From a virus, in the IMG/VR virus record IMGVR_UViG_3300032018_000004, positions 1-64,000 of that record: DNA of 64,000 bases, one strand, 5' to 3'. Positions 1-64,000 of this stretch are shown here, piece by piece. The notes below the pieces were generated by a model. The model ran no database searches. It saw only the letters and a list, made by a program, of their open reading frames with translations, and was not told the DNA's origin. Positions within the stretch are counted from its first letter, which is position 1; the number at the start of each line of letters is the position of its first letter. Position numbers and translations under genes: made by a program.

Positions 1-290
1 GATTGCTTTATCTGTACCATAGCCAGCCGCTGCAAGAGCGTATCTTGCTGTGCCTACTCCAGTAGTATCTGTGGCTACTACGCCTAAGTTGTTGACCAGA
101 TTTGTCATTGAGACATATGAACCTGTAGAGCCATAGCCAAAGATTGCTTTATCTGTACCATAGCCAGCCGCTGCAAGAGCGTATCTTGCTGTGCCTACTC
201 CAGTAGTATCTGTGGCTACTACGCCTAAGTTGTTGACCAGATTTGTCATTGAGACATATGAAGTTGTATAGCCATAGCCAAAGATTGCTT
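1..290 (-). repeat. 141-bp tandem repeat (at least 2 copies) encoding a 47-aa blade-like repeat in the tail fibre
   Basis: 1-141 and 142-282 identical except 3 nt; unit KAIFGYG(Y/S)T(T/G)SYVSMTNLVNNLGVVATDTTGVGTARYALAAAGYGTD. Confidence 0.95.
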
Positions 291-1878
291 TTTGGGTGGT
301 GGAATATGTTGATGCAAAAGTAGCAAGTACGATATTCTTAATCCTGCAAGTGGTAGAGGTGAGCATTTCAACATCAAACGTCATCCCTGCGTGAGTGACA
401 ATACTTGCCATACCCTGCGTGATGATCAAATCAGTTGTATGGTGCGTGATTATTCCCGCCCCTAAACACCGTCGATGGTATGTTACCCCAGCCGTACCAT
501 TAAAGGCTCCGATGGTTGCGGACGTATCGGATAAAGTGCCATTTAAGGACACTCCCAAGGTAGTAGTGGTTGCTCGTGTGTCAGCGGAAACAGTTTGGTC
601 TACCTGCTGGACATTGCCTGCTGCTACGCCAATCGGCACCCCGTCTTTCAACAACTTTCCCGTTGTCCCATTAAACCGAGCAAGACTATCCGCCGTACTA
701 GAAGATGGACCAACTACATCCCCATTGCCTGCTCCAGCAGCGCCTTTTGCGGAATAGTCAATTGAGCATTCTTCAGTATTTGTGAACCCAGAGCCAGAAA
801 GAAAAGTCACTCCAACGGTGAACCACCCGGTGTTATTCGTAACAGAGGTTATTGTGAATATTCCAAATGATGTATCTGCATTGGCATTTGAACTTATAAG
901 AATTGTGCTTCCAACAGTCCAAGCAGTCAGGAAGGCCGATACATCAGCCGAGGCTTCCGCCAAAGAATCAATGTAAATATTTGCTACTGAACCAATAGTG
1001 GCATTATCGAATCTAAAGATTCCGGCTCCAGGATCAGAGGCCGTAGTAGTAGAAGAAAATGAATACCTTAATCCCCCCTTATCCCCTTGAACTCCCGTAG
1101 AACCAGTTGAACCCGTAGCGCCTTTGTAGTTCTTCCATAATCCGGCAAAATCAGATACAATAGGAGGCGATAGGGGAGTCGTGGTAGATTTGACGGCAAT
1201 GTAATCGAGTGCGGAATTGAAAGTGTTGCTGAACCCGGTTCCATCAGCGGCAGAAGCATAAGCAACGTAAACATAACCCGTACTACCTGTAGCGCCAGTA
1301 GTGCCAGCAATACCAGAAATTGAAACATTCCATGCTACTATTGTTCCTGAACCACCTATGGCTACAACACTTACAATTAATACCCCAGTCAGATTAGCAT
1401 AGCTAGTGACCTGACCAAACATATAATTTGCATTATTTGCTTGATCTACAATGGAGATATATTGACCTTTCTGAAACATCTTTCCAGTTTCTACAGTGAG
1501 AGTTTTGCTCCCGGTTCCAATAGTTAATGAGGTAGTAGATGTAGAAATTAGAGTAGTTTTTGTATCAATCATTTCAAAAGCACGTTTGATGATTGTAGCT
1601 GTTTCTATATCCCCCTTCACAGGATAAGGATATCCCTGAACTGGGGTGAAATCTCTAGAAATAGCATAAACGGCTGCTGCATTTGTTGTTCCAGCATAAA
1701 CAGAAGATAAAGTTATATGAGTATTGTCTGTAATGGAAGCGACTTCGTAAGTAACGCCATCATCTATAACAACAAATAAATCTCCTGCTGCAATTTCAGC
1801 TAACCACAAAGTTCCTGTGCCTACTATAGCGGCAGAACCATTTGTTACAGAAACTGTTCCTGTTTTATATTGTGCCAT
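1..1878 (-). CDS. Tail fibre / receptor-binding protein (3' end runs off window; absent from ORF track)
   Basis: Open frame from ATG at 1878 (MAQYKTGTVSVTNGSAAIVGTGTLW, typical tail-fibre N-terminus) to base 1; short G-X-Y stretch (GATGSTGSTGVQGDKG); C-terminal 47-aa repeats; last gene of the tail module. Confidence 0.85.
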   Translation of the reverse strand, partial: MAQYKTGTVSVTNGSAAIVGTGTLWLAEIAAGDLFVVIDDGVTYEVASITDNTHITLSSVYAGTTNAAAVYAISRDFTPVQGYPYPVKGDIETATIIKRAFEMIDTKTTLISTSTTSLTIGTGSKTLTVETGKMFQKGQYISIVDQANNANYMFGQVTSYANLTGVLIVSVVAIGGSGTIVAWNVSISGIAGTTGATGSTGYVYVAYASAADGTGFSNTFNSALDYIAVKSTTTPLSPPIVSDFAGLWKNYKGATGSTGSTGVQGDKGGLRYSFSSTTTASDPGAGIFRFDNATIGSVANIYIDSLAEASADVSAFLTAWTVGSTILISSNANADTSFGIFTITSVTNNTGWFTVGVTFLSGSGFTNTEECSIDYSAKGAAGAGNGDVVGPSSSTADSLARFNGTTGKLLKDGVPIGVAAGNVQQVDQTVSADTRATTTTLGVSLNGTLSDTSATIGAFNGTAGVTYHRRCLGAGIITHHTTDLIITQGMASIVTHAGMTFDVEMLTSTTCRIKNIVLATFASTYSTTQKAIFGYGYTTSYVSMTNLVNNLGVVATDTTGVGTARYALAAAGYGTDKAIFGYGSTGSYVSMTNLVNNLGVVATDTTGVGTARYALAAAGYGTDKAI

Positions 1879-1900
1879 TTGTTATTTGCCTTTGTTTAAA

Positions 1901-2596
1901 TTAGTCATAGTCTGTACCGTTTATTATAGGAACAGCGAATGTTCCTCCTTCTCCACCATATCTTGAGACTGGGGGGTATGGGGTCGCTAAATGTAAATAT
2001 AAGTAATTTTCTAGCTTTATTCCACCCGCTGTATAATAATTTAGTCCTCTATAATACCAATCTTCATATCCCCCACCACGGACTAGCTGGAAGAACGAAT
2101 TCATTTGGAGAAATGCAGGCTTTGAAAAGTTTGTGAATGATGCCGTAGCCCCATTGTTATTAGAAATGGACGCTATTTCTCTCACCGATCCAAATTTCCC
2201 CCAACCAGAATCAAAAATAAGCACGCTTGATGCATTATACACTCTAAGGCCATATGTTTCGGATGATGGTGAATTATTAGATGGGTTAGAAAACCAGTAA
2301 ACATCAGCCGCTGTAGGAGAATTCAAAATAACTCTAGCATTCCAATAGCCGCCAGAAGCAGTAATTTGGTTAAGGTGTGTCACAACCCCAGAAGCGTTCG
2401 CTACAAAACAACAAGGCATTGGCATAGCAGAAGAAACAGGGCCAGTATTTGTATATGAATAATAAGATGACCCTAATGATGTCAATTGGGAAGGGGTTGA
2501 ATTGCTACCCTTCCCCATAAATAGCATTGCAGGAACTGTATCAGAAACTAACACTGACGAATCTACATTACTTAAAATCTCTAATCCGTAGCTCAT
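1901..2596 (-). CDS. Minor tail / tail-tip accessory protein
   Basis: MSYGLEI start and internal YGLRVYN motif typical of small genes following tail tip J; position. Confidence 0.6.
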   Translation of the reverse strand: MSYGLEILSNVDSSVLVSDTVPAMLFMGKGSNSTPSQLTSLGSSYYSYTNTGPVSSAMPMPCCFVANASGVVTHLNQITASGGYWNARVILNSPTAADVYWFSNPSNNSPSSETYGLRVYNASSVLIFDSGWGKFGSVREIASISNNNGATASFTNFSKPAFLQMNSFFQLVRGGGYEDWYYRGLNYYTAGGIKLENYLYLHLATPYPPVSRYGGEGGTFAVPIINGTDYD

Positions 2597-2895
2597 TTAT
2601 AAAATACCAAAATCGTAGACGGGTTATTTTGGTAAGTTGGACCCATTTCTGTTATAGTAAAATATGTCCATGAAACAACATATCCACTTACGCTTACTGT
2701 ATGACTACCTCCAAAATTTTGAGGAACTACCAATGCTAGTAATGTAAATCCAGAAGGAAGTATTCCTGTGTAGTCTTTACTGCTTGATTCGGTTTCGGCA
2801 ACAGAAATTGCTTCATATTGCCTCCATCCAACCGCATATGTGCTAGATAAAGCCAAAACTCCAGATGCGGTATATAATTCCAGCCCATATGCCAT
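2593..2895 (-). CDS. Small tail-tip accessory protein
   Basis: MAYGLELY start, overlaps J stop; similar N-terminus to neighbour. Confidence 0.6.
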   Translation of the reverse strand: MAYGLELYTASGVLALSSTYAVGWRQYEAISVAETESSSKDYTGILPSGFTLLALVVPQNFGGSHTVSVSGYVVSWTYFTITEMGPTYQNNPSTILVFYK

Positions 2896-5800
2896 TATGC
2901 CAAATTCCCTAATTTAATTCTTAAAGTCCCAAAAGAGTCGTAAACTTTAGTCCCATTCTCGGTTATTTCAGTTCTTGCCCCAGAAGTAGCCGATTTAACA
3001 TTTAATTTTCCAGCAAAAGTCAAATCTGTCCCGTTGTAAGATAAATAATTGTTAGCATCTACTCCGCTAAAATAAAATGTCCCGTCACTTTTTATATATG
3101 TTTTCCATGAAGTGCTCCAGAATCCCATATATGTACTGGACAGATACAGCCCAGCACTGGATTGAGCACCTAAAGTTGCTGGAAAATCTGAAAAATTAGA
3201 GAAACCAGAAGAACCAGAAGATATGGACAAAATCCCACGGTAACTCATTACTCCTGTTGTCTCATCCCAGTTCCATCCATTACCAGTTGGAGAGCCGACA
3301 GACATTTGTGCTTTCGCACCAGCAGTTCTACCAAGCCACCAACCGTTGCCAGTGTTATATGCTGTTTGTCCACTTCTTATTTGTCCTCCGTTCCCAACAA
3401 TAAAATCCTTGCCTGTAAAGGAGCCACTTAAAACTTTATCTAAAACCAATTCTTTGATTTCAGCACTTTCAACTTGTTGTGTTACAACCTCAACTTCAAC
3501 AGATGCAGACCCGTCATAATCAAATCCGTCAAAGGCTTGCATCGCAACATAATAAGAAGTTCCTGTTGTTAATTGCGTTCCTCCAGTCAATGCATCAATA
3601 ATTATGGTGGTGTCTGGGCCTTCATATACAATAGTCGTTGCATCTTTTGTGAATGAAGGAGTTTTAGAAACCCAAACTCTAACACCTTTCCAATCCAAGT
3701 CGGTCGGTTGAATATATGACAAGAATATATTTTTAAAAGAAGTTCTAGTAGAAATTCCAGTTGGCGTGGCAGGAGCGGGATTAGTTACTGTCATTTTTGC
3801 TGGAAGATATGAAAGCTGATTCTGCTTCCCACGCATATATACTTCTATCGTGAATGTTCTAAATGCACCCCCATCTTCTACATTTTTTTCATAAATATAG
3901 GTATATGAGTTATCCACGACATGCTCAGTTCTTAGAAGAGTAGCACCATTATAAATTCTTACTTCATAATCTTTGAAAAACAAATCCAATGAACCATCAT
4001 CAATCCCAAACCCACTTTCATCTATATCATAAGAGTTGCTTATAGATGCTGCTCTCCATACAAACTTAGCGTGTTTACCAGTAAACTCCTCGCTGTTATT
4101 CGACCCAAATAATTCAAGCCCACTAACCCTTGGCAATAATACAGGAGCATCGGTTGATCCAGTCACTAAATGGTCCAATTGGTATGTCCAACCAGAAGTC
4201 AATGCTGCTGAAAGATACCTAACCCTAATATCATAAGAAATCCCGTTTTCAACATTCACCAAATACAAACTTGTTGTTCCAGCAGGAAACACCTGAGAAG
4301 TATAAGGTCCAACAGAATTTGCGACCCTATATTGACACTCAATGGAAGATATGTTTTCTATTTTCCCGCTTGGTGGAGTTAACTCAACAAGAATTCTTGC
4401 AGTTGCGGGGTCAACTAAATTGTCCAACAACGCTCTTTTGTCAGAAGCAACTGAATAAATAACAGGATCGGGCAATGTTAATTTTGCAGTCAATGGAGAA
4501 ACGAATGCTGGAATTGTTCCTGCGTCAGCATTATAAATAGCAGATGCTAAATCAACGCAATTAAGTCTTGCTGTTAAGTCACCACTAGGCTCGATTGATT
4601 TAATTATACAATCGATTGCCTCGCTTCCAGATTCACCGAACATAACCAAATCGCCCACTGCTGGAGCAGAAGCTATCAATGTAGGCGTTGCGAGAGTAAA
4701 TGTGCTTGTGTCTCCAGCAACGGTGTTTACTGTTAATAAAACGCTTGCTCCACTAGACTGTCTTGCACGAACACAATAATACTTACCAGCCTCCATAGTG
4801 AACAATTCATCTGTCGTTATTGTTTGGACATATCCAGCATTGGTGGTTATAGACTTAACCCTTCCAGCCCCTAATCCAGTCAACAAAACATCGTGAGAGA
4901 ATTTTATCAAATCTCCCCTAGTGCAGACTAAATATTCCACATCAACATTAAAACTATATGTTTCTAATCGCAATCTTGAAGATGCAATATGGTATCTTCC
5001 ATGCTTCCATGCTAAATCAGAAGTGGTGATACCAACCAAATTTAATGTTTCAAACTTCGTAGCATTTACTGACGAATATCCATCGTCGTAAACAATTCTT
5101 TCGTCTTCTCTATATCCATTGCTCTCATTTATAAATTGAACTTTCCACCCATGAATTGGAGTAACAAAATCTTTCTTCGCAGAAAAACCCCAGGAATTTT
5201 TAGGAGTGAAATGCTGAACTGGAACTGTTTTTAGATAATCATAAACAACCCCTATTCTCCCATCTATCCTAGTAATTGATGCCCGACCAGCAGAACAAAT
5301 CATTGCTAGTGTTTCCCACACAGATGAACGATAGTCCTTTACATGATTAAATGTAAAGCCATTCGCTGCGCAAAAGACATGCCAATTTTGCAAAGTAGTC
5401 AAATCTATAAGGGAATCTGCCAATGGGCGATGATTAGCGACCCCTTGCAAAACATATCTTAAAATACTTGCTGGGTTGCTCGTAGCTCTTGATACCCAGG
5501 TAGACGATCCCGCATCCCAATCAAGGCACCTTAATTGACATAAAGCATTAAATTGATCTACAACGCCATTAAGTTGTTCAGTGGCCTTAATTCTGACTGC
5601 GACTAAAGCAGATTTTGTTGTAAGGTTTATGGGTGTTATATGTTTGATTGTTCTTAAAATTGTCCAATATGAATCATCAAGTATTTTAGAATCAGTGGTA
5701 TCGGCAGTAATCCTGGTTAGTCTCACATCGTATTGACCTGTAGTTACAGACCATTTTAATGACTTTCTTATAACTGTCGATCTTTTTTCAGATACCAAAA

Positions 5801-6755
5801 ATGCACCAGCAGACGACCAAAACCCCGTTCCTGTTGGGGCATAATCTACCTGGATATTTACAGTTCTTACTGTTTTACTACCATCGTCATTGAATTGGAC
5901 TAAACCTTGGAACGTGATATCTACTGATATTTCATCAGCATCAATTTGTGTTGTTCTGGTTTGCGCCCCCCCCGAATTTGTGACATTAATAGAAAGAGAG
6001 TCTTCATAGATATCATTTGTATAAATAGTGGGAACCCCATCTCCAGGATCACCCTTAAATATTTCATATTCGACATTATCATAAGAACTGATAGCTGTTT
6101 CGCCAATTTTCAAATCAGTAATATCTAATGGCCCATATCCAAAATCAAACAGCAATCTTAAATACTGGTCATCGCCAACAACTTCTGTATAGGGAACAGC
6201 CCCATAAGGAGGTGTAAATCTATGTTTCCCTAAAATTTGAGGACGAACGCCATATGGAGAAATAGTGTTTCTTGACCCAGAAATGGAATACTGTTGGCTT
6301 TCTGACTCAGTTCCCCCGCGCAAAGCAGGCATATCTGGCAATGGTGGTGGAAAAAAGGAATTAGCTGCAAGAGAACCCACTACCATTACGGCGGCACCGG
6401 CAATCGTAGCTCCCCACCCCCCGGCCACAAATGTACCTCCTGCTCCGCCAGTGACATATGCGGAAGCAGCAATAACCGCAATCATCATTATGGTACGCAG
6501 GGGGTTCTTTCCCCCGCCGCCACCTCCAGAAGGAATGACCCGGACTGTTACCAAATCTCCAGAAACAACAATCCTGTCGTAAGAGTTGCTATTGACATAA
6601 GCCCCGTTAATTGCTACTCTAACATTAACAAAATCAACGATTCCAGAATTGGCTATAACTTCGTTGACTGATTTTCCCTCTACATCAACCCTGTCTATCC
6701 TTTGAACGGAGAATGGGCTTGGGCATGTAGAAACTCTTACTGGATTATTTTTCAT
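2895..6755 (-). CDS. Central tail tip / host-specificity protein (lambda I+J-like fusion)
   Basis: 1286 aa; N-terminal ubiquitin-like I domain and GGGGKNPLR-hydrophobic segment, SNPA motif, Fn3-like C-terminal region ending LRIKLGNLA. Confidence 0.9.
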   Translation of the reverse strand: MKNNPVRVSTCPSPFSVQRIDRVDVEGKSVNEVIANSGIVDFVNVRVAINGAYVNSNSYDRIVVSGDLVTVRVIPSGGGGGGKNPLRTIMMIAVIAASAYVTGGAGGTFVAGGWGATIAGAAVMVVGSLAANSFFPPPLPDMPALRGGTESESQQYSISGSRNTISPYGVRPQILGKHRFTPPYGAVPYTEVVGDDQYLRLLFDFGYGPLDITDLKIGETAISSYDNVEYEIFKGDPGDGVPTIYTNDIYEDSLSINVTNSGGAQTRTTQIDADEISVDITFQGLVQFNDDGSKTVRTVNIQVDYAPTGTGFWSSAGAFLVSEKRSTVIRKSLKWSVTTGQYDVRLTRITADTTDSKILDDSYWTILRTIKHITPINLTTKSALVAVRIKATEQLNGVVDQFNALCQLRCLDWDAGSSTWVSRATSNPASILRYVLQGVANHRPLADSLIDLTTLQNWHVFCAANGFTFNHVKDYRSSVWETLAMICSAGRASITRIDGRIGVVYDYLKTVPVQHFTPKNSWGFSAKKDFVTPIHGWKVQFINESNGYREDERIVYDDGYSSVNATKFETLNLVGITTSDLAWKHGRYHIASSRLRLETYSFNVDVEYLVCTRGDLIKFSHDVLLTGLGAGRVKSITTNAGYVQTITTDELFTMEAGKYYCVRARQSSGASVLLTVNTVAGDTSTFTLATPTLIASAPAVGDLVMFGESGSEAIDCIIKSIEPSGDLTARLNCVDLASAIYNADAGTIPAFVSPLTAKLTLPDPVIYSVASDKRALLDNLVDPATARILVELTPPSGKIENISSIECQYRVANSVGPYTSQVFPAGTTSLYLVNVENGISYDIRVRYLSAALTSGWTYQLDHLVTGSTDAPVLLPRVSGLELFGSNNSEEFTGKHAKFVWRAASISNSYDIDESGFGIDDGSLDLFFKDYEVRIYNGATLLRTEHVVDNSYTYIYEKNVEDGGAFRTFTIEVYMRGKQNQLSYLPAKMTVTNPAPATPTGISTRTSFKNIFLSYIQPTDLDWKGVRVWVSKTPSFTKDATTIVYEGPDTTIIIDALTGGTQLTTGTSYYVAMQAFDGFDYDGSASVEVEVVTQQVESAEIKELVLDKVLSGSFTGKDFIVGNGGQIRSGQTAYNTGNGWWLGRTAGAKAQMSVGSPTGNGWNWDETTGVMSYRGILSISSGSSGFSNFSDFPATLGAQSSAGLYLSSTYMGFWSTSWKTYIKSDGTFYFSGVDANNYLSYNGTDLTFAGKLNVKSATSGARTEITENGTKVYDSFGTLRIKLGNLA

Positions 6756-7137
6756 ATCTATAGTATCCCAAAATCCTATTCTTCCACATTACAGAATTTA
6801 TATTTTCTATTGTAACGTTCGACCCTTTTAGACAATGGATAAATAGTCCATCATCTAAATAAACACCACAATGCATGGGTTGGCCTTTCAATCTAATTAA
6901 AATAGCATCAAACTTATGTGGGGTTTTGACTTCTAACCACTTTACTTTTTCTTGATTAATCAATTGACTCAATTCAATCTCGTCCTCAGAGCTTGCATAG
7001 TCCTCCACATAAGTAGGGACCATTATTCCACATTCTGTCAAATATATTAAATATAGCAAGCCCCAACAATTAACCCCTTCAAAATCCAATCCATGGTCTT
7101 TGTACGGAATAGAAATATATTTATTTAAAAAATCCAA
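6745..7137 (-). CDS. NlpC/P60 tail assembly protein (lambda K-like)
   Basis: G(V)NCWGL and HCGVYL...FIH catalytic motifs. Confidence 0.9.
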   Translation of the reverse strand: MDFLNKYISIPYKDHGLDFEGVNCWGLLYLIYLTECGIMVPTYVEDYASSEDEIELSQLINQEKVKWLEVKTPHKFDAILIRLKGQPMHCGVYLDDGLFIHCLKGSNVTIENINSVMWKNRILGYYRYEK

Positions 7138-7602
7138 TTAGAACAAACCAGGATGTGTTGAAGGGATGAAAGACTCTGCTGGATATGGCTCAGACGATAA
7201 ATTTTGGATTGTCAATGCTCCAGAAACAGTTAAATCGTCATATTGAACGTCAGTCAATTCAAAATATGGGAATGACGCTTCTACTGTATTAACATCAGAC
7301 GACAGAACAATTTCTATTGTTACGCTTGGTGGAGTAGATACAGCCCTTATAGTTTGTCCAATTTCTCTACTGACATTATCTATGGTCAATCTTGCCGCTG
7401 GCGGGGTTTCTCCATCATCAGTAGGCAATACCATATCAAATGGTAATGAAATAAATAAATTCGATCTACTAGTTGTATTAACAGCATCAGACGTTACCCT
7501 GATCGGAGTTGCTAAATTAACATGGTCAATCGTTATCAAAATTAAAAACGCTACTGATGTTTCTTGAGCATTTACTGCTTGTTTCATTGAAAGAGATGTC
7601 AT
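7138..7602 (-). CDS. Minor tail protein (DUF1833-like)
   Basis: LPFDMVLP, LTIDNV, EPYP...F.P...PGLF motifs; position between distal tail and NlpC genes. Confidence 0.8.
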   Translation of the reverse strand: MTSLSMKQAVNAQETSVAFLILITIDHVNLATPIRVTSDAVNTTSRSNLFISLPFDMVLPTDDGETPPAARLTIDNVSREIGQTIRAVSTPPSVTIEIVLSSDVNTVEASFPYFELTDVQYDDLTVSGALTIQNLSSEPYPAESFIPSTHPGLF

Positions 7603-7949
7603 GGCATTTGCTCTAACTTTAAATTAACATTCCAGTAATTACCAGAAGACAAAGAATATTCAGGAGGGGCAACAAATCTAAACGACTTTGAAGAATTAGT
7701 TCTTGGGTCGGTCATAGTGAATGATGCAGAACCGCCAACAGTTGTTGTGACATAAAATGTGTCAAGATACCCTATTTGGGCGGAAGATAGCAAATAAGAT
7801 ACACTAATTGGCCTCACATTTGCAGTAAACCGTCTTCTAATTTTGGCAGGTCCAGCATCCATAGAAGTTCTTATGGTTGTATCTGGTGGGGATTCTGAAA
7901 ATCCACTACGGAGAGGCAATGCCGGTAAGGTTGAGGGCCAAGATGACAT
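7599..7949 (-). CDS. Distal tail (Dit-like) protein
   Basis: WPSTLP...RTSMDAGPAKIRRRFT motif; directly after tape measure. Confidence 0.8.
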   Translation of the reverse strand: MSSWPSTLPALPLRSGFSESPPDTTIRTSMDAGPAKIRRRFTANVRPISVSYLLSSAQIGYLDTFYVTTTVGGSASFTMTDPRTNSSKSFRFVAPPEYSLSSGNYWNVNLKLEQMP

Positions 7950-7952
7950 ATA

Positions 7953-10900
7953 TTACCTCATCGCCAATTGTGGTTTCATTCCAAATGTATCCTTCAATGC
8001 TCTTGCCACTGGGCCTCCGGATTTAATGTCACCAGCCACGGCTTCTCCTATTTGAATAGTAAGTGATTTCCCTCCACTTGCAGTTTTGCCTTCTTTTGTC
8101 TCTACTTTTTCAGACCCAAAATTATTTACAATCACGCTCATTGTTCCACCAGAAGCCGACTCTGAATTACTCCCCCTAAACCTATTGGCAATATCAGCAG
8201 GGAGAACCATTTCTCTTTCATGCAATTGAGTTACTGGATTTGTCCCGGCAGGGATATCATATCCACCAGCAGCAGAGGCCATAGAAAATGAAGAAGAGGT
8301 TCCAACCATTGAATCATAAGAGCCGACATAAGATGTATTTGGGGCGGCGGCAGAAGTTATCCCGCCACCGCCTCCAAACATCCCCGCAATAGCCCCACCA
8401 AGAGTTCCTAGGAGGGAAGAAGAATTTTCTGCTAATGGACTGGTTATTGATTGTTGGATTTGAAATCTAATCAAATCAGTTATCATACTGTCAATCATAC
8501 TGGAGAAGTCCAGCTTCCCGGTTTTTACAAAATTTACTAAAGCATCTTCCATCCCCTTAAATGCTTTTTCTACGGATGCTCCTGCTGTTTTAAATGCATT
8601 GGTGGTAGAATTGGCATAGGTATCTAATCCAGATTGTGCTCCCATCACCCAATTATCATTCATGGTGGAAATGGTTTCGTAATATTCAGCCCACATCTCT
8701 GCCGAAATTCCAGATGCTTCTTTCTGGATATCGGTCATTTTATCCCAACTTTTCTTCCACTGTTCCAAATCAATCAACACTCGATTTTCTTTATTCTCTT
8801 CTTTGCTTCCGGGGAGATTAGTCACTTTCCACTTTGCCATTCCCTTCTGCAAATCCCCAATTGCTTTTTCTCCGGTGATAGATTTTGCCTTTCCCATCAT
8901 TTCATCAAATTTATCTAATTTTGTATAAATTTCATCCAATTGAGCTGCCGTAACAGTTGCTGAACTCCCAGCCTTAAACATTGCCTCTTCAAATGCATTT
9001 CCCCAATTTAATAACTGTTCTGTTTCTCCTGGAGCGCCTTCTAGGGATTCAAGTTTAGTTTTTAGGTTATCGTAGTATTTATCAGCGTCGGAATTGGCTT
9101 TATTTAATTCCTTTCTAGAATCAGCTCCTTTTGCTTCTTCAGTAACCATTCCCTCATATGCTTTCTTAAATCTATCAAATTGTTCTACAGACATTCCTAA
9201 CTCTTTTCTATATGAATCACTTGCAAATTTAGAGCGCCAAATAGCCTCTTGCGATTTTTCTTGTTCAAGATTCATGGAATGAAGAGAAGTTATTGTTCCT
9301 TCAATAGACTTAGAAGCTGAATCCCATTGTTGTTTTGATTTTTCACCCAACTTATTAGAGTCAATTGTATCTGCTGCTTTTCTTGCATCGGCGATCCACT
9401 TATTTAATGTATTTGAGGCTAACTCTCCACCACCATTCATTTCTTTAACTTCTGTTGCAAACTCACCTGTTGCTATCTTCAATTCAAGAGTTGCCCTTGC
9501 GCTATCTTTTATTTTTTCCGATTGCTTTTGCAATTGCTTTAAATAAGAATCCATTCCTGAATCTTTTGTGATATTGGCAACATCAGAAGAGGATAGAAAA
9601 TTTTCCTCCTTATTTCCTAAAATGTTTGAAGTGGAAAAATTAGAGCGATTTAGAAAATCAGATGGGGCAGAAGAAGTCATTGTCCCAGAACTCAACGGAC
9701 CCTGATACGAAGAAAGATTAAAGTTTTTAGCCAAGGCTTCTGACTTTTCTCTTGTTTCCCGCCCCCTTGGTACTTCTCCTCCACCAGTACTTAATAAAAA
9801 CTTATTAAATATATCCAACCAACTACCTTTTTCAGGCTCCTTATTTAATTCCTTTCTAAGATTACTAACCCAACTTAAATCAGGCTTGACTCCAGAAATT
9901 CTCTCTATCATAGCAGCCCAAGAATCAAGATTCGCTTGGGATGAAACCTCATCATTCAGAGCTTTCATTTTTGCCTTAACTTCGTCAAGTCCATTCGAGG
10001 TTTGATAAATTGCTTCTATTTTATCATAATAATCTTTTGTACTCTGCGTTGCTTTAATCGTTTCTTGGGTAGTCTCACTTATGGAATCTTTTATTTTCAT
10101 AATTCCATAAATAGCAGCGGCTGCCGCTGCTGCTATAAAAATAGGATTTAATAATGTCGCCGCCGTAAAAGCTATCATTGCGTCTTGAGCCAGCATTGTT
10201 CCTAATGTTAATGTCTCAATAATGGAGACACCATATTCAATAGCTACAAAAATTGGACCTGCAATCAAAGCTATCTTCCCTAACTCTGCTCCCCAATTAA
10301 CTATATTCTTTAGAAAATCAAGAGAGGACTTCCCAACGTCAATTATCATTTGTGCTGTAGGAGTTAAAAACCCCTCGGAATCCATTAAATTTCTATTCCA
10401 TTCTTTCGCAGTTTGGACAAGGGAATCATATGTTGGTTTGAACATACCACGAAGAATGCGAGTATGGATTGTTTCCATTGTGGAGCCTATTACAGCCCAT
10501 GTATTCTCCAAATCTTGTGCAGCGGGTCCAAAACCAGCAAGCAACTGACCCACATTTTCAAGAACGGTTCCTTGCTGTTTCCATAATTTAATGTGTTCTT
10601 TAATTTGCGGATCAATCCCTTTCAAAGTCTGGACAAGAATATTCTGGTCTCTGACTTGTCCTTGAGACAAGGCTCTAATTTCCTGACGCATCTGAATTTC
10701 TTGATTCTGCCCCTGAGTCAAAAGTTTCAATGCATTCGCAATATTTACGAAACCGTCTAATGAAGCTTTATTTGTGGTGTCAATTTTGATTCCACCCTTA
10801 ATAAACTGTTCCGCCATGGTTGTCAAATCTTTACCAGTTGCGATAGTTCTGGCATCTAAAATTTCCATAGTCTGAACAAGGTTCTGCGCTTCAATTTTCG

Positions 10901-11357
10901 CTTTGTCGTAAATAGTAGATGCATTTGTCGAAGTTAGATTCTTATCAAAGGTGGTTAAGAATGCGGACATAGATGCAACTTTCAATTGGTAATCTTCTAC
11001 CGCTGCAAGACCACCAGTGAATTCATCCCTCACCCCACGCAATGCAACATACACACCAGAAATTGCGGCAGTAGCAATAGCAAACCCTGGAGCGGCAGCA
11101 AGGATATTTTTAGAAGACTCCATGGTTTTTTCAATATAAGAACGATTAGCTTTATGAAATTTTTCCTCTTCTGCCAACCGCTGTTGGTTCATTCTTTTCT
11201 TGAAAGCAAGAGTTGCTTCATCACTGGATTTTTGCGTGGCTTCAATACCAGAGATGGTCTTTTCCGTTTCAGATTTTATCCTACTTAGGCCAGAACGAAA
11301 TTCCCTATCATCCAATTTAAGCTCAACATATATTGACCCAAGACTTCCCGCCATCAC
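7953..11357 (-). CDS. Tape measure protein
   Basis: 1134 aa, helical Ala/Lys-rich; lambda-like C-terminal motif FKGMEDALVNFVKTGKLDF; follows chaperones. Confidence 0.92.
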   Translation of the reverse strand: MMAGSLGSIYVELKLDDREFRSGLSRIKSETEKTISGIEATQKSSDEATLAFKKRMNQQRLAEEEKFHKANRSYIEKTMESSKNILAAAPGFAIATAAISGVYVALRGVRDEFTGGLAAVEDYQLKVASMSAFLTTFDKNLTSTNASTIYDKAKIEAQNLVQTMEILDARTIATGKDLTTMAEQFIKGGIKIDTTNKASLDGFVNIANALKLLTQGQNQEIQMRQEIRALSQGQVRDQNILVQTLKGIDPQIKEHIKLWKQQGTVLENVGQLLAGFGPAAQDLENTWAVIGSTMETIHTRILRGMFKPTYDSLVQTAKEWNRNLMDSEGFLTPTAQMIIDVGKSSLDFLKNIVNWGAELGKIALIAGPIFVAIEYGVSIIETLTLGTMLAQDAMIAFTAATLLNPIFIAAAAAAAIYGIMKIKDSISETTQETIKATQSTKDYYDKIEAIYQTSNGLDEVKAKMKALNDEVSSQANLDSWAAMIERISGVKPDLSWVSNLRKELNKEPEKGSWLDIFNKFLLSTGGGEVPRGRETREKSEALAKNFNLSSYQGPLSSGTMTSSAPSDFLNRSNFSTSNILGNKEENFLSSSDVANITKDSGMDSYLKQLQKQSEKIKDSARATLELKIATGEFATEVKEMNGGGELASNTLNKWIADARKAADTIDSNKLGEKSKQQWDSASKSIEGTITSLHSMNLEQEKSQEAIWRSKFASDSYRKELGMSVEQFDRFKKAYEGMVTEEAKGADSRKELNKANSDADKYYDNLKTKLESLEGAPGETEQLLNWGNAFEEAMFKAGSSATVTAAQLDEIYTKLDKFDEMMGKAKSITGEKAIGDLQKGMAKWKVTNLPGSKEENKENRVLIDLEQWKKSWDKMTDIQKEASGISAEMWAEYYETISTMNDNWVMGAQSGLDTYANSTTNAFKTAGASVEKAFKGMEDALVNFVKTGKLDFSSMIDSMITDLIRFQIQQSITSPLAENSSSLLGTLGGAIAGMFGGGGGITSAAAPNTSYVGSYDSMVGTSSSFSMASAAGGYDIPAGTNPVTQLHEREMVLPADIANRFRGSNSESASGGTMSVIVNNFGSEKVETKEGKTASGGKSLTIQIGEAVAGDIKSGGPVARALKDTFGMKPQLAMR

Positions 11358-11369
11358 TCAACTCCTATA

Positions 11370-11704
11370 TCAAGAAGATTTCTCTTCGCGTTCAAATCTA
11401 ACGATATTTTCATAAACACGAAGCACCTTCAAAAATGTATCAAATCTATCATCTACATCAAATTCATCAATCAATCGCCAAACTGGTTCATGCATCAATC
11501 CAGCACTCACTGGCTCACTCATTCCTCCGCCAACCCAAATTCTCTGGTCTTGAACCAGCCCCCATATCCTTGCGGCATTGATGTTTTCAGGAAGCAAGTC
11601 GGGGAGACATTCACTACAAGGAGGTTCCTGATCCTTCATGGCATACACATCTCTACAAGCTCTACAATCGGGCTTGGTCTGCACACGCTCCGTGTAGTCG
11701 ATCA
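11370..11704 (-). CDS. Tail assembly chaperone, frameshifted C-terminal part (lambda T-like)
   Basis: -1 frame is open from the slippery site (LIDYTERVQTKPDCRAC...); ENxxAxxIW motif; CxxC pairs. Confidence 0.75.
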
Positions 11705-12118
11705 GTTTCCCAATATTTGCCCACCAATTTCATCAATCTTGCCCTGGAGATTTGTCAAATGTGCAGAGACCCATGCTGAAAAGGAAGGCTCGCCATTCAT
11801 CAGAAGCTTCTTGTTTCCAAGATTGCAAGGAATAGCATTGCCGTCAGGCTCCACAAGATTCCAATTTGCGATTTGGTAGTCAAGGAAAAGGTCATTGAAC
11901 TGAGTGATCTTTTCTTCTGGAATGTCAAGGTCTGAGACAGATTCCATCTTTTTGGAAATGGTATTTACGATGTACTTCGTCTTAGGCTTCATTCCAATGG
12001 TCTTGCGGAACTCCTCCATCTTGTCTCCAGAAACAAGGCGAAGCTCTACCCATTCTTCCCCGTCCTCATCGTAGTTAAATCTAGTTGAGGGATTGAGATT
12101 TTTAAGATCGATAGACAT
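11702..12118 (-). CDS. Tail assembly chaperone (lambda G-like)
   Basis: QIANWNLVEPDGNAIPC motif; position before tape measure; slippery site at its end. Confidence 0.8.
   Translation of the reverse strand: MSIDLKNLNPSTRFNYDEDGEEWVELRLVSGDKMEEFRKTIGMKPKTKYIVNTISKKMESVSDLDIPEEKITQFNDLFLDYQIANWNLVEPDGNAIPCNLGNKKLLMNGEPSFSAWVSAHLTNLQGKIDEIGGQILGN
11705..11711 (-). other. -1 ribosomal frameshift slippery heptamer G GGA AAC
   Basis: XXXYYYZ heptamer immediately before the chaperone stop (TTG GGA AAC TGA); -1 shift joins the downstream ORF. Confidence 0.85.
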
Positions 12119-12147
12119 ATGTACTCCTTTTGTGGTATTTAATAAAA

Positions 12148-12312
12148 CTATTTTCTTGGGATTGATACAGTTGCTGTAAAAACACCCAATGCTAATAGTG
12201 CGTCACGCAATACATTCACGAAATCGGCAACTGGTGCCATCTTTAAAAACACCAATGCCGCCCAGGTCGTGAGAAGAAGTCCAGCGGCAATCATTTTATG
12301 GAGTGGTGTCAT
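12148..12312 (-). CDS. Small two-TM membrane protein, holin-like candidate (not in ORF track)
   Basis: 54 aa MTPLHKMIAAGLLLTTWAALVFLKMAPVADFVNVLRDALLALGVFTATVSIPRK; overlaps HNH stop. Confidence 0.45.
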   Translation of the reverse strand: MTPLHKMIAAGLLLTTWAALVFLKMAPVADFVNVLRDALLALGVFTATVSIPRK

Positions 12313-13213
12313 TTTGTTCCGAATTCAATAATTTGTTAAGGATATTGTATTGATACTCAATTTCTTTATGCTTCTTTTCGTGACACTCCTTGCAAAGAGT
12401 CATCCCGTTCTTTATATCCCAAAGAACATCGCATTCTAAAGCTTTATCCAAAGACTCTATATTGTTGTCAAATAATATCTGAATAAATGGGACTAAATGG
12501 TGAGCATTTAAATCGCCACCAGTAGTTTTCCCACAATCCTGGCAGATATAAATATCTCTTTTGTATACTTCATTTCTCCAAGTTTTATAGGCTGAAGAAC
12601 CCCTAATTAAATCAATTAACTTCTTCTCTTTCCTCTTCCAATTAGTTACGTCAAAACCCCTAAATTTTGCTTGAGAAAGAGACATCTTATCTTTTGATTC
12701 TTTAGAGTGTTTCTTTCCTTTCATGCCACGACAATGATTTTCTCCAGACGGTATTCTTGGGTCATCATTCGCCGTTAATCCAGCATTCCATCCAGGTATT
12801 CCTTTATGGCCGTCACTCATTCTCTTCAAAGTCTCTTCAGACCGATCCCGATGATGGTGAGTCTTTATATATTTATTTCCGTATTCAGCAAGTTCCCCAC
12901 ATCCACAAGCACACAGTGTTCTTTGAGACTCTTTCTCATTGTTCCGTGTCTCTATTTGTTTGTTTCTTTTATCTCTTTGGACATCATTCCATTTGGTCCC
13001 TAGTCTTGATTGTCTAATTTTTTCTTTAGCTTCATCAGAAAGCTTCTTCCCTTTCATAGAGGAGTTCTTCAATAATGTCTCAGATATTTTTCTTTTAGAC
13101 TCTTCTGAATGTTTAAAATTATTTGCTCTGTGGCAATGCCCTCTGGCATAATCTACATGAACTAATGTACCACAACCGCACTTGCATATTTTTTTCTTAA
13201 TTCTTTTACCCAT
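12296..13213 (-). CDS. Free-standing HNH homing endonuclease with NUMOD3-like repeats
   Basis: CxCGCG and KHSEESKxKIS repeats; C-terminal CQDCG...AHH...NGMTLCKECH. Confidence 0.9.
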   Translation of the reverse strand: MGKRIKKKICKCGCGTLVHVDYARGHCHRANNFKHSEESKRKISETLLKNSSMKGKKLSDEAKEKIRQSRLGTKWNDVQRDKRNKQIETRNNEKESQRTLCACGCGELAEYGNKYIKTHHHRDRSEETLKRMSDGHKGIPGWNAGLTANDDPRIPSGENHCRGMKGKKHSKESKDKMSLSQAKFRGFDVTNWKRKEKKLIDLIRGSSAYKTWRNEVYKRDIYICQDCGKTTGGDLNAHHLVPFIQILFDNNIESLDKALECDVLWDIKNGMTLCKECHEKKHKEIEYQYNILNKLLNSEQNDTTP

Positions 13214-13244
13214 AGTATTCCTCCTATGAAATCCATAATAAAAT

Positions 13245-13293
13245 GAGGGAAGAGATGGATTAAGTCTCTTATCGGATGGCCGTCCTATCCCTC
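13245..13293 (-). ncRNA. Structured cis-RNA motif, copy 1
   Basis: GAGGGA-TAGG-ACGGCCAT-CCGATAAG-AGA-loop-TCT-CT-TCCCTC; same core as 23665-23716 and 29344-29390 with compensatory stems. Confidence 0.7.
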
Positions 13294-13320
13294 AAAACCT
13301 GTCAAATAATAAACACTACA

Positions 13321-13743
13321 TTATACTCTTGCAAGCCCACCTGAGACCTTGCAAGAAAAACTAGCTGTCATAAGCGCTGAACGATCCGCTCCAATTTCCC
13401 ATGAAGTGATATAAACCCCTGACCCTGTGATGCTTGTATAGGCAGGGGTGTAATATGATTGAGAATTTAGCCAAAATTTAATAGATGTTAGAAGAGTCGC
13501 ATTTTCATTTGCGGTCCTCAACACATCCTGACCTGCCGTATCTGCTGGGTCAAACAAACCATTAAAACTAATAGTGCCACCATCTAGCAGTCCCATTTTA
13601 TATTTTTTATAGGTATCGCCAAAAGCCGTTTCTTCGAGCTGATCTGAACTCATCCCACTCAAAGACCACGTGCCCATTAATGAAATCACGCTATCTCCAG
13701 TCCCTACAGTTACCTTTGCTCCGTTACCTCTTTGACTAGCCAT
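13321..13743 (-). CDS. Major tail tube protein
   Basis: 140 aa; ETAFGD...GLLDGGTISFNG...GQ..L...SFSCKVSG pattern of siphovirus tube proteins. Confidence 0.85.
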   Translation of the reverse strand: MASQRGNGAKVTVGTGDSVISLMGTWSLSGMSSDQLEETAFGDTYKKYKMGLLDGGTISFNGLFDPADTAGQDVLRTANENATLLTSIKFWLNSQSYYTPAYTSITGSGVYITSWEIGADRSALMTASFSCKVSGGLARV

Positions 13744-13755
13744 ATTTTATACCTC

Positions 13756-14385
13756 CTAATTATTATTCTTCATTAAAGCTTTATGCAACTTATATGTATT
13801 CCAATCGACGGAAAGGCTACCGATATGTCCAATGCCCAATGTCGTATCTACAAAAATCCTATATCCCGCTTTCTTTAATTTGATACAAAACCCTATATCT
13901 TCACCAATGGGTCTACCATCTTCTCCAACTGTAAATTCGAACCAAGGCATTTCTGTTTTTAGAAAGACCTCTGTTTTGAAAAGGACACACCCTGTTCCCG
14001 TTGCGTCAACTTCGACTAATTCATTATCTAAAATTTCTTCATCCGGGACTGGCAGATATTTTCCCGGTAATCCCCGATAAAGAAGAGGGTCAAAGGGGGG
14101 GTAGCGCCTGTGGATAAGGCCACCAACCACCGGCAAATCATGTTTCAATAGTTTCGTGATAGTCTGAGGGCCGTAAGACTGGTCAGTATCTAACATGATT
14201 AAATGAGTGCAGCCAGAACCTAGTGATTGTTGAACAATACTATTTCTAACTGCCTCAATTGTCATGCCTGGATACTGGGGGCGAAGGTAAACAAAATCAG
14301 GCTTCTCCATTTTAACCCAGCTATCGAGAAAAACGGTATGGACATGATCTGACGTTAATGGCACCCCTATACCCAACTTCATCAA
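13756..14385 (-). CDS. Glycosyltransferase (GT-A fold, GT2-like)
   Basis: RNSIV...HLIMLDTD (DxD), ATGTGCVL, GEDIGFC, terminal GHIG. Confidence 0.85.
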   Translation of the reverse strand: MMKLGIGVPLTSDHVHTVFLDSWVKMEKPDFVYLRPQYPGMTIEAVRNSIVQQSLGSGCTHLIMLDTDQSYGPQTITKLLKHDLPVVGGLIHRRYPPFDPLLYRGLPGKYLPVPDEEILDNELVEVDATGTGCVLFKTEVFLKTEMPWFEFTVGEDGRPIGEDIGFCIKLKKAGYRIFVDTTLGIGHIGSLSVDWNTYKLHKALMKNNN

Positions 14386-15164
14386 TTTATCTCCCCAATA
14401 AATTCCAAAACTTCTTTCTTAGATTTACCTTGCAATTTCAGGTAATATATGGTCTTATTTATTCTCAATCTCTTTTCAAAATCTGGTATATTAAAAGCCG
14501 AATCATGTGCTTGGTGCAACGTCAACAAATCATCAGCCAGATAAAATGGGATATTATTTCTCTTTACCGTTTCTCTAAAGTCATCATCATCGTAGGCAAC
14601 TCCAAGAGAAAACATCTCATCAAAACCACCAATTCTTTCATATTGGACTTTTGAAATTGTGCTACAAAAATGAAACATTGCATTCCTATGTTTTGAATGC
14701 TGATACCACATTTGAGGTTCAAAATAGAAGTTTTCTATATCACCTTCCAATTCATTATAATTCACGACATTTAAACAAGAACATACCACATATTGATCTT
14801 TGTTCTCTGCAAATGCTTTATCTAACCCCTCTAGCACATTCCCATGGTGCATGACTTCTGGGTTAGTTATTACAATAAATTCACCTCTTGCCTTTTCAAC
14901 TCCTAAATTAAACAAAGGGGAAGGGTTATAACAATCAAAGAATTCAGATTCTATACATACCTTATCGGCACAATCATCAAAAAACTTTAATGTTTTTAAC
15001 AACTTCTCGTGTTCTTCTGCGTCTTTTCTGTTCTTCACATCTTCAACAATTACCAATTCATAATCATCACGATCTTTATAGTGATGGATGAACGAAGCAA
15101 TTGTGTTCTTCAACTGTTCCGATCTTTTTAAATATGGCATTACTATTGAGTATTTTTTACTCAC
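14382..15164 (-). CDS. Glycosyltransferase family 2
   Basis: YSIVMPY...ELVIVED, NLGVEKARGEFIV, GGFDE...YDDDDF. Confidence 0.9.
   Translation of the reverse strand: MSKKYSIVMPYLKRSEQLKNTIASFIHHYKDRDDYELVIVEDVKNRKDAEEHEKLLKTLKFFDDCADKVCIESEFFDCYNPSPLFNLGVEKARGEFIVITNPEVMHHGNVLEGLDKAFAENKDQYVVCSCLNVVNYNELEGDIENFYFEPQMWYQHSKHRNAMFHFCSTISKVQYERIGGFDEMFSLGVAYDDDDFRETVKRNNIPFYLADDLLTLHQAHDSAFNIPDFEKRLRINKTIYYLKLQGKSKKEVLEFIGEIN
14962..14989 (-). promoter_or_regulatory. sigma28-type promoter inside GT gene, facing last GT and tail tube gene
   Basis: TAAAGTTT-N12-GCCGATAA. Confidence 0.7.
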
Positions 15165-16011
15165 AAATCTCTCCCATTAATTTAAGCAAAAAAATGTCTT
15201 CGGACTCTTTAATATTATCTTTTGTTACTATGTTTTCATATTTTGATGTGCTATTTGCCCCTGCGTACCAATGAACTCCTATTGTCTTCTCCATAAATTG
15301 GTATTGGATTTTCTCAAATAAAGAATCTGCTTGGCTCCATGCAAAGGGATAAATAGCCACAAATGGAATGTTTAAAATGTTAGATTCGCACCTTTCATTA
15401 AATTCTCCAAATTTCAATTTATTATGATGAAAAAAATGTAAGAATAAGTTACTACCAAGCGATTGATATTCAAGCTCTTTGTTTTTTGACTCCTCCAAAG
15501 CTATCCCAAGCAAATAACTAAAAACCATGCTATTCGGAGTAGACATTAAAAACCCTATGCTATGATACCCCCCAGAAAAACAAAAGCAGGCATTTTCTCC
15601 GGGACCAATAGATTTTATATGCAATTCATCCATTGACTTCAAATATAGAATATCAAAATCACTCCAAACTCCTCCTTCGGTTGAAAGAATATATAGCCTT
15701 AAAATATCTGATTTATGAACTTCAGAACATAATTCACCAATGTTAAAAATAGAAAAATCAAATTCTACGACATCAGTATTTGCAATACCAGATAGATCGG
15801 CAAAGCAGTCTTCCCCTTGGTATTCATAACTTTTTTGCTCCTTACTGCCCCAAGATTCCGCTAAAGAAATCTCATTTGAACAATAAACTTTTATCTTCCA
15901 ATCTGGGTTCAAAATTGAAAATGATTTAACAGTTAAGTACTTCATATAGGAAAGTTTTTTATTTCTTCCCCAATACAAATGAAGAATCTTTGGGATGTTT
16001 AAATCTACCAT
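15157..16011 (-). CDS. DXD sugar-binding glycosyltransferase (GT32/OCH1-like)
   Basis: IPKILHLYWG, KSDILRLYILSTEGGVWSDFD, C-terminal VHWY. Confidence 0.88.
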   Translation of the reverse strand: MVDLNIPKILHLYWGRNKKLSYMKYLTVKSFSILNPDWKIKVYCSNEISLAESWGSKEQKSYEYQGEDCFADLSGIANTDVVEFDFSIFNIGELCSEVHKSDILRLYILSTEGGVWSDFDILYLKSMDELHIKSIGPGENACFCFSGGYHSIGFLMSTPNSMVFSYLLGIALEESKNKELEYQSLGSNLFLHFFHHNKLKFGEFNERCESNILNIPFVAIYPFAWSQADSLFEKIQYQFMEKTIGVHWYAGANSTSKYENIVTKDNIKESEDIFLLKLMGEICE

Positions 16012-16566
16012 TTATTTTTTACATTTTATAAAAAAGAAAGCTCCATCAAAAAGTTCTTCCATAAAACACACGCTACTGTAATACTCTCCTAGTTTTTTCA
16101 TCCACCACTCTTTATTTTCTTGGATGGGGTGTAACTCGATGTCAAGCATTCTATCTGAATGATTTGCAATCCCAAATAATGCTATTAATGATATAGAAGA
16201 AATACATTTCAATGTCTCATCGATATCTTCAATAGATATATGCTCAAGCATATCATTGCAAAGCACATTATCAAATCTCTTTTTTGATTTGCAAAATGTC
16301 ACGATGTCAGAACATTTATGAGGAACGTCACTCAAAAATTTATTGCAACACTCTTTACTAATTTCAACCCCAAACGCCTCAACACCCATATCCAAAGCCA
16401 TCTTCAAATTATGCCCAGAGCCACAACCTATATCAAGCAATGTCCCTTCAAGGCATGACAAATATGCTGAAATTGGCTCATCTTTTTTATCATGCCTTGA
16501 GGACGAATAACTATTATACGCTGGAATTTCTTTATAAATTTTATCGTATATTTCTTTATTATTCAT
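16012..16566 (-). CDS. Class I SAM-dependent methyltransferase
   Basis: LLDIGCGSG motif I, GVEIS, DMLEHI. Confidence 0.9.
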   Translation of the reverse strand: MNNKEIYDKIYKEIPAYNSYSSSRHDKKDEPISAYLSCLEGTLLDIGCGSGHNLKMALDMGVEAFGVEISKECCNKFLSDVPHKCSDIVTFCKSKKRFDNVLCNDMLEHISIEDIDETLKCISSISLIALFGIANHSDRMLDIELHPIQENKEWWMKKLGEYYSSVCFMEELFDGAFFFIKCKK

Positions 16567-17540
16567 ATAAAATTCACATGAGTTAAATCTTTCATCATGG
16601 CTCCTAATATTTCATTATAGTTTTTATAATAGCAAATTTCACATATTTTCCCATTAACAGGAATGTGGCTTCTTGCAATAATATCTTTTAGATCAAATAC
16701 GCTTCCAAGATTCAATTCAACAGGAAGTTTTTTGGGCGCGTCCTTCTTATAGTATTGACTTCCGCAACAACTATATACTTGATAATCCGCACTTATTACT
16801 GGTTTTAAAAAACAAATATAGCAATCACCACCTTGTTCTGGATGTTCTCTGTTTTGATAAATAACTAAGCTATCATCAGCGCCAAAAGCGGTCACAATAT
16901 TTTTAATCCTAACCATATCAATTTCTTCGGGGTTAAATAAATCTGCCACCAATCTAACATGAGTAAAATTATGATCATTCGCAAAATTAATACATCTCAA
17001 AATCCCATAGATATTAGGAGTTTTGGAAACAACATAGCTAAACGCCCAGTCAACATCGGGGGCTGACTTAATTACCTCTTTCAATTTCTCTTCATAATTA
17101 TCCGTGAATGGGCGAAAATCAGCATGGCTAATCCGGCACCAAGTCACCTTATTTAATATTTCTGGTTTTATGTTGTCCAGAGCAAGGCCATTGTCCACAA
17201 GACCAACTTCAATACCTGACTGGATAAAATACTCAATAATTTCATTAATATTAGGATGCAGACAAGGGCTTCCGCCACCAGTAATCGTTACTGCTCTTGT
17301 TCCCAAATCCTTGCAAATGTCAATAATCTCCATCGCCTTAAACAAAGACATTTCAATTTCTCTGTCTTCGTTAGCGCAACTACAGAATGGGCATTTGAGA
17401 TTACATTTGTTTGTCGGGATAAATTGGATATGGATTGGGGGAATTTTTTTACTGTCATTGATGGAACTAATTACCCTTTCGTCACGCAATAACTTCACTG
17501 GTAGTGTATCAGCAGCGGTAAAACTTAACTTGTCAGACAT
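16563..17540 (-). CDS. Radical SAM protein with C-terminal Cys-rich (SPASM/twitch-like) region
   Basis: CNLKCPFC (CxxxCxxC), VTITGGG, C-terminal C...CC...CEIC. Confidence 0.9.
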   Translation of the reverse strand: MSDKLSFTAADTLPVKLLRDERVISSINDSKKIPPIHIQFIPTNKCNLKCPFCSCANEDREIEMSLFKAMEIIDICKDLGTRAVTITGGGSPCLHPNINEIIEYFIQSGIEVGLVDNGLALDNIKPEILNKVTWCRISHADFRPFTDNYEEKLKEVIKSAPDVDWAFSYVVSKTPNIYGILRCINFANDHNFTHVRLVADLFNPEEIDMVRIKNIVTAFGADDSLVIYQNREHPEQGGDCYICFLKPVISADYQVYSCCGSQYYKKDAPKKLPVELNLGSVFDLKDIIARSHIPVNGKICEICYYKNYNEILGAMMKDLTHVNFI

Positions 17541-17737
17541 TTACTCTCCATTTATTTTCTGCACCTTTTAATTGACTTATTCAAGCGTTCTATCGCAGCA
17601 TCTAACAATGCGGAATCAATGTTGGGGTTTTGCATTCTGACAAGTTTAGCATAATATAAAACTTCAAGCATAGCATTAACAGTATCATGACAACAAATAT
17701 TGCATGGTGCTTCAAATTGTGAATCCATCAATAATCC

Positions 17738-17764
17738 TTATCGGAATATGATTAGAAAACTTTA
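17738..17764 (-). promoter_or_regulatory. sigma28-type promoter upstream of the radical SAM/GT cassette
   Basis: TAAAGTTT-N11-TCCGATAA. Confidence 0.7.
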
Positions 17765-18181
17765 AGACTTTTGCAAAATTATCTCATATTCTACTTGATA
17801 TGTCCATTCCTTTACCACGTTGTCCCAAAATGGACCTAGCACGTTATATCTCTCTACTTTTATATCATTCCATCCGGTTACTGTTATATCACAATTATCA
17901 AAATGAGATTTAAGGTATTCAAGAATTGTTCCAGCTTCCGAAGATGAATTTATGATATTAGAGTGAATGTTAAAAGCAACCTTGACAATTTCAAAGTTCG
18001 AAGCGTTTGTTGATTGGGCGTTTAGGTAATAATCTGGTTTGTCATGTATGAAGAAGTAGACAACGTATGGATATACAGCGGCATCTGCTGCTTTAACGAA
18101 GTAGAAACGATCAGCAATGGCTGTTTTAAAATTACTTGCAACTTGTGATCTTGAGTAGATTGCTGTAGAAAGCGCATTCAT
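17762..18181 (-). CDS. Tail completion/terminator protein (DUF3168-like)
   Basis: AIYSR...YPYVVY motif; position after gp10-like gene. Confidence 0.75.
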   Translation of the reverse strand: MNALSTAIYSRSQVASNFKTAIADRFYFVKAADAAVYPYVVYFFIHDKPDYYLNAQSTNASNFEIVKVAFNIHSNIINSSSEAGTILEYLKSHFDNCDITVTGWNDIKVERYNVLGPFWDNVVKEWTYQVEYEIILQKS

Positions 18182-18639
18182 ATCTTATGTTTCTCGACTA
18201 GATTTAAGATTTCATCTTCTGCATCGTAAAGTGCTGGGCGAAGGAATGGGCGCTTATCTGGATTTGTACTTGTCCCTAATTCATGCCACAACCCTTTAGC
18301 TTCTTTGGTCCCTACATGCCCCACAGCCTCTTGCCCACTAGCAGGGGCATCAATCCCCTCAACATCGGATGCTGGACCCAACCCACCAGTTTTGCCGCTA
18401 GAGGTTGCATAGCTTATTGAATCCTTCAATTCTTCTGTGTCTGGGGCGGGAGGGGCAGGAGCTGCTGAAGCTTGGTGCATTCCACCACCAGGTCGCCTTG
18501 ACCGATACATTTCACCCGTTCCCGCAACCATAGAATCTTTAGCTTTTTGAGTCACCAGTTCACAAGCATCCTCAATGATAGCGTTTTCCGCCATTTGAAC
18601 GGCACTTAAAACCGCTACATCATTCCAAACCGCTCTCAT
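18178..18639 (-). CDS. HK97 gp10-like neck protein
   Basis: HQASA...PPAPDT..L..SI, ELGT...RPFLRPA. Confidence 0.88.
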   Translation of the reverse strand: MRAVWNDVAVLSAVQMAENAIIEDACELVTQKAKDSMVAGTGEMYRSRRPGGGMHQASAAPAPPAPDTEELKDSISYATSSGKTGGLGPASDVEGIDAPASGQEAVGHVGTKEAKGLWHELGTSTNPDKRPFLRPALYDAEDEILNLVEKHKI

Positions 18640-19058
18640 TTAAGCAATTTCTCCCCACCCACAACTGCCCCTGCACCTAAAGCTGCCGCCGCAATCCCAG
18701 GAGCTACTAAAGCTGGAGCCAAGGCAGGAATGAACGGGGCAAGCGCCGTGGTCACAGCAGCCTTTACAGCCCCGTCAATTGCTTCTTTCAAAGCTCCAGA
18801 AGCAATTGCTTGCCCCTCAAAAGCTTTAACCCCCTGTTCGTTTAAATCAACTGTATAGTCATTACCTCTCTTTTCAATATGAGCCACAAGAGAAGAAATC
18901 TCCTTCCCGTTATCTACTACCACCTCGCAACAACTCATTTCTCCAGTCGTATGGTTTGTAACAAATGGTTTAACTGAATAATGAGCAGTACCAGCGTTTT
19001 GAAGAGAAGCGCACCCACAAAATGTAAAAAGAAAAACAACAACAAGTATTTTCTTCAT
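18636..19058 (-). CDS. Predicted lipoprotein inserted in the neck module
   Basis: MKK-hydrophobic-GC lipobox-like signal; hydrophobic C-terminus. Confidence 0.6.
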   Translation of the reverse strand: MKKILVVVFLFTFCGCASLQNAGTAHYSVKPFVTNHTTGEMSCCEVVVDNGKEISSLVAHIEKRGNDYTVDLNEQGVKAFEGQAIASGALKEAIDGAVKAAVTTALAPFIPALAPALVAPGIAAAALGAGAVVGGEKLLK

Positions 19059-19375
19059 TCTACTTTCCTCAGTGTTATTTGTAAAAATCTGTTCTTTAAA
19101 GCAACATCTTCTGGTTCTGCAATAATTTCATAAAGCTTCGCACCATTTCTGACGCGATCTTTAGTTGTAATATTCAACCCATCTTTATATTTCATCATCA
19201 GAATGTAAGTAGTTGAAACCCTTGTAGAATCACCAATAAATTTCTCCCACCCTTCAACCCTAGTCAATGTTCCCCTGATATTTTCTACATCAGTCCACAC
19301 AGTTACAAATCCGCCAGCGCCGTCACTAGCATCCGTTCTTCTCTGAATTTGAAAAATCGCTTTTGGACCTGCCAT
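19055..19375 (-). CDS. Head closure protein (SPP1 gp16-like)
   Basis: DGAGG...W, ITTKDRV...YEI motifs. Confidence 0.85.
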   Translation of the reverse strand: MAGPKAIFQIQRRTDASDGAGGFVTVWTDVENIRGTLTRVEGWEKFIGDSTRVSTTYILMMKYKDGLNITTKDRVRNGAKLYEIIAEPEDVALKNRFLQITLRKVE

Positions 19376-20529
19376 TATACTTTAACCTTCCTATATTTAA
19401 AGAGAATTCTAATGACTTCTTTAGGAAGTGATTCTTCTTTATCAAATGATGCCCAAATATTGTGGGCGCGATATTCTTTCAATCCAAAACTATCATCATC
19501 CCTCTTGTTATAAAAAAACTGAGCGAGAATCTTAACTGCAAGTTTCAAATCACTTGGCATATTCACTGAGGTGAACCCAGCGGTGTAGTCAATATAAATA
19601 TTTCCCGCTCCACAAGGCCATCCAGAATATTTTATCAACTGCCCTCTATCTAAATAGGTATCAAAATCAGAAATTGGATTATCTGGTTTTTTTAAGTAGC
19701 ACCAATTATTATCAATTGCACTTAACCCATATGTCTCAATCAATTCTGTGGACTTTACAGCCCCGTAGATGGACGAATTAAGTTTTGCTTCCCACCCATT
19801 GCCAAGAAGGTTAATCGCAGCCACAATGGCGTTTAAGGTGGTGTTAGAGGTGAACGTGACAGTAGCATCGGCAACACCATCAAACACAAGCCTCAACCCC
19901 GTAGGAAGAACAGAAACAGAAGCATATGAGTAAGTGTTTGTATTCTTTACACTAATCACATCTATCTCGCCAATTGCAACCCTATCTATTGCCGTTACAG
20001 GGAAATTATCAATATTGAGAATTGGGCTTCCATTTCCATCATATTTTTCTTTCCTGTATGATGTTTCTTCAAATGTCCTTCCACAATATTCTGAAGCAAT
20101 CTGTTCTGCTGCATCCTTGATAGAAGAAACAACTTGACTAGGGTCTCCGGTTTCAATATCTGAAGTAATTGTCTGGGTGGCTGTTTTGCTTGCCGTGAAT
20201 CCAACAGTTAGCCCAGCATCAGAAAGCGCATGATTATAGGCTATCGTTTTCCCAGTTCCGGCGTTTATGGAAAATTTCATTGTTCCGGGGCTATACGTCA
20301 CAGCAAAGATGATTGTCCCTGTTCCAGTTAGAGTGAGATTGGCATTCATTTTTGTTTGAATTTCTGTTGCTAATCCAGTGCCATTATAATTCCCATCTGC
20401 TAAATTAATATCTACTGGTCCACCAGAAGACGAAGTTACATTTAGCGTGTTATTTGACGGAGTTATGATGAAATATGATGTCTCTATTCCCAAAAATTCA
20501 AGAACTTCATCAAGAGTGGTGATTGCCAT
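19375..20529 (-). CDS. Head-tail connector (gp6/gp15-like), elongated by insertions
   Basis: TLDEVLEFL start, EYCGRTF, YTAGF...PSDLKLAV, ending LFKYRKV. Confidence 0.8.
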   Translation of the reverse strand: MAITTLDEVLEFLGIETSYFIITPSNNTLNVTSSSGGPVDINLADGNYNGTGLATEIQTKMNANLTLTGTGTIIFAVTYSPGTMKFSINAGTGKTIAYNHALSDAGLTVGFTASKTATQTITSDIETGDPSQVVSSIKDAAEQIASEYCGRTFEETSYRKEKYDGNGSPILNIDNFPVTAIDRVAIGEIDVISVKNTNTYSYASVSVLPTGLRLVFDGVADATVTFTSNTTLNAIVAAINLLGNGWEAKLNSSIYGAVKSTELIETYGLSAIDNNWCYLKKPDNPISDFDTYLDRGQLIKYSGWPCGAGNIYIDYTAGFTSVNMPSDLKLAVKILAQFFYNKRDDDSFGLKEYRAHNIWASFDKEESLPKEVIRILFKYRKVKV

Positions 20530-20536
20530 TTCCTAA

Positions 20537-20905
20537 TTACCTCAAGTAGATGATTGTTTTGCCACCCTTGTTGATGCCAGCGTTGGTTACAGACAAAGAC
20601 AAGGTGCTGTTCACGACAGCCCCTACGCCATGAGTATAGTCTTTGATAGTCGGAACTGCGTTTGAAAGATTAGCCCCAAGCCCATGGAGAACATCAACTC
20701 CGTCACTATCATTCACCACAACATCATAAAGAGTTGTTGGCTGTGTACCACCACCATCTGGAAGCTGAATTACCCTCTGAACCATTCCAGTAAACGGGCT
20801 GGTTGTGGTTGATGTAGCATTACCTGATCCATCTGAAAGCCAAGTAAATGCAACTTTTTTAACAGAAAAAACAGTTAGTTCTGATTTTGTCACTGTGCCA
20901 GCCAT
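20537..20905 (-). CDS. Probable virion structural protein
   Basis: Ser/Thr/Gly-rich beta-type composition within head module. Confidence 0.5.
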   Translation of the reverse strand: MAGTVTKSELTVFSVKKVAFTWLSDGSGNATSTTTSPFTGMVQRVIQLPDGGGTQPTTLYDVVVNDSDGVDVLHGLGANLSNAVPTIKDYTHGVGAVVNSTLSLSVTNAGINKGGKTIIYLR

Positions 20906-20971
20906 ATATTTATCTCCTAATTTAATTTAACAAGCTATATAATTATATTTGGTTATGTTACCTAAATCCAT

Positions 20972-21775
20972 CTAATTCTGTATTACCAATAAATGAAAAG
21001 CTATATCACACCTTGGGCTTCCGGTGATTACCGATGGAATAACCGAAGCCTTAATGAGGCTACCACCTGGACATTTCTGAGAATGTATTTTTTTTTCACT
21101 GCTAGTATTTAGAGCAAGGTATATAATCGAATTAAAATGGTAAACTGAGCTGACAGTATGATCATCTGCAAATACGGTTGCTCTTAGCCGTATATCCATA
21201 TCTTGATTGATTGCCGATCCCCACCACCCAGTTAAATATGCAGAGTAGCCAGTTGGCACTTTGTATCTCCCAGATAATGACCTATTTCCACCTGCTCGTA
21301 TAAACTCAACCGTAGTTGCTTCTATAGCAACGCCATTCGTTGATGATATGGTTATGGCCCCTGCGCTAGTCTCTGCATTTCCAGTAAGACTCGCAACCTC
21401 CATCCACTGAATGAAGCTATAGCCTGCCCCGATGTTTACAGGCGTTGTGCCTGTTAAAGTTTTAGTTACTACTTGTTGATTGCCACTCACATCCAAGTAC
21501 ACAATTCGTACTGTTACAGCCCCGGCACCACCAGCCGCATCACTCGCTGATGTACTGACCAGATAATAAGTTGTGCCAGATAAGGGAGTATTCAACAGAC
21601 TTTGCCCACCCACTAAATAATTACATATATCTTGAAACGTAGTGGCCGAATTAAAAGTAGTACGTCTCCCCAAAATGGAAACCACATTGGCTATTTTCCC
21701 ATTAAAATACCCTGTGTGTGAAATCTGAAAATCTTCACTGGCGATATCATTTCTTTCATTAAAAATGGTTGTCAT
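20972..21775 (-). CDS. Probable virion structural protein
   Basis: STSASDAAGGAGAVTVRIVYLD motif, beta-rich; head module. Confidence 0.55.
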   Translation of the reverse strand: MTTIFNERNDIASEDFQISHTGYFNGKIANVVSILGRRTTFNSATTFQDICNYLVGGQSLLNTPLSGTTYYLVSTSASDAAGGAGAVTVRIVYLDVSGNQQVVTKTLTGTTPVNIGAGYSFIQWMEVASLTGNAETSAGAITISSTNGVAIEATTVEFIRAGGNRSLSGRYKVPTGYSAYLTGWWGSAINQDMDIRLRATVFADDHTVSSVYHFNSIIYLALNTSSEKKIHSQKCPGGSLIKASVIPSVITGSPRCDIAFHLLVIQN

Positions 21776-22069
21776 TTACTGACTCAACCTTACAGTTGCA
21801 ACGCCGCTAACAAATTCTCCCAACTTAGTGCCAATGCGATAGAAAACACCAGCTTCTGGCTCAAATCCATATTCTTGGGCATTGCTAACAAAAGTCTTGA
21901 CATCAAACCAAGTGTCTCCAGAGTCGAAACTTCTTTGAACTGTCAAAGTGGCACTCCATGTTCCAGAAATAGATACATTAAAATGACCAGTCAATTCAAC
22001 GCTATCGGTAAATAAATTATCAGAGTTGATGACTCTATCTATTTTCTTTTTTGGTCTATTCAGAGCCAT
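21776..22069 (-). CDS. Small virion-associated protein
   Basis: SGTWSATLTVQRSFDSGDTW motif; head module. Confidence 0.55.
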   Translation of the reverse strand: MALNRPKKKIDRVINSDNLFTDSVELTGHFNVSISGTWSATLTVQRSFDSGDTWFDVKTFVSNAQEYGFEPEAGVFYRIGTKLGEFVSGVATVRLSQ

Positions 22070-22239
22070 GTTTACCCTCTTGGATTATTGGCTGAAAAAC
22101 GTCGTTCAAAACCTTACCGCTTAAATCAAAATAAACTTTCCTCCGACCTCTTTGAAAAAAAGACAAAAGAAAGTTTACAATTTTATCAATCATATTTTTC
22201 ATATTATTCTATTCAACTATTATTTTTATATCCCTATAA

Positions 22240-22270
22240 AGAAAAACAGGGAGGGTTTCCCCTCCCCATC
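22240..22270 (-). terminator. Intrinsic terminator
   Basis: GGGGAGGG-GAAA-CCCTCCCT then GTTTTTC, after 22283-22720. Confidence 0.8.
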
Positions 22271-22282
22271 AAATTCTAAAAA

Positions 22283-22720
22283 CTAAGCTTGTCTAGCCCA
22301 AATACCAACCATTTCCTGAATAATCCAACCATCAACGCCATCCGCAACAATCTTGATCATATCACCAAGTTTTGCAGTTGCCTTAGTATTGATAATTGCT
22401 TTATTATCAGCAGCGGTAATACCACAACCCTGGAACTTATCAATAGCAGCAGGAGCAACAGTCACTGCAACGGTACCGTTTGCGCCAGCGTTTACAAAAG
22501 TATACGAAAGGCCAGCAGCGGTAGAGGGAAGAGTGATAGTCTTAGCATCAGTATCGATATATGTCCGATAGCCACAATCGACAGCGGCTACGGTAGTGTC
22601 TGCACTGAGAGTCTGAACTTTTACAGCATCACTATCTTTTGAAACAGGTTTACCAGTTGCAACTACCTTGGTTACAAGTTCACCAGCATTCCAAACACTT
22701 TTAACTTTAGTTACAGGCAT
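22283..22720 (-). CDS. Capsid-associated/decoration protein candidate
   Basis: TITLP...GLSYTFV...GDMIKIV...W pattern; strong GGAGG RBS; downstream of capsid. Confidence 0.55.
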   Translation of the reverse strand: MPVTKVKSVWNAGELVTKVVATGKPVSKDSDAVKVQTLSADTTVAAVDCGYRTYIDTDAKTITLPSTAAGLSYTFVNAGANGTVAVTVAPAAIDKFQGCGITAADNKAIINTKATAKLGDMIKIVADGVDGWIIQEMVGIWARQA

Positions 22721-22768
22721 AATTTATCCTCCATGCGGATTTAACCGCTTATAGGGAGATGGTTCCCC

Positions 22769-23041
22769 CTATTTAATTTTCTTCGGCCTTCTAGCTTTCT
22801 TAACAGCTTTCGCTGATTTGTCAACTGGTGCTGCCGAAATCATTTTGTTATTAGGCGGTTCATCAATTGATTTTGTTTTAACCTCTTCTCTGAATCCCAC
22901 AAAGTCTCCCACGAATTCAACGGTCCCTCTTCCTTTCAGTTCGTTTGCTTTCACTTCAATTATAGAAAGAAGAGAACCTTCTGGATTGCCCATCCATTCA
23001 GATAGAAATTTAACTTTTACAAATTTATTCTGCCTAATCAT
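22769..23041 (-). CDS. Small head-module protein
   Basis: VKVKFL...G; PPNNKMI motif common after HK97 capsids; basic tail. Confidence 0.55.
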   Translation of the reverse strand: MIRQNKFVKVKFLSEWMGNPEGSLLSIIEVKANELKGRGTVEFVGDFVGFREEVKTKSIDEPPNNKMISAAPVDKSAKAVKKARRPKKIK

Positions 23042-23120
23042 ATTTTACCTTTTAAATTTTTAAAACTAGGGCTACTCAGACGGTAGCCCCATCTCCTTCA
23101 AGTCTTGCTTGATGAGTTAA

Positions 23121-23606
23121 TTAAACAATTGCAGTTGGGGAAACTTCCTGAACAACACGGCCCTTGGAAAGCAGACAGGTGATCGATCCACTAACCGGAC
23201 TATTTACAACTTCAGTTGCTTTTACCCGAACATATTTATTAGTACCGCTAAGAGAAGCAGAATTCACTTCTACGGCGTATACCTGATCAGTCCCGGCAGT
23301 GGTGGTAAAGCCAGACGCGGTTGCAGTCTGCATATCACCCCAAGTGTCACCAGTAGTGCATACCCAATAAACAAAGGGAATTGCAGTTGCAGTGCCAGGA
23401 ACAACGGTATCGCAAGACTCTACGGTAATGGTAGCGGTGCCAGTTGCACCAGCGGCCTTCTGAATGATAAAAGTTGCGTTCTCATACTTACCAAGATTGA
23501 TAATGTCCGTTGCTGGAGTACCATTGAACAAGTCGTCATAAGCAGCCGCACTTGCAGCAGGAAGTGCATTTACCACATGAACATTCTGAAAAAATCTTCC
23601 ACCCAT
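23121..23606 (-). CDS. Capsid accessory (cement/decoration) protein candidate
   Basis: Directly after major capsid, GGAGG RBS; DIINLGKYE...YVRVK pattern. Confidence 0.6.
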   Translation of the reverse strand: MGGRFFQNVHVVNALPAASAAAYDDLFNGTPATDIINLGKYENATFIIQKAAGATGTATITVESCDTVVPGTATAIPFVYWVCTTGDTWGDMQTATASGFTTTAGTDQVYAVEVNSASLSGTNKYVRVKATEVVNSPVSGSITCLLSKGRVVQEVSPTAIV

Positions 23607-23664
23607 AATTTATTCCTCCATATATTTTATAAAATTCTTTTTATTATTTACCCCAAATCAAACA

Positions 23665-23716
23665 GTGCGGAAATCAGCCGGGAGAGTTGCTGACTTATCG
23701 GTTCCCCTATCCGCAC
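23665..23716 (-). ncRNA. Structured cis-RNA motif, copy 3
   Basis: GTGCGGA-TAGG-GGAA-CCGATAAG-TCAGC-loop-GCTGA-TT-TCCGCAC, 11 nt after capsid stop. Confidence 0.7.
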
Positions 23717-23727
23717 CTAACTAAAAA

Positions 23728-24975
23728 CTATCGTGTTGCCAACGCCACAAACGGAGAAAGCGTATCGCTGGTAGCTTCAGGAGGTACCAATGCCTGTGGC
23801 ATCCAACTTTGACCCGCAACATAAAATGCAAATCTAAATGCTTGCTGGTCATTTTCAAATTTAATATGCATAGAGGTATCAAAACGCATACCTTCACTAC
23901 CAGCGAGCATACCAAGCAAATACTGCTTCATGTTGACAAGCATGATGTCGCCAACAGTACCAAGAGACTTAGCATGATGGCTGAACACAATTGGCAATCC
24001 AAACAAGGTCGCGAAAGGAACGCCAGCCGCGCCATTTGCAGGCATAAAGACAGGAACTCCGCCTGTGCCGACAGCGAGGCTCATCGATGCAAGCTGGGGA
24101 AGGGTATTCGGATTGACAACCCAAACAGCATTAGAAGGGTCAAGACAACGAGAATACATCTTGATTACATTTTCCCAAAGAATGGTAGTTGAAGCTTGAC
24201 CAGTTTCAGCAGTTACGGAAACTAGAGCAGGAGCATTGAGTACACCCTGAGGCTGACCTGCCCCAGTGCCCTTTAGAATTACCCGATTCATTTCATAGTT
24301 GAAGCCATCAACAAAACCCTCACGAAGAATGTTCTCCATAGACATCGGAGAAAACCGGAGAATTTCATCAGAAGCGTAGGCAAGGCCAGTTACTTTATGA
24401 AGGGTAAGGTTGATATAGCCAAGCTTGACACTCTTGGGAGTAAGAGCTTCTTCCTCGTCAGTCCAATTCCAAGCTACATTGCCATAAACCAAATTCCCGG
24501 ATTTGTCGAAGCCATTGACATAGGGGATTTTAACAACATTGCTCTGCATGGGAATCTGAGTACAACGAGCCATCAGTTCATTCTTCTCACGGGAAGCAAC
24601 AAGCAATTCCTGACGAAATTCTTCAGGAACTACATAGCCGCCAGATTCACCATCAGAAACATTCTGAGACGGGGTGCCAGCAGCCTTGGTACAAACAGAC
24701 TCCCAATCGCCCAACTCTTTAGAAACCTTGCGAAAGCCACTTTGTGCAGCCTTTGCAACATCAAGGGCAAAGTGAGAGAAAGACTTGAATCCAGCCTTCT
24801 TATCCACCAATTTCTCGCCAACAACAATCCGCTTCTCTACTTCACCTACAGCTTCCTTAATCTTTGCATCAATCTCAGCAGCCATAGCCTCACGATCTTC
24901 AGCCATCACGCCCTTAACCGCCTCAACAGTGGTGTCCTTTACAAGGGCTTCAAATTCACTTTTTTCCATTGACAT
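23728..24975 (-). CDS. Major capsid protein (HK97 fold)
   Basis: GGYVVPEEF, GTGAGQPQGVL, TLFGLPI, SPFVALATR. Confidence 0.95.
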   Translation of the reverse strand: MSMEKSEFEALVKDTTVEAVKGVMAEDREAMAAEIDAKIKEAVGEVEKRIVVGEKLVDKKAGFKSFSHFALDVAKAAQSGFRKVSKELGDWESVCTKAAGTPSQNVSDGESGGYVVPEEFRQELLVASREKNELMARCTQIPMQSNVVKIPYVNGFDKSGNLVYGNVAWNWTDEEEALTPKSVKLGYINLTLHKVTGLAYASDEILRFSPMSMENILREGFVDGFNYEMNRVILKGTGAGQPQGVLNAPALVSVTAETGQASTTILWENVIKMYSRCLDPSNAVWVVNPNTLPQLASMSLAVGTGGVPVFMPANGAAGVPFATLFGLPIVFSHHAKSLGTVGDIMLVNMKQYLLGMLAGSEGMRFDTSMHIKFENDQQAFRFAFYVAGQSWMPQALVPPEATSDTLSPFVALATR

Positions 24976-25126
24976 ATTTTATTCCTCCAGATTTTTTGTT
25001 TTTATTTCAATCACTTACGGCCTAATATCTCTTAAATATCTCTAGCCAGATTGAATTTTTTATTGACATCCCCGCATATTTTATGTAATGTTAAATTGGG
25101 GATATATGCCTTTTGTTTTATTTATA

Positions 25127-26533
25127 TTAAAAAATGATGCCTTTTGCCTTTTTGATTCTTTCTTCTACGAGATCACTAATTGATTGAGTTTTAGATTTTG
25201 CAGAGAGAACTGATTCGATTACCATCTTTTTAACATCTTCTGGTGTAAAATCCAGATCAATCGTTTGTTTTTTAATTTCAAAATCAATTACATCTTTTTC
25301 TTTCACTTTCTCTGTATATACCTTATCGGCATTTTCTTCAGGAAACTTTAATGTTTTTTCAATCTTTTCGTCAACATACGCACGAATTGATTTAATTTCT
25401 TCAAGAATTTCTTGGAATTTATCGATATCACTTTTGGTGGCAGTTTCTGTTTCTTTAGAATCGATTATCTTTTCTTCTGTATTATCTTCCTGATTATCAA
25501 TAACCATGGTTTCTTTTGTTTCTTCCTGAACGTCCAATGATTTCTTCGTTGGCTTGTCGCAACCTTCATATTGGGGGCAATTTTCTCCATCACAACTACC
25601 GTCTTCCCCATCACAAGGCATAGCATCCTTTTCAGATTTTTCTTCCGCTGCATCTTCTACAACTTCAGTCATTTCTGTTTTTTCTTCGGTTGATTCTGTC
25701 TTTTCTTCGGATGATTCGTCAGAAAAGCTTCCCCAATCTTTCTCCATTGCTTTCCGCAATTTACTCTCTTCGTCTTTAAGGGCGAGAGAAATTTTTTCTT
25801 CCATGGCATCTCTCATCTTGGACATATTGCCTTCGCATTTTTGGGAAACGCTGAGGCTCCCATCCTCATTTTTGACCAATGGCATATAGCCCTCGATATC
25901 AATATGACCAATTACTTTTGCTTTTTCTTCGGTGGGTTCGGAAGTAAGCTCGATGTATTCTTTTGAGTCTTTTAGTTTTTCAACCATTGATTTTACTTCA
26001 GCAGATTTGATTTCCCCCCTCTCTAGGGAGGCGACCATTGATTTAGCCCCGTTAATGATGGTCGCGGAGGGATTCGCTGGTATTGTTACACATGATAATT
26101 CGAGAAGTTCACACTCTTCATATACAGTACAAGGGACTTTCCCATTTTTATCAACATATTTCTGGCTCTTTTCATTGTCATATATTCTAACTGGTCGAAA
26201 TCCAACTGAAAAACTTGACATGAAACCATTTTTGTAAAGAGAATAAATCTCATTTCCCGCTTCCGTATCTGCGAACTTGATTTTGAATTTCAAACCATTA
26301 GAGTCAGTCTTTTGCCAAATAGATTTCGCAACTGGGAGTGACCAGTAATCATGATTTACCAAAATTACTGGATTCATTCTATAATTCTTCAATCCTTCTT
26401 CCGTCCAAGCAGAAGCAAGAATCATTTCATTATGCCTATCGACCTCATTGGTAGATGCATAGCAAACAATTGAGTTTTCATCGTCCAACATTTCGCTTTT
26501 TTGTGCATACGCGAACATTTTATTTTCAGCCAT
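25127..26533 (-). CDS. HK97-family prohead protease with long acidic scaffold-like C-terminus
   Basis: NPVILVNHD, SFSVGF, ELSCVTIPANPSA. Confidence 0.93.
   Translation of the reverse strand: MAENKMFAYAQKSEMLDDENSIVCYASTNEVDRHNEMILASAWTEEGLKNYRMNPVILVNHDYWSLPVAKSIWQKTDSNGLKFKIKFADTEAGNEIYSLYKNGFMSSFSVGFRPVRIYDNEKSQKYVDKNGKVPCTVYEECELLELSCVTIPANPSATIINGAKSMVASLERGEIKSAEVKSMVEKLKDSKEYIELTSEPTEEKAKVIGHIDIEGYMPLVKNEDGSLSVSQKCEGNMSKMRDAMEEKISLALKDEESKLRKAMEKDWGSFSDESSEEKTESTEEKTEMTEVVEDAAEEKSEKDAMPCDGEDGSCDGENCPQYEGCDKPTKKSLDVQEETKETMVIDNQEDNTEEKIIDSKETETATKSDIDKFQEILEEIKSIRAYVDEKIEKTLKFPEENADKVYTEKVKEKDVIDFEIKKQTIDLDFTPEDVKKMVIESVLSAKSKTQSISDLVEERIKKAKGIIF
25323..25350 (-). promoter_or_regulatory. 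sigma28-type promoter inside protease gene, facing major capsid gene
   Basis: TAAAGTTT-N12-GCCGATAA ~350 bp upstream of capsid start. Confidence 0.75.
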
Positions 26534-26554
26534 CTAAATTCCTCCTATCTTACA

Positions 26555-26773
26555 TTAAAATAATTGCATTGAATCAAATATGTAGTTTGATCTAATTTGT
26601 TTTATTACATTTCCTTGTTCAATGCCACAGCAATATTCTTCTCCGTTTTGACATACAGATTTTATTTGTTTGTCTTTATAAATAGGGCAAAAATCATGAT
26701 TTACAGGCTCAAATTGCCCATGTGTGTTCATCTTTATTCTTACTAGGTGGTAAATTTGGGTTTTATTTGCCAT
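26555..26773 (-). CDS. Hypothetical protein
   Basis: Coupled to neighbouring ORF in the late operon. Confidence 0.5.
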   Translation of the reverse strand: MANKTQIYHLVRIKMNTHGQFEPVNHDFCPIYKDKQIKSVCQNGEEYCCGIEQGNVIKQIRSNYIFDSMQLF

Positions 26774-27081
26774 TAACTTCTTCTACATAGAAAATTCATC
26801 AAACGTCTTGAGATAGATATGATATTATCAAAATATCTCCAATCCCCTTTTAATTCTGGGACCACTAAATTTTCATCTTCTTTAATTTCTACTAATTTAA
26901 ATTTCTTAAATAGTTTTACCAATTCTCCATCTTTAATTTCTGGAGTGTCTGGATAGTATTCACATGAAATAGTCAACAAGCTATCAACTTCGCATTCCAT
27001 ATTGAATTTCTTACAACGCTTTGGTAACCCAAGAATTTTAATTAAATCAGTTACTTCTTTGCTATGCCCATTAAAAGCCAT
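26773..27081 (-). CDS. Hypothetical protein
   Basis: Tightly packed between neighbours, same strand. Confidence 0.55.
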   Translation of the reverse strand: MAFNGHSKEVTDLIKILGLPKRCKKFNMECEVDSLLTISCEYYPDTPEIKDGELVKLFKKFKLVEIKEDENLVVPELKGDWRYFDNIISISRRLMNFLCRRS

Positions 27082-27082
27082 T

Positions 27083-27859
27083 TCAGTTCTCCCTCACCAT
27101 TCTCATTTTCTCCAAAGTGGTTGTTTCCATGTCGAATCTTCCTGGCTTAAATGAATCAAGAAGCACTAACCCCTTCCAGTATTCAATTATCCGACCATGA
27201 ATATAATCCTCTTCATCCTCAAAGAAACAACCAACAACCAGCACCTGTTGAAGATCATCCTGACCGTGACGCTTAAAATTTTCTTCTGCTTTACAATGCG
27301 TATGCGCGAATACAACACTACCAAACATTACTTGACTAACTTTCTTTGTTATATTAACACCAGAGATTTCTTTTGCCTTATTGAAAGGAATGTGGGTGAA
27401 GGCAATATCATTTATGTAGTAGTATTCACGATATGGAATAAATTTAATTCCACGCTCTCTCAATTTTAAGTCCTGATCTACGCTAACCAAACCCTCAAAT
27501 GTTGGATCGCTCTCAAGGTATCTGTCGAGGCGATTCTCGTGATTTCCATTCAAATAAATAATTTCTGGCCGATAAATTTTTTCTTTATTTTTCCTTTGTC
27601 TATCTTGCAACTCATTCAATGGGTAAAAAATAATATCAAGTGCTTTATTTCCAGTATCGATTTCTTTCTTGTACCTTTTCCCTTCCATTTTCATACGCTT
27701 ATCTCTATCCCAACCAGACAAGCACTGAAAAGTTAAAAAATCCCCCATAAAAACAATATAATCCGGCTTTTTTTCGATGATATATTGACCTAGATATAAA
27801 AACCTATCCAAATCATCATCCGCTGAAACGTGACAGTCGCCTATCGGCAAAATTAACAA
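27083..27859 (-). CDS. Calcineurin-like metallophosphoesterase
   Basis: GDCH, GDF, GNHE, FTH, AHTH motifs. Confidence 0.9.
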   Translation of the reverse strand: MLILPIGDCHVSADDDLDRFLYLGQYIIEKKPDYIVFMGDFLTFQCLSGWDRDKRMKMEGKRYKKEIDTGNKALDIIFYPLNELQDRQRKNKEKIYRPEIIYLNGNHENRLDRYLESDPTFEGLVSVDQDLKLRERGIKFIPYREYYYINDIAFTHIPFNKAKEISGVNITKKVSQVMFGSVVFAHTHCKAEENFKRHGQDDLQQVLVVGCFFEDEEDYIHGRIIEYWKGLVLLDSFKPGRFDMETTTLEKMRMVREN

Positions 27860-28311
27860 GTCTTTCTCTCCCTATTAAGATTTAAATTGCTGAATCCAAC
27901 CAATTGCTCTCTTGCAATTCTACTCGCATCATTCTTCCTGTAATTATTCCAAGCAACCCACCCTCCAATTCTTAAAGCCCTATAAATTACAGCTCTCTGC
28001 CATTTAGATACACCAAGGACATCCATTGCTTCTAACAGTAATTGGTCACTTGCTTTCTGCGACCCCAAAAGATTCGTTTTATAGAGATGATCATGTAGTA
28101 CAGCGGCCTTGCCATATTGCCCCCAAGGAGAGAGGATGTTTTGGACTATTCCTGGTATGCTTGCGCCATCAGTGATGAACCCAATCGGCACCTCTATAAT
28201 CTGTTTAGAGAGCATTCCCCCGACACGGTAGCGGAAATGCTCTCTAAGATAGAAGGTTTCAGATTCTCCGTCAACTGGGGTGAGGAGGAGTTGGGTTGTA
28301 AAACTAGACAT
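27853..28311 (-). CDS. DUF1353-like protein
   Basis: VPIGFITDGASIP...AAVLHDHLY...ALRIGG. Confidence 0.85.
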   Translation of the reverse strand: MSSFTTQLLLTPVDGESETFYLREHFRYRVGGMLSKQIIEVPIGFITDGASIPGIVQNILSPWGQYGKAAVLHDHLYKTNLLGSQKASDQLLLEAMDVLGVSKWQRAVIYRALRIGGWVAWNNYRKNDASRIAREQLVGFSNLNLNRERKTC

Positions 28312-28314
28312 TAA

Positions 28315-29307
28315 TTAACATCCTTTATGATCATGGCAGTCTTCGCATGTTATCAGTTGATGTGACATGTTATCTGCCTCGCTTATGTATTTAGATACCA
28401 TCATATTGTGATGGATAATTAATTCAGATTGCTGTTTCTCTTTTCCGCATTTATCGCAGAAATTATACCCGAATTCGTCTGTCTGCAATTCAAGCAGTGC
28501 CTGACGATTTACGGGTTGGTTGCAACGAGCTTGTTTTGCTACGTTCCTTAAAGATTTAGGGGTGTTCACTGTTCCAAATATATCGCACTCCTGCTTGCAC
28601 TTTTCAGAACAATAGAGTCTATTTTCTCCTCTTAAAACACCACTTAATGCACCTATTCTCCATCTAATTTCCGCATTCGTTACGGGAAAATATTCCTTAC
28701 AATGAGTGCACCTACACCATAATTCGTTATCCCCTACTAATATTGGCTCTTCTTCAATGGTTAATCTTACTGCATATGTAGAATAATTTGCAATTTTATT
28801 TCTATGGTTTCTGTCTCTTTCTATTATAATTTCCCTATTCTTCTTCCGGTATTCCTTGGTCTTTACTTCTATTATTTTTTTATTGTTATTATAATATTTG
28901 TTTGATTTATCTATAATTGCTTCAGAATTTCTTTGATAATACTCTTTTCTCCGCGCTACAAATTCTTTATCGTGTTTATTAATTAAATATTTTTTATTTA
29001 GTTTCTTTTTTATTATTTCCCTATTTTTAACCCGATATTTATTAAAACATTCTTTGCAAATATAGCAAAGCCCATCTTTACTTCTATTGTCTTTATAAAA
29101 TCTATTTATATTTTCAACTACATTGCAGCGACTGCATCTCTTCAATCCATCTGGTAAAATTTCTTTTGGTGGATGCTTTCTTATTCTGGCATTACGGCAC
29201 TGTTTACATTCATTTCTCCTTCCATCTTTTGAATCTTTCCTTTTATAAAATTCATTTAACCATTTTTCAATTTTACACTTTCTACAAACTTTTACTTTCG
29301 TTTTCAT
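28315..29307 (-). CDS. Free-standing HNH-type endonuclease with CxxC repeats
   Basis: KVCRKC..EK...F...DG...CK.C repeats; C-terminal CDKCG...HH...DN...TCEDCH. Confidence 0.8.
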   Translation of the reverse strand: MKTKVKVCRKCKIEKWLNEFYKRKDSKDGRRNECKQCRNARIRKHPPKEILPDGLKRCSRCNVVENINRFYKDNRSKDGLCYICKECFNKYRVKNREIIKKKLNKKYLINKHDKEFVARRKEYYQRNSEAIIDKSNKYYNNNKKIIEVKTKEYRKKNREIIIERDRNHRNKIANYSTYAVRLTIEEEPILVGDNELWCRCTHCKEYFPVTNAEIRWRIGALSGVLRGENRLYCSEKCKQECDIFGTVNTPKSLRNVAKQARCNQPVNRQALLELQTDEFGYNFCDKCGKEKQQSELIIHHNMMVSKYISEADNMSHQLITCEDCHDHKGC

Positions 29308-29343
29308 TATATACCTCTGTAGTATATTCTGATTAATTAAATG

Positions 29344-29390
29344 GTGGAAATTGGTTCAGAATACCAACTTGTCGGACGCCTCCTATCCAC
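29344..29390 (-). ncRNA. Structured cis-RNA motif, copy 2
   Basis: GTGGA-TAGG-AGGCGT-CCGACAAG-TTGGT-ATTCTGA-ACCAA-TT-TCCAC. Confidence 0.7.
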
Positions 29391-29411
29391 GCATTGCTCT
29401 AATTATAATCA

Positions 29412-30800
29412 TTATTTGTATTTTGTCAATAATTCCTTCATTTTTTCTGGGGAATGAATATTATTACCGCCAATTGAGCCTTTAGTCACCCTGCTTAAAA
29501 TTTCATCAATTACCGTTGTATTCAACTGGAGTAGAGGTTCATCAAAACGAGAATCAAACGGAATTTTCCCATCTTCTTTTCTAATTTCATTTATAGTTTC
29601 AAGACCATTTTGAACATATTTTACTTGTTTATTTAATTTAAACTCATCATCTTCTGGAACGCAATTATCAAACTTTACGAACAGGCGATCAGAGTACCTT
29701 GGAATTAATTTTTCATTCAACTTCTCTTGAAATCGTTGGAGCCTTGGCTGAATTGTAGAACTCAAGTAGAGCCAAGTAGCTCCTTGAAGGTTAGCTCTAT
29801 TGCTATCTTTTGAGTACATAGACAAACTTATTCCATAACTATTCAAAATTTGCTCTTTTACGAACTCTCTTCCTCCAAGGTGGGCCATTTCCTTTGGGGA
29901 CACAGACAAAGCCTTATATTTAAGTCCATGATCAAGCAACGGCTGTTTCCCGGCGTTTCTTGGTCCACTAAAAGCCTGTTGTATCTCGGTTTTCAACCGC
30001 TCGAACTCATGATCCCCAAGCTCTTGGTCTGTTTCAAATAACCCAGAGAGACTATTCCCGCCATTTCTAAACATTGCTTCTTCATATTCATTAATTGACC
30101 TATCAAGTCCATATATATCAGACACAGAAGAAAATGGAGAATATCCATAATATTGACTTTTGGGATTCGCCATTTTAAAATGAATAACTTCTGATTCTTC
30201 TAATAAGACTTCATTTTGGCCTTTAATATATTTATAGCCAGAAATAAATTTTTGAGCATCAGGAATAATTTTGCAAAATTGAGGGGGGATTGTCCAAATT
30301 TCTTTAGGTGTCCCAAATTTATCTGAAAGAATATTCCAGTAGCAATTGCCTGTAAGTTCCTGCCAAAGTTGAGTCATTTCAAATAAATCGAATGTGTTCA
30401 TGAACGGATTCACATTACGCATTAAAGTATGGTAAGGATGTTCTAGCACCTCTTCAAATTCTACTGCCTTCCTCACAGCAGGAATATTGGACAAGAAGGC
30501 ATTTTCCCTTATCCCAATCTCCTGAGCCTTACTTACTGCTCTAGTAGGATAACCTTTTAAACTTCCTTTATTGTTCTTTGCAACGTAGAGACGCAGGGGA
30601 ACATTAGCCACCGTAGTCGCATTTTTTGAACTCGCTACATACACCCAACTTCTATAAGCATTTATCATGCTATAGAAGTCATCATCGCTATACAACCCCC
30701 TGCCGTATTGCCAACTATTCAATTGCGGCAATGGTGATTTTCTGACAGGATAGTTTCCCGCCTTCCTCGCCTTTATCTCAAAATCAAACGGTGATCCCAT
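29412..30800 (-). CDS. Portal protein (HK97 family)
   Basis: HP...L...NPFM, TGNCYW, EVIHFKMANP...YGYSP, GPRNAGK, TINEIR. Confidence 0.95.
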   Translation of the reverse strand: MGSPFDFEIKARKAGNYPVRKSPLPQLNSWQYGRGLYSDDDFYSMINAYRSWVYVASSKNATTVANVPLRLYVAKNNKGSLKGYPTRAVSKAQEIGIRENAFLSNIPAVRKAVEFEEVLEHPYHTLMRNVNPFMNTFDLFEMTQLWQELTGNCYWNILSDKFGTPKEIWTIPPQFCKIIPDAQKFISGYKYIKGQNEVLLEESEVIHFKMANPKSQYYGYSPFSSVSDIYGLDRSINEYEEAMFRNGGNSLSGLFETDQELGDHEFERLKTEIQQAFSGPRNAGKQPLLDHGLKYKALSVSPKEMAHLGGREFVKEQILNSYGISLSMYSKDSNRANLQGATWLYLSSTIQPRLQRFQEKLNEKLIPRYSDRLFVKFDNCVPEDDEFKLNKQVKYVQNGLETINEIRKEDGKIPFDSRFDEPLLQLNTTVIDEILSRVTKGSIGGNNIHSPEKMKELLTKYK

Positions 30801-30805
30801 ATATT

Positions 30806-31138
30806 TTAAACCTCAAGAGCTTGATTTACTTTTACACGATTTCTCAAAAAATCTTCGTGAAATGATTTGTTCAAAAATTCTTTCTTTTCAATATCAAAAT
30901 ATTCGCAATGAATATAGAGTTTGCATTCGTTGAGTGTTGCTACTTTATTTATAAAATTTTCACTTGAAGAGTAGTCAAGGACATAAAATTCAATCCCATT
31001 ATATTCAACCATCATCCCTCTTGGAAATGAGTATTGCAATGTCTCTTCATAGAATTTGAATTCCACTTTTCTTTCTTGAATTGGAAATAGGAGTGATCTT
31101 AAAATAAAGAAGATGTGTTTTAGAGATTGGAGATTCAT
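30806..31138 (-). CDS. Hypothetical protein
   Basis: ORF with AGGA RBS between tRNA and portal. Confidence 0.55.
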   Translation of the reverse strand: MNLQSLKHIFFILRSLLFPIQERKVEFKFYEETLQYSFPRGMMVEYNGIEFYVLDYSSSENFINKVATLNECKLYIHCEYFDIEKKEFLNKSFHEDFLRNRVKVNQALEV

Positions 31139-31155
31139 TTTGTCCTTTAAAAAGT

Positions 31156-31231
31156 TGGAGCTGGCAGCAGGAATCGAACCCGCGACAATCTACTTACAAG
31201 GCAGAGGCTCTACCGACTGAGCTATACCAGC
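31156..31231 (-). tRNA. tRNA-Thr (UGU)
   Basis: GCTGGTA/TGCCAGC acceptor, TAGCTCAGTCGGTAGAGC D-arm, CTTGTAA anticodon loop, GGTTCGATTCC T-arm, encoded CCA. Confidence 0.95.
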
Positions 31232-31234
31232 CAT

Positions 31235-32971
31235 TTATATTAGCCTTACCCTTGGTGTCGCTTGCTCATAGAAACACATTCTTAAAGCAGCAAATTTATC
31301 GTCACTATTCCCATTTATTTTCTTCTTTACTGTCTTTTTATCGCTTACTTTAATTTTTCCAGAATTTTGATCTTCTCCATAGTCATATGCCATCATCTGC
31401 TCTTTCAATTCTGGATCATCTGGAATCATTGCGGAAGGCTCTTTCTTTAACCATTCGGCAACTTTCCACGCAAGCTCGTCGCGAATCAGACCAAATCTGC
31501 CTATATCACACTTCTTATCGCTTGGAGCAGAAACATAAATCTTTTTTACATTAAAGTGTTGACGAATCATTTCTTTATGACAAATTGGGCATTTAAAGAA
31601 ATCTTCGTCTGTATATGTTTTATCAACACCTTCGCATTCAGAGTTACAGCATTTCCAGTAAAACATTCTGGAAATTTTTGGAGGGATAGCAGCGCCAATT
31701 CCGTCGCTTTCTACATTGATCTGTTGACCGTCTAATTCAGCAGATATCTTTGCTATTTTGTCGGCAGATAAATCAACATCAATCCCACGCCACATGTCGA
31801 AGCCAGCGACATAGTTGCCATACTTCTTAGCTACACAACTATTGTCAGTTCCTTCATCTGCTATATCACAACCAAGAATTGGCTTGATTCCCTTAATTGC
31901 ATCTTTCCCGTATTGAGCGGTATATAATTTCCATCTTGTTACCGCATTATCAATATCGGTTTCGGAGAATAGAGAATTTGCAGTGCTGGTGGGATACAGG
32001 CCCAACACTTTATACGAAAATGCAGAATTAATTATCCTGCGCCATCCACCTTCAAGCGGTGGATACTCTTTGCCAGATGGAGATATGGCAATACAACCAA
32101 CTAAAAATTCCGGTACTTCAAAACAAGATGAATCTGGCTCTTCATCTTCCTTTAGAGGAATTGTCCAATCGTAAATACGCTCTACTGTTTTATCTCTCGA
32201 AACAGCCCCAGGAATTACATTTTCTCCGGTCATGACATTCGGATGAGCGAACGCGCTCAGGATTATTACATTTGCCCTTTGGTTCTTTACTTGATCATAT
32301 ATCCATCCAGAGCGTCTTTTAGGGTTATAAAGATTTAACTGCCTACTCCCATCACCTGATAAACAACCATCTTCCCCTCTAAATACCTCATTCGGGATGG
32401 CATCGCATTCATCATTCACAAAAAGTAAAAATGGGGCGTGAGAACCTGAGAATTTAGACTCTCTCTCCTCTTCGCTGCCGGAAGTAGGAACAGTCTTACC
32501 AAGAATAAAATGTTTGTTACTTCCTTCTGATTCTTCACCTTCTTTGTAACTTACATCATCTGTTATTTTAAGAGTGAGAATTTTATCTGTCTTGAAAAGT
32601 TTTCTGTTGGCAAGAACCATATCATTGATTTCGCTAAACAGTTTGCTTTTCAAATTCTCCTCTGGTGGTGCAGCAGTAGCAATTACCTGTGACTGTGGGA
32701 AGCACTTGTACCACCATGCAGAAACAGCGGCAGCGATGTACGTCTTCCCAACTCCCGTGGCTGATTGGCAAACAGTTACTTTGTTGTCCCTGACCGACTC
32801 TGCAATGATGACAAGATCAGGAGGGATATTTGCAATCCCTAATTCCTCTCTAAAGAATCCAACGGGATCGCTCTGGTATTGTGTTAGATCATTTCCAAGA
32901 GAGTTTTTAATCTCATCTTCGCCAAATGCCTTAATCAAGCTATCTAAGGCGGCATCGTCAAATTCAGTCAT
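31235..32971 (-). CDS. Terminase large subunit
   Basis: DPVGF, SATGVGKT Walker A, FVNDE Walker B, LGCDIADEGTD and ESDGIGA nuclease motifs. Confidence 0.93.
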   Translation of the reverse strand: MTEFDDAALDSLIKAFGEDEIKNSLGNDLTQYQSDPVGFFREELGIANIPPDLVIIAESVRDNKVTVCQSATGVGKTYIAAAVSAWWYKCFPQSQVIATAAPPEENLKSKLFSEINDMVLANRKLFKTDKILTLKITDDVSYKEGEESEGSNKHFILGKTVPTSGSEEERESKFSGSHAPFLLFVNDECDAIPNEVFRGEDGCLSGDGSRQLNLYNPKRRSGWIYDQVKNQRANVIILSAFAHPNVMTGENVIPGAVSRDKTVERIYDWTIPLKEDEEPDSSCFEVPEFLVGCIAISPSGKEYPPLEGGWRRIINSAFSYKVLGLYPTSTANSLFSETDIDNAVTRWKLYTAQYGKDAIKGIKPILGCDIADEGTDNSCVAKKYGNYVAGFDMWRGIDVDLSADKIAKISAELDGQQINVESDGIGAAIPPKISRMFYWKCCNSECEGVDKTYTDEDFFKCPICHKEMIRQHFNVKKIYVSAPSDKKCDIGRFGLIRDELAWKVAEWLKKEPSAMIPDDPELKEQMMAYDYGEDQNSGKIKVSDKKTVKKKINGNSDDKFAALRMCFYEQATPRVRLI

Positions 32972-32977
32972 AAAATC

Positions 32978-33187
32978 CTATAGTCTGTTCGCAACTAAAT
33001 ATGCGCCGCGCTTAATTACCTTAACACAATCACTGGCTTTCTGAATTGTTCTATGACCACCAACACAATCGCACAATGGGATAACATCTTCCTCTGTTAC
33101 AAAGAAAGCCCTAAAATAATTCATCGAGAAATTATCACCGAAATGAAAACATCGGATTAGAAAATCTATCCCAAGATCAGAGTACAT
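32978..33187 (-). CDS. Hypothetical protein
   Basis: Coupled between terminase genes. Confidence 0.45.
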   Translation of the reverse strand: MYSDLGIDFLIRCFHFGDNFSMNYFRAFFVTEEDVIPLCDCVGGHRTIQKASDCVKVIKRGAYLVANRL

Positions 33188-33375
33188 TATTTATTCTCTT
33201 TAATTTCTGAAGAATCATCACGAAGAAAAGTAGGAATTACATTCTCCATCTTAGCAAAATGCAAGAAATTATTATCCGTGGTATGAAATGTCATTATTCC
33301 CTTTTTCCACATCTCCCAATCTTGTTCAACTTCAAGATATAGAATCCTATCAGTTCCTTTTTCAAAAAATCTCAT
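33187..33375 (-). CDS. Hypothetical protein
   Basis: Overlaps terminase small subunit stop. Confidence 0.5.
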   Translation of the reverse strand: MRFFEKGTDRILYLEVEQDWEMWKKGIMTFHTTDNNFLHFAKMENVIPTFLRDDSSEIKENK

Positions 33376-34070
33376 TTATTTCCACCTATGCGCCTAGCTA
33401 ACGAGACCCGAATGTTGTCTTGTGTTTCTTGGGGGAGCATTGCAAGAAACTGCTTAAAATCGACTGGCAATGTTCTCTCTGCATCTTTATCAAATAACCC
33501 TAAATTCTTGGAAAGAGCATCAAGGCCATAATTCTTCTGGAGCAATCGATAACTTTTTGGATTCCCCTTTCGGTCATATACAATATCTTGGATTGCTGCT
33601 GCTTGTTCGCGTGTCAATTTCTGTATTGGCTTTAGAACACCTTCTTCATCATAATAATCTTGGAGATTGCTATAGGCAACCGAAGCATATTCAGTTAAGA
33701 CACGCTCTTGAGTGATTTGAAGCTTCTTGGTGATCTTCTTCTGCCTATTCTCAATTTCCCGTTTCACACGCGGGATTGTGAGAAGCCTTCGTCCAAACAC
33801 AGCGGCGTTCCAAATAGGCCATCCAGCCTCTTGCGCTGCCTTTTCCTCGTTGTAGTGAATCACATATTCATTACAGAATCGCTCAACCTTGAAGGGGAGT
33901 TCATCCTTGTCTGTGATGCCATCTAATTCTTTGACTGCTGCAATATATTCTTCAGGTTCGTATGGTTGAGTTTGAATTATCTCTAATTCAGTGTCAATAT
34001 ATTCTTGTTTTACAGCAGTTTTTTCTTTTTTAGAGACTCTTTTTGGTTTTTCAATCATTAAATTCTTCAA
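33372..34070 (-). CDS. Terminase small subunit
   Basis: RFCNEY...AAQEAG...ITQERVL.E...AYSN...LSKNLGLF. Confidence 0.9.
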   Translation of the reverse strand: MKNLMIEKPKRVSKKEKTAVKQEYIDTELEIIQTQPYEPEEYIAAVKELDGITDKDELPFKVERFCNEYVIHYNEEKAAQEAGWPIWNAAVFGRRLLTIPRVKREIENRQKKITKKLQITQERVLTEYASVAYSNLQDYYDEEGVLKPIQKLTREQAAAIQDIVYDRKGNPKSYRLLQKNYGLDALSKNLGLFDKDAERTLPVDFKQFLAMLPQETQDNIRVSLARRIGGNK

Positions 34071-34274
34071 TTATCTCTTTTAAAACGTCGATAAATCCCT
34101 CAAATTCTTCCTTTCTAATCATAGCAATCGCTTCTGATTCAGGAAAAAACTCAATAAATTCTTCCATTTTTACGATTTCTTCTTCGTAATTTTCGATTGT
34201 TTCTTCTATTTTTTCTAAAATTTCGTTCATCTTATTTAAGTTTTCACACTTCCTCCGTTAAATTTATATATATC

Positions 34275-34302
34275 TTATCGGCATTTTACTTAAAAAACTT
34301 TA
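34275..34302 (-). promoter_or_regulatory. sigma28-type promoter upstream of terminase operon
   Basis: TAAAGTTT-N12-GCCGATAA. Confidence 0.75.
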
Positions 34303-34334
34303 ATAATTTGTTGTATTTATGTTATATGAGCTTT

Positions 34335-34526
34335 TTACCAATGAATATGATCAAGACTTCCTTCATGGTAATCAGAGGTATAATCATATTCTACCATTTT
34401 TCTTCTATGACACTTAGGAATTCTTGAACCATTACTCGTTTTAGTTTTTCTGCACTGCTCGCAAATAAAAATATTCCCGATTAAATGAGCGTCTGAACCA
34501 TCGAACAATTGATCAAAACTTTTCAT
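34335..34526 (-). CDS. Small Cys-containing hypothetical protein
   Basis: CEQC...C motif; purine-rich RBS. Confidence 0.5.
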   Translation of the reverse strand: MKSFDQLFDGSDAHLIGNIFICEQCRKTKTSNGSRIPKCHRRKMVEYDYTSDYHEGSLDHIHW

Positions 34527-34697
34527 ATCTCTTCCTTCCCTCGTTCAAAATCTTTTAAAATCCTAAGAGAATCTTCTTCCTCAAACCTACTCTTTCTCGA
34601 TTTTCCAAATCTGTCTCTAATTTTGATCTTTTTCTTTGATTTATTGCTATGATCTCTTTTCTCTCTTGCATCTTCCTCAAAATCTTCCTGAAACATC

Positions 34698-35042
34698 CTA
34701 ATCTCCTGAAATATTATTCTCTTCTCCGATATTTACATTGCATTCCTTATTCCCATCCCAAATCATTGTCCCATATTCCCAATCACCTTGGTTTAGGTAG
34801 TGGCAAAATCCATTCTGCTCTTGAGGCTTCTTTAAGACTAAACTCCAGTACGGGCAATAGTGCGTTTCTTGGCTATACGATGAAACTGAGTGGGTGAAAT
34901 AGCATTTTGTCCCAAGTGGGATGTAGGTTGGGTTTGATTCGATAGAAGTTTTAATGTTTTTATCTCTTCCTGGGCATGTATTACAATCTGAGTGGTCATA
35001 GTATGGGTCATTTCTATTAAAGCATTGTCTTGTGCAGGACAT
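34698..35042 (-). CDS. Cys-rich hypothetical phage protein
   Basis: IPLGTKCY...CPYW...FCHYL...WD..KEC; GGAGG RBS. Confidence 0.65.
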   Translation of the reverse strand: MSCTRQCFNRNDPYYDHSDCNTCPGRDKNIKTSIESNPTYIPLGTKCYFTHSVSSYSQETHYCPYWSLVLKKPQEQNGFCHYLNQGDWEYGTMIWDGNKECNVNIGEENNISGD

Positions 35043-35068
35043 TTAAATCCTCCAGTTCAATTTCACAT

Positions 35069-35097
35069 ACTATAATCACAATATATTCTTTTGTCAA
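35069..35097 (-). promoter_or_regulatory. sigma70-type promoter
   Basis: TTGACA-N17-TATAGT. Confidence 0.7.
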
Positions 35098-35132
35098 GTC
35101 GTTTAAATATCTTTTCTAGCCTATACAATCAC

Positions 35133-35160
35133 TTATCGGAATATTTCATTAAAAACTTTA
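35133..35160 (-). promoter_or_regulatory. sigma28-type promoter at the head of the late strand
   Basis: TAAAGTTT-N12-TCCGATAA. Confidence 0.72.
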
Positions 35161-35211
35161 ATTTATTTTGTTTCTTTAGTTGACTTTTCTAGCCTAGTGA
35201 TTACTTTTCGT

Positions 35212-35238
35212 TTAAGTTTTCGGTAGAAATGCCGATAA
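35212..35238 (+). promoter_or_regulatory. sigma28-type promoter, divergent, facing ncRNA candidate
   Basis: TTAAGTTT-N11-GCCGATAA. Confidence 0.7.
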
Positions 35239-35244
35239 GGTGTA

Positions 35245-35575
35245 GAAATCCATCATTCCTTGTACTTAATGGTGAACAGACGGTTCTTGATTTTAACTTA
35301 CTGATCCGTACCACGCCGGAAGTGGTGAAAAAGTAATGCGAGGTTGCGCTTATCCGGCAAAAGAATCACACAGCCCTCAAGACGTAATATGGGACGGGGT
35401 TACGGAAGAGATAATCAGCAAATAGCTGGTGTTAAATCCAAAACAGGCTTACGTATACGATGCCGTGAAAGCGGTGAGTGCTTGGGACACTTTAAAAACT
35501 CGCCTGATAATTCGTGTGATTCTTTCTTAGCTTGTTGACTTCTATTCCTATCGGAAGGGATAACAAGGAGTTCTT
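35245..35575 (+). ncRNA. Large structured non-coding RNA candidate
   Basis: GC-richer intergenic block with many complementary segments (see findings), directly after a promoter. Confidence 0.55.
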
Positions 35576-35717
35576 AATTAGTCGTTGTATAAATAATATA
35601 GGTTGTATAGTAAAAGAATATAAACTACTATCTACTTAATATTATATACATCGGTGCGTAAGTCCCGAAATAGGTTTAAAATTAGATAATAACAAATACT
35701 AAAAGAAAGAGAAGTAT

Positions 35718-36329
35718 ATGGCAAAGTGGAAAACTAAGGAAGATAGACAAAAATTTTATAACTCTATAGAATGGAAAGCTATCAAGGAGAATCTGTTTTC
35801 TGTAAGAGGACGGAAATGTGAAATTTGCGGGAAGACAGAATCAATCCAAGTTCACCACTTAACTTATGACAGGTTTGGCGGAAACGAAGAATTAACCGAC
35901 CTAAAAATATTGTGTGGGTTTCATCACATGGAAGAGCATGGACTTATTTTCAATAACAATAGTCGCTGTGTTAGCCTTGGGTTAATGTACGTTGACATTG
36001 TTGACGATCTAGTTGCTGGATTGTTGTTGTCTCAAATTATTTATTGGCATCTACCAGGGAAAACCGGCCAAACAAAATTAAGAATCCTGAAAGAAGACAG
36101 GAAATGGCTTGCTAAAAGAAGACAAGATTGGTTTGATGAATGTAGAATAACTATTCGTCAATATGTCAGAGCAATTAAAATCTTGGAAGATATGAATATT
36201 GTTGTGACAAAGATTTTTAAATTTAACGGAGAGCCAACCGTACACATTTCATTAAATCAAGATATATTTTTAGGGTTAGTAGAAAAGTATTTAAACAACC
36301 AACCAGTTGAGAATGACGATGGCGAATAA
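35718..36329 (+). CDS. HNH domain fused to replication-initiator-like winged HTH
   Basis: CEICG...VHHLTY...LC..HH then AGLLLSQIIYW...W..E..I....RAIKIL. Confidence 0.75.
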   Translation: MAKWKTKEDRQKFYNSIEWKAIKENLFSVRGRKCEICGKTESIQVHHLTYDRFGGNEELTDLKILCGFHHMEEHGLIFNNNSRCVSLGLMYVDIVDDLVAGLLLSQIIYWHLPGKTGQTKLRILKEDRKWLAKRRQDWFDECRITIRQYVRAIKILEDMNIVVTKIFKFNGEPTVHISLNQDIFLGLVEKYLNNQPVENDDGE

Positions 36330-36711
36330 GTTTTACGACAGCAAAGAGTGGGCAGTTATAAAGAATGACCTTTTCATGATAAGAGGGAAGAAGTGCGAGA
36401 TTTGTGGGAGCACTGTGAGAATAAATGTCCACCACTTGAGTTATAAGAATTTTGGCGGGAATGAAGAACCAGAAGATTTGATCGTTCTATGCAGGATATG
36501 TCATGAAGGCGAACATGGGATTGTAAGACCAACTACAATTAGTAAAACTGCTAAAAGGAAAGCAGCGAGAAGAGAACGGCTTCGCCTTAAAAGAATACGG
36601 CAAAGAGAAGGCCGTGCTGAATGGGAATTGTCGCAAGAAGTTAAGAGAAAGAGATTTGAAACGAAACTAATTATAAGAAGAGTTGGATCAGACGATATAA
36701 TTAGAAAATAG
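36307..36711 (+). CDS. HNH endonuclease with Arg-rich C-terminal helix
   Basis: CEICG...VHHLSY...LCRICH; KRKAARRERLRLKRIRQR. Confidence 0.85.
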   Translation: MRMTMANKFYDSKEWAVIKNDLFMIRGKKCEICGSTVRINVHHLSYKNFGGNEEPEDLIVLCRICHEGEHGIVRPTTISKTAKRKAARRERLRLKRIRQREGRAEWELSQEVKRKRFETKLIIRRVGSDDIIRK

Positions 36712-37047
36712 GAGGCACTATGTTTAACTACCTATGCAGAAAATGTAATACAGTGTTTAGTTCAGTCCAAGGAACAATAGCTAATATCTGCCCATGTTGT
36801 GGTGGAGATGCAGTGAGGGTGGAATGAAAACTAAAATAATACCACTCCTTATTTTTACTATTTGCCTTAAACCTAAATCAAGAACCCTTGGATGCCTCTT
36901 CTCAATTCTATCTTCCACGGTCAAAGCAAGAAAATAAGAAACAAATGGCGATCTATCCGAATTTCACGCTTGACATTTCTGAAATAAATGGTAATACTGA
37001 GTTGACTGGTGGTAGCATAAGATTAAGCTTTAGATTTTAGGATAATT

Positions 37048-38070
37048 ATGGACGAAGGAATTAATGTTTTAAGTTTGTTTGACGGAATGAGTTGTGGGCA
37101 GATAGCATTAGAAAGGGCGGGAATAAAAGTTAAAAATTATTTTGCTAGTGAAATTGATAAATACGCTATTAAGGTAACTCAATCTAATTACCCAAATACA
37201 ATTCAGCTAGGAGATGTGACAAAAGTAGATAGTTCTAATTTACCTAAAATTGATTTGTTAATTGGTGGCAGCCCATGCCAGGGATTTAGCTTTGCTGGAA
37301 AACAACTGAATTTCGAGGATGTTAGGAGTAAGCTCTTCTTTGAATATGTTCGTCTTTTGAAAGAATTAAATCCTAGATATTTCTTGCTTGAAAATGTTAG
37401 GATGAAAAAAGAAAGTAAAGATATTATTTCTGAATATTTAGGATTTGAACCGATTGAAATAAATTCTGCATTGGTTTCTGCGCAAAATAGAAAAAGATTA
37501 TATTGGACGAATATACCTAATGTTGAGCAACCGGAAGATAATGGTATTTTTCTTAAAGACATTATTGAGAATGGGCTTATTGATAGAGATAAAAGCTATT
37601 GCGTAGATGCAAATTATTTTAAAAGGGGGAATCTGAAAAGTAACTTTTCAGATTGTAGAAGGCAATTAGTTTTTGAGAAACCTCATGGATGGAATAAGGG
37701 TGGAGTACAAGAGAAGGATAAATTTGGTTCTCTGAGGGAATGCACTAACGGAAATTATGCTGTATATGATAGCCAACGATGCGTCCAAACAGGAGAAGCC
37801 GACTTAAATGGATTTGACTGTATAAAAAGAACTTACGATATTTCTGGTAAGTGTCCGACACTTACCACTATGACAGGAGGACATAGAGAACCTAAGATAA
37901 CTTTATCAGAAATGAAGTGGCGTAAATTAACCCCAATCGAGTGCGAAAGATTACAAACAGTGCCAGATAATTACACAAATTATGTTTCAAATGCTCAAAG
38001 ATATAAAATGCTAGGGAATGGTTGGACGGTAAACGTAATTGTGCATATTTTTAAAAACATAGAGATTTGA
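37048..38070 (+). CDS. DNA (cytosine-5) methyltransferase
   Basis: SLFDG, GGSPCQGFS, LENV, QNRKRLYW, MLGNGW. Confidence 0.95.
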   Translation: MDEGINVLSLFDGMSCGQIALERAGIKVKNYFASEIDKYAIKVTQSNYPNTIQLGDVTKVDSSNLPKIDLLIGGSPCQGFSFAGKQLNFEDVRSKLFFEYVRLLKELNPRYFLLENVRMKKESKDIISEYLGFEPIEINSALVSAQNRKRLYWTNIPNVEQPEDNGIFLKDIIENGLIDRDKSYCVDANYFKRGNLKSNFSDCRRQLVFEKPHGWNKGGVQEKDKFGSLRECTNGNYAVYDSQRCVQTGEADLNGFDCIKRTYDISGKCPTLTTMTGGHREPKITLSEMKWRKLTPIECERLQTVPDNYTNYVSNAQRYKMLGNGWTVNVIVHIFKNIEI

Positions 38071-38071
38071 T

Positions 38072-38377
38072 ATGAGTAAGTGTGTTAAACAAGATGTCGT
38101 AGCAATTATAAAGAATAGAAATAAAATATTTATAGGAATTAATTCTTGTAATAATCCTCAATTTGTTTGCCCAAGAGACAATATGCCGTCTGGCATTGGA
38201 TATGAGTTATGCAAATCTATATGTAGGCAAACTAATCATGCTGAAGTAAACGCTTGTATAAATGCAGGAGAATATGCTAGTGGGGCTACCTTATATTTAA
38301 TTGGGCATTCTTATTGTTGTGATGATTGCTTGCAAATAATGAAAGAGTATGGTATTAAGGAAATTATAATTCTATGA
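38072..38377 (+). CDS. dCMP deaminase-like Zn deaminase
   Basis: HAEVNA...CDDC...GIKEII. Confidence 0.8.
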   Translation: MSKCVKQDVVAIIKNRNKIFIGINSCNNPQFVCPRDNMPSGIGYELCKSICRQTNHAEVNACINAGEYASGATLYLIGHSYCCDDCLQIMKEYGIKEIIIL

Positions 38378-38386
38378 GGTTCTAAA

Positions 38387-38812
38387 ATGAAAAAATTATT
38401 AACCCTTATATTTTTCCTGAACGCAACTATCGCCCATGCAAGTGGCTATGGAGACCTGAATGATGTCGAGTACGTAAAAAATTACGATGGAGATACAATC
38501 ACATTCAACATCAAATCAGTCCATCCTATAATTGGAGACAAAATCCCAATCAGGGTAAATGGCATTGACACTCCAGAGATTAAAGGAAAATGCGAGAAAG
38601 AATCTATACTTGCAAAAAAAGTTAAGGAATTTGTGAAACAGGAAATGAAACAAGCCAAGACCATTAACCTAAGAAATATCAACAGGGAAAAGTATTTCAG
38701 AATCCTTGCAGATGTTGAATATGACAATAAACTTCTTTCACAAGAATTGATTAAAAGAAATATGGCTGTTGAGTATCACGGCGAAACAAAACTTAAAAAC
38801 TGGTGTGAATGA
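38387..38812 (+). CDS. Thermonuclease (SNase-like) with signal peptide
   Basis: YDGDTI, IRVNGIDTPE, KYFRILA. Confidence 0.92.
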   Translation: MKKLLTLIFFLNATIAHASGYGDLNDVEYVKNYDGDTITFNIKSVHPIIGDKIPIRVNGIDTPEIKGKCEKESILAKKVKEFVKQEMKQAKTINLRNINREKYFRILADVEYDNKLLSQELIKRNMAVEYHGETKLKNWCE

Positions 38813-38998
38813 GATGGGAATAGGATGCAAATATCTAGGTGGAACAAAACTTCTGAAATATGTTGTTCATAGGAATAAATACAAATGGGATTTAAAACCT
38901 AAGTATCAACCTGACAAAGATGATAAAGAACCAACCTTGTGGCCTCTTGTATGGGCTTTACTTGGATTTATATTCCTAATCTCACTCTTAAAATAATC

Positions 38999-39027
38999 TT
39001 GACATAATCCAGAACATTTCCTATAAT
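38999..39027 (+). promoter_or_regulatory. sigma70 consensus promoter
   Basis: TTGACA-N17-TATAAT. Confidence 0.8.
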
Positions 39028-39116
39028 CAGAACAAATAGGGGGTGGTAGTAATGCTAGGATTCACATATAGGCAAATGAACAAGAACATTCAAAATCCTT
39101 CTCCTCCAATGCCAGG

Positions 39117-39419
39117 GTGGTTGAAGGCTATATTATGGATATTGGCGATCATAGAATTATTATGACAAAACTAAATGAAGTACACGTTGATATTAGCATT
39201 GATGATAGGATTCAGAGAAAGGAAACTTTCTGTTGCCCTAATTGTAAACACTCATGCTTGTATACAAATGGAGTCCAAAAAAATACAGAGCGTGGATTTT
39301 TCAATGTGGAGTCTTTCGCTGAACGAAATATGGGGACATTTATAGAACAACACTATGTTTATGGGTGCCCAAACTGTAAAATGTTATTTCATAGTTTTAT
39401 GCCTATTCCGAGCATTTGA
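39117..39419 (+). CDS. Zn-ribbon hypothetical protein
   Basis: Two CPNC motifs. Confidence 0.6.
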   Translation: MVEGYIMDIGDHRIIMTKLNEVHVDISIDDRIQRKETFCCPNCKHSCLYTNGVQKNTERGFFNVESFAERNMGTFIEQHYVYGCPNCKMLFHSFMPIPSI

Positions 39420-39569
39420 ACTTTTTCAACCAGAAAATAAATATTATAATATTTTGACATCCAGTATTCAGAATCTGGTTTATTTCCTACGTTAAGACCC
39501 ATACCCATGGATAAGATTGGGTATAACCTGTATATTATATTTGTTTAATGATTTTATAATGAATGTGTT

Positions 39570-39839
39570 ATGAAAAGGATTATTATGGCAAGAAGTCCAA
39601 TTGAAATGATGATAGATAAGGGTTGTGGGTTGGAAATTGGATGGGAACTAAAAATACCTCCCAGTGATCTCGTAACACTTTGTTGTCCTATTTGTAAAAA
39701 AGAAAAGATGGTTGATAGAGAAGACCATGATTTGCCAGGAACTGTTGTAGTAGAAGTATATTGTCGGGATTGCCCTATGGATGGATTCGAGGAAGTTCAT
39801 TGTTACCGTTTAGACGGCACGGAGATTTTAGATGGGTAG
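39570..39839 (+). CDS. Zn-ribbon hypothetical protein
   Basis: CPIC...CRDC. Confidence 0.6.
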   Translation: MKRIIMARSPIEMMIDKGCGLEIGWELKIPPSDLVTLCCPICKKEKMVDREDHDLPGTVVVEVYCRDCPMDGFEEVHCYRLDGTEILDG

Positions 39840-40156
39840 TAATGTTATTACTTGAAAAAAGATTTTATAACATCCGGTTAAGGTAGTTACCGAGATTGAA
39901 GTGTTTTGAATTTGAAAATATAAAATGGTGTGAATAATGCCGAGCCTCCCATATAGGGGGTGGGGTGTTCGGTAAATAAAGCCCCATACCCCCTGATACC
40001 CTGCCTCCCCACAGGAGGTTACAGGAGCGTCACCACGCCACGTTTACACCTCTAGCCATACATCCCTACACTATAGCCCTAGCACGTCACCTTGCACGCT
40101 CTATGATCCCTAGAACGCGATACGCCCCTGTATGCCCTGCTATTGCTATACACTAG

Positions 40157-40263
40157 TCATGCACTCATGCACTCATGCACTCATGCACTCATGCACTCAT
40201 GCACTCATGCACTCATGCACCTAGCATCATGCACCTAGCATCATGCACCTAGCATCATGCACT
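40157..40263. repeat. Non-coding tandem repeats: CATGCACT 8-mer (~7-8 copies) then CATGCACCTAGCAT 14-mer (3 copies)
   Basis: Directly visible in sequence. Confidence 0.95.
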
Positions 40264-40423
40264 ATCCTAGCAACGCCCTAAACAAAGGTTCATATACCAC
40301 CACTATACGCTTGGCCCCTTCCTTGCTCATGCCTAGCTTCATCAACCGTGCCCATATATGCAGCGGGTTGGTATAGTGACGTACTGTATCGAGTGTGCTT
40401 ATGTGTAGTGTTGTAGTTGTCAT
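40262..40423 (-). CDS. 53-aa protein (not in ORF track)
   Basis: AAGGAGG RBS, ATG at 40423, MTTTTLHISTLDTVRHYTNPLHIWARLMKLG...; consensus promoter upstream. Confidence 0.7.
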   Translation of the reverse strand: MTTTTLHISTLDTVRHYTNPLHIWARLMKLGMSKEGAKRIVVVYEPLFRALLG

Positions 40424-40470
40424 GGCGTTTCCCTCCTTTCTTTGTGTGATCTAATACATCTCTTTATTTT

Positions 40471-40499
40471 ATTATATTAAATGATACATACTTTGTCAA
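40471..40499 (-). promoter_or_regulatory. sigma70 consensus promoter
   Basis: TTGACA-N17-TATAAT. Confidence 0.85.
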
Positions 40500-40586
40500 T
40501 GGGTAGTAGCGTTATTAAACTTATTCAATGATATTGCATACTTAATTTAATTCTACAAAATAAATGCATTTAATAAATAAAAATGC

Positions 40587-40614
40587 TTGACTCTATATAT
40601 GGATATGGTAAAAA
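40587..40614 (+). promoter_or_regulatory. sigma70-type early promoter, divergent from 40471-40499
   Basis: TTGACT, extended TG, TAAAAA; AT-rich upstream tract. Confidence 0.55.
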
Positions 40615-40657
40615 GAAGGCAAGAGCATTAAATATTACTAAATAAGGAGATAAGGCA

Positions 40658-40813
40658 ATGGAAGCATATGACCGAGTAAAACAGGCAAGGATTGAAGGGA
40701 AGGCCACTTATCTCAATGGAGCCAACTATGTTGATTGCCCTTACCCTGCACACACTGCTGAGTGGAGAGCATGGAGAGAGTTTTACCGCATGGCAAAACG
40801 TGGGCGTATTTAG
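40658..40813 (+). CDS. 51-aa Rmf/CrpP-like small protein (not in ORF track)
   Basis: AAGGAG RBS; ARIEGKATYLNG...DCPYP...WRAW resembles the G..A...G....CPY.....W pattern. Confidence 0.55.
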   Translation: MEAYDRVKQARIEGKATYLNGANYVDCPYPAHTAEWRAWREFYRMAKRGRI

Positions 40814-40953
40814 TTATATTAAACAATGGATGTGGTAAAACGTAGTCAAGAGGAGAGACGACAATGCTTAAATTGATCCTGGCAGTGGTAGCAGTTGGCG
40901 CATGGGCAGATGTAATCGCATTACTCAATAAAATGTTTTAAGGAGATACGGCA

Positions 40954-41154
40954 ATGAGCAGAGCAAAGGCAAAGATAGCTAAACAGGATAATGGGACGTT
41001 TCTTGTCAGGCTGTATGTCAATGGAGTCTGCTCCCCCTACTCTGACACTATATGTAACACCCTTGAGGAAGCACAAAAGGCAGCTGGGAACATGGAAGAG
41101 AGAAGCAAGCGGCACGATACATACAGGAAGAACAAACACGGAAGGAGGTACTAG
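40954..41154 (+). CDS. Early hypothetical protein
   Basis: AAGGAG RBS. Confidence 0.6.
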   Translation: MSRAKAKIAKQDNGTFLVRLYVNGVCSPYSDTICNTLEEAQKAAGNMEERSKRHDTYRKNKHGRRY

Positions 41155-41497
41155 AAATGCCGAACCATTGCACTTACAAGAATTGCCCAAAATATCTTGT
41201 TTGCTCAGTTAAGATCGAGCCGGGATGTGTTCCGGTATGTAAGCCGGTAGAGAATAGGGAGTTGGTGAACATTGCAGCTCAAATATTAACCTTGCTGTAC
41301 ATTGCAGAATAGGGGGAGAAAATGAAAAGCCGATACTACCAGGCCAGGATAAAAGGTACAGATATATGGATTCGACTATTGACGTATTTCCCGGATTCTG
41401 ATAAATATCTATGTAGGACGGGAAAGCGAAAAGAGTTTTTCTGGTCAGACGAATTAACAGACTTTTGCGATTAAAAACAAATTAAGGAGATTGAGAG

Positions 41498-41779
41498 ATG
41501 GAAAGGATCACAGAGAAGATGCTACAAATGAGAATTGACAGACTAAACACGATAACCGAAAACCCGCTTACGCCATACAGCAAGGGCGAGGACGGGAAAC
41601 ACCGGGCAAACGTGGGAAACTATCGCCTTGATATTGCTTATGGTGGTTATGCACTGGAACAAATGTGCAATGACGGGGGCGGAGTCAATAGCGTCTTGAG
41701 TAGGGGAACAAAGAGGGAATTGTTTGACAAGCTTTGCGCTCTTATCCGAGGCATTGAGATTGGAAGAGGCCAACAATGA
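41498..41779 (+). CDS. Early hypothetical phage protein
   Basis: AAGGAG RBS; GNYRLDIAYGGYAL motif. Confidence 0.7.
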   Translation: MERITEKMLQMRIDRLNTITENPLTPYSKGEDGKHRANVGNYRLDIAYGGYALEQMCNDGGGVNSVLSRGTKRELFDKLCALIRGIEIGRGQQ

Positions 41780-41954
41780 TCTACCCACTATCAATAATAA
41801 TCATCATTGGATTTTTTGTATTGCTCGACCTAATGCTATACGCCGCTGAAGTATTCCAGAAAAACCAGGACTGGAAAAACGGGGTGCGGCAATGTGGGCG
41901 CTGGAAGTGGTAGCATTTTGTAATATTAAATAAATATTTTGTACACTAAATGAG

Positions 41955-42206
41955 GTGGCAATTATGAAACAGCTTTTAAAGGAAAACGGTTTTCCCACAA
42001 AATACGGCTACGCCTGCGGGTATGGAAAGGAAGAATGGTCAGAAGATAAAAAAAGGAGAAAAACAATCTTTGAGGATGATTCCCATAATTGTATAAACGT
42101 GAGGTGGGAAGATGATAGTGGCTATCACTGGGAACAGTTTTTTTACTGGGACGGAGCAGGGGCAGCAAAGAGAGCGGAAAAACTCTATAAAAGTATTAAA
42201 ATGTAA
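41955..42206 (+). CDS. Early hypothetical protein
   Basis: GAGGT RBS; TKYGYACGY motif. Confidence 0.6.
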   Translation: MAIMKQLLKENGFPTKYGYACGYGKEEWSEDKKRRKTIFEDDSHNCINVRWEDDSGYHWEQFFYWDGAGAAKRAEKLYKSIKM

Positions 42207-42312
42207 TAAGGGGGCAATATGAGAACCGAAACGACAACCAGAACATTGTACTTTTTCAATGAATTTACAGAAGATGGAAAACTCGCATAACTAACAAATA
42301 AAGGGGAAGAAA

Positions 42313-42546
42313 ATGAAAAAAGAGTATTCATTATCTACACAAATAGGATGGAAGGAAACAACTTTCGAGAAGGCAGAAGATGCATATTATACAAATAACA
42401 CACACTTCCCGGCGCAGATAAACAATGACCTGCTGCAATCTCTAATCGAGCTAATTGACAAGATAAAGTATTTCCCTGGGGAGTTGTCCAAGGATCATTA
42501 TGCGGTGAAACGTGCCGAAAAATTAATTGATAGCATTGGAGGGTGA
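42313..42546 (+). CDS. Early hypothetical protein
   Basis: Purine-rich RBS; coupled to next ORF. Confidence 0.55.
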   Translation: MKKEYSLSTQIGWKETTFEKAEDAYYTNNTHFPAQINNDLLQSLIELIDKIKYFPGELSKDHYAVKRAEKLIDSIGG

Positions 42547-42752
42547 AGAAAATGAGACAAGACATTTGTAATATATGCGGGAAAGATAAATACAATCCAT
42601 ATCGCTCATATGACGAGAAAGGGAACATTGTACAAGGTTGCGTATCTTCCTTCCACGACAATTCGCTTGTTCCTTGTAGCAATAATTCATATTGGCATAA
42701 CAGGAAAGAGGCAAAGGCGATTAGAAAAAACCTAAAGAAATATGGTTGCTAA
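42543..42752 (+). CDS. Early hypothetical protein
   Basis: CNICG...GC...H; followed by terminator. Confidence 0.55.
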   Translation: MKKMRQDICNICGKDKYNPYRSYDEKGNIVQGCVSSFHDNSLVPCSNNSYWHNRKEAKAIRKNLKKYGC

Positions 42753-42766
42753 ACAAAACAATCATG

Positions 42767-42804
42767 GCCCCTCAGCTTGACGGATGAGGGGCTTCCTTTT
42801 ATTT
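42767..42804 (+). terminator. Intrinsic terminator closing the first early cluster
   Basis: GCCCCTCA-loop-TGAGGGGC then TTCCTTTTATTT. Confidence 0.75.
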
Positions 42805-43653
42805 CCTATAGGTAGATATGGCAATAGACAAAGACTGCTGATACAAGCCTTCCTGTACGTTTTATAAGGGTATAGTTTCCAGCTATCCGGTGCAAGGCCG
42901 GTGAAGTGGTGCATTAAAATTGCTGCACTGGAAACTAAAGTATACAATTCTATTGTTTTACCCTCAAGCAACATCCCTAATTGATCTATTCCATTTCGTA
43001 TAACTAATTCCAAAAGACATAACTACATTCGTGTGAATTGTTTTTGGAATTACATAACTGATTGTGTGTGAATTTTTCCGGGGTGCAGCAATTTTGCTTC
43101 AGTGCATCAAAAAGTATGCAACATAACGGGAAGTGTGTGGCCTGCCCTATACACTAAATCATTACACTATATTACACTATATTACAGGATTTCTTCGCCT
43201 GAATTTAGGGAAGCATATACACTAAATTACAGGATCATTACAGGTAAAAGATTCTTACTGACAACCTGAATTAATGAACTCTATAACGCCATTCTTTTCC
43301 CTCTTAATAGAACATTACACACTATCTCTCTATGGTTCAATCATACCTATTCCCCTTCCTAGTTATCCTATTGTGATATTCTTCTATTTTGTATTACATT
43401 ATCTCTTGCATTTTGTTTTAATTAAATATACAATATATCTATGTTGCGTTTAGTGGAATGATTTAGTTTTATTGTTGTCTTAAATGCAATGGTATAGGTT
43501 TACCTTACTTTTTAAAATTAGTGGGGAATTGGGGAATTAAGTGGTAATTTGTGCCAGAATAGTTGAAAGAATAGAAATTAGTTTTTGTAAGTTATTGATT
43601 TTATTGAAAATGAATTTAGTTTTAGAATATTCAATTTAGTTTTAGGAAATGTA

Positions 43654-43682
43654 TTGCAAAATGAATTTAGATTTTGTATATT
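43654..43682 (+). promoter_or_regulatory. sigma70-type early promoter
   Basis: TTGCAA-N17-TATATT with extended TG. Confidence 0.65.
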
Positions 43683-43738
43683 GAAATTGTAAATAGGATT
43701 TAGTTATTTAAAATAGATTTGGAGGATTGAAATGAAAA

Positions 43739-44254
43739 ATGAAATTAGAAATGGGTAACAAATACTTGGTAGTAAACGTAGCTCCTTACAATCCTTATAC
43801 TGGGCATTCTAAAGTCGAGCCTAAGTTCCTTGAACTGACCGTCTTCGAGGAACGTACAGATGCCAACGGCGAGTTCACTGGCGAAGTCGGTACTGGCTAT
43901 CTAGCCCGTGGAAGTGATGGAAAGATATATGGTTTAAACTACCCAACCGTCAATGAAGGATACGGGGATACATCTTGGCGCAGATATTGTACCGACAAAG
44001 ATTTCCTTGCATTGACTGAGGGACAGAAGGAACAATTCATCATTGACTTATACTGGCGTGACGTAACATACTACCAGTGTCCAGCAGAACCAGATTTTGT
44101 GAAAGGCCATGACTACTTGGCTTTTTGTAATGTTCACCAAATACTCCACTACAAACGTGATTCTTGCTTCTACTGCCAAATTAAACCAGAAATGCGGAGA
44201 AAAGTTGAAATGAATATGAACGAACATAAGTGGGTAGGATGGTATGCGGAATAA
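43739..44254 (+). CDS. Early hypothetical protein
   Basis: GGAGG RBS, promoter upstream. Confidence 0.65.
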   Translation: MKLEMGNKYLVVNVAPYNPYTGHSKVEPKFLELTVFEERTDANGEFTGEVGTGYLARGSDGKIYGLNYPTVNEGYGDTSWRRYCTDKDFLALTEGQKEQFIIDLYWRDVTYYQCPAEPDFVKGHDYLAFCNVHQILHYKRDSCFYCQIKPEMRRKVEMNMNEHKWVGWYAE

Positions 44255-44258
44255 ATCC

Positions 44259-44287
44259 TTGATTTTCTCAGCCTCATTTTGTATACT
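44259..44287 (+). promoter_or_regulatory. sigma70-type early promoter
   Basis: TTGATT-N17-TATACT with extended TG. Confidence 0.65.
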
Positions 44288-44342
44288 TAAATCATGGAAA
44301 AGGAATTTAGATTTTGTTAAATTAAATAGGAGGGATTTAGAC

Positions 44343-44807
44343 ATGTTTTCTATCATTAGCGAAACAAAAATTGAAAAGGGTATTTTCTTCAGATCACCGA
44401 TCCAGAAAGTTCAAGTGGAAACGTATTTAGGGGAAGCTTATTCCTGGGTAGATAATGCAAAGCGTCTTGTTATCCCATACCTACTCAATATGGACAAATA
44501 CAGTCATTTTAAAGAGATTATTGAAGATGACGACCTTGCTGGTCTTGTCGTTAGGGTTTTTGCCTCCCCAATATATTTCAAGCGTTATGTTCGGACAGCA
44601 ATTCACAAGTTCAAAAATCATCCCGATGGTTTGCTTGAGATTCGAGTTTTTGGAGAAGAACCCTTTAAGAATAATTGCTCTGGTGCATGTATCTGTGAAA
44701 AGGCCATTTTTGTTTTCGACAACGAGAAGAAAGAAACAGTCAAGACTTATGGCTCATTTCACTATTACTACAAACATGTTGTAGAAGCTGAATTCGGAAT
44801 TAAATAA
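44343..44807 (+). CDS. Early hypothetical protein (start re-assigned to ATG 44343)
   Basis: AGGAGG RBS before 44343; the longer ORF start overlaps the promoter. Confidence 0.6.
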   Translation: MFSIISETKIEKGIFFRSPIQKVQVETYLGEAYSWVDNAKRLVIPYLLNMDKYSHFKEIIEDDDLAGLVVRVFASPIYFKRYVRTAIHKFKNHPDGLLEIRVFGEEPFKNNCSGACICEKAIFVFDNEKKETVKTYGSFHYYYKHVVEAEFGIK

Positions 44808-44821
44808 TAGAGGATTCAACC

Positions 44822-45124
44822 ATGAAAAAATCTAAATTCAATTGCATAAACATGAATAAGGAATTGTTTGAAGTCTCTGGCTATGTCTCTGAGCATTTCG
44901 GGATTCATAAAGTTAGCATCAGAGGTGGAACATTGTGGGATGTAACACATCTTAAAACAGGTGGGGCAATTGTTCCATTTGAATTAAAGAAGAAAGCCAG
45001 GGAGTTTGTTGGCAGGCTGGAAAATGAAACACCTACAATCCCCTGGCAGGATATGACTCTTGAGAATTGTTACATGAACACAGAAATTATTCGCCAGAAC
45101 AGAGATATTGTCTTGGGTTATTGA
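44822..45124 (+). CDS. Early hypothetical protein
   Basis: GAGG RBS; WDVTHLKTGG motif. Confidence 0.65.
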   Translation: MKKSKFNCINMNKELFEVSGYVSEHFGIHKVSIRGGTLWDVTHLKTGGAIVPFELKKKAREFVGRLENETPTIPWQDMTLENCYMNTEIIRQNRDIVLGY

Positions 45125-45158
45125 AAACAAACATAACAATCAAATAGGAGATAAAAGA

Positions 45159-45839
45159 ATGAAACTCTACAAATTGACAAAACAAGATGGCACTACTCAT
45201 GATGGATATAAATATGGAATTATTGGTAAAATTCATAAAAAAGAAGAAAAACATAACCCCCGACTTTGTTCTTCTGACGTCTTTCACGCCTACAAGAATA
45301 TTAATTTAGCTTTTCTATTAAATTCCAACCATGCCAATATTAATAACCCTGTTTTGTGGGAGATTGAAGGAGATATTTGTTGCGAAGATTTTGGGAAGGT
45401 TGGTTCTTTCCAACAAAAAGTTATTGGTAAAATAAATTATCCCAAATGGGTGAATTCCGATAGAGATAATAAAGTCAGAGTTTTATTTGCTATTCTCTGC
45501 GCTGAATCAGTTTATCCTTTATGGGAAAAATATAATGGAAAAGATAAGCGGGTTTTGGAGGCTATTTTAGCAGCACGGGAATATCTAAAAAACCCAAGCA
45601 GCGCTGCTGCTGCTGCTGCTGCTGCTGCTTATGCTGCTGCTGCTGCTGCTGCTTATGCTTATGCTGCTGCTGCTGCTTATGCTGCTGCTTATGCTGCTGC
45701 TGCTGCTTATGCTTATGCTGCTTATGCTGATGCTGCTGCTGCTGCTGCTGCTGCTGATGCTGCTTATGCTTATGCAGCTTATGAGATCGACTTCTGTGAA
45801 TTGGCAGATAGATCGGTTATTGAAAATGGATTTACATAA
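45159..45839 (+). CDS. Phage protein with poly-Ala/Tyr low-complexity tract
   Basis: AGGAG RBS; MKLYKLT...LCS...H; AILCAE..D.R..AI then Ala tract. Confidence 0.75.
   Translation: MKLYKLTKQDGTTHDGYKYGIIGKIHKKEEKHNPRLCSSDVFHAYKNINLAFLLNSNHANINNPVLWEIEGDICCEDFGKVGSFQQKVIGKINYPKWVNSDRDNKVRVLFAILCAESVYPLWEKYNGKDKRVLEAILAAREYLKNPSSAAAAAAAAAYAAAAAAAYAYAAAAAYAAAYAAAAAYAYAAYADAAAAAAAADAAYAYAAYEIDFCELADRSVIENGFT
45602..45782 (+). repeat. (GCT)n/TAT trinucleotide tract
   Basis: Directly visible; encodes AAAAAAAAAYAAAAAAYAY... Confidence 0.95.
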
Positions 45840-45848
45840 CTATATCAT

Positions 45849-46367
45849 GTGAATTTTTTAGAAAAGGAGACCAAAATGGGCGTTTCAGCAAAGATAATCA
45901 CAAATGCAAAATATAATGCGGAAGATGTAGAAACCATTCTTGAGAATATGGATGGAGTGGCTAATCTAAAAATGCGATCAACGCATGCTTGCTCATACAC
46001 AATCCTAGATTTTGAATTTAAGCAATATGAAGATAGCGAAGTTGAACAACGCCAGATGAACATTTTCACAAACTCAAATGAATACGGGTTGCCACACACA
46101 ATGATTGATCTTGGAGCATGGGGAAGTGCCGAATTCATCCTTGAAAAGATTTGGAAGGTTCTTGGTGGGTTTTATTGCAAGAATGATTGTAAAGACGTTT
46201 GGGAGAATTGTGCTGGCTCTTTATCAGAGACAAATGGATTTCCGTACTTCATCAAAAAAGCATTATTGAGTGGAACAATGAAGAATGAAAATGATGGGAA
46301 GGGCTTGATCCAGTTTATTTCTGACTGGAAAGAAAGAATTGGGCATGGAACTAATGTTGTATTTTGA
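45849..46367 (+). CDS. Hypothetical protein
   Basis: AAGGAG RBS before internal ATG (MGVSAK). Confidence 0.65.
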   Translation: MNFLEKETKMGVSAKIITNAKYNAEDVETILENMDGVANLKMRSTHACSYTILDFEFKQYEDSEVEQRQMNIFTNSNEYGLPHTMIDLGAWGSAEFILEKIWKVLGGFYCKNDCKDVWENCAGSLSETNGFPYFIKKALLSGTMKNENDGKGLIQFISDWKERIGHGTNVVF

Positions 46368-46369
46368 TC

Positions 46370-46398
46370 TTGACATTTAAATATACAAAATGTAAAAT
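46370..46398 (+). promoter_or_regulatory. sigma70-type promoter
   Basis: TTGACA-N17-TAAAAT with extended TG. Confidence 0.7.
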
Positions 46399-46437
46399 GG
46401 ATTTCTAAATACTGGACTGAGAATTAAGGAGGTTAAT

Positions 46438-46749
46438 ATGAATTATATCATTTCTATTCAAGGGAAGATAATGGTGAATGATCCTTTCGTTATTTATCAA
46501 TGCGAAAATATCGTCTTAGTTTCTCTTGATTTAAAAAGCAAATATGCCGAATTGGATTATATCGGTGCGGACAATAACATCCCATTTGTTATTTTGAAAT
46601 CTACAGAATCAACAATTAACGAGAACCAAGAAGTAAGTCTTGGTAATTATACGGAAATTCAATTTCCAGATTTGGATGGTTGGGACATATGGGCGACTTC
46701 TATTGGGGGATATACACTTAATATTTGTTTTGTAAAAGAAAAGGAATAA
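46438..46749 (+). CDS. Hypothetical protein
   Basis: AAGGAGG RBS. Confidence 0.65.
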   Translation: MNYIISIQGKIMVNDPFVIYQCENIVLVSLDLKSKYAELDYIGADNNIPFVILKSTESTINENQEVSLGNYTEIQFPDLDGWDIWATSIGGYTLNICFVKEKE

Positions 46750-46753
46750 CCAA

Positions 46754-46993
46754 ATGCAAACCACAATTAAAGAAATGGCAAACACATTTTCAATCAATGG
46801 GATAATCCCCAACAAGGCAGAGCTAGGAATCCTCCTGAAATTCGCACAAGCCTCTGGAGAGGCGAAGGTTGCAGGACACGAACCTAATTTTGGAAGAAAG
46901 GGAAGGCCGGGAATTGTGTGGGAGATTTCAAACAATCTGAATTTCAAGATCGTTAAACGTGGGAAGTTGATGCCTAAGAAGAAGGAGAAGTGA
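46754..46993 (+). CDS. Small basic hypothetical protein
   Basis: AAGGA RBS; GRKGRP motif. Confidence 0.55.
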   Translation: MQTTIKEMANTFSINGIIPNKAELGILLKFAQASGEAKVAGHEPNFGRKGRPGIVWEISNNLNFKIVKRGKLMPKKKEK

Positions 46994-47613
46994 AGATGCA
47001 TTGTCATTGTGAAGTTATTATGCCCCCGACAAACGACATTCAAAAAACCATAACTGAAATTCTCGAACCGTTTAATGAGAAAAACGAGGAGAATTCATCC
47101 GGGCATCCATTCTTCAATTGGTTTGTTATCGGAGGAAAATGGGCCGGGACAAAAGAGACATGTAGATATGATACCGACAAAATCGACTTGTTTTGTAAAC
47201 GATTGGAGGAAGCGAAGGTAACTGTTTCTGGAATTCAATTTGGAAAGCAAGAATTATCTTCCAAAAGTCAGATACCTATTGTTGACAAGATGTGGAACGA
47301 TCTTTTCCCCACGGAGAATGGGGAAATAACGCCCTGCCCTATTTGTATGTTTGATGAAATCCCGGATAGTCTTTCATGTTCGCGGGTAATTATTGCTGCT
47401 CCTTCTCATAACGGAGAATCTATTGAGGCAAAATTTATGATTTGTGAAGATCAGTGGAATGGAGTAAACCACATGCCTATCGAGTGGGATGGGAAAGTAA
47501 AACAAGCAATTAAGATGTTCACTGATAAATTCAAAACATACAGTCCTGAATATGTGAAGACAATAATGCCACAATCGAACTGGATATGTGTCACGATTGA
47601 CTATCATTCATAA
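46990..47613 (+). CDS. Hypothetical phage protein
   Basis: FNWFVIGGKWAG and terminal VTIDYHS motifs. Confidence 0.7.
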   Translation: MKMHCHCEVIMPPTNDIQKTITEILEPFNEKNEENSSGHPFFNWFVIGGKWAGTKETCRYDTDKIDLFCKRLEEAKVTVSGIQFGKQELSSKSQIPIVDKMWNDLFPTENGEITPCPICMFDEIPDSLSCSRVIIAAPSHNGESIEAKFMICEDQWNGVNHMPIEWDGKVKQAIKMFTDKFKTYSPEYVKTIMPQSNWICVTIDYHS

Positions 47614-47859
47614 ATAGGAGAAGTGATAATGGATAATGAAATTCTAATCTTAAAGGAAGATGGAAAGGCCAAGGTCAAAATAACCAATGCGAAATTAAAG
47701 CTGGGATGAGAGGTGGATTTGTAATAACAAGCCAAATTGATAAGGAATATCCCGACTTATTTTGCTCAGAGCCATATGTTGATTAAGTCCCTTTGATATT
47801 GTGAATGGTGGGGTTTATAAAGGAAATGTAGTAGGATGGCTTTAATTACGATTTAACCC

Positions 47860-47888
47860 TTGACAAAACACAAAACATTTCTTAGAAT
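47860..47888 (+). promoter_or_regulatory. sigma70-type promoter
   Basis: TTGACA-N17-TAGAAT. Confidence 0.7.
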
Positions 47889-47966
47889 ATAATTAAAGGG
47901 CAATATAGCCCCATGTAGTGCCAGCAGTTTAAAAACGTCAAACTCAATCTATAAGGAGGAAAAGTC

Positions 47967-48326
47967 ATGACGAATCTGGCAGTAGTCGAAAGAACCATTG
48001 AGCAGGTAAATGAAGCAAAGATCAACAACAAATTCCGGCTCACTCCTGGGAGATTGAATGAGGTTTTTGAATTTCTGAAAATCCCGTACAAGACTTCCAG
48101 CCGTAAGATCGGGAAAGGAAGTAGGGTGTACGAATTGGAGAACAAGAAGGGCACAACCATTGCTTTCAATTCCATGAAGGATTTGCTCTATTCTACTCCA
48201 ATTGCAAAAGCCATTCAGAAGAGGGCGAAGGCTCAGATGACCATTGTGGAGAACTTCTTCGCTGATCTGAATGGGGAGAAGAAGCACAGGAAGGTTAGAA
48301 AGCCTTCTCTGGTGAAAGCTGCATAG
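47967..48326 (+). CDS. Basic hypothetical protein, likely abundant
   Basis: AAGGAGG RBS; own promoter and terminator; Lys/Arg-rich. Confidence 0.7.
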   Translation: MTNLAVVERTIEQVNEAKINNKFRLTPGRLNEVFEFLKIPYKTSSRKIGKGSRVYELENKKGTTIAFNSMKDLLYSTPIAKAIQKRAKAQMTIVENFFADLNGEKKHRKVRKPSLVKAA

Positions 48327-48429
48327 GTTTAGAGTTTGTCTGGTGGGAGCGCCCAAGCTGGCGGCGGTGATGTCTAGTCAACATTGCGATGAAGTGTGAC
48401 AGCTTCTACTCCAACCTGACAATTTGTTT

Positions 48430-48471
48430 AATGCCGTTCTTGGAGAAATCTTTGGGCGGCATTTTTATTTT
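48430..48471 (+). terminator. Intrinsic terminator
   Basis: ATGCCGTTC...GGGCGGCAT then TTTTATTTT. Confidence 0.7.
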
Positions 48472-48489
48472 CAAAATTAGATTTTGTTG

Positions 48490-48518
48490 TTGATTTGAGG
48501 ATTAACATTTTGTATATT
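48490..48518 (+). promoter_or_regulatory. sigma70-type promoter
   Basis: TTGATT-N17-TATATT; shares ATTTTGTATA with 43654 and 44259 promoters. Confidence 0.65.
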
Positions 48519-48559
48519 GAATTATAGATTTTAGATTATTTGACGATAAGGAGAAGGAA

Positions 48560-48964
48560 ATGAAAAAGAAAATTGATCCAAACATTTACCCAATAATCGA
48601 ACAAGCAATCGACAAAGCGGCAGAAATTAGTTCCAAAATCAAACAACTCGAAAAAGAAATCGAGCCATTGAAGAAAGAGATTGAAAAATTCGTGAGGGAT
48701 AACTACACAGATAGGGAAATTCTGGTTGGTGTAACTCTTTCAGGTCAAAACGGAATTGATAAGATTGCAGGATCAGAAAAACGAGCAGACGCAAAACCTG
48801 ACGCTGTTTTTGAGTACCTGGATAAGAAAGGATTGGGAGATCGGTTCCTCGATTTGGTGAAGGTCCAAGTAAAATGTCTTGATGATCTCGTTGGTGCTGA
48901 GAAGTCTCATGAGTTCCGGCCAGTTATTGGGATTCAGATGCGCCAATCATTGAGTTTGAAATAA
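48560..48964 (+). CDS. Coiled-coil hypothetical protein
   Basis: RBS; heptad-like KIKQLEKEIEPLKKEI. Confidence 0.65.
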   Translation: MKKKIDPNIYPIIEQAIDKAAEISSKIKQLEKEIEPLKKEIEKFVRDNYTDREILVGVTLSGQNGIDKIAGSEKRADAKPDAVFEYLDKKGLGDRFLDLVKVQVKCLDDLVGAEKSHEFRPVIGIQMRQSLSLK

Positions 48965-48989
48965 CATAACTATTAAAAGGAGAAATAAA

Positions 48990-49592
48990 ATGAGAACTTT
49001 GGTTTTGACAGAAAAGGATTTTAAGAAAAGAGAAGATGGCTATAAAGAGTATAATGGGAATGAAGATTTTTCTAAATTTGAGGGGAATCTTGAGATTGAA
49101 ACTAGTGGATGTTTCTTCTTTAAGGAGATATTCGTATCAGGCCATTTATGGATTAAAGCCGGTGGTTCCATTAAAGCCGGTGGTTCCATTAAAGCCGGTG
49201 GTTCCATTGAAGCCGGTGGTTCCATTGAAGCCGGTGGTTCCATTGAAGCCGGTGATTCCATTAAAGCCGGTGATTCCATTAAAGCCGGTGATTCCATTAA
49301 AGCCGGTGATTACATTGAAGCCGCAAGAGGTGGGATTTGTTGTGGGCTGACGATAACCTGTAATGGAATTTTGAAATTTGCATTGAAATTATTCGCCGGG
49401 GTTTCCCCTCATTCTTGGAATTCAAATTGCAAAAATACCGTGACTTGCGGGAAGCTTGAAGGTAATGTTGTTTATGGAACAGTTGTTGAAACAGGGATTA
49501 AGGTAGAAAAAGAAACCATTAATATCGGAGGAAATGTTTATGAAGTCACGGAAGAATTGAAAAATGCTTTGGAAAATTTGAAGAAGATTTGA
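48990..49592 (+). CDS. Hexapeptide-repeat (I[KE]AG[GD]S) beta-helix-like protein
   Basis: AAGGAG RBS; nine full repeats plus a partial. Confidence 0.75.
   Translation: MRTLVLTEKDFKKREDGYKEYNGNEDFSKFEGNLEIETSGCFFFKEIFVSGHLWIKAGGSIKAGGSIKAGGSIEAGGSIEAGGSIEAGDSIKAGDSIKAGDSIKAGDYIEAARGGICCGLTITCNGILKFALKLFAGVSPHSWNSNCKNTVTCGKLEGNVVYGTVVETGIKVEKETINIGGNVYEVTEELKNALENLKKI
49152..49323 (+). repeat. 18-bp coding tandem repeat
   Basis: ATT(A/G)AAGCCGGTG(G/A)TTCC units. Confidence 0.95.
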
Positions 49593-49619
49593 AGTAACAT
49601 AACTACAAGGATGTGAATC

Positions 49620-49826
49620 ATGTTCAAACTCATAAACCAAAACGAAAATCATGACTTCTATTATGAACCAGAAGGACCACTCTTCAATATTGTCCCGAAA
49701 GGCGATCCGTGCGGATTCGGTGGATATAAATCATGCGTGACGGTTATGAAGAAGTTTGGGTATGATGCAAATTGGTCAAGAGAAATTGCAGCTAGGGAAA
49801 AATTCATGGGGATTAAGAAGAAATAA
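49620..49826 (+). CDS. Hypothetical protein
   Basis: Same-strand packing. Confidence 0.5.
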   Translation: MFKLINQNENHDFYYEPEGPLFNIVPKGDPCGFGGYKSCVTVMKKFGYDANWSREIAAREKFMGIKKK

Positions 49827-49971
49827 CTAGAGTAGGCAGAATTTAGAGGTATAGAGCCTCGTATTTGGACGATTGATGGGTAAGTAATAGGGAAGGATAT
49901 TAATCTCTGAAGTCGGCTAATTTGAGCGTGTATGATAGCTTAAATTTGATTTCCTTTAAAACATTAGGAAA

Positions 49972-50277
49972 ATGAGGCAAAACATGAGACTACTTGAAGA
50001 CGAATTCAATCGCCGTGGCTTTAGATATAAATTAATTTGCAAGAATTCTAAGGCTTTTTGCTATCAGATCAGTGATGGAAATGATCTAAGAGGATTTGAA
50101 GTTTTCAAGAAAAAGATTTCTAAACCAGCAACAACCGTTATGAATGGCGTTGAAATTAGTTTTGAAGAATGTGAACGATTTCCTGGGAATAATGATTTTG
50201 GTTCATGGGCTTGGAGTTATATCACATTGCCTTATGCTATGAAACGATTTGAATCAATTAAAATTGGGGAGAAATAA
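49972..50277 (+). CDS. Hypothetical phage protein
   Basis: FEVFK...ERFPGNNDFGSWAWSY motif. Confidence 0.7.
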   Translation: MRQNMRLLEDEFNRRGFRYKLICKNSKAFCYQISDGNDLRGFEVFKKKISKPATTVMNGVEISFEECERFPGNNDFGSWAWSYITLPYAMKRFESIKIGEK

Positions 50278-50445
50278 AATGAGTAAAATAAAATGTTGCG
50301 ATGATTGCGATCGTTTTTTGGAAGTAGAAAAAATAGGAGAAGAGGGTTTTTCTGAAGGAATATGCCAAAGATTTCCTCCTGTCTTGGTTTATGCAGACAC
50401 TCATCTTTATCCTGACGGATGGGAACAACCTATGGTTAGAGGGAA

Positions 50446-51846
50446 TTGCCGTTGTGGGGAATTTTTAGAGAAGGCGGCTGGGATTTGAAAATCTCCCTAA
50501 AAAGAATTGACCCAACATGCCTTCAAATACTTTCTGGATTAGATCAAATCAAGGAGTGTCTTTCCTATAAGTCTGAAATATGGGTTAAGGGTCCGTTCAA
50601 AAAACACAAGAAAATCATAACTAAAGATTTTGTATACGGAAAGAAAGAAAAATTCGTATATGCAGGATTTGAAAATAGAATTTCAGATTATGCAAAGAGA
50701 AGAGATATTGAATTTGAAGTGATTGGGGAAAGAGAAATCCTGACTCCGGTAAGGAAGCCGGAATTGGAGGGGATAACTCTAAGAGACTACCAATTACAGG
50801 CTGTAGAAGAAGCATTTAGACATCAGCAAGGGATCATACAAGCCGGGACGGGCACAGGCAAGAGCTATATGGCGATGGCAATTTGTTCCCGTCTTAAAAA
50901 TCCAAGCGTTCTTTTTCTTGTTCCGAATCTTGATCTTGCTACACAAATCACTAATGATTTCAAGAAGTTCGGATATGATGTTTCTAAGTTGGGTGGTGGA
51001 GAAAAAGAAATCAAACATCATATTGTTGTTTCTACCATCCAAACATATTCCAGATTAAATTTAGTAGAATTATCTTGCAATTATGATTTAGTAATTGTGG
51101 ATGAAGTTCATCTTGCTTCTGCGAAGAACGCGACCCTAGAAAAAATACTAAGCACATGCCTTGCTCCAATGAGGATTGCTTTTTCCGCAACCGTTCCAAA
51201 AGAGAATGAAAGGAAACTTGTGCTGGAGGGGTTGTTTGGTCCGATTATATTTGATATGGGTATTAAAAAAGGAATTGAAATGGATATATTAGCAACCCCA
51301 ACCTTAAAGTTGTTAAGAATCCCAATTAGCAAATCTATAGATGAAAAAATAAGTCAAGAGAAAACTTACAAAGCTGCCTATAAATACGGGATTGTTGAGA
51401 ATGATTCTCGGAATAGAATTATTGCTAGCACAGCGAAGTTGTTGACAGATGAGGGGAAGATTTGTATAATTTATGTGAATGAAATAGAACACTTAAATAG
51501 AATCTCCAGAGAATTGGACAAGTTGGGGGTTATTCATAAAAAAGTTCAGGGTGTTTTAGAGGGAAGTGATAGAGAAACAATTATCTCTAATTTTAAATCT
51601 AGGAGATTGAAGTGTGTTGTGGCAACCATATGGAAAGAAGGGACTGATATTCCAGTATTGGATGTGGTAATGTTGGCCGGTGGAGGAAAAGCCGAAAGAA
51701 CTCAATTGCAAATATTTGGTCGTGGATTCAGGAAGGCAGAAGGGAAGGATGGGGTTTTGATTTACGATTGTGTTGACTGTTATAAATATCTGGCTGTTCA
51801 TTTTGCAATTAGGATCAATTTATATTTGGAACTAGGTTGGATTTAG
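50446..51846 (+). CDS. Superfamily 2 DEAD/H helicase (true start probably ~10 codons in)
   Basis: LRDYQ, GTGTGKS, IVDEVH, FSAT, EGTDIP, QIFGRGFR. Confidence 0.93.
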   Translation: MPLWGIFREGGWDLKISLKRIDPTCLQILSGLDQIKECLSYKSEIWVKGPFKKHKKIITKDFVYGKKEKFVYAGFENRISDYAKRRDIEFEVIGEREILTPVRKPELEGITLRDYQLQAVEEAFRHQQGIIQAGTGTGKSYMAMAICSRLKNPSVLFLVPNLDLATQITNDFKKFGYDVSKLGGGEKEIKHHIVVSTIQTYSRLNLVELSCNYDLVIVDEVHLASAKNATLEKILSTCLAPMRIAFSATVPKENERKLVLEGLFGPIIFDMGIKKGIEMDILATPTLKLLRIPISKSIDEKISQEKTYKAAYKYGIVENDSRNRIIASTAKLLTDEGKICIIYVNEIEHLNRISRELDKLGVIHKKVQGVLEGSDRETIISNFKSRRLKCVVATIWKEGTDIPVLDVVMLAGGGKAERTQLQIFGRGFRKAEGKDGVLIYDCVDCYKYLAVHFAIRINLYLELGWI

Positions 51847-52293
51847 AGTTGACAACCGGAAAGATATTTAGTTCGATATCTAAAGAGAAGAAATATGGAA
51901 CAACCAAAATTGACCAAGAAAGAGTGGGAGCAGTTGCTTGAGTATGTTGAAAGGGCCAATGGGTGGTATTATCCTGATTTGAGAGGTGGGTTCTGGACTC
52001 GCCACCACAGAATTCTTGATTTTGTAACCCGTATGACAAAGGGAGAATAAATGAATAAAAATCAGTGGGATGAAATTAAAGTAGCTCTCAACAAGGGAGG
52101 AGAAAAATTATGATGACTGAAGAGGAAAAAGAATTGTACGATAGTTTTAGGGAAGAGGTAGAAAAATGTTATGAAGTTGCAAATTCTTTATGCCAGATAA
52201 ATCCAGAAATTTATGGGACTTGGGTTGGTTCCCCAAGTGAAAGAATAAAGGCACAACTTAAATTTATGAACATTCTTAAATAGAGGAGTAAAC

Positions 52294-52485
52294 ATGCCAG
52301 TTTGGGACATCTACACCTACACAATGCTAGTCTACACAATTTTCGGGTTCTTATGGGGAATGAAGCTTGTACCATTGGCAAAAACACAAGGGCAAAGATG
52401 GATAACATTAGGAGTTGGAGGACCGCTAATTTGGATTTTGTTTATGTATTACTTGACACGTGTGGTGATATTTGATAAGAAGTAG
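52294..52485 (+). CDS. Small membrane protein
   Basis: GAGGAG RBS; two hydrophobic segments. Confidence 0.55.
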   Translation: MPVWDIYTYTMLVYTIFGFLWGMKLVPLAKTQGQRWITLGVGGPLIWILFMYYLTRVVIFDKK

Positions 52486-52495
52486 GTAAGAGTTT

Positions 52496-52603
52496 GAGAT
52501 TGGTAATGCAACGGAGCATCTTTGTGTACACACTGGCTATGGCAGATAAACGAATGCGTTGATTTCTGCGAAAGTTTGCAGGTTCGAGTCCTGCCCAATC
52601 TCA
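52496..52603 (+). ncRNA. tRNA-like RNA with 8-bp acceptor stem and enlarged anticodon arm
   Basis: GAGATTGG/CCAATCTC acceptor, ATGC-AACGGA-GCAT D-arm, GCAGG-TTCGAGT-CCTGC T-arm; TTGACA upstream at 52453. Confidence 0.65.
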
Positions 52604-52629
52604 ATTTTAATTAAACGAGGGTAATTGTA

Positions 52630-53055
52630 ATGAAATTTTATGATTCAAATGGGGTTTTAGATAAATTAAAAACTTCAATTTTCAATAAAACTTCGACAAA
52701 TAAAGAATGCTCGGGTTTGATTTTTTATGATAACGATGGGAACCAATTCGCCCCATTTGATGTAGAAAAAAGAATGAAGAAACTTGAAAGCAAAATATTG
52801 AATGAGGAAATAAAAATGAAAAAGATTATTTTGAACGGCAGTACAGACGAGGTTCATATTAAAGATGTTGATGTGAATAGGCCGATTTTTGTGAAGAAGG
52901 ATGGGCGATTGATTGGAATTGTATGTAAGGAAATTCATACCACTCATTGTGGAATTTATAATGGGAGGAGCAATGCTTGTTCTTCTCACTATAATCTTCA
53001 TGATCTTATTCAGAACTATTCACAGTATGGCTATACCTTTCATGTGGAGGACTGA
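52630..53055 (+). CDS. Hypothetical protein
   Basis: GAGG RBS. Confidence 0.55.
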   Translation: MKFYDSNGVLDKLKTSIFNKTSTNKECSGLIFYDNDGNQFAPFDVEKRMKKLESKILNEEIKMKKIILNGSTDEVHIKDVDVNRPIFVKKDGRLIGIVCKEIHTTHCGIYNGRSNACSSHYNLHDLIQNYSQYGYTFHVED

Positions 53056-53057
53056 AA

Positions 53058-53324
53058 ATGGAAACACTATTTATTGCAGCGATCATTGCACTACTACCGG
53101 CGTATATCGCACAATCTAAGGGATATGTCGCGTGGAAATGGTATTTGTACGGCTTCCTTCTCTGGATTATCGCCTTTCCCCATTCATTATTTCTGAAGAG
53201 GAATCTTGAAGTCATGGCGGAAGAAGATGGGTTGGTGAAATGCCCGTATTGCGCTGAGTTCGTCAAGAAGGAGGCAATCAAGTGCAGGCATTGTCAGAGT
53301 GATTTGGTGGAGAAGGTGGCGTGA
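53058..53324 (+). CDS. Membrane protein with C-terminal zinc ribbon
   Basis: IAQSKG...W..YG TM segments; KCPYCAE...AIKCRHC. Confidence 0.85.
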   Translation: METLFIAAIIALLPAYIAQSKGYVAWKWYLYGFLLWIIAFPHSLFLKRNLEVMAEEDGLVKCPYCAEFVKKEAIKCRHCQSDLVEKVA

Positions 53325-53539
53325 TGGAAGACAATTTTCGAGAAAGAATATTTTCGGGTTGGGTTGAAAAGTACAGGGATAAATTCAATGACGCAACTAT
53401 ATTTGGAATTCCAATCTCCGAATTGAATGAAGACGAGCTGAGAGCGTCAATTTGTTTTCAAATGGATGATGGAAAGCAGAAAGCAGAAAGCAAAAGTAGA
53501 GAACGCGAAATGTGGAAATTATTTAATAGGAGAAAATAG
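53321..53539 (+). CDS. Hypothetical protein
   Basis: Coupled to upstream gene. Confidence 0.55.
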   Translation: MMEDNFRERIFSGWVEKYRDKFNDATIFGIPISELNEDELRASICFQMDDGKQKAESKSREREMWKLFNRRK

Positions 53540-53540
53540 G

Positions 53541-53846
53541 ATGAGCAATTTTTGGAATTGTAATAGAGAAATTGTGATTAAGCATGTTGTAGATATGGAA
53601 TCACTAGAAAGGAAAATCAAAAGTATCGAAACTCGACTTCTGCAACTTGAATGCAGTCATCCAGAAGTCGAGTTTTATAGAGAGAGAAATGAGTATAATT
53701 GGAGTATTTTCCACTTTTATAAAAAATGCAAGAGATGTGATAAGGTTTTGATGTCAACTAATTATGAGAAGGAATGGCTGGTTGAGAAAGCAGGAGATTT
53801 AGAAAAGAAGCAGAATGCTATCATGAATCAAATTAACGGGATGTAA
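53541..53846 (+). CDS. Hypothetical protein (start re-assigned to ATG 53541)
   Basis: AGGA RBS; CSH...CKRC. Confidence 0.55.
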   Translation: MSNFWNCNREIVIKHVVDMESLERKIKSIETRLLQLECSHPEVEFYRERNEYNWSIFHFYKKCKRCDKVLMSTNYEKEWLVEKAGDLEKKQNAIMNQINGM

Positions 53847-53847
53847 A

Positions 53848-54798
53848 ATGGTAGAAGATTACGAATTCCATACTGAAATTAATGAATTGAAAAGCAGAAT
53901 CGAGAGTCTTGAGTATAAAGTCGAAGATTTGCAGAGAGATATCTTAAACAGGCAAGAAGAACCAATAGCAGATTTAACACAACCAACACCAGATTTAACA
54001 CAACTAACACCTAAATTGAATAGAAAGATAAAACCACTTGCCACAAAGAAACCTAAACCCGTTGCCAAAGTTCCAGAAGATGTTCAAAAGATAATCAATT
54101 TCTGGAACAGTCTTGGATTGCGGCAGCACTCTAACCCAAATGCCAAAATTTATCTTGAAATTGTTAAGATGCTAAAAAAGTTGATGAATGCAAAATTCTT
54201 TGAATCAACTTCGCCATATGCAAAATATGCCGGAACTGAATTCACACCAAAACAAATTATGGATTCAATTCACCAATTCTCATTTGCTGCTCTTAATTTT
54301 AATTACAAACCACAAGGATCATTTAAGGAAACTCTAAAGAAGACAAGCCTCCAGGATTTTTTATATAATAATAGGATTGACAAATCCTTCTTTATTGAGT
54401 ACCATGAAAATGAAGCTAAGTTATTGGCTGAATCAGATAAGATGGTTGATGATCCCGATCCAGAACAAACCATGATTCTGAAAGATGTTTGGGTGAAACA
54501 AATTTTGAAGGATATTGCTCCCAATTCATGGTCAACATTCCAGGAGCGTGATTTCAGGAAATGCTCAAAAGAAATTGGTGTTTGGTTCGGTAATAATGGA
54601 AAGAAGATCGGGAATTATTGGAACGTGAATGGCGATACGGTCATGCACAAGAGGAAGAGGGCAGAACTTTTGATGAGTTGCTTGTTGAGTTCAGTGAATG
54701 AGGATGTTACAAAATTAACCGTTTCTCATTTAGCATATCCAAGCACATTTAATGAGAAATTTCCGAAGTACTTGAATCAACAGGGGGTTTTGGAATGA
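53848..54798 (+). CDS. Probable replication-associated protein
   Basis: IINFWN motif as in phage initiator C-terminal domains; internal 21-bp direct repeat; replication region. Confidence 0.45.
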   Translation: MVEDYEFHTEINELKSRIESLEYKVEDLQRDILNRQEEPIADLTQPTPDLTQLTPKLNRKIKPLATKKPKPVAKVPEDVQKIINFWNSLGLRQHSNPNAKIYLEIVKMLKKLMNAKFFESTSPYAKYAGTEFTPKQIMDSIHQFSFAALNFNYKPQGSFKETLKKTSLQDFLYNNRIDKSFFIEYHENEAKLLAESDKMVDDPDPEQTMILKDVWVKQILKDIAPNSWSTFQERDFRKCSKEIGVWFGNNGKKIGNYWNVNGDTVMHKRKRAELLMSCLLSSVNEDVTKLTVSHLAYPSTFNEKFPKYLNQQGVLE

Positions 54799-54995
54799 TT
54801 GAGAAAAAATGTCATGCTGTTTTATATCATGGGCCAGGGCACCAAAGCAGCACAAAATGCCAAATAACTGGACCTCATTCAATACATAGGGCAGAGTATG
54901 GAGGCTATAGACAGGTGGCGTATTGGATCGGTGATGAAAAATTTACTGGGTATTTTGATGAGCCACCAACAGAGCCAGAATGGGATTATGAATAG
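54795..54995 (+). CDS. Hypothetical protein
   Basis: Coupled start; His/Cys motif. Confidence 0.55.
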   Translation: MIEKKCHAVLYHGPGHQSSTKCQITGPHSIHRAEYGGYRQVAYWIGDEKFTGYFDEPPTEPEWDYE

Positions 54996-55488
54996 CCCTC
55001 AAGGAACAAGATAGAGATACCCGCCATGCTTGTGCGGAAGCGGTTATTGGACTATCAGAGCGTCAATTTGGTGGTGAGATAAATAAAAGTGAAGCACACG
55101 CTGCATGTATGAATGCGATTGCTTTATAAAGGAGAGGGTATTATGTTCATCATGAAGTAATTAATGATTTGGTTTTAGAAGCAATTAAGAAAAGTAAACC
55201 TATTTTCACAAGCATTCAAGGTACTTATTGTAGGTGAAAAATATGAAAAGTAGAACTAAATGGCTGACATTTCTAACTGCACTTTGGTTTGTGATAATAA
55301 TGACTCTTTTGTGGTTGGCTAAATAGGAGGGGAACATGCCTATAGATATATTTGTAGAGAAAATTGTTCTATCATTAGTATTTTGTGGGTTTGGTATATA
55401 TTGTTTGCATTTGACCAGGGGCAATAATGGGATGTGGCAAACAATATTAAGGCTTGCAATTATATGGTTTTCCTAAATAGGAGAAAAA

Positions 55489-55698
55489 ATGGAGATTAGT
55501 AAAGAATGCATTGAAAACTTAATTAATGGGGCAGCGCTGAACGGGCCTGGAATATTAAGCCATTATGAAGCAAGCTTAATTTTTAAGATTGCACTAGAAA
55601 GAATATCGCCCGACAAAAATATAGGTGAATTGGCTATTGAAATCTTGAGGGAGTTATTTCCGGCCACAAGACCAATAGGAATATTGAATAATGACTAG
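55489..55698 (+). CDS. Hypothetical protein
   Basis: AGGAG RBS. Confidence 0.5.
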   Translation: MEISKECIENLINGAALNGPGILSHYEASLIFKIALERISPDKNIGELAIEILRELFPATRPIGILNND

Positions 55699-56245
55699 CC
55701 AAAATCAAAAATCTCTCTGGCTCTTTGGAATCGCTTTCTACATTCTAATTGCAATTGGATTCATGCAAGCAGAGAAGAAGGCCGATAAGCTCCAAGAGCA
55801 AGTAGATACACTAACAAATGAACTAAGTGGGAATTATAACCTTGACTTTTACTGGACAGATAATGTAAAATTATCAGCACCAGAAGAACATATCCTCGCT
55901 AAGAACATTTATTACGAATCTGGGGTTGAAGGATATGATGGAAAGCTTGCTGTTGCCCAGGTGACATTAAACAGACTAGAATCTGGAAAATGGGGGAATA
56001 CGATAAAGGAAGTCGTGTATTCCCCAAACCAGTTTTCCTGGACATTGAAGAAGAAACAGGAAGAGCCGAATGGGGTGTTGTGGGAAGAGAGTAAGCGTGT
56101 TGCTAGAGACTTCAATAGGGGATTAAGGATTAAGGAATTGGATTCAGCAACATCATATCATTCTGATTCGGTTAAGCCTGGGTGGGCTGTTTATGGTGAG
56201 CCAATCATTAAGATTGGAAAGCACATTTTTTATAGACAGTCATAA
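55691..56245 (+). CDS. Cell wall hydrolase (SleB/Hydrolase_2) with N-terminal TM
   Basis: LAKNIYYES, AVAQVTLNR, QFSW, IGKHIFY. Confidence 0.92.
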   Translation: MTSQNQKSLWLFGIAFYILIAIGFMQAEKKADKLQEQVDTLTNELSGNYNLDFYWTDNVKLSAPEEHILAKNIYYESGVEGYDGKLAVAQVTLNRLESGKWGNTIKEVVYSPNQFSWTLKKKQEEPNGVLWEESKRVARDFNRGLRIKELDSATSYHSDSVKPGWAVYGEPIIKIGKHIFYRQS

Positions 56246-56246
56246 A

Positions 56247-57365
56247 TTATCGAAATAATTCACTTTCTTTGTTAGAGGAACTATAAATGCCTCTATTGTG
56301 GATATTAATAGCGCCGTTTGACTTATCAACTACGCCACATGAAGAACAGGTTTGGCTTGTATATGCTGGATCAACGGAGAGAAGATAGAAACCTTCTTCT
56401 TCAGACCGTAATGCCAGTTTAGCCAGAACCTGCTTGTAAGACCAATATTGAAGTCTGTTTTTAAATTTAGTATTTAGTTTCGATTTGTATTTTACATTCT
56501 TAAGGTCTTCAACCACTACGAGATTATACGACCCAAGGTCGATGTTGTTTACAATTTGGTTAGTGAGATTTTTCTTGTGGATTAGTAGCTGTTTATAGTT
56601 CTTAGAGCCTCGTTTTTTGTCGGCAAGTTTTGCATAAATCTGTTTTAATTCCTCACCATAGTGAAAGCCATTTGAATCAGAAATTAACTTATTATAGCCG
56701 CAATCCAACCCGATTGATTTGCCATGTTGTTTTACTTGTGCTTGTTCTTTCTCATAGAAAAATGTGACGTAGAAATTTCCATTGATTTTAGATAATTGAA
56801 TAGTATTTTTTCGAGTCCAATCTTTAAATTTCAAACTATTCTTGTGCTGTTTAATTGGGACATTAATTGTTTGGTATAGGCGCTTATCTTTCTTATACGG
56901 AGTAGTTATCCTAATAAATGAGTCAAATGAACTGCTTTCCTTAATGTTCCATAAATGATATCCTAAATTTATTGAAATAGTTTTTACGTCAATTTTAATA
57001 CGTTTCAAATAATTAATGTTTAGTTCTGAATATTTCTTATTTAAAAACGATTGATGGATATCCTTTATCTTACACTTGGTATAAAGTTTCTGATATCGCT
57101 TGAATGTTTTGTTTTTTGTGTATTTTAGATTTGAGCGGATTATTTCAGAAGCTGTTTTATAGGATAACTCTTTCCACGAACTATATTCAAAAACATCATT
57201 ATGGAGATCTTTGCATGACATTAACTTCTTGAGTGGCAACTCGCCTTTGACGATGAGATCGATATACAAAATTACACACTGCTTAAAGTCCTCATGAATC
57301 TTTTCGAGGAGGGCAAGTTTGCGTTTATTTGCGAATTTAAGAGTATGTTTAGATGATCTTATCAT
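56247..57365 (-). CDS. tnpB: TnpB/Cas12f-like RNA-guided nuclease homologue lacking RuvC-III; no transposase adjacent
   Basis: IGLDCG (RuvC-I), VVEDLK (RuvC-II), VDPAYTSQTCSSCG, then directly NGAINI with no second CxxC or D-x-D. Confidence 0.85.
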   Translation of the reverse strand: MIRSSKHTLKFANKRKLALLEKIHEDFKQCVILYIDLIVKGELPLKKLMSCKDLHNDVFEYSSWKELSYKTASEIIRSNLKYTKNKTFKRYQKLYTKCKIKDIHQSFLNKKYSELNINYLKRIKIDVKTISINLGYHLWNIKESSSFDSFIRITTPYKKDKRLYQTINVPIKQHKNSLKFKDWTRKNTIQLSKINGNFYVTFFYEKEQAQVKQHGKSIGLDCGYNKLISDSNGFHYGEELKQIYAKLADKKRGSKNYKQLLIHKKNLTNQIVNNIDLGSYNLVVVEDLKNVKYKSKLNTKFKNRLQYWSYKQVLAKLALRSEEEGFYLLSVDPAYTSQTCSSCGVVDKSNGAINIHNRGIYSSSNKESELFR

Positions 57366-57372
57366 AATTATG

Positions 57373-57401
57373 TTGACTTTGGTTGAATTAATTATTATAG
57401 T
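57373..57401 (+). promoter_or_regulatory. sigma70-type promoter for downstream plus-strand genes
   Basis: TTGACT-N17-TATAGT. Confidence 0.6.
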
Positions 57402-57404
57402 ATC

Positions 57405-57432
57405 TTATCGGCATAATTAACTAAAAACTTTA
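57405..57432 (-). promoter_or_regulatory. sigma28-type promoter facing tnpB-like gene
   Basis: TAAAGTTT-N12-GCCGATAA, ~40 bp upstream of ATG. Confidence 0.75.
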
Positions 57433-57816
57433 ATGAAATTAGAAAAGGAAATAACTATGGGCTTGTCGTGCTCGTGTCCAGATTGGGATGGTGATGGGTG
57501 GTATTACATTCCAGCCAGTGAAGATTTCACAAAACTAAATACTAAAACTCGCAAACGGTGTTGTTCCTGTAAAGAGTTAATTGATGTTGGGGCTGATAGT
57601 TTGAAATTCAAGCGTTGTCGTGGGCCAATTTCCGATGTTGAAGAGCGTATTTGTGGAGATGAGGTTAGAATTGCCCCTTGGTATATGTGTGAGAAGTGTG
57701 GTGAGCAATACATGAATTTGGAAGACTTGGGCTATTGTATTTATATTGGAGACAATATGTTCCAGTTGTTGGAAGAATATAAGGAAATGCAGAAATGGAG
57801 GAGTGAAAATGCTTAA
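57433..57816 (+). CDS. Cys-rich hypothetical phage protein
   Basis: RKRCCSCKELI...MCEKC. Confidence 0.7.
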   Translation: MKLEKEITMGLSCSCPDWDGDGWYYIPASEDFTKLNTKTRKRCCSCKELIDVGADSLKFKRCRGPISDVEERICGDEVRIAPWYMCEKCGEQYMNLEDLGYCIYIGDNMFQLLEEYKEMQKWRSENA

Positions 57817-58087
57817 ATACCTAACATTTTTCTTCTTGCTATTTCTGCTAATTTTGTGTATACCTTATTTATCAAATGCCCAGACATACACAGAGCCGGA
57901 TGAATACTACCAGAACATCCCTAAATTGAAAGACTGTCAAGAAATTGTAATTGATGAGCGTTTTATTGGTGGAAAACTGAGCAAGAAAACTATATGCTTT
58001 TGGGAAGTTAAGATTGCTTCTGGAGTTATGACATTCTGGAAGGAAATTGGGAAAGACCATTACGGATTTTGTGAATAGGGGAATGAG

Positions 58088-58294
58088 ATGAAGAGTTGGA
58101 TTGTTCGCAATGTTCCAGAGTTCCCGAAGCTAATGAAAATGAATAGCTGTGGATGTGTTGTCCTATTTATTAATAATTCTAAAGGGTTTGTAGTAAAATC
58201 TGATTTTGACGTGATTGATGATTACATGTATGAGGTTGGACATGAAAGTGACGAGTGGGAGATTTCTCAGTTTGTTTTTTTGACGGAATTATAA
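58088..58294 (+). CDS. Hypothetical protein
   Basis: FPKLM...VVLF...G.VV pattern; RBS. Confidence 0.55.
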   Translation: MKSWIVRNVPEFPKLMKMNSCGCVVLFINNSKGFVVKSDFDVIDDYMYEVGHESDEWEISQFVFLTEL

Positions 58295-58460
58295 AACTAC
58301 AGAATTGAGAAATAATAATTTTGTGAATAGGAGAGTGGGATGGTAGAAACAGTTTTATCTCTTGCTTTGGAAATGGGGAAATGCCTTCTACATATATGAT
58401 GCTGAAATTTAAGAAATATCTTGAGAGTGTCGTGATTGAAAACATATAAAGGTAAACACT

Positions 58461-58913
58461 ATGAATGAAATTCTTTTCCTACTAATTTTAGGCCATTTGT
58501 TTGGAGATTATTTGCTCCAGTCATATTGTCTTGCCGTCAATAAGAAGAAATATTCATTGATTGGTTGGAGTTCTGCAACTTATCATTGCCTTATTTATAC
58601 CACTACAATTTATGGATTTTTATTAATTGAGGGAATTAAATTAAATTTCATTCAATGCCTCTTAATTTTCCTGTCACATTTTATCATTGACAAGTTTCCA
58701 GTTATTGAATACTATATGAAAGTGATGGATATTAGAAGTTGGGATAGAGAGCTTCCTAAAACAGGCAATGGTGTAGATTTTGAAAATAAAGAACCAATTA
58801 CAATTATTCAATTAGTTACGACATCGTTTGGGTCGTTTGTTTATATTATGTGTGATAATACATTTCATTTATTCTTTATGTATTTAATTCTGAAATTCAG
58901 TATTGGAGTATAA
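58461..58913 (+). CDS. DUF3307-like membrane protein
   Basis: GHLFGDYLLQ, HCLIY, SHFIID, DNTFH. Confidence 0.88.
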   Translation: MNEILFLLILGHLFGDYLLQSYCLAVNKKKYSLIGWSSATYHCLIYTTTIYGFLLIEGIKLNFIQCLLIFLSHFIIDKFPVIEYYMKVMDIRSWDRELPKTGNGVDFENKEPITIIQLVTTSFGSFVYIMCDNTFHLFFMYLILKFSIGV

Positions 58914-59832
58914 AATGAAGGTAGTATATCCTGGCACATTTAACCCATTCACAATTGGACATAAATATGTTCTTGATCAGACGTGTCGTATGTTTGGTGG
59001 TGAAAATGTGACAATCTTATTGGCAGAGAATACAGAAAAAGATCAAGGATATTTTAAGTCCAGGAAAAGGCATATTGTCCCGGTACACAATAATGTCGAT
59101 TGTTATAAAGGTCTTACTACAGGTTATTGTTTTAAGAATGAAATAGAATTGATTGTTCGCGGGGTGAGAAATCAATCGGATTTCCAGAATGAATACAATA
59201 TGTCAAGTTGGAACAATGAACTATCAGATAATGATGTCAAGACTATTTTAATTCCATGCCCACCAAAATTGCAGAATATATCTAGCAGCGCCATTAGAAC
59301 CTTATATGATTGCGATGTAGACGTTAAAAAATATTTCTGCAATGATTATTCATATCATAGGTGGACAGTCAAGGAACCTAAATACAAAATTTATTTTGGC
59401 AAGATGGCAGTTGGCAAATCTAGCTTATTGAGTGGGGAAAAATATGTAGATTTTGACAAATTCATTTATAGCCAATTTTCTGTAGAGGAAGAGTCAAGAT
59501 ATAGGGAATTATTTTCTGATGCTATTAGAAAAAGAGATCATACTCAATATAATTTTGCAATTGATTCAATGTCTTTAAATATAGATAAAGTCAAATTATT
59601 CAAGGATGCTTTTAAAATTTCCAACACATTTGAAATATCGGCAATTGGGTCGTGGTTTGATGAAATTCCTATAGGAATCATAAGAGATGCAGAAATTATT
59701 AAGGTCGAATGTTCAGAAGAGGAACGGGTAAATAGGGCAATCAAAAGGGGCATAAGTATGGAAGATTTTGAAAATTTTAATTCTTTTTATAAAGACCCAC
59801 CATTTTGGGACAGGACAATAGTTAGTGAATAA
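58903..59832 (+). CDS. coaD: Phosphopantetheine adenylyltransferase (CoaD) fused to dephospho-CoA-kinase-like P-loop domain
   Basis: YPGTFNPFTIGH, IVRGVR..SDF..E, ISSSAIR; then GKMAVGKSS, VDFD, IIKVECSEEERVNRAIKRG. Confidence 0.8.
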   Translation: MEYKMKVVYPGTFNPFTIGHKYVLDQTCRMFGGENVTILLAENTEKDQGYFKSRKRHIVPVHNNVDCYKGLTTGYCFKNEIELIVRGVRNQSDFQNEYNMSSWNNELSDNDVKTILIPCPPKLQNISSSAIRTLYDCDVDVKKYFCNDYSYHRWTVKEPKYKIYFGKMAVGKSSLLSGEKYVDFDKFIYSQFSVEEESRYRELFSDAIRKRDHTQYNFAIDSMSLNIDKVKLFKDAFKISNTFEISAIGSWFDEIPIGIIRDAEIIKVECSEEERVNRAIKRGISMEDFENFNSFYKDPPFWDRTIVSE

Positions 59833-60736
59833 TTTTGATTTTCTAAAATACTTCTCTGATAAAGACCTAAGATATAAGACTTCTGGAAAAAATATCGGGG
59901 GAGACTGGGCGGCACTTTCGGACTGTTTTTTTTGTGGTAAAGAAAATTATCACCTAGCCGTGAATCAAAAAAAACAACAAATAAGTTGCTGGGTGTGCGG
60001 AAAACACACTACGACTGAACTAATAAAAGCAATCGAAAATTGTTCCTGGCAAAAAGCAAAACAAATCCTAGAACAATATTCCCTCACTCCAGACTCTATA
60101 CTGGATCAAGAGGAAGAGATTGAAATTGTAAGGCCAAATTCTTACAAACTTCCACAAGAATTTACAGAGCTATTTCCAAAAGAAGCTAAGGATTATCTGG
60201 TAAGGAGAAGATACGATTTTCTGACGCTGAGAAAAAAATACGGAATTCTATGGTCAGAAAATTTTGGAAGAGGCAAATTTAGAATTATCTTTCCTGTCTT
60301 TGAAAATAACAAAATTGTGAATTGGGTTGGAAGAGATATCACTGGCAATAAATCAATCATGCCATATATGTTTGAGAAGAACGAAGTGGCTTTAGTCCCA
60401 AGGAATGAGCTAATCTATAATCTTGATAACGTAAAAAATGAAAAGTGTGTGCTATTTGAAGGTTTGTTTAATGTATTAAGATTTGGGAATAATTCATTAG
60501 CTCTTTTGAGTCAGCAATTCACGAAACAACAGATCGTGAAATTGAAAAATAAAGGAATAAAGAAATTCTATATTTGTTTTGACAATGAAGAGAAGGCCCA
60601 GGAGAAAGCGAAATTGCTGGAAGGGTATCTCACCTGGGCAGATGAAATAAATTATATTGATTTACCAGAAAACGTGAATGATTTTGACGAGTTAGATGAC
60701 GAATCGGTAAATTATATTAAAAGGATGATATTTTGA
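59825..60736 (+). CDS. DNA primase (Zn finger + TOPRIM)
   Basis: CFFC...CWVCG, RIIFPV...GRDI, LFEG, CFDNE, NDFDE. Confidence 0.9.
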   Translation: MNNFDFLKYFSDKDLRYKTSGKNIGGDWAALSDCFFCGKENYHLAVNQKKQQISCWVCGKHTTTELIKAIENCSWQKAKQILEQYSLTPDSILDQEEEIEIVRPNSYKLPQEFTELFPKEAKDYLVRRRYDFLTLRKKYGILWSENFGRGKFRIIFPVFENNKIVNWVGRDITGNKSIMPYMFEKNEVALVPRNELIYNLDNVKNEKCVLFEGLFNVLRFGNNSLALLSQQFTKQQIVKLKNKGIKKFYICFDNEEKAQEKAKLLEGYLTWADEINYIDLPENVNDFDELDDESVNYIKRMIF

Positions 60737-61101
60737 AAACACCATATAGAGTAATGAAAGTTAATGAGTGGAAGAATCAACCCGCAATCACCCATAGAGT
60801 TGCCTGTATGTGCGGAAGCAAGGACTGCGATATGACGATTGATTTTGAGATTGACCATGGGTATTTAACACTTAATCTCTACAAACGAATGATTTTCAAT
60901 ACTTATGTTTGGGGAGAAAATAGATTTATCAGTTTTCTCAAAACATGGAAAAAGAAAATTGTAACTATTTTCAAGATTTTGTTCTATGGTTATCTTGAAA
61001 CTGAAGAGTGTTTGATTCTTCAAGGAGAAGATCATATTCAAGGGTTTATTGATGCTCTTGAGGAAGGAAGACAATTCATTGCTGAGAATAGGGAGAAATA
61101 G
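60733..61101 (+). CDS. Hypothetical protein
   Basis: CMCGSKDC motif; coupled. Confidence 0.6.
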   Translation: MKTPYRVMKVNEWKNQPAITHRVACMCGSKDCDMTIDFEIDHGYLTLNLYKRMIFNTYVWGENRFISFLKTWKKKIVTIFKILFYGYLETEECLILQGEDHIQGFIDALEEGRQFIAENREK

Positions 61102-61103
61102 AA

Positions 61104-61325
61104 ATGGAATACAAAATCACGCCAATTGCTTATTCAGTTCATAATGCAAAAGAAAATCCTATTTATAGTGAAACAGCAATTCATGTTAAGATGGAAGATG
61201 AAGGGGCTGGGCCATTTATTGTGATAACTCAAGATGGGAGTGAAGAAAAAGAAATTCGTGTTGAGGTTGAGGAATTGGAGAAGATTCTTGAAGCTTCTAG
61301 GATGCTGTGTGGAGAGGGGAAATGA
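61104..61325 (+). CDS. Hypothetical phage protein
   Basis: EDEGAGPF motif. Confidence 0.65.
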   Translation: MEYKITPIAYSVHNAKENPIYSETAIHVKMEDEGAGPFIVITQDGSEEKEIRVEVEELEKILEASRMLCGEGK

Positions 61326-61609
61326 TCATGGAGATGAAAAAACCAAAGCCCTGCCCGTTCTGTAATGCCATACCTCACACTTTTGAAGGTATGGGTGGAA
61401 CATGTGTACTGTTGGAATGAAGATGGTAGTTGCGGTCATCGTGGTATCATTATGACGTTGGGGGAATGGAACACCCGCACCCAACCAAAATATAAATGGA
61501 AAGACCAATATGAATGGATGAATGCCCACACCAAAATGTATAGAGGCGATAACGCGTCTGATTGTATGATGAATGCATTTAACGCTGGACGAGAATTAAA
61601 GGAGAATAA

Positions 61610-62233
61610 ATGAAAATTTTTGTAGGCAAATATTGTTCGTGGTGGGGAGCGTATCAGATTGCCGATCTCTTGCAGCATTTAGGAGTATCAGAAGATAGAT
61701 GCTATAAAATTGGGGAATGGCTTTCCAACACCAAACTCCAGACTTTTCTTGAATGGATTGATTCTAAAAAGAAGAGAGCAATAAATATTCATATTCACGA
61801 CTACGACATTTGGAGCGCAGATCATACCCTTTCCATTATCATATTGCCAATGCTCAAAATGATTCAAGAGGACAAGCATGGAGCACCATTTGTGGATGAT
61901 GAGGACGTTCCAGATGAATTGAAGTCAACCAATGCCCCACCTAAAAATAATGAATGGGATGTAGATTTGTTATGGTTCCAACGCTGGGACTGGGTGCTGG
62001 ACGAGATGATTTTTGCGATGTCCTCAATTTTAGATGATTCGTGGGAGGAAAAATTTCATTCTGGTAACATGGATTTAGTTTGGGAAAAGTGCGAGGGTTC
62101 TGATTTGTCTGAAATGAAGGATGGGCCAAATAATACCCATGTCTTTGATGCGGTAGGGTATAAAATTTATGCAGACAGAATTCAAAATGGGTGTAGGCTT
62201 TTGGGACGATATTTTCGCTCACTTTGGACCTGA
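61610..62233 (+). CDS. Hypothetical phage protein
   Basis: YDIWSADHTL, HGAPFVDDEDVP, WDWVLDEMIFA, GRYFRSLW. Confidence 0.8.
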   Translation: MKIFVGKYCSWWGAYQIADLLQHLGVSEDRCYKIGEWLSNTKLQTFLEWIDSKKKRAINIHIHDYDIWSADHTLSIIILPMLKMIQEDKHGAPFVDDEDVPDELKSTNAPPKNNEWDVDLLWFQRWDWVLDEMIFAMSSILDDSWEEKFHSGNMDLVWEKCEGSDLSEMKDGPNNTHVFDAVGYKIYADRIQNGCRLLGRYFRSLWT

Positions 62234-62261
62234 TTTATTTCACTACTACACTTAAAATCGT

Positions 62262-62289
62262 TAAAGTTTTGATACATTTATGCCGATAA
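62262..62289 (+). promoter_or_regulatory. sigma28-type promoter upstream of HTH gene
   Basis: TAAAGTTT-N12-GCCGATAA. Confidence 0.75.
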
Positions 62290-62310
62290 GGTATATGAAG
62301 GAGGAAGGAT

Positions 62311-62517
62311 ATGACACCTATTACAAGGCTGTTATTTGAGTTTATTAAACAAAATAGAGATAGCAACAATCAACTCAAACTCAGCAATGAAGAGATTTCG
62401 GGTAAGCTTGAAGTGAACAAATCAAGTGTCTCCCGATGCGTGAAGCTGCTGAAATTAGAGGGGGTGATTTCAACGGCATACGATGATGACTTGAGGAGGA
62501 CTATCACGGTCCTCTAA
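62311..62517 (+). CDS. Winged helix-turn-helix DNA-binding protein
   Basis: SNEEISGKLEVNKSSVSRCVKLLKLEGVI; AAGGAGG RBS. Confidence 0.85.
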   Translation: MTPITRLLFEFIKQNRDSNNQLKLSNEEISGKLEVNKSSVSRCVKLLKLEGVISTAYDDDLRRTITVL

Positions 62518-62572
62518 GAGATGAGGGGGTGGATGGGAAAGAAACTTAAAACAAGGAGAACTGTGATATCTT

Positions 62573-64000
62573 ATGACCGTTTCAATTAGGCCCAGATCAA
62601 TCGATCAAAATTCAGAAAAAAGCATTATCACTCAAATCATAACAGATACTGAATTCTGCTGCGCTATCCTCCCAATTGCCAAACAAGAATATTTTGAAAT
62701 TAAATATGCAAAAATTATTTTTGGATGGTGCAAAGATTATTATGATAAATATGAATCCGCTCCTGGGAAATATATCACTGATATTTTTAATACGAAGAAG
62801 AAAAAGCTCTCATCTGAGGATATAGAACTCTTAGAAGATTTCTTACAGGGTTTGTCAGGGAAGTATATTGAAGATGGGGAAAAAAGAAACAATAAATTTT
62901 ATATTGAAGAAGCTATAATTTATCTTAAAAAACAATCATATATGCGCTTGTCTGAAAATCTTGCTAGTTATGCGAAGCTTGGGGAAGTTGCAGAGTGTGA
63001 GAATCAATTAGTCAATCACAAAAAAGTAGAAGTATCTACTTCTATCGCCGTTAATTTGAATGATCCAGAAGTAGCAAAAAATATTTTAAAGAAGAGTGGG
63101 GAAAATAAACTATTTTCTCTTCCTGGCGCTATCGGCAAATTACTTGGAAATTTTGAATCTTCGAGGACATATGTTGTATTGGCTAAGAGCGGAATTGGCA
63201 AAAGCTGGTTCTTAACCGAATTGGCCCTTTGCGCTGCAATGAATAGAATTAAAGTAGTTATGGCAAATTGGGAAATGTCTCAAGAACAAGTAGCCAGTAG
63301 GTATTATAAGAGACTTACGGGGCTTGGGGATTCTGCTCAAAACTGGAACTACCCTTGCATTGATTGCCAAAAATCACAGATGGGCACTTGTAATATAAAA
63401 AGTAATAGAATCCCCCTTGTAAATTCTTCTGGAGAAATTCCATCATTTGAAGATTCAATATCTTCTGGATATGAGCCATGTAGTAAGTGTAGAAATGATC
63501 TAGATTTCAAGGCTGCTGTTTGGCATGAAAGTATTTACAGAGATGCTTTAAATACGGAGAAATTGACAAAAACACTTAGCGGGTTTGATTTAATGTTTGG
63601 GAAAGATATGGTTAGGTCAATCTGCTTCCCAAAGTTTTCTGCAACCATTTCTGATCTCGAAAGAGAAATTCTATCTCTCCAGTATAGGGAGGGATTTTTC
63701 CCGTCAGTGATTACCATCGACTACGATGCCCTGGTGCTCCCAGAAAGGTTTTACAGCGAACAAAGACACAACTCTGACGAAGTGTTTAAAAGCATTGGCA
63801 AACTATCTCACAAGTACGGTATTTGCATTTTTGTAGCCAGCCAAGTGAACCGTGAGGGTGCAAAAATGAAGTCGGCAAAAGTCACATCAATAGGGGATGA
63901 TTGGAGAAAAGTGCAACATGCAGATGGAATTTTTATTTTAAATCAGTCTGATGAGGAAAAACGTAATAAAATAATTAGGATAGGGCTTGGCAAAATGCGT
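62573..64000 (+). CDS. DnaB-like replicative helicase (runs off window; not in ORF track)
   Basis: Open from ATG 62573 (MTVSIRPRS...); AKSGIGKSW Walker A, WEMS, IDYD, ASQVNREG, KVQHADG. Confidence 0.9.
   Translation, partial: MTVSIRPRSIDQNSEKSIITQIITDTEFCCAILPIAKQEYFEIKYAKIIFGWCKDYYDKYESAPGKYITDIFNTKKKKLSSEDIELLEDFLQGLSGKYIEDGEKRNNKFYIEEAIIYLKKQSYMRLSENLASYAKLGEVAECENQLVNHKKVEVSTSIAVNLNDPEVAKNILKKSGENKLFSLPGAIGKLLGNFESSRTYVVLAKSGIGKSWFLTELALCAAMNRIKVVMANWEMSQEQVASRYYKRLTGLGDSAQNWNYPCIDCQKSQMGTCNIKSNRIPLVNSSGEIPSFEDSISSGYEPCSKCRNDLDFKAAVWHESIYRDALNTEKLTKTLSGFDLMFGKDMVRSICFPKFSATISDLEREILSLQYREGFFPSVITIDYDALVLPERFYSEQRHNSDEVFKSIGKLSHKYGICIFVASQVNREGAKMKSAKVTSIGDDWRKVQHADGIFILNQSDEEKRNKIIRIGLGKMR

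Follow-up and report, generated by a model that had tools for sequence, protein, structure and literature searches.

A phage-resident, TnpA-less tnpB gene with a private 60-nt in-frame deletion in its zinc-finger and RuvC-III codons

Is a phage tnpB gene that stays open after losing its RuvC-III codons a domesticated RNA-guided DNA binder, or is it a recently inactivated element? The question comes from a preliminary description of one gene in the window, by which we mean the whole 64,000-nt stretch of phage DNA analysed here. That description reported that the RuvC-I Asp and RuvC-II Glu are intact while RuvC-III is lost in frame, and we found the same: D221 and E286 are kept, and 20 residues are gone relative to sibling proteins. 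What the loss means depends on how the relatives look at this site, on what else these bases encode, and on whether similar losses recur.

A solo tnpB gene on the opposite strand of a phage gene block

The window makes up the first 64 kb of an 80,974-bp linear IMG/VR record, which is estimated to be 86% complete and whose source is sediment metagenomes. Up to ~35 kb the structural genes are encoded on the minus strand; beyond that, the plus strand holds the genes for replication and auxiliary functions. The tnpB gene is the sole long minus-strand gene of the plus-strand block at 35.7-64 kb, so that it opposes its neighbours, and its reading frame is uninterrupted (Table 1). It is also a solo gene, since no Resolvase or Y1_Tnp domain was found in the 80,974-bp record or among the 10 neighbouring ORFs. 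On all three points, the preliminary description agrees with our results. Megablast of positions 55000-58500 against 50,697 phage records returned no match, and a non-exhaustive literature search found no paper on this phage lineage.

Table 1 Features of the tnpB locus (positions of the window)
Feature	Position	Strand	Remark
tnpB ORF	56247..57365	-	372 aa, uninterrupted
RuvC-I Asp D221 (GLDCG)	codon 56703-56705	-	position counted from ORF start
RuvC-II Glu E286 (VEDL)	codon 56508-56510	-	position counted from ORF start
Deletion junction	56316..56320	-	5 bases CAAAC attributable to either side; 60 nt (20 codons) gone
Whole TnpB unit common to the relative L004/L006	56238..57437	-	blastn; both edges +/- ~3 nt
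Presumed omegaRNA scaffold remnant, inside coding 3' end	56238..56425	-	HP1 without 3' arm, HP2 without 5' arm
Terminal scaffold hairpin across stop codon	56242..56263	-	ends 4 nt short of the unit's right end
Predicted guide	56218..56237	-	flank past right end; antisense to last sleB-like codons
sleB-like cell-wall hydrolase gene	55691..56245	+	Pfam Hydrolase_2, 3e-22
Sigma28-type promoter-like motif TAAAGTTT-N12-GCCGATAA	57405..57432	-	motif match; faces tnpB
Sigma70-type promoter-like site TTGACT-17-TATAGT	57373..57401	+	10 of 12; faces out, toward next plus-strand gene

Judged by its sequence and predicted fold (WED, REC, RuvC, TNB), the product is a TnpB/Cas12f core. Specifically, it matches the Pfam family Cas12f1-like_TNB (PF07282) with 33.2 bits against a cut-off of 26.3, covering profile positions 1-38 of 60, and two PHROG transposase families at 2e-18 and 6e-17; its score for PF01385 (16.8) lies below the cut-off of 30.5. 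A profile of the TnpB family matched Cas12f and TnpB chains in the PDB, Cas12f at 1.8e-21, and a Foldseek search with the AlphaFold model of the 372-aa protein recovered AsCas12f (E 9.6e-13), the ISFba1 TnpB (5.6e-12) and the ISDra2 TnpB (2.3e-9). The mean pLDDT of the model is 86.6, and the fold outside the zinc finger is confident. The leftover zinc-finger stretch, residues 337-349, falls below 50, compared with 91-95 for residues 341-380 of an intact sibling. Both remaining catalytic residues lie in conserved columns of a 72-row alignment, with D at the D221 column in 71 of 72 relatives and E at the E286 column in all 72.

The unit shared with the relative L004/L006 has its left end ~71 nt ahead of the ATG and its right end 9 nt beyond the stop. 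Against L004, window positions 57437..56316 align with 5930..7056 and positions 56320..56238 with 7112..7194, and the flanks of the unit are unrelated between the window phage and L004. On the right side, the last codon and stop of the sleB-like gene fall within the 9 bases that are common to L006. To define an empty site, six loci (L118-L123) were compared with the window ORFs; they are 6 of 22 loci, 17 of which derive from relatives of the sleB-like gene and 5 from relatives of the ORF at 57433. The sleB-like gene and the 57433 ORF are never adjacent in these six, which hold no natural empty site from which a TAM could be read. From the sequence, we infer that at an empty site the sleB-like gene would end in TAG, with AAGGA and then the ATG at 57457 coming after it.

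The tnpB gene is predicted to be transcribed from a phage sigma28-type late promoter. The motif TAAAGTTT-N12-GCCGATAA, which we take to match the sigma28 consensus, occurs in five exact copies in the window against 0 expected, as well as in a sixth copy with one mismatch, which bears out the promoter type named in the preliminary description. The copies face the small terminase, major head, glycosyltransferase, tnpB, and DnaB-like genes. At the corresponding place, the tnpB gene of L004 has TAAAGTTT-N11-ACCGATAA, and in the related phage G001 there are four sites of this kind, including one ahead of tnpB with an N11 spacer and A replacing G. Among 101 loci, the motif is confined to L003, which is the window's own locus, and four loci of two L004-type contigs. 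No Sigma70_r2 gene was found in the record. Additionally, the outward sigma70-type arrangement is also present in L004, beside a different gene, and is absent upstream of the homologues of the 57433 ORF in five phage loci without a tnpB match; the total count of sigma70-type sites in the region is not above chance.

The 60-nt deletion and its intact relatives

In the window frame, TSQTCSSCGVVDKSN is followed directly by GAINI, and 20 residues present in relatives are gone. In a 462-kb uncultured phage and a Desulfovibrio phage, the stretch reads CxxC-(x)13-CxxC-x-x-x-D-A-D-x-N-A-A-x-N-I, whereas in the window CSSCGVVDKSN is joined straight to GAINI. The missing residues comprise the second CxxC and the RuvC-III Asp (D-A-D-x-N), leaving the RuvC D-E-D triad incomplete and the CCCC zinc finger reduced to its first pair (C340 and C343). 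Pairwise DNA alignment with L006 (73% protein identity) gives a gap of exactly 60 nt, which is flanked by CGAAC and CAAAT in L006, while the window retains CAAAC. Comparison with this 73%-identical relative suggests that the 60 nt were likely lost by a slip between 5-nt CAAAC-like repeats.

Two 392-aa sibling proteins of the same 90% cluster, encoded on ENA contigs (75.8 and 35.6 kb), agree with the window protein at 372/372 shared residues and contain the missing 20. They differ from each other at one residue, which lies inside the 20-aa segment. As there are zero substitutions relative to the siblings, relaxed or purifying selection is not measurable. In a 14-row alignment (A1), the segment is present in 12 of 13 relatives, and the thirteenth, P0038, is truncated. 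In the 72-row alignment (A5), the gap occurs in 0 of 72 relatives, both Cys of the second pair are present in all 72, and the third Asp, before x-N-A, in 71. Of the 120 matches listed, 72 went into alignments A4 and A5, short matches being among those omitted: P0018, P0024, P0032, and P0039 have a cut N-terminus and an intact C-terminus, P0038, P0048, P0054, P0056, P0078, and P0094 have a truncated C-terminus, and P0081 is without its N-terminus. The relatives' phage and metagenome loci that read through the region also keep the segment, save for L065, L017, and the sister-clade exceptions described below. A private deletion beside intact relatives, which the preliminary description had named as refuting its proposal, is what the siblings and the alignment show.

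The intact siblings come from other assemblies, and a junction between hairpins and short repeats may be error-prone, so the true phage might carry the intact 392-aa gene and the gap might be an assembly or sequencing artefact. We regard this as extremely improbable. Logan contigs from two runs of two studies carry the deleted form, without a single differing letter or gap across the site; the contig of the first run (3,827 nt, depth 27.2) covers 55600-57900, and that of the second (6,566 nt, depth 15.5) covers 55600-57820. Both a JGI contig and a Logan contig yield the 372-aa protein among recorded sequences, and a loss of 60 nt exceeds the k-mer-scale errors of short-read assemblers. No inserted form is reported in the contigs of the two runs, although contigs can mask minor variants; both runs are possibly the source of the record itself, and the contigs of a third run (X3) do not reach over the deletion. 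The contigs of the two runs rule out an artefact of one assembler, and a minor intact variant may persist.

Presumed scaffold hairpins in the 3' end of the gene and the predicted guide beyond it

In relatives, the codons around the deletion site also form two hairpins, HP1 and HP2, which are presumed to belong to an omegaRNA scaffold from their right-end position, their conservation and knowledge of TnpB elements. HP1 is located between the codons of the first CxxC and those of G-E-x-Y. In HP2, the codons of C-G-x-x-x-D-A-D pair with those of N-A-A-x-N-I. When the 29 distinct relatives with equal codon spacing that were used for the hairpin tests are folded one by one, most of them show both hairpins. 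Because the register of HP1 shifts among sequences, HP1 was tested by synonymous recoding only, and HP2 by pair counts too. For HP2, 75.3% of 493 cells are paired, compared with 32.7-48.3% for slid partners, and 52 cells have changed on both sides, compared with 7-26 in slid controls; its covariation score of 0.288 (controls, 0.071-0.130) was reached by 0 of 500 shuffles. In the synonymous-recoding control over the 29 relatives, the mean z is -2.29 for HP1 and -2.21 for HP2, with z below -2 in 18/29 relatives for each hairpin and below 0 in 27/29 (HP1) and 28/29 (HP2). The clear outliers, L048, L054, and L080, are a separate subgroup. RNAalifold found no consensus structure on the gapless, codon-locked alignment. 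The terminal hairpin, whose stem is 9 bp long in L006 as well as in the window, shows one compensatory change: a U-A pair here is C-G in L006. Rfam searches found nothing at E up to 1 over 55500-57900, and gave 8 tRNAs and one weak, below-threshold ftsZ-DE match over the loci of 7 relatives, none of them at the tnpB 3' end; the IS607 omegaRNA family RAGATH-18 was presumably among the 4227 Rfam models.

The 60-nt gap spans from the HP1 loop to the HP2 loop, so that HP1 is deprived of its 3' arm and HP2 of its 5' arm, and the guide-RNA scaffold is probably damaged by the deletion as well. Compared with shuffled sequences, the 3' 245 nt of the intact L006 fold with a z of -4.98, and the 188-nt equivalent of the window with a z of -2.02. 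The arms left in the window can pair with each other as a chimeric hairpin. Since protein and RNA share these bases, one deletion would disable both.

As for the guide, the preliminary description had placed its source in the antisense of the sleB-like gene end, a placement that holds: homology to L006 stops at 56238, and the flank lies beyond. Guide candidates of 12-20 nt have no second match in the 80,974-bp record, where they match their own flank only. The 20-nt guide was also compared with one genome each of 185,579 species, in which it matches six stretches, five of them copies of one Clostridium gene and the sixth on an archaeal contig. These were rejected as targets, since homology does not extend beyond the 20 nt, and the matches fit chance.

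These results bear on whether the deletion allele encodes an RNA-guided DNA binder without nuclease activity, comparable to TldR or dCas12f, in early domestication and made late in infection. Several observations are consistent with it, of which the open frame with its confident fold and the dominance of the allele also speak against a recent inactivation. Despite having lost half of its zinc finger along with RuvC-III, the ORF is open, and its N-terminal WED/REC/RuvC-I/II part has a confidently predicted fold, as it would in such a binder. The deleted allele is the sole form in the two runs (27x and 15x), and hence is not a rare defective variant there; the leftover arms could still supply a chimeric hairpin; and published TldRs, as described in 10.1101/2023.11.30.569447, are likewise without the C-terminal ZnF/RuvC part. 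We nevertheless consider a binder very unlikely, given that the deletion is private beside intact and otherwise identical siblings, that each of two scaffold hairpins has lost one arm, and that the guide has no second target in the record and only chance-like matches elsewhere.

Zero divergence from the intact siblings, a gap found in no other relative, damage that hits the RNA as well as the protein, and a guide for which no target was found together point to a very recent inactivation. Thus, of the two readings offered in the preliminary description, the recently inactivated element stands and the domesticated binder does not. We think it probable that the phage carries a resident TnpB element without TnpA in an allele that lost its function very recently, rather than a regulator that selection has shaped. 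Where relatives are intact, the unit would be an RNA-guided nuclease, as its family suggests, with an intact omegaRNA scaffold in the last ~200 nt of the gene, ending 9 nt past the stop, and with the adjacent flank serving as guide. By the same reasoning from the family, the nuclease would cut genomes without the unit, and the inheritance of the unit would be favoured by homing. In the window lineage, 60 nt would have been lost very recently between the short CAAAC-like repeats, which lie in the loops of two adjacent hairpins, removing half of the zinc finger, the strand with the RuvC-III Asp, and one arm of each of the two scaffold hairpins. The outcome would be a gene whose frame is still open but whose product has no catalytic activity and whose guide RNA is damaged, and in which no further changes have followed yet.

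Other C-terminal losses and comparison with known systems

Changes at or near the same site are found in other loci. L065 has a separate 15-nt in-frame loss within D-A-D-x-N-A-A. L017 has frameshifts, one of which is an extra C right before the conserved Gly codon, with the motif intact in the +1 frame; L017 and L020 provide two more sites of that extra-base form. Two other loci were rejected as decayed copies: L021 has two TAG codons, one at the position of the relatives' Q, and L027 has four TGA codons, three at the relatives' W, and both are probably from recoded phages. The meaning of the one TGA codon in L025 is ambiguous.

In a sister clade, a one-base frameshift recurs at the spot corresponding to the window deletion; the extra base sits directly ahead of the conserved Gly codon, within the loop of the first hairpin of the presumed scaffold. 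Many proteins of this clade end just past the first CxxC, including 90% clusters of 135 and 17 members. A quick tree of 55 rows, which omits P0049 and P0123 as missed by the motif pattern, contains 31 truncated and 24 intact proteins and requires at least 12 state changes, 8 of them forced by well-supported branches. The pattern may reflect a mutational hotspot, programmed frameshifting, or copies exchanging their 3' ends.

The recurring C-terminal loss in the sister clade, with the loss in L065, could point to selection for loss of the nuclease and so against a simple recent inactivation in the window. Specifically, the nuclease might be costly, for example by off-target or sibling cutting late in infection, such that knock-outs sweep with no new function. 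The L017 frameshifts, the L065 deletion, and the scattered sister-clade truncations are independent losses, and the deleted form of the window is the sole one assembled in two runs, all of which would fit such a cost. We think this unlikely for the window, however: the triad is intact in most relatives, the phage clade keeps an intact gene and a matching promoter across 73% protein identity, and dominance in two possibly related samples may equal drift or a founder effect. A wider proposal is that phage solo TnpBs recurrently lose the second zinc-finger half and RuvC-III under selection, with the window deletion and the abundant truncated sister-clade alleles both giving nuclease-dead RNA-guided binders, and that the window represents the first step of a TldR-like domestication in a lytic phage; this we judge quite unlikely. 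If it were true, the frameshift site might, where the remainder of the gene is intact in the +1 frame, instead set the ratio of short binder to full nuclease. Of the leads raised here, this sister-clade site deserves follow-up most.

The deletion itself is best treated as an ordinary, very young loss-of-function allele of a selfish gene, and is not to be listed as another RNA-guided regulator. The analysis adds the description of a phage-resident, TnpA-less TnpB lineage with its presumed scaffold encoded in the zinc-finger and RuvC-III codons. The lineage appears wired into a phage late promoter class of sigma28 type, and the C-terminal nuclease part has been lost repeatedly and in various ways, which makes it a convenient natural case for studying TnpB decay versus repurposing in viruses.

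With regard to origin, an ORF of 189-208 aa bearing the C-terminal motif of the IS607-type serine-recombinase TnpA lies upstream of tnpB in 9 of the 31 loci of relatives, and Pfam confirmed the Resolvase domain in 4/4 of the upstream ORFs tested. All nine TnpA-linked relatives share 31-39% identity with the window protein; in closer relatives the gene stands alone, and descent of the lineage from IS607-type elements is thus probable. The review PMC13565253 describes IS607 elements with GG ends and G-rich TAMs, which the flanks do not fit: GG is absent at the junction in the left flanks of the window and L004, which are AT-rich, with boundaries placed to +/- ~3 nt.

Among known systems, the window gene resembles the TnpB/omegaRNA (OMEGA) nucleases of IS200/IS605 and IS607 elements, such as the ISDra2 and ISFba1 TnpBs, and their Cas12f descendants in its predicted fold and profile matches, its RuvC-I Asp and RuvC-II Glu, and its first CxxC. 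Like TnpB/omegaRNA elements, it would have a structured 3' RNA running to the unit's right end, with a guide predicted from the flank. It differs from them in having no TnpA, in the deletion of the second CxxC and the RuvC-III Asp, in the lack of an Rfam match at the 3' region, and in its phage late-type promoter.

With the TldRs of Wiegand et al., it shares the status of a phage-encoded TnpB derivative with an incomplete RuvC triad and without the C-terminal ZnF/RuvC part. In that work (10.1101/2023.11.30.569447), the TldR family is defined by conserved inactivating mutations at the level of 50% clusters, and its members retain a working guide RNA directed at a promoter. The window gene differs on these points. 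Its loss is private and not conserved over a clade, its scaffold is probably damaged, and its guide matches no regulated promoter or gene, finding its own flank only in the record and chance-like stretches in other genomes.

The free-standing homing endonucleases of lytic phages, Seg and Mob of T4, as presented in PMC13565253, offer a further likeness, namely a lone nuclease gene between conserved phage genes. As with these, tnpB lies at slightly different places in related phages, and an intact TnpB would act on co-infecting genomes without the unit. The difference lies in recognition: in homing endonucleases the protein recognizes the target, whereas TnpB would use RNA.

Truncations and in-frame stop codons among tnpB relatives

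Numerous TnpB proteins of the sister clade (P0038, P0048, P0054, P0056, P0078 and P0094) end directly past the first CxxC. At the nucleotide level, the TnpB of locus L017 stops there because a single additional C lies immediately 5' of the conserved Gly codon; downstream of this extra C, the remaining zinc-finger and RuvC-III sequence is intact in the +1 frame. Two further sites of the same form, each with an extra C before GGN, were observed in L017 and the sister-clade locus L020, and intact and truncated alleles are intermixed in the sister-clade tree. The truncation could be caused by a hotspot, by exchange of 3' ends, or by programmed +1 frameshifting. Additionally, comparison with locus L043 revealed an independent event in a more distant relative, L065, in which the D-A-D-x-N-A-A motif has lost 15 nt in frame.

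In-frame stop codons are also present in tnpB genes of other relatives. Specifically, the L021 gene carries two TAG codons, one of them at a position of Q in relatives, while the L027 gene carries four TGA codons, three of which occupy positions of W in relatives. Both look like intact genes of phages in which these stop codons are reassigned, rather than broken ones. The tnpB of a further relative, L025, has one TGA, located within the D-A-D-x-N motif.

Features analyzed in the window and in relatives
Feature	Source	Positions	Strand	Remark
Sister-clade locus	L017	3691-4160		IMG/VR contig 3300045988_180118, 373 kb
Sister-clade locus	L020	3685-3760		same contig
RuvC-III motif region	L065	334-500
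tnpB	L021	3001-4170
tnpB	L027	2501-3700
tnpB	L025	1591-2780
tnpB unit and adjoining genes	L004	5434-7354		compared with sleB-like gene of window
sleB-like gene	window	55691-56245
HNH endonuclease gene	window	12296-13213		amid tail genes
DnaB-like helicase	window	62573-64000
sigma28-type motif	window	14962-14989	-
sigma28-type motif	window	25323-25350	-
sigma28-type motif	window	34275-34302	-
sigma28-type motif	window	35133-35160	-
sigma28-type motif	window	57405-57432	-
sigma28-type motif	window	62262-62289	+

Promoter motif, HNH endonuclease gene and possible intein

The sigma28-type promoter class is spread through the phage of the window and is common to the related phage G001, and pieces of ~35 nt with the motif were also found in unrelated contigs from three runs. 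The 81-kb phage record yielded no Sigma70_r2 gene. Besides the HNH endonuclease gene, the DnaB-like helicase shows a weak match to Hom_end (homing endonuclease) at residues 76-176, a stretch that is possibly an intein.

Genes flanking the tnpB unit

ORF 57433-57816 is annotated from an ATG at 57433 that shares bases with the tnpB promoter's -35 box. The true start is probably the ATG at 57457, since the alignment to one homologue, in a different phage, begins only at residue 9 and AAGGA precedes this ATG. In the related phage contig L004, only a 52-codon N-terminal ORF is left of the sleB-like gene; it terminates where the tnpB unit has its right boundary. The opposite side of the unit holds a 3D-domain-like gene followed by a 52-nt relic of the sleB-like 3' end. 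Around the tnpB unit, the hydrolase module appears to have been exchanged.
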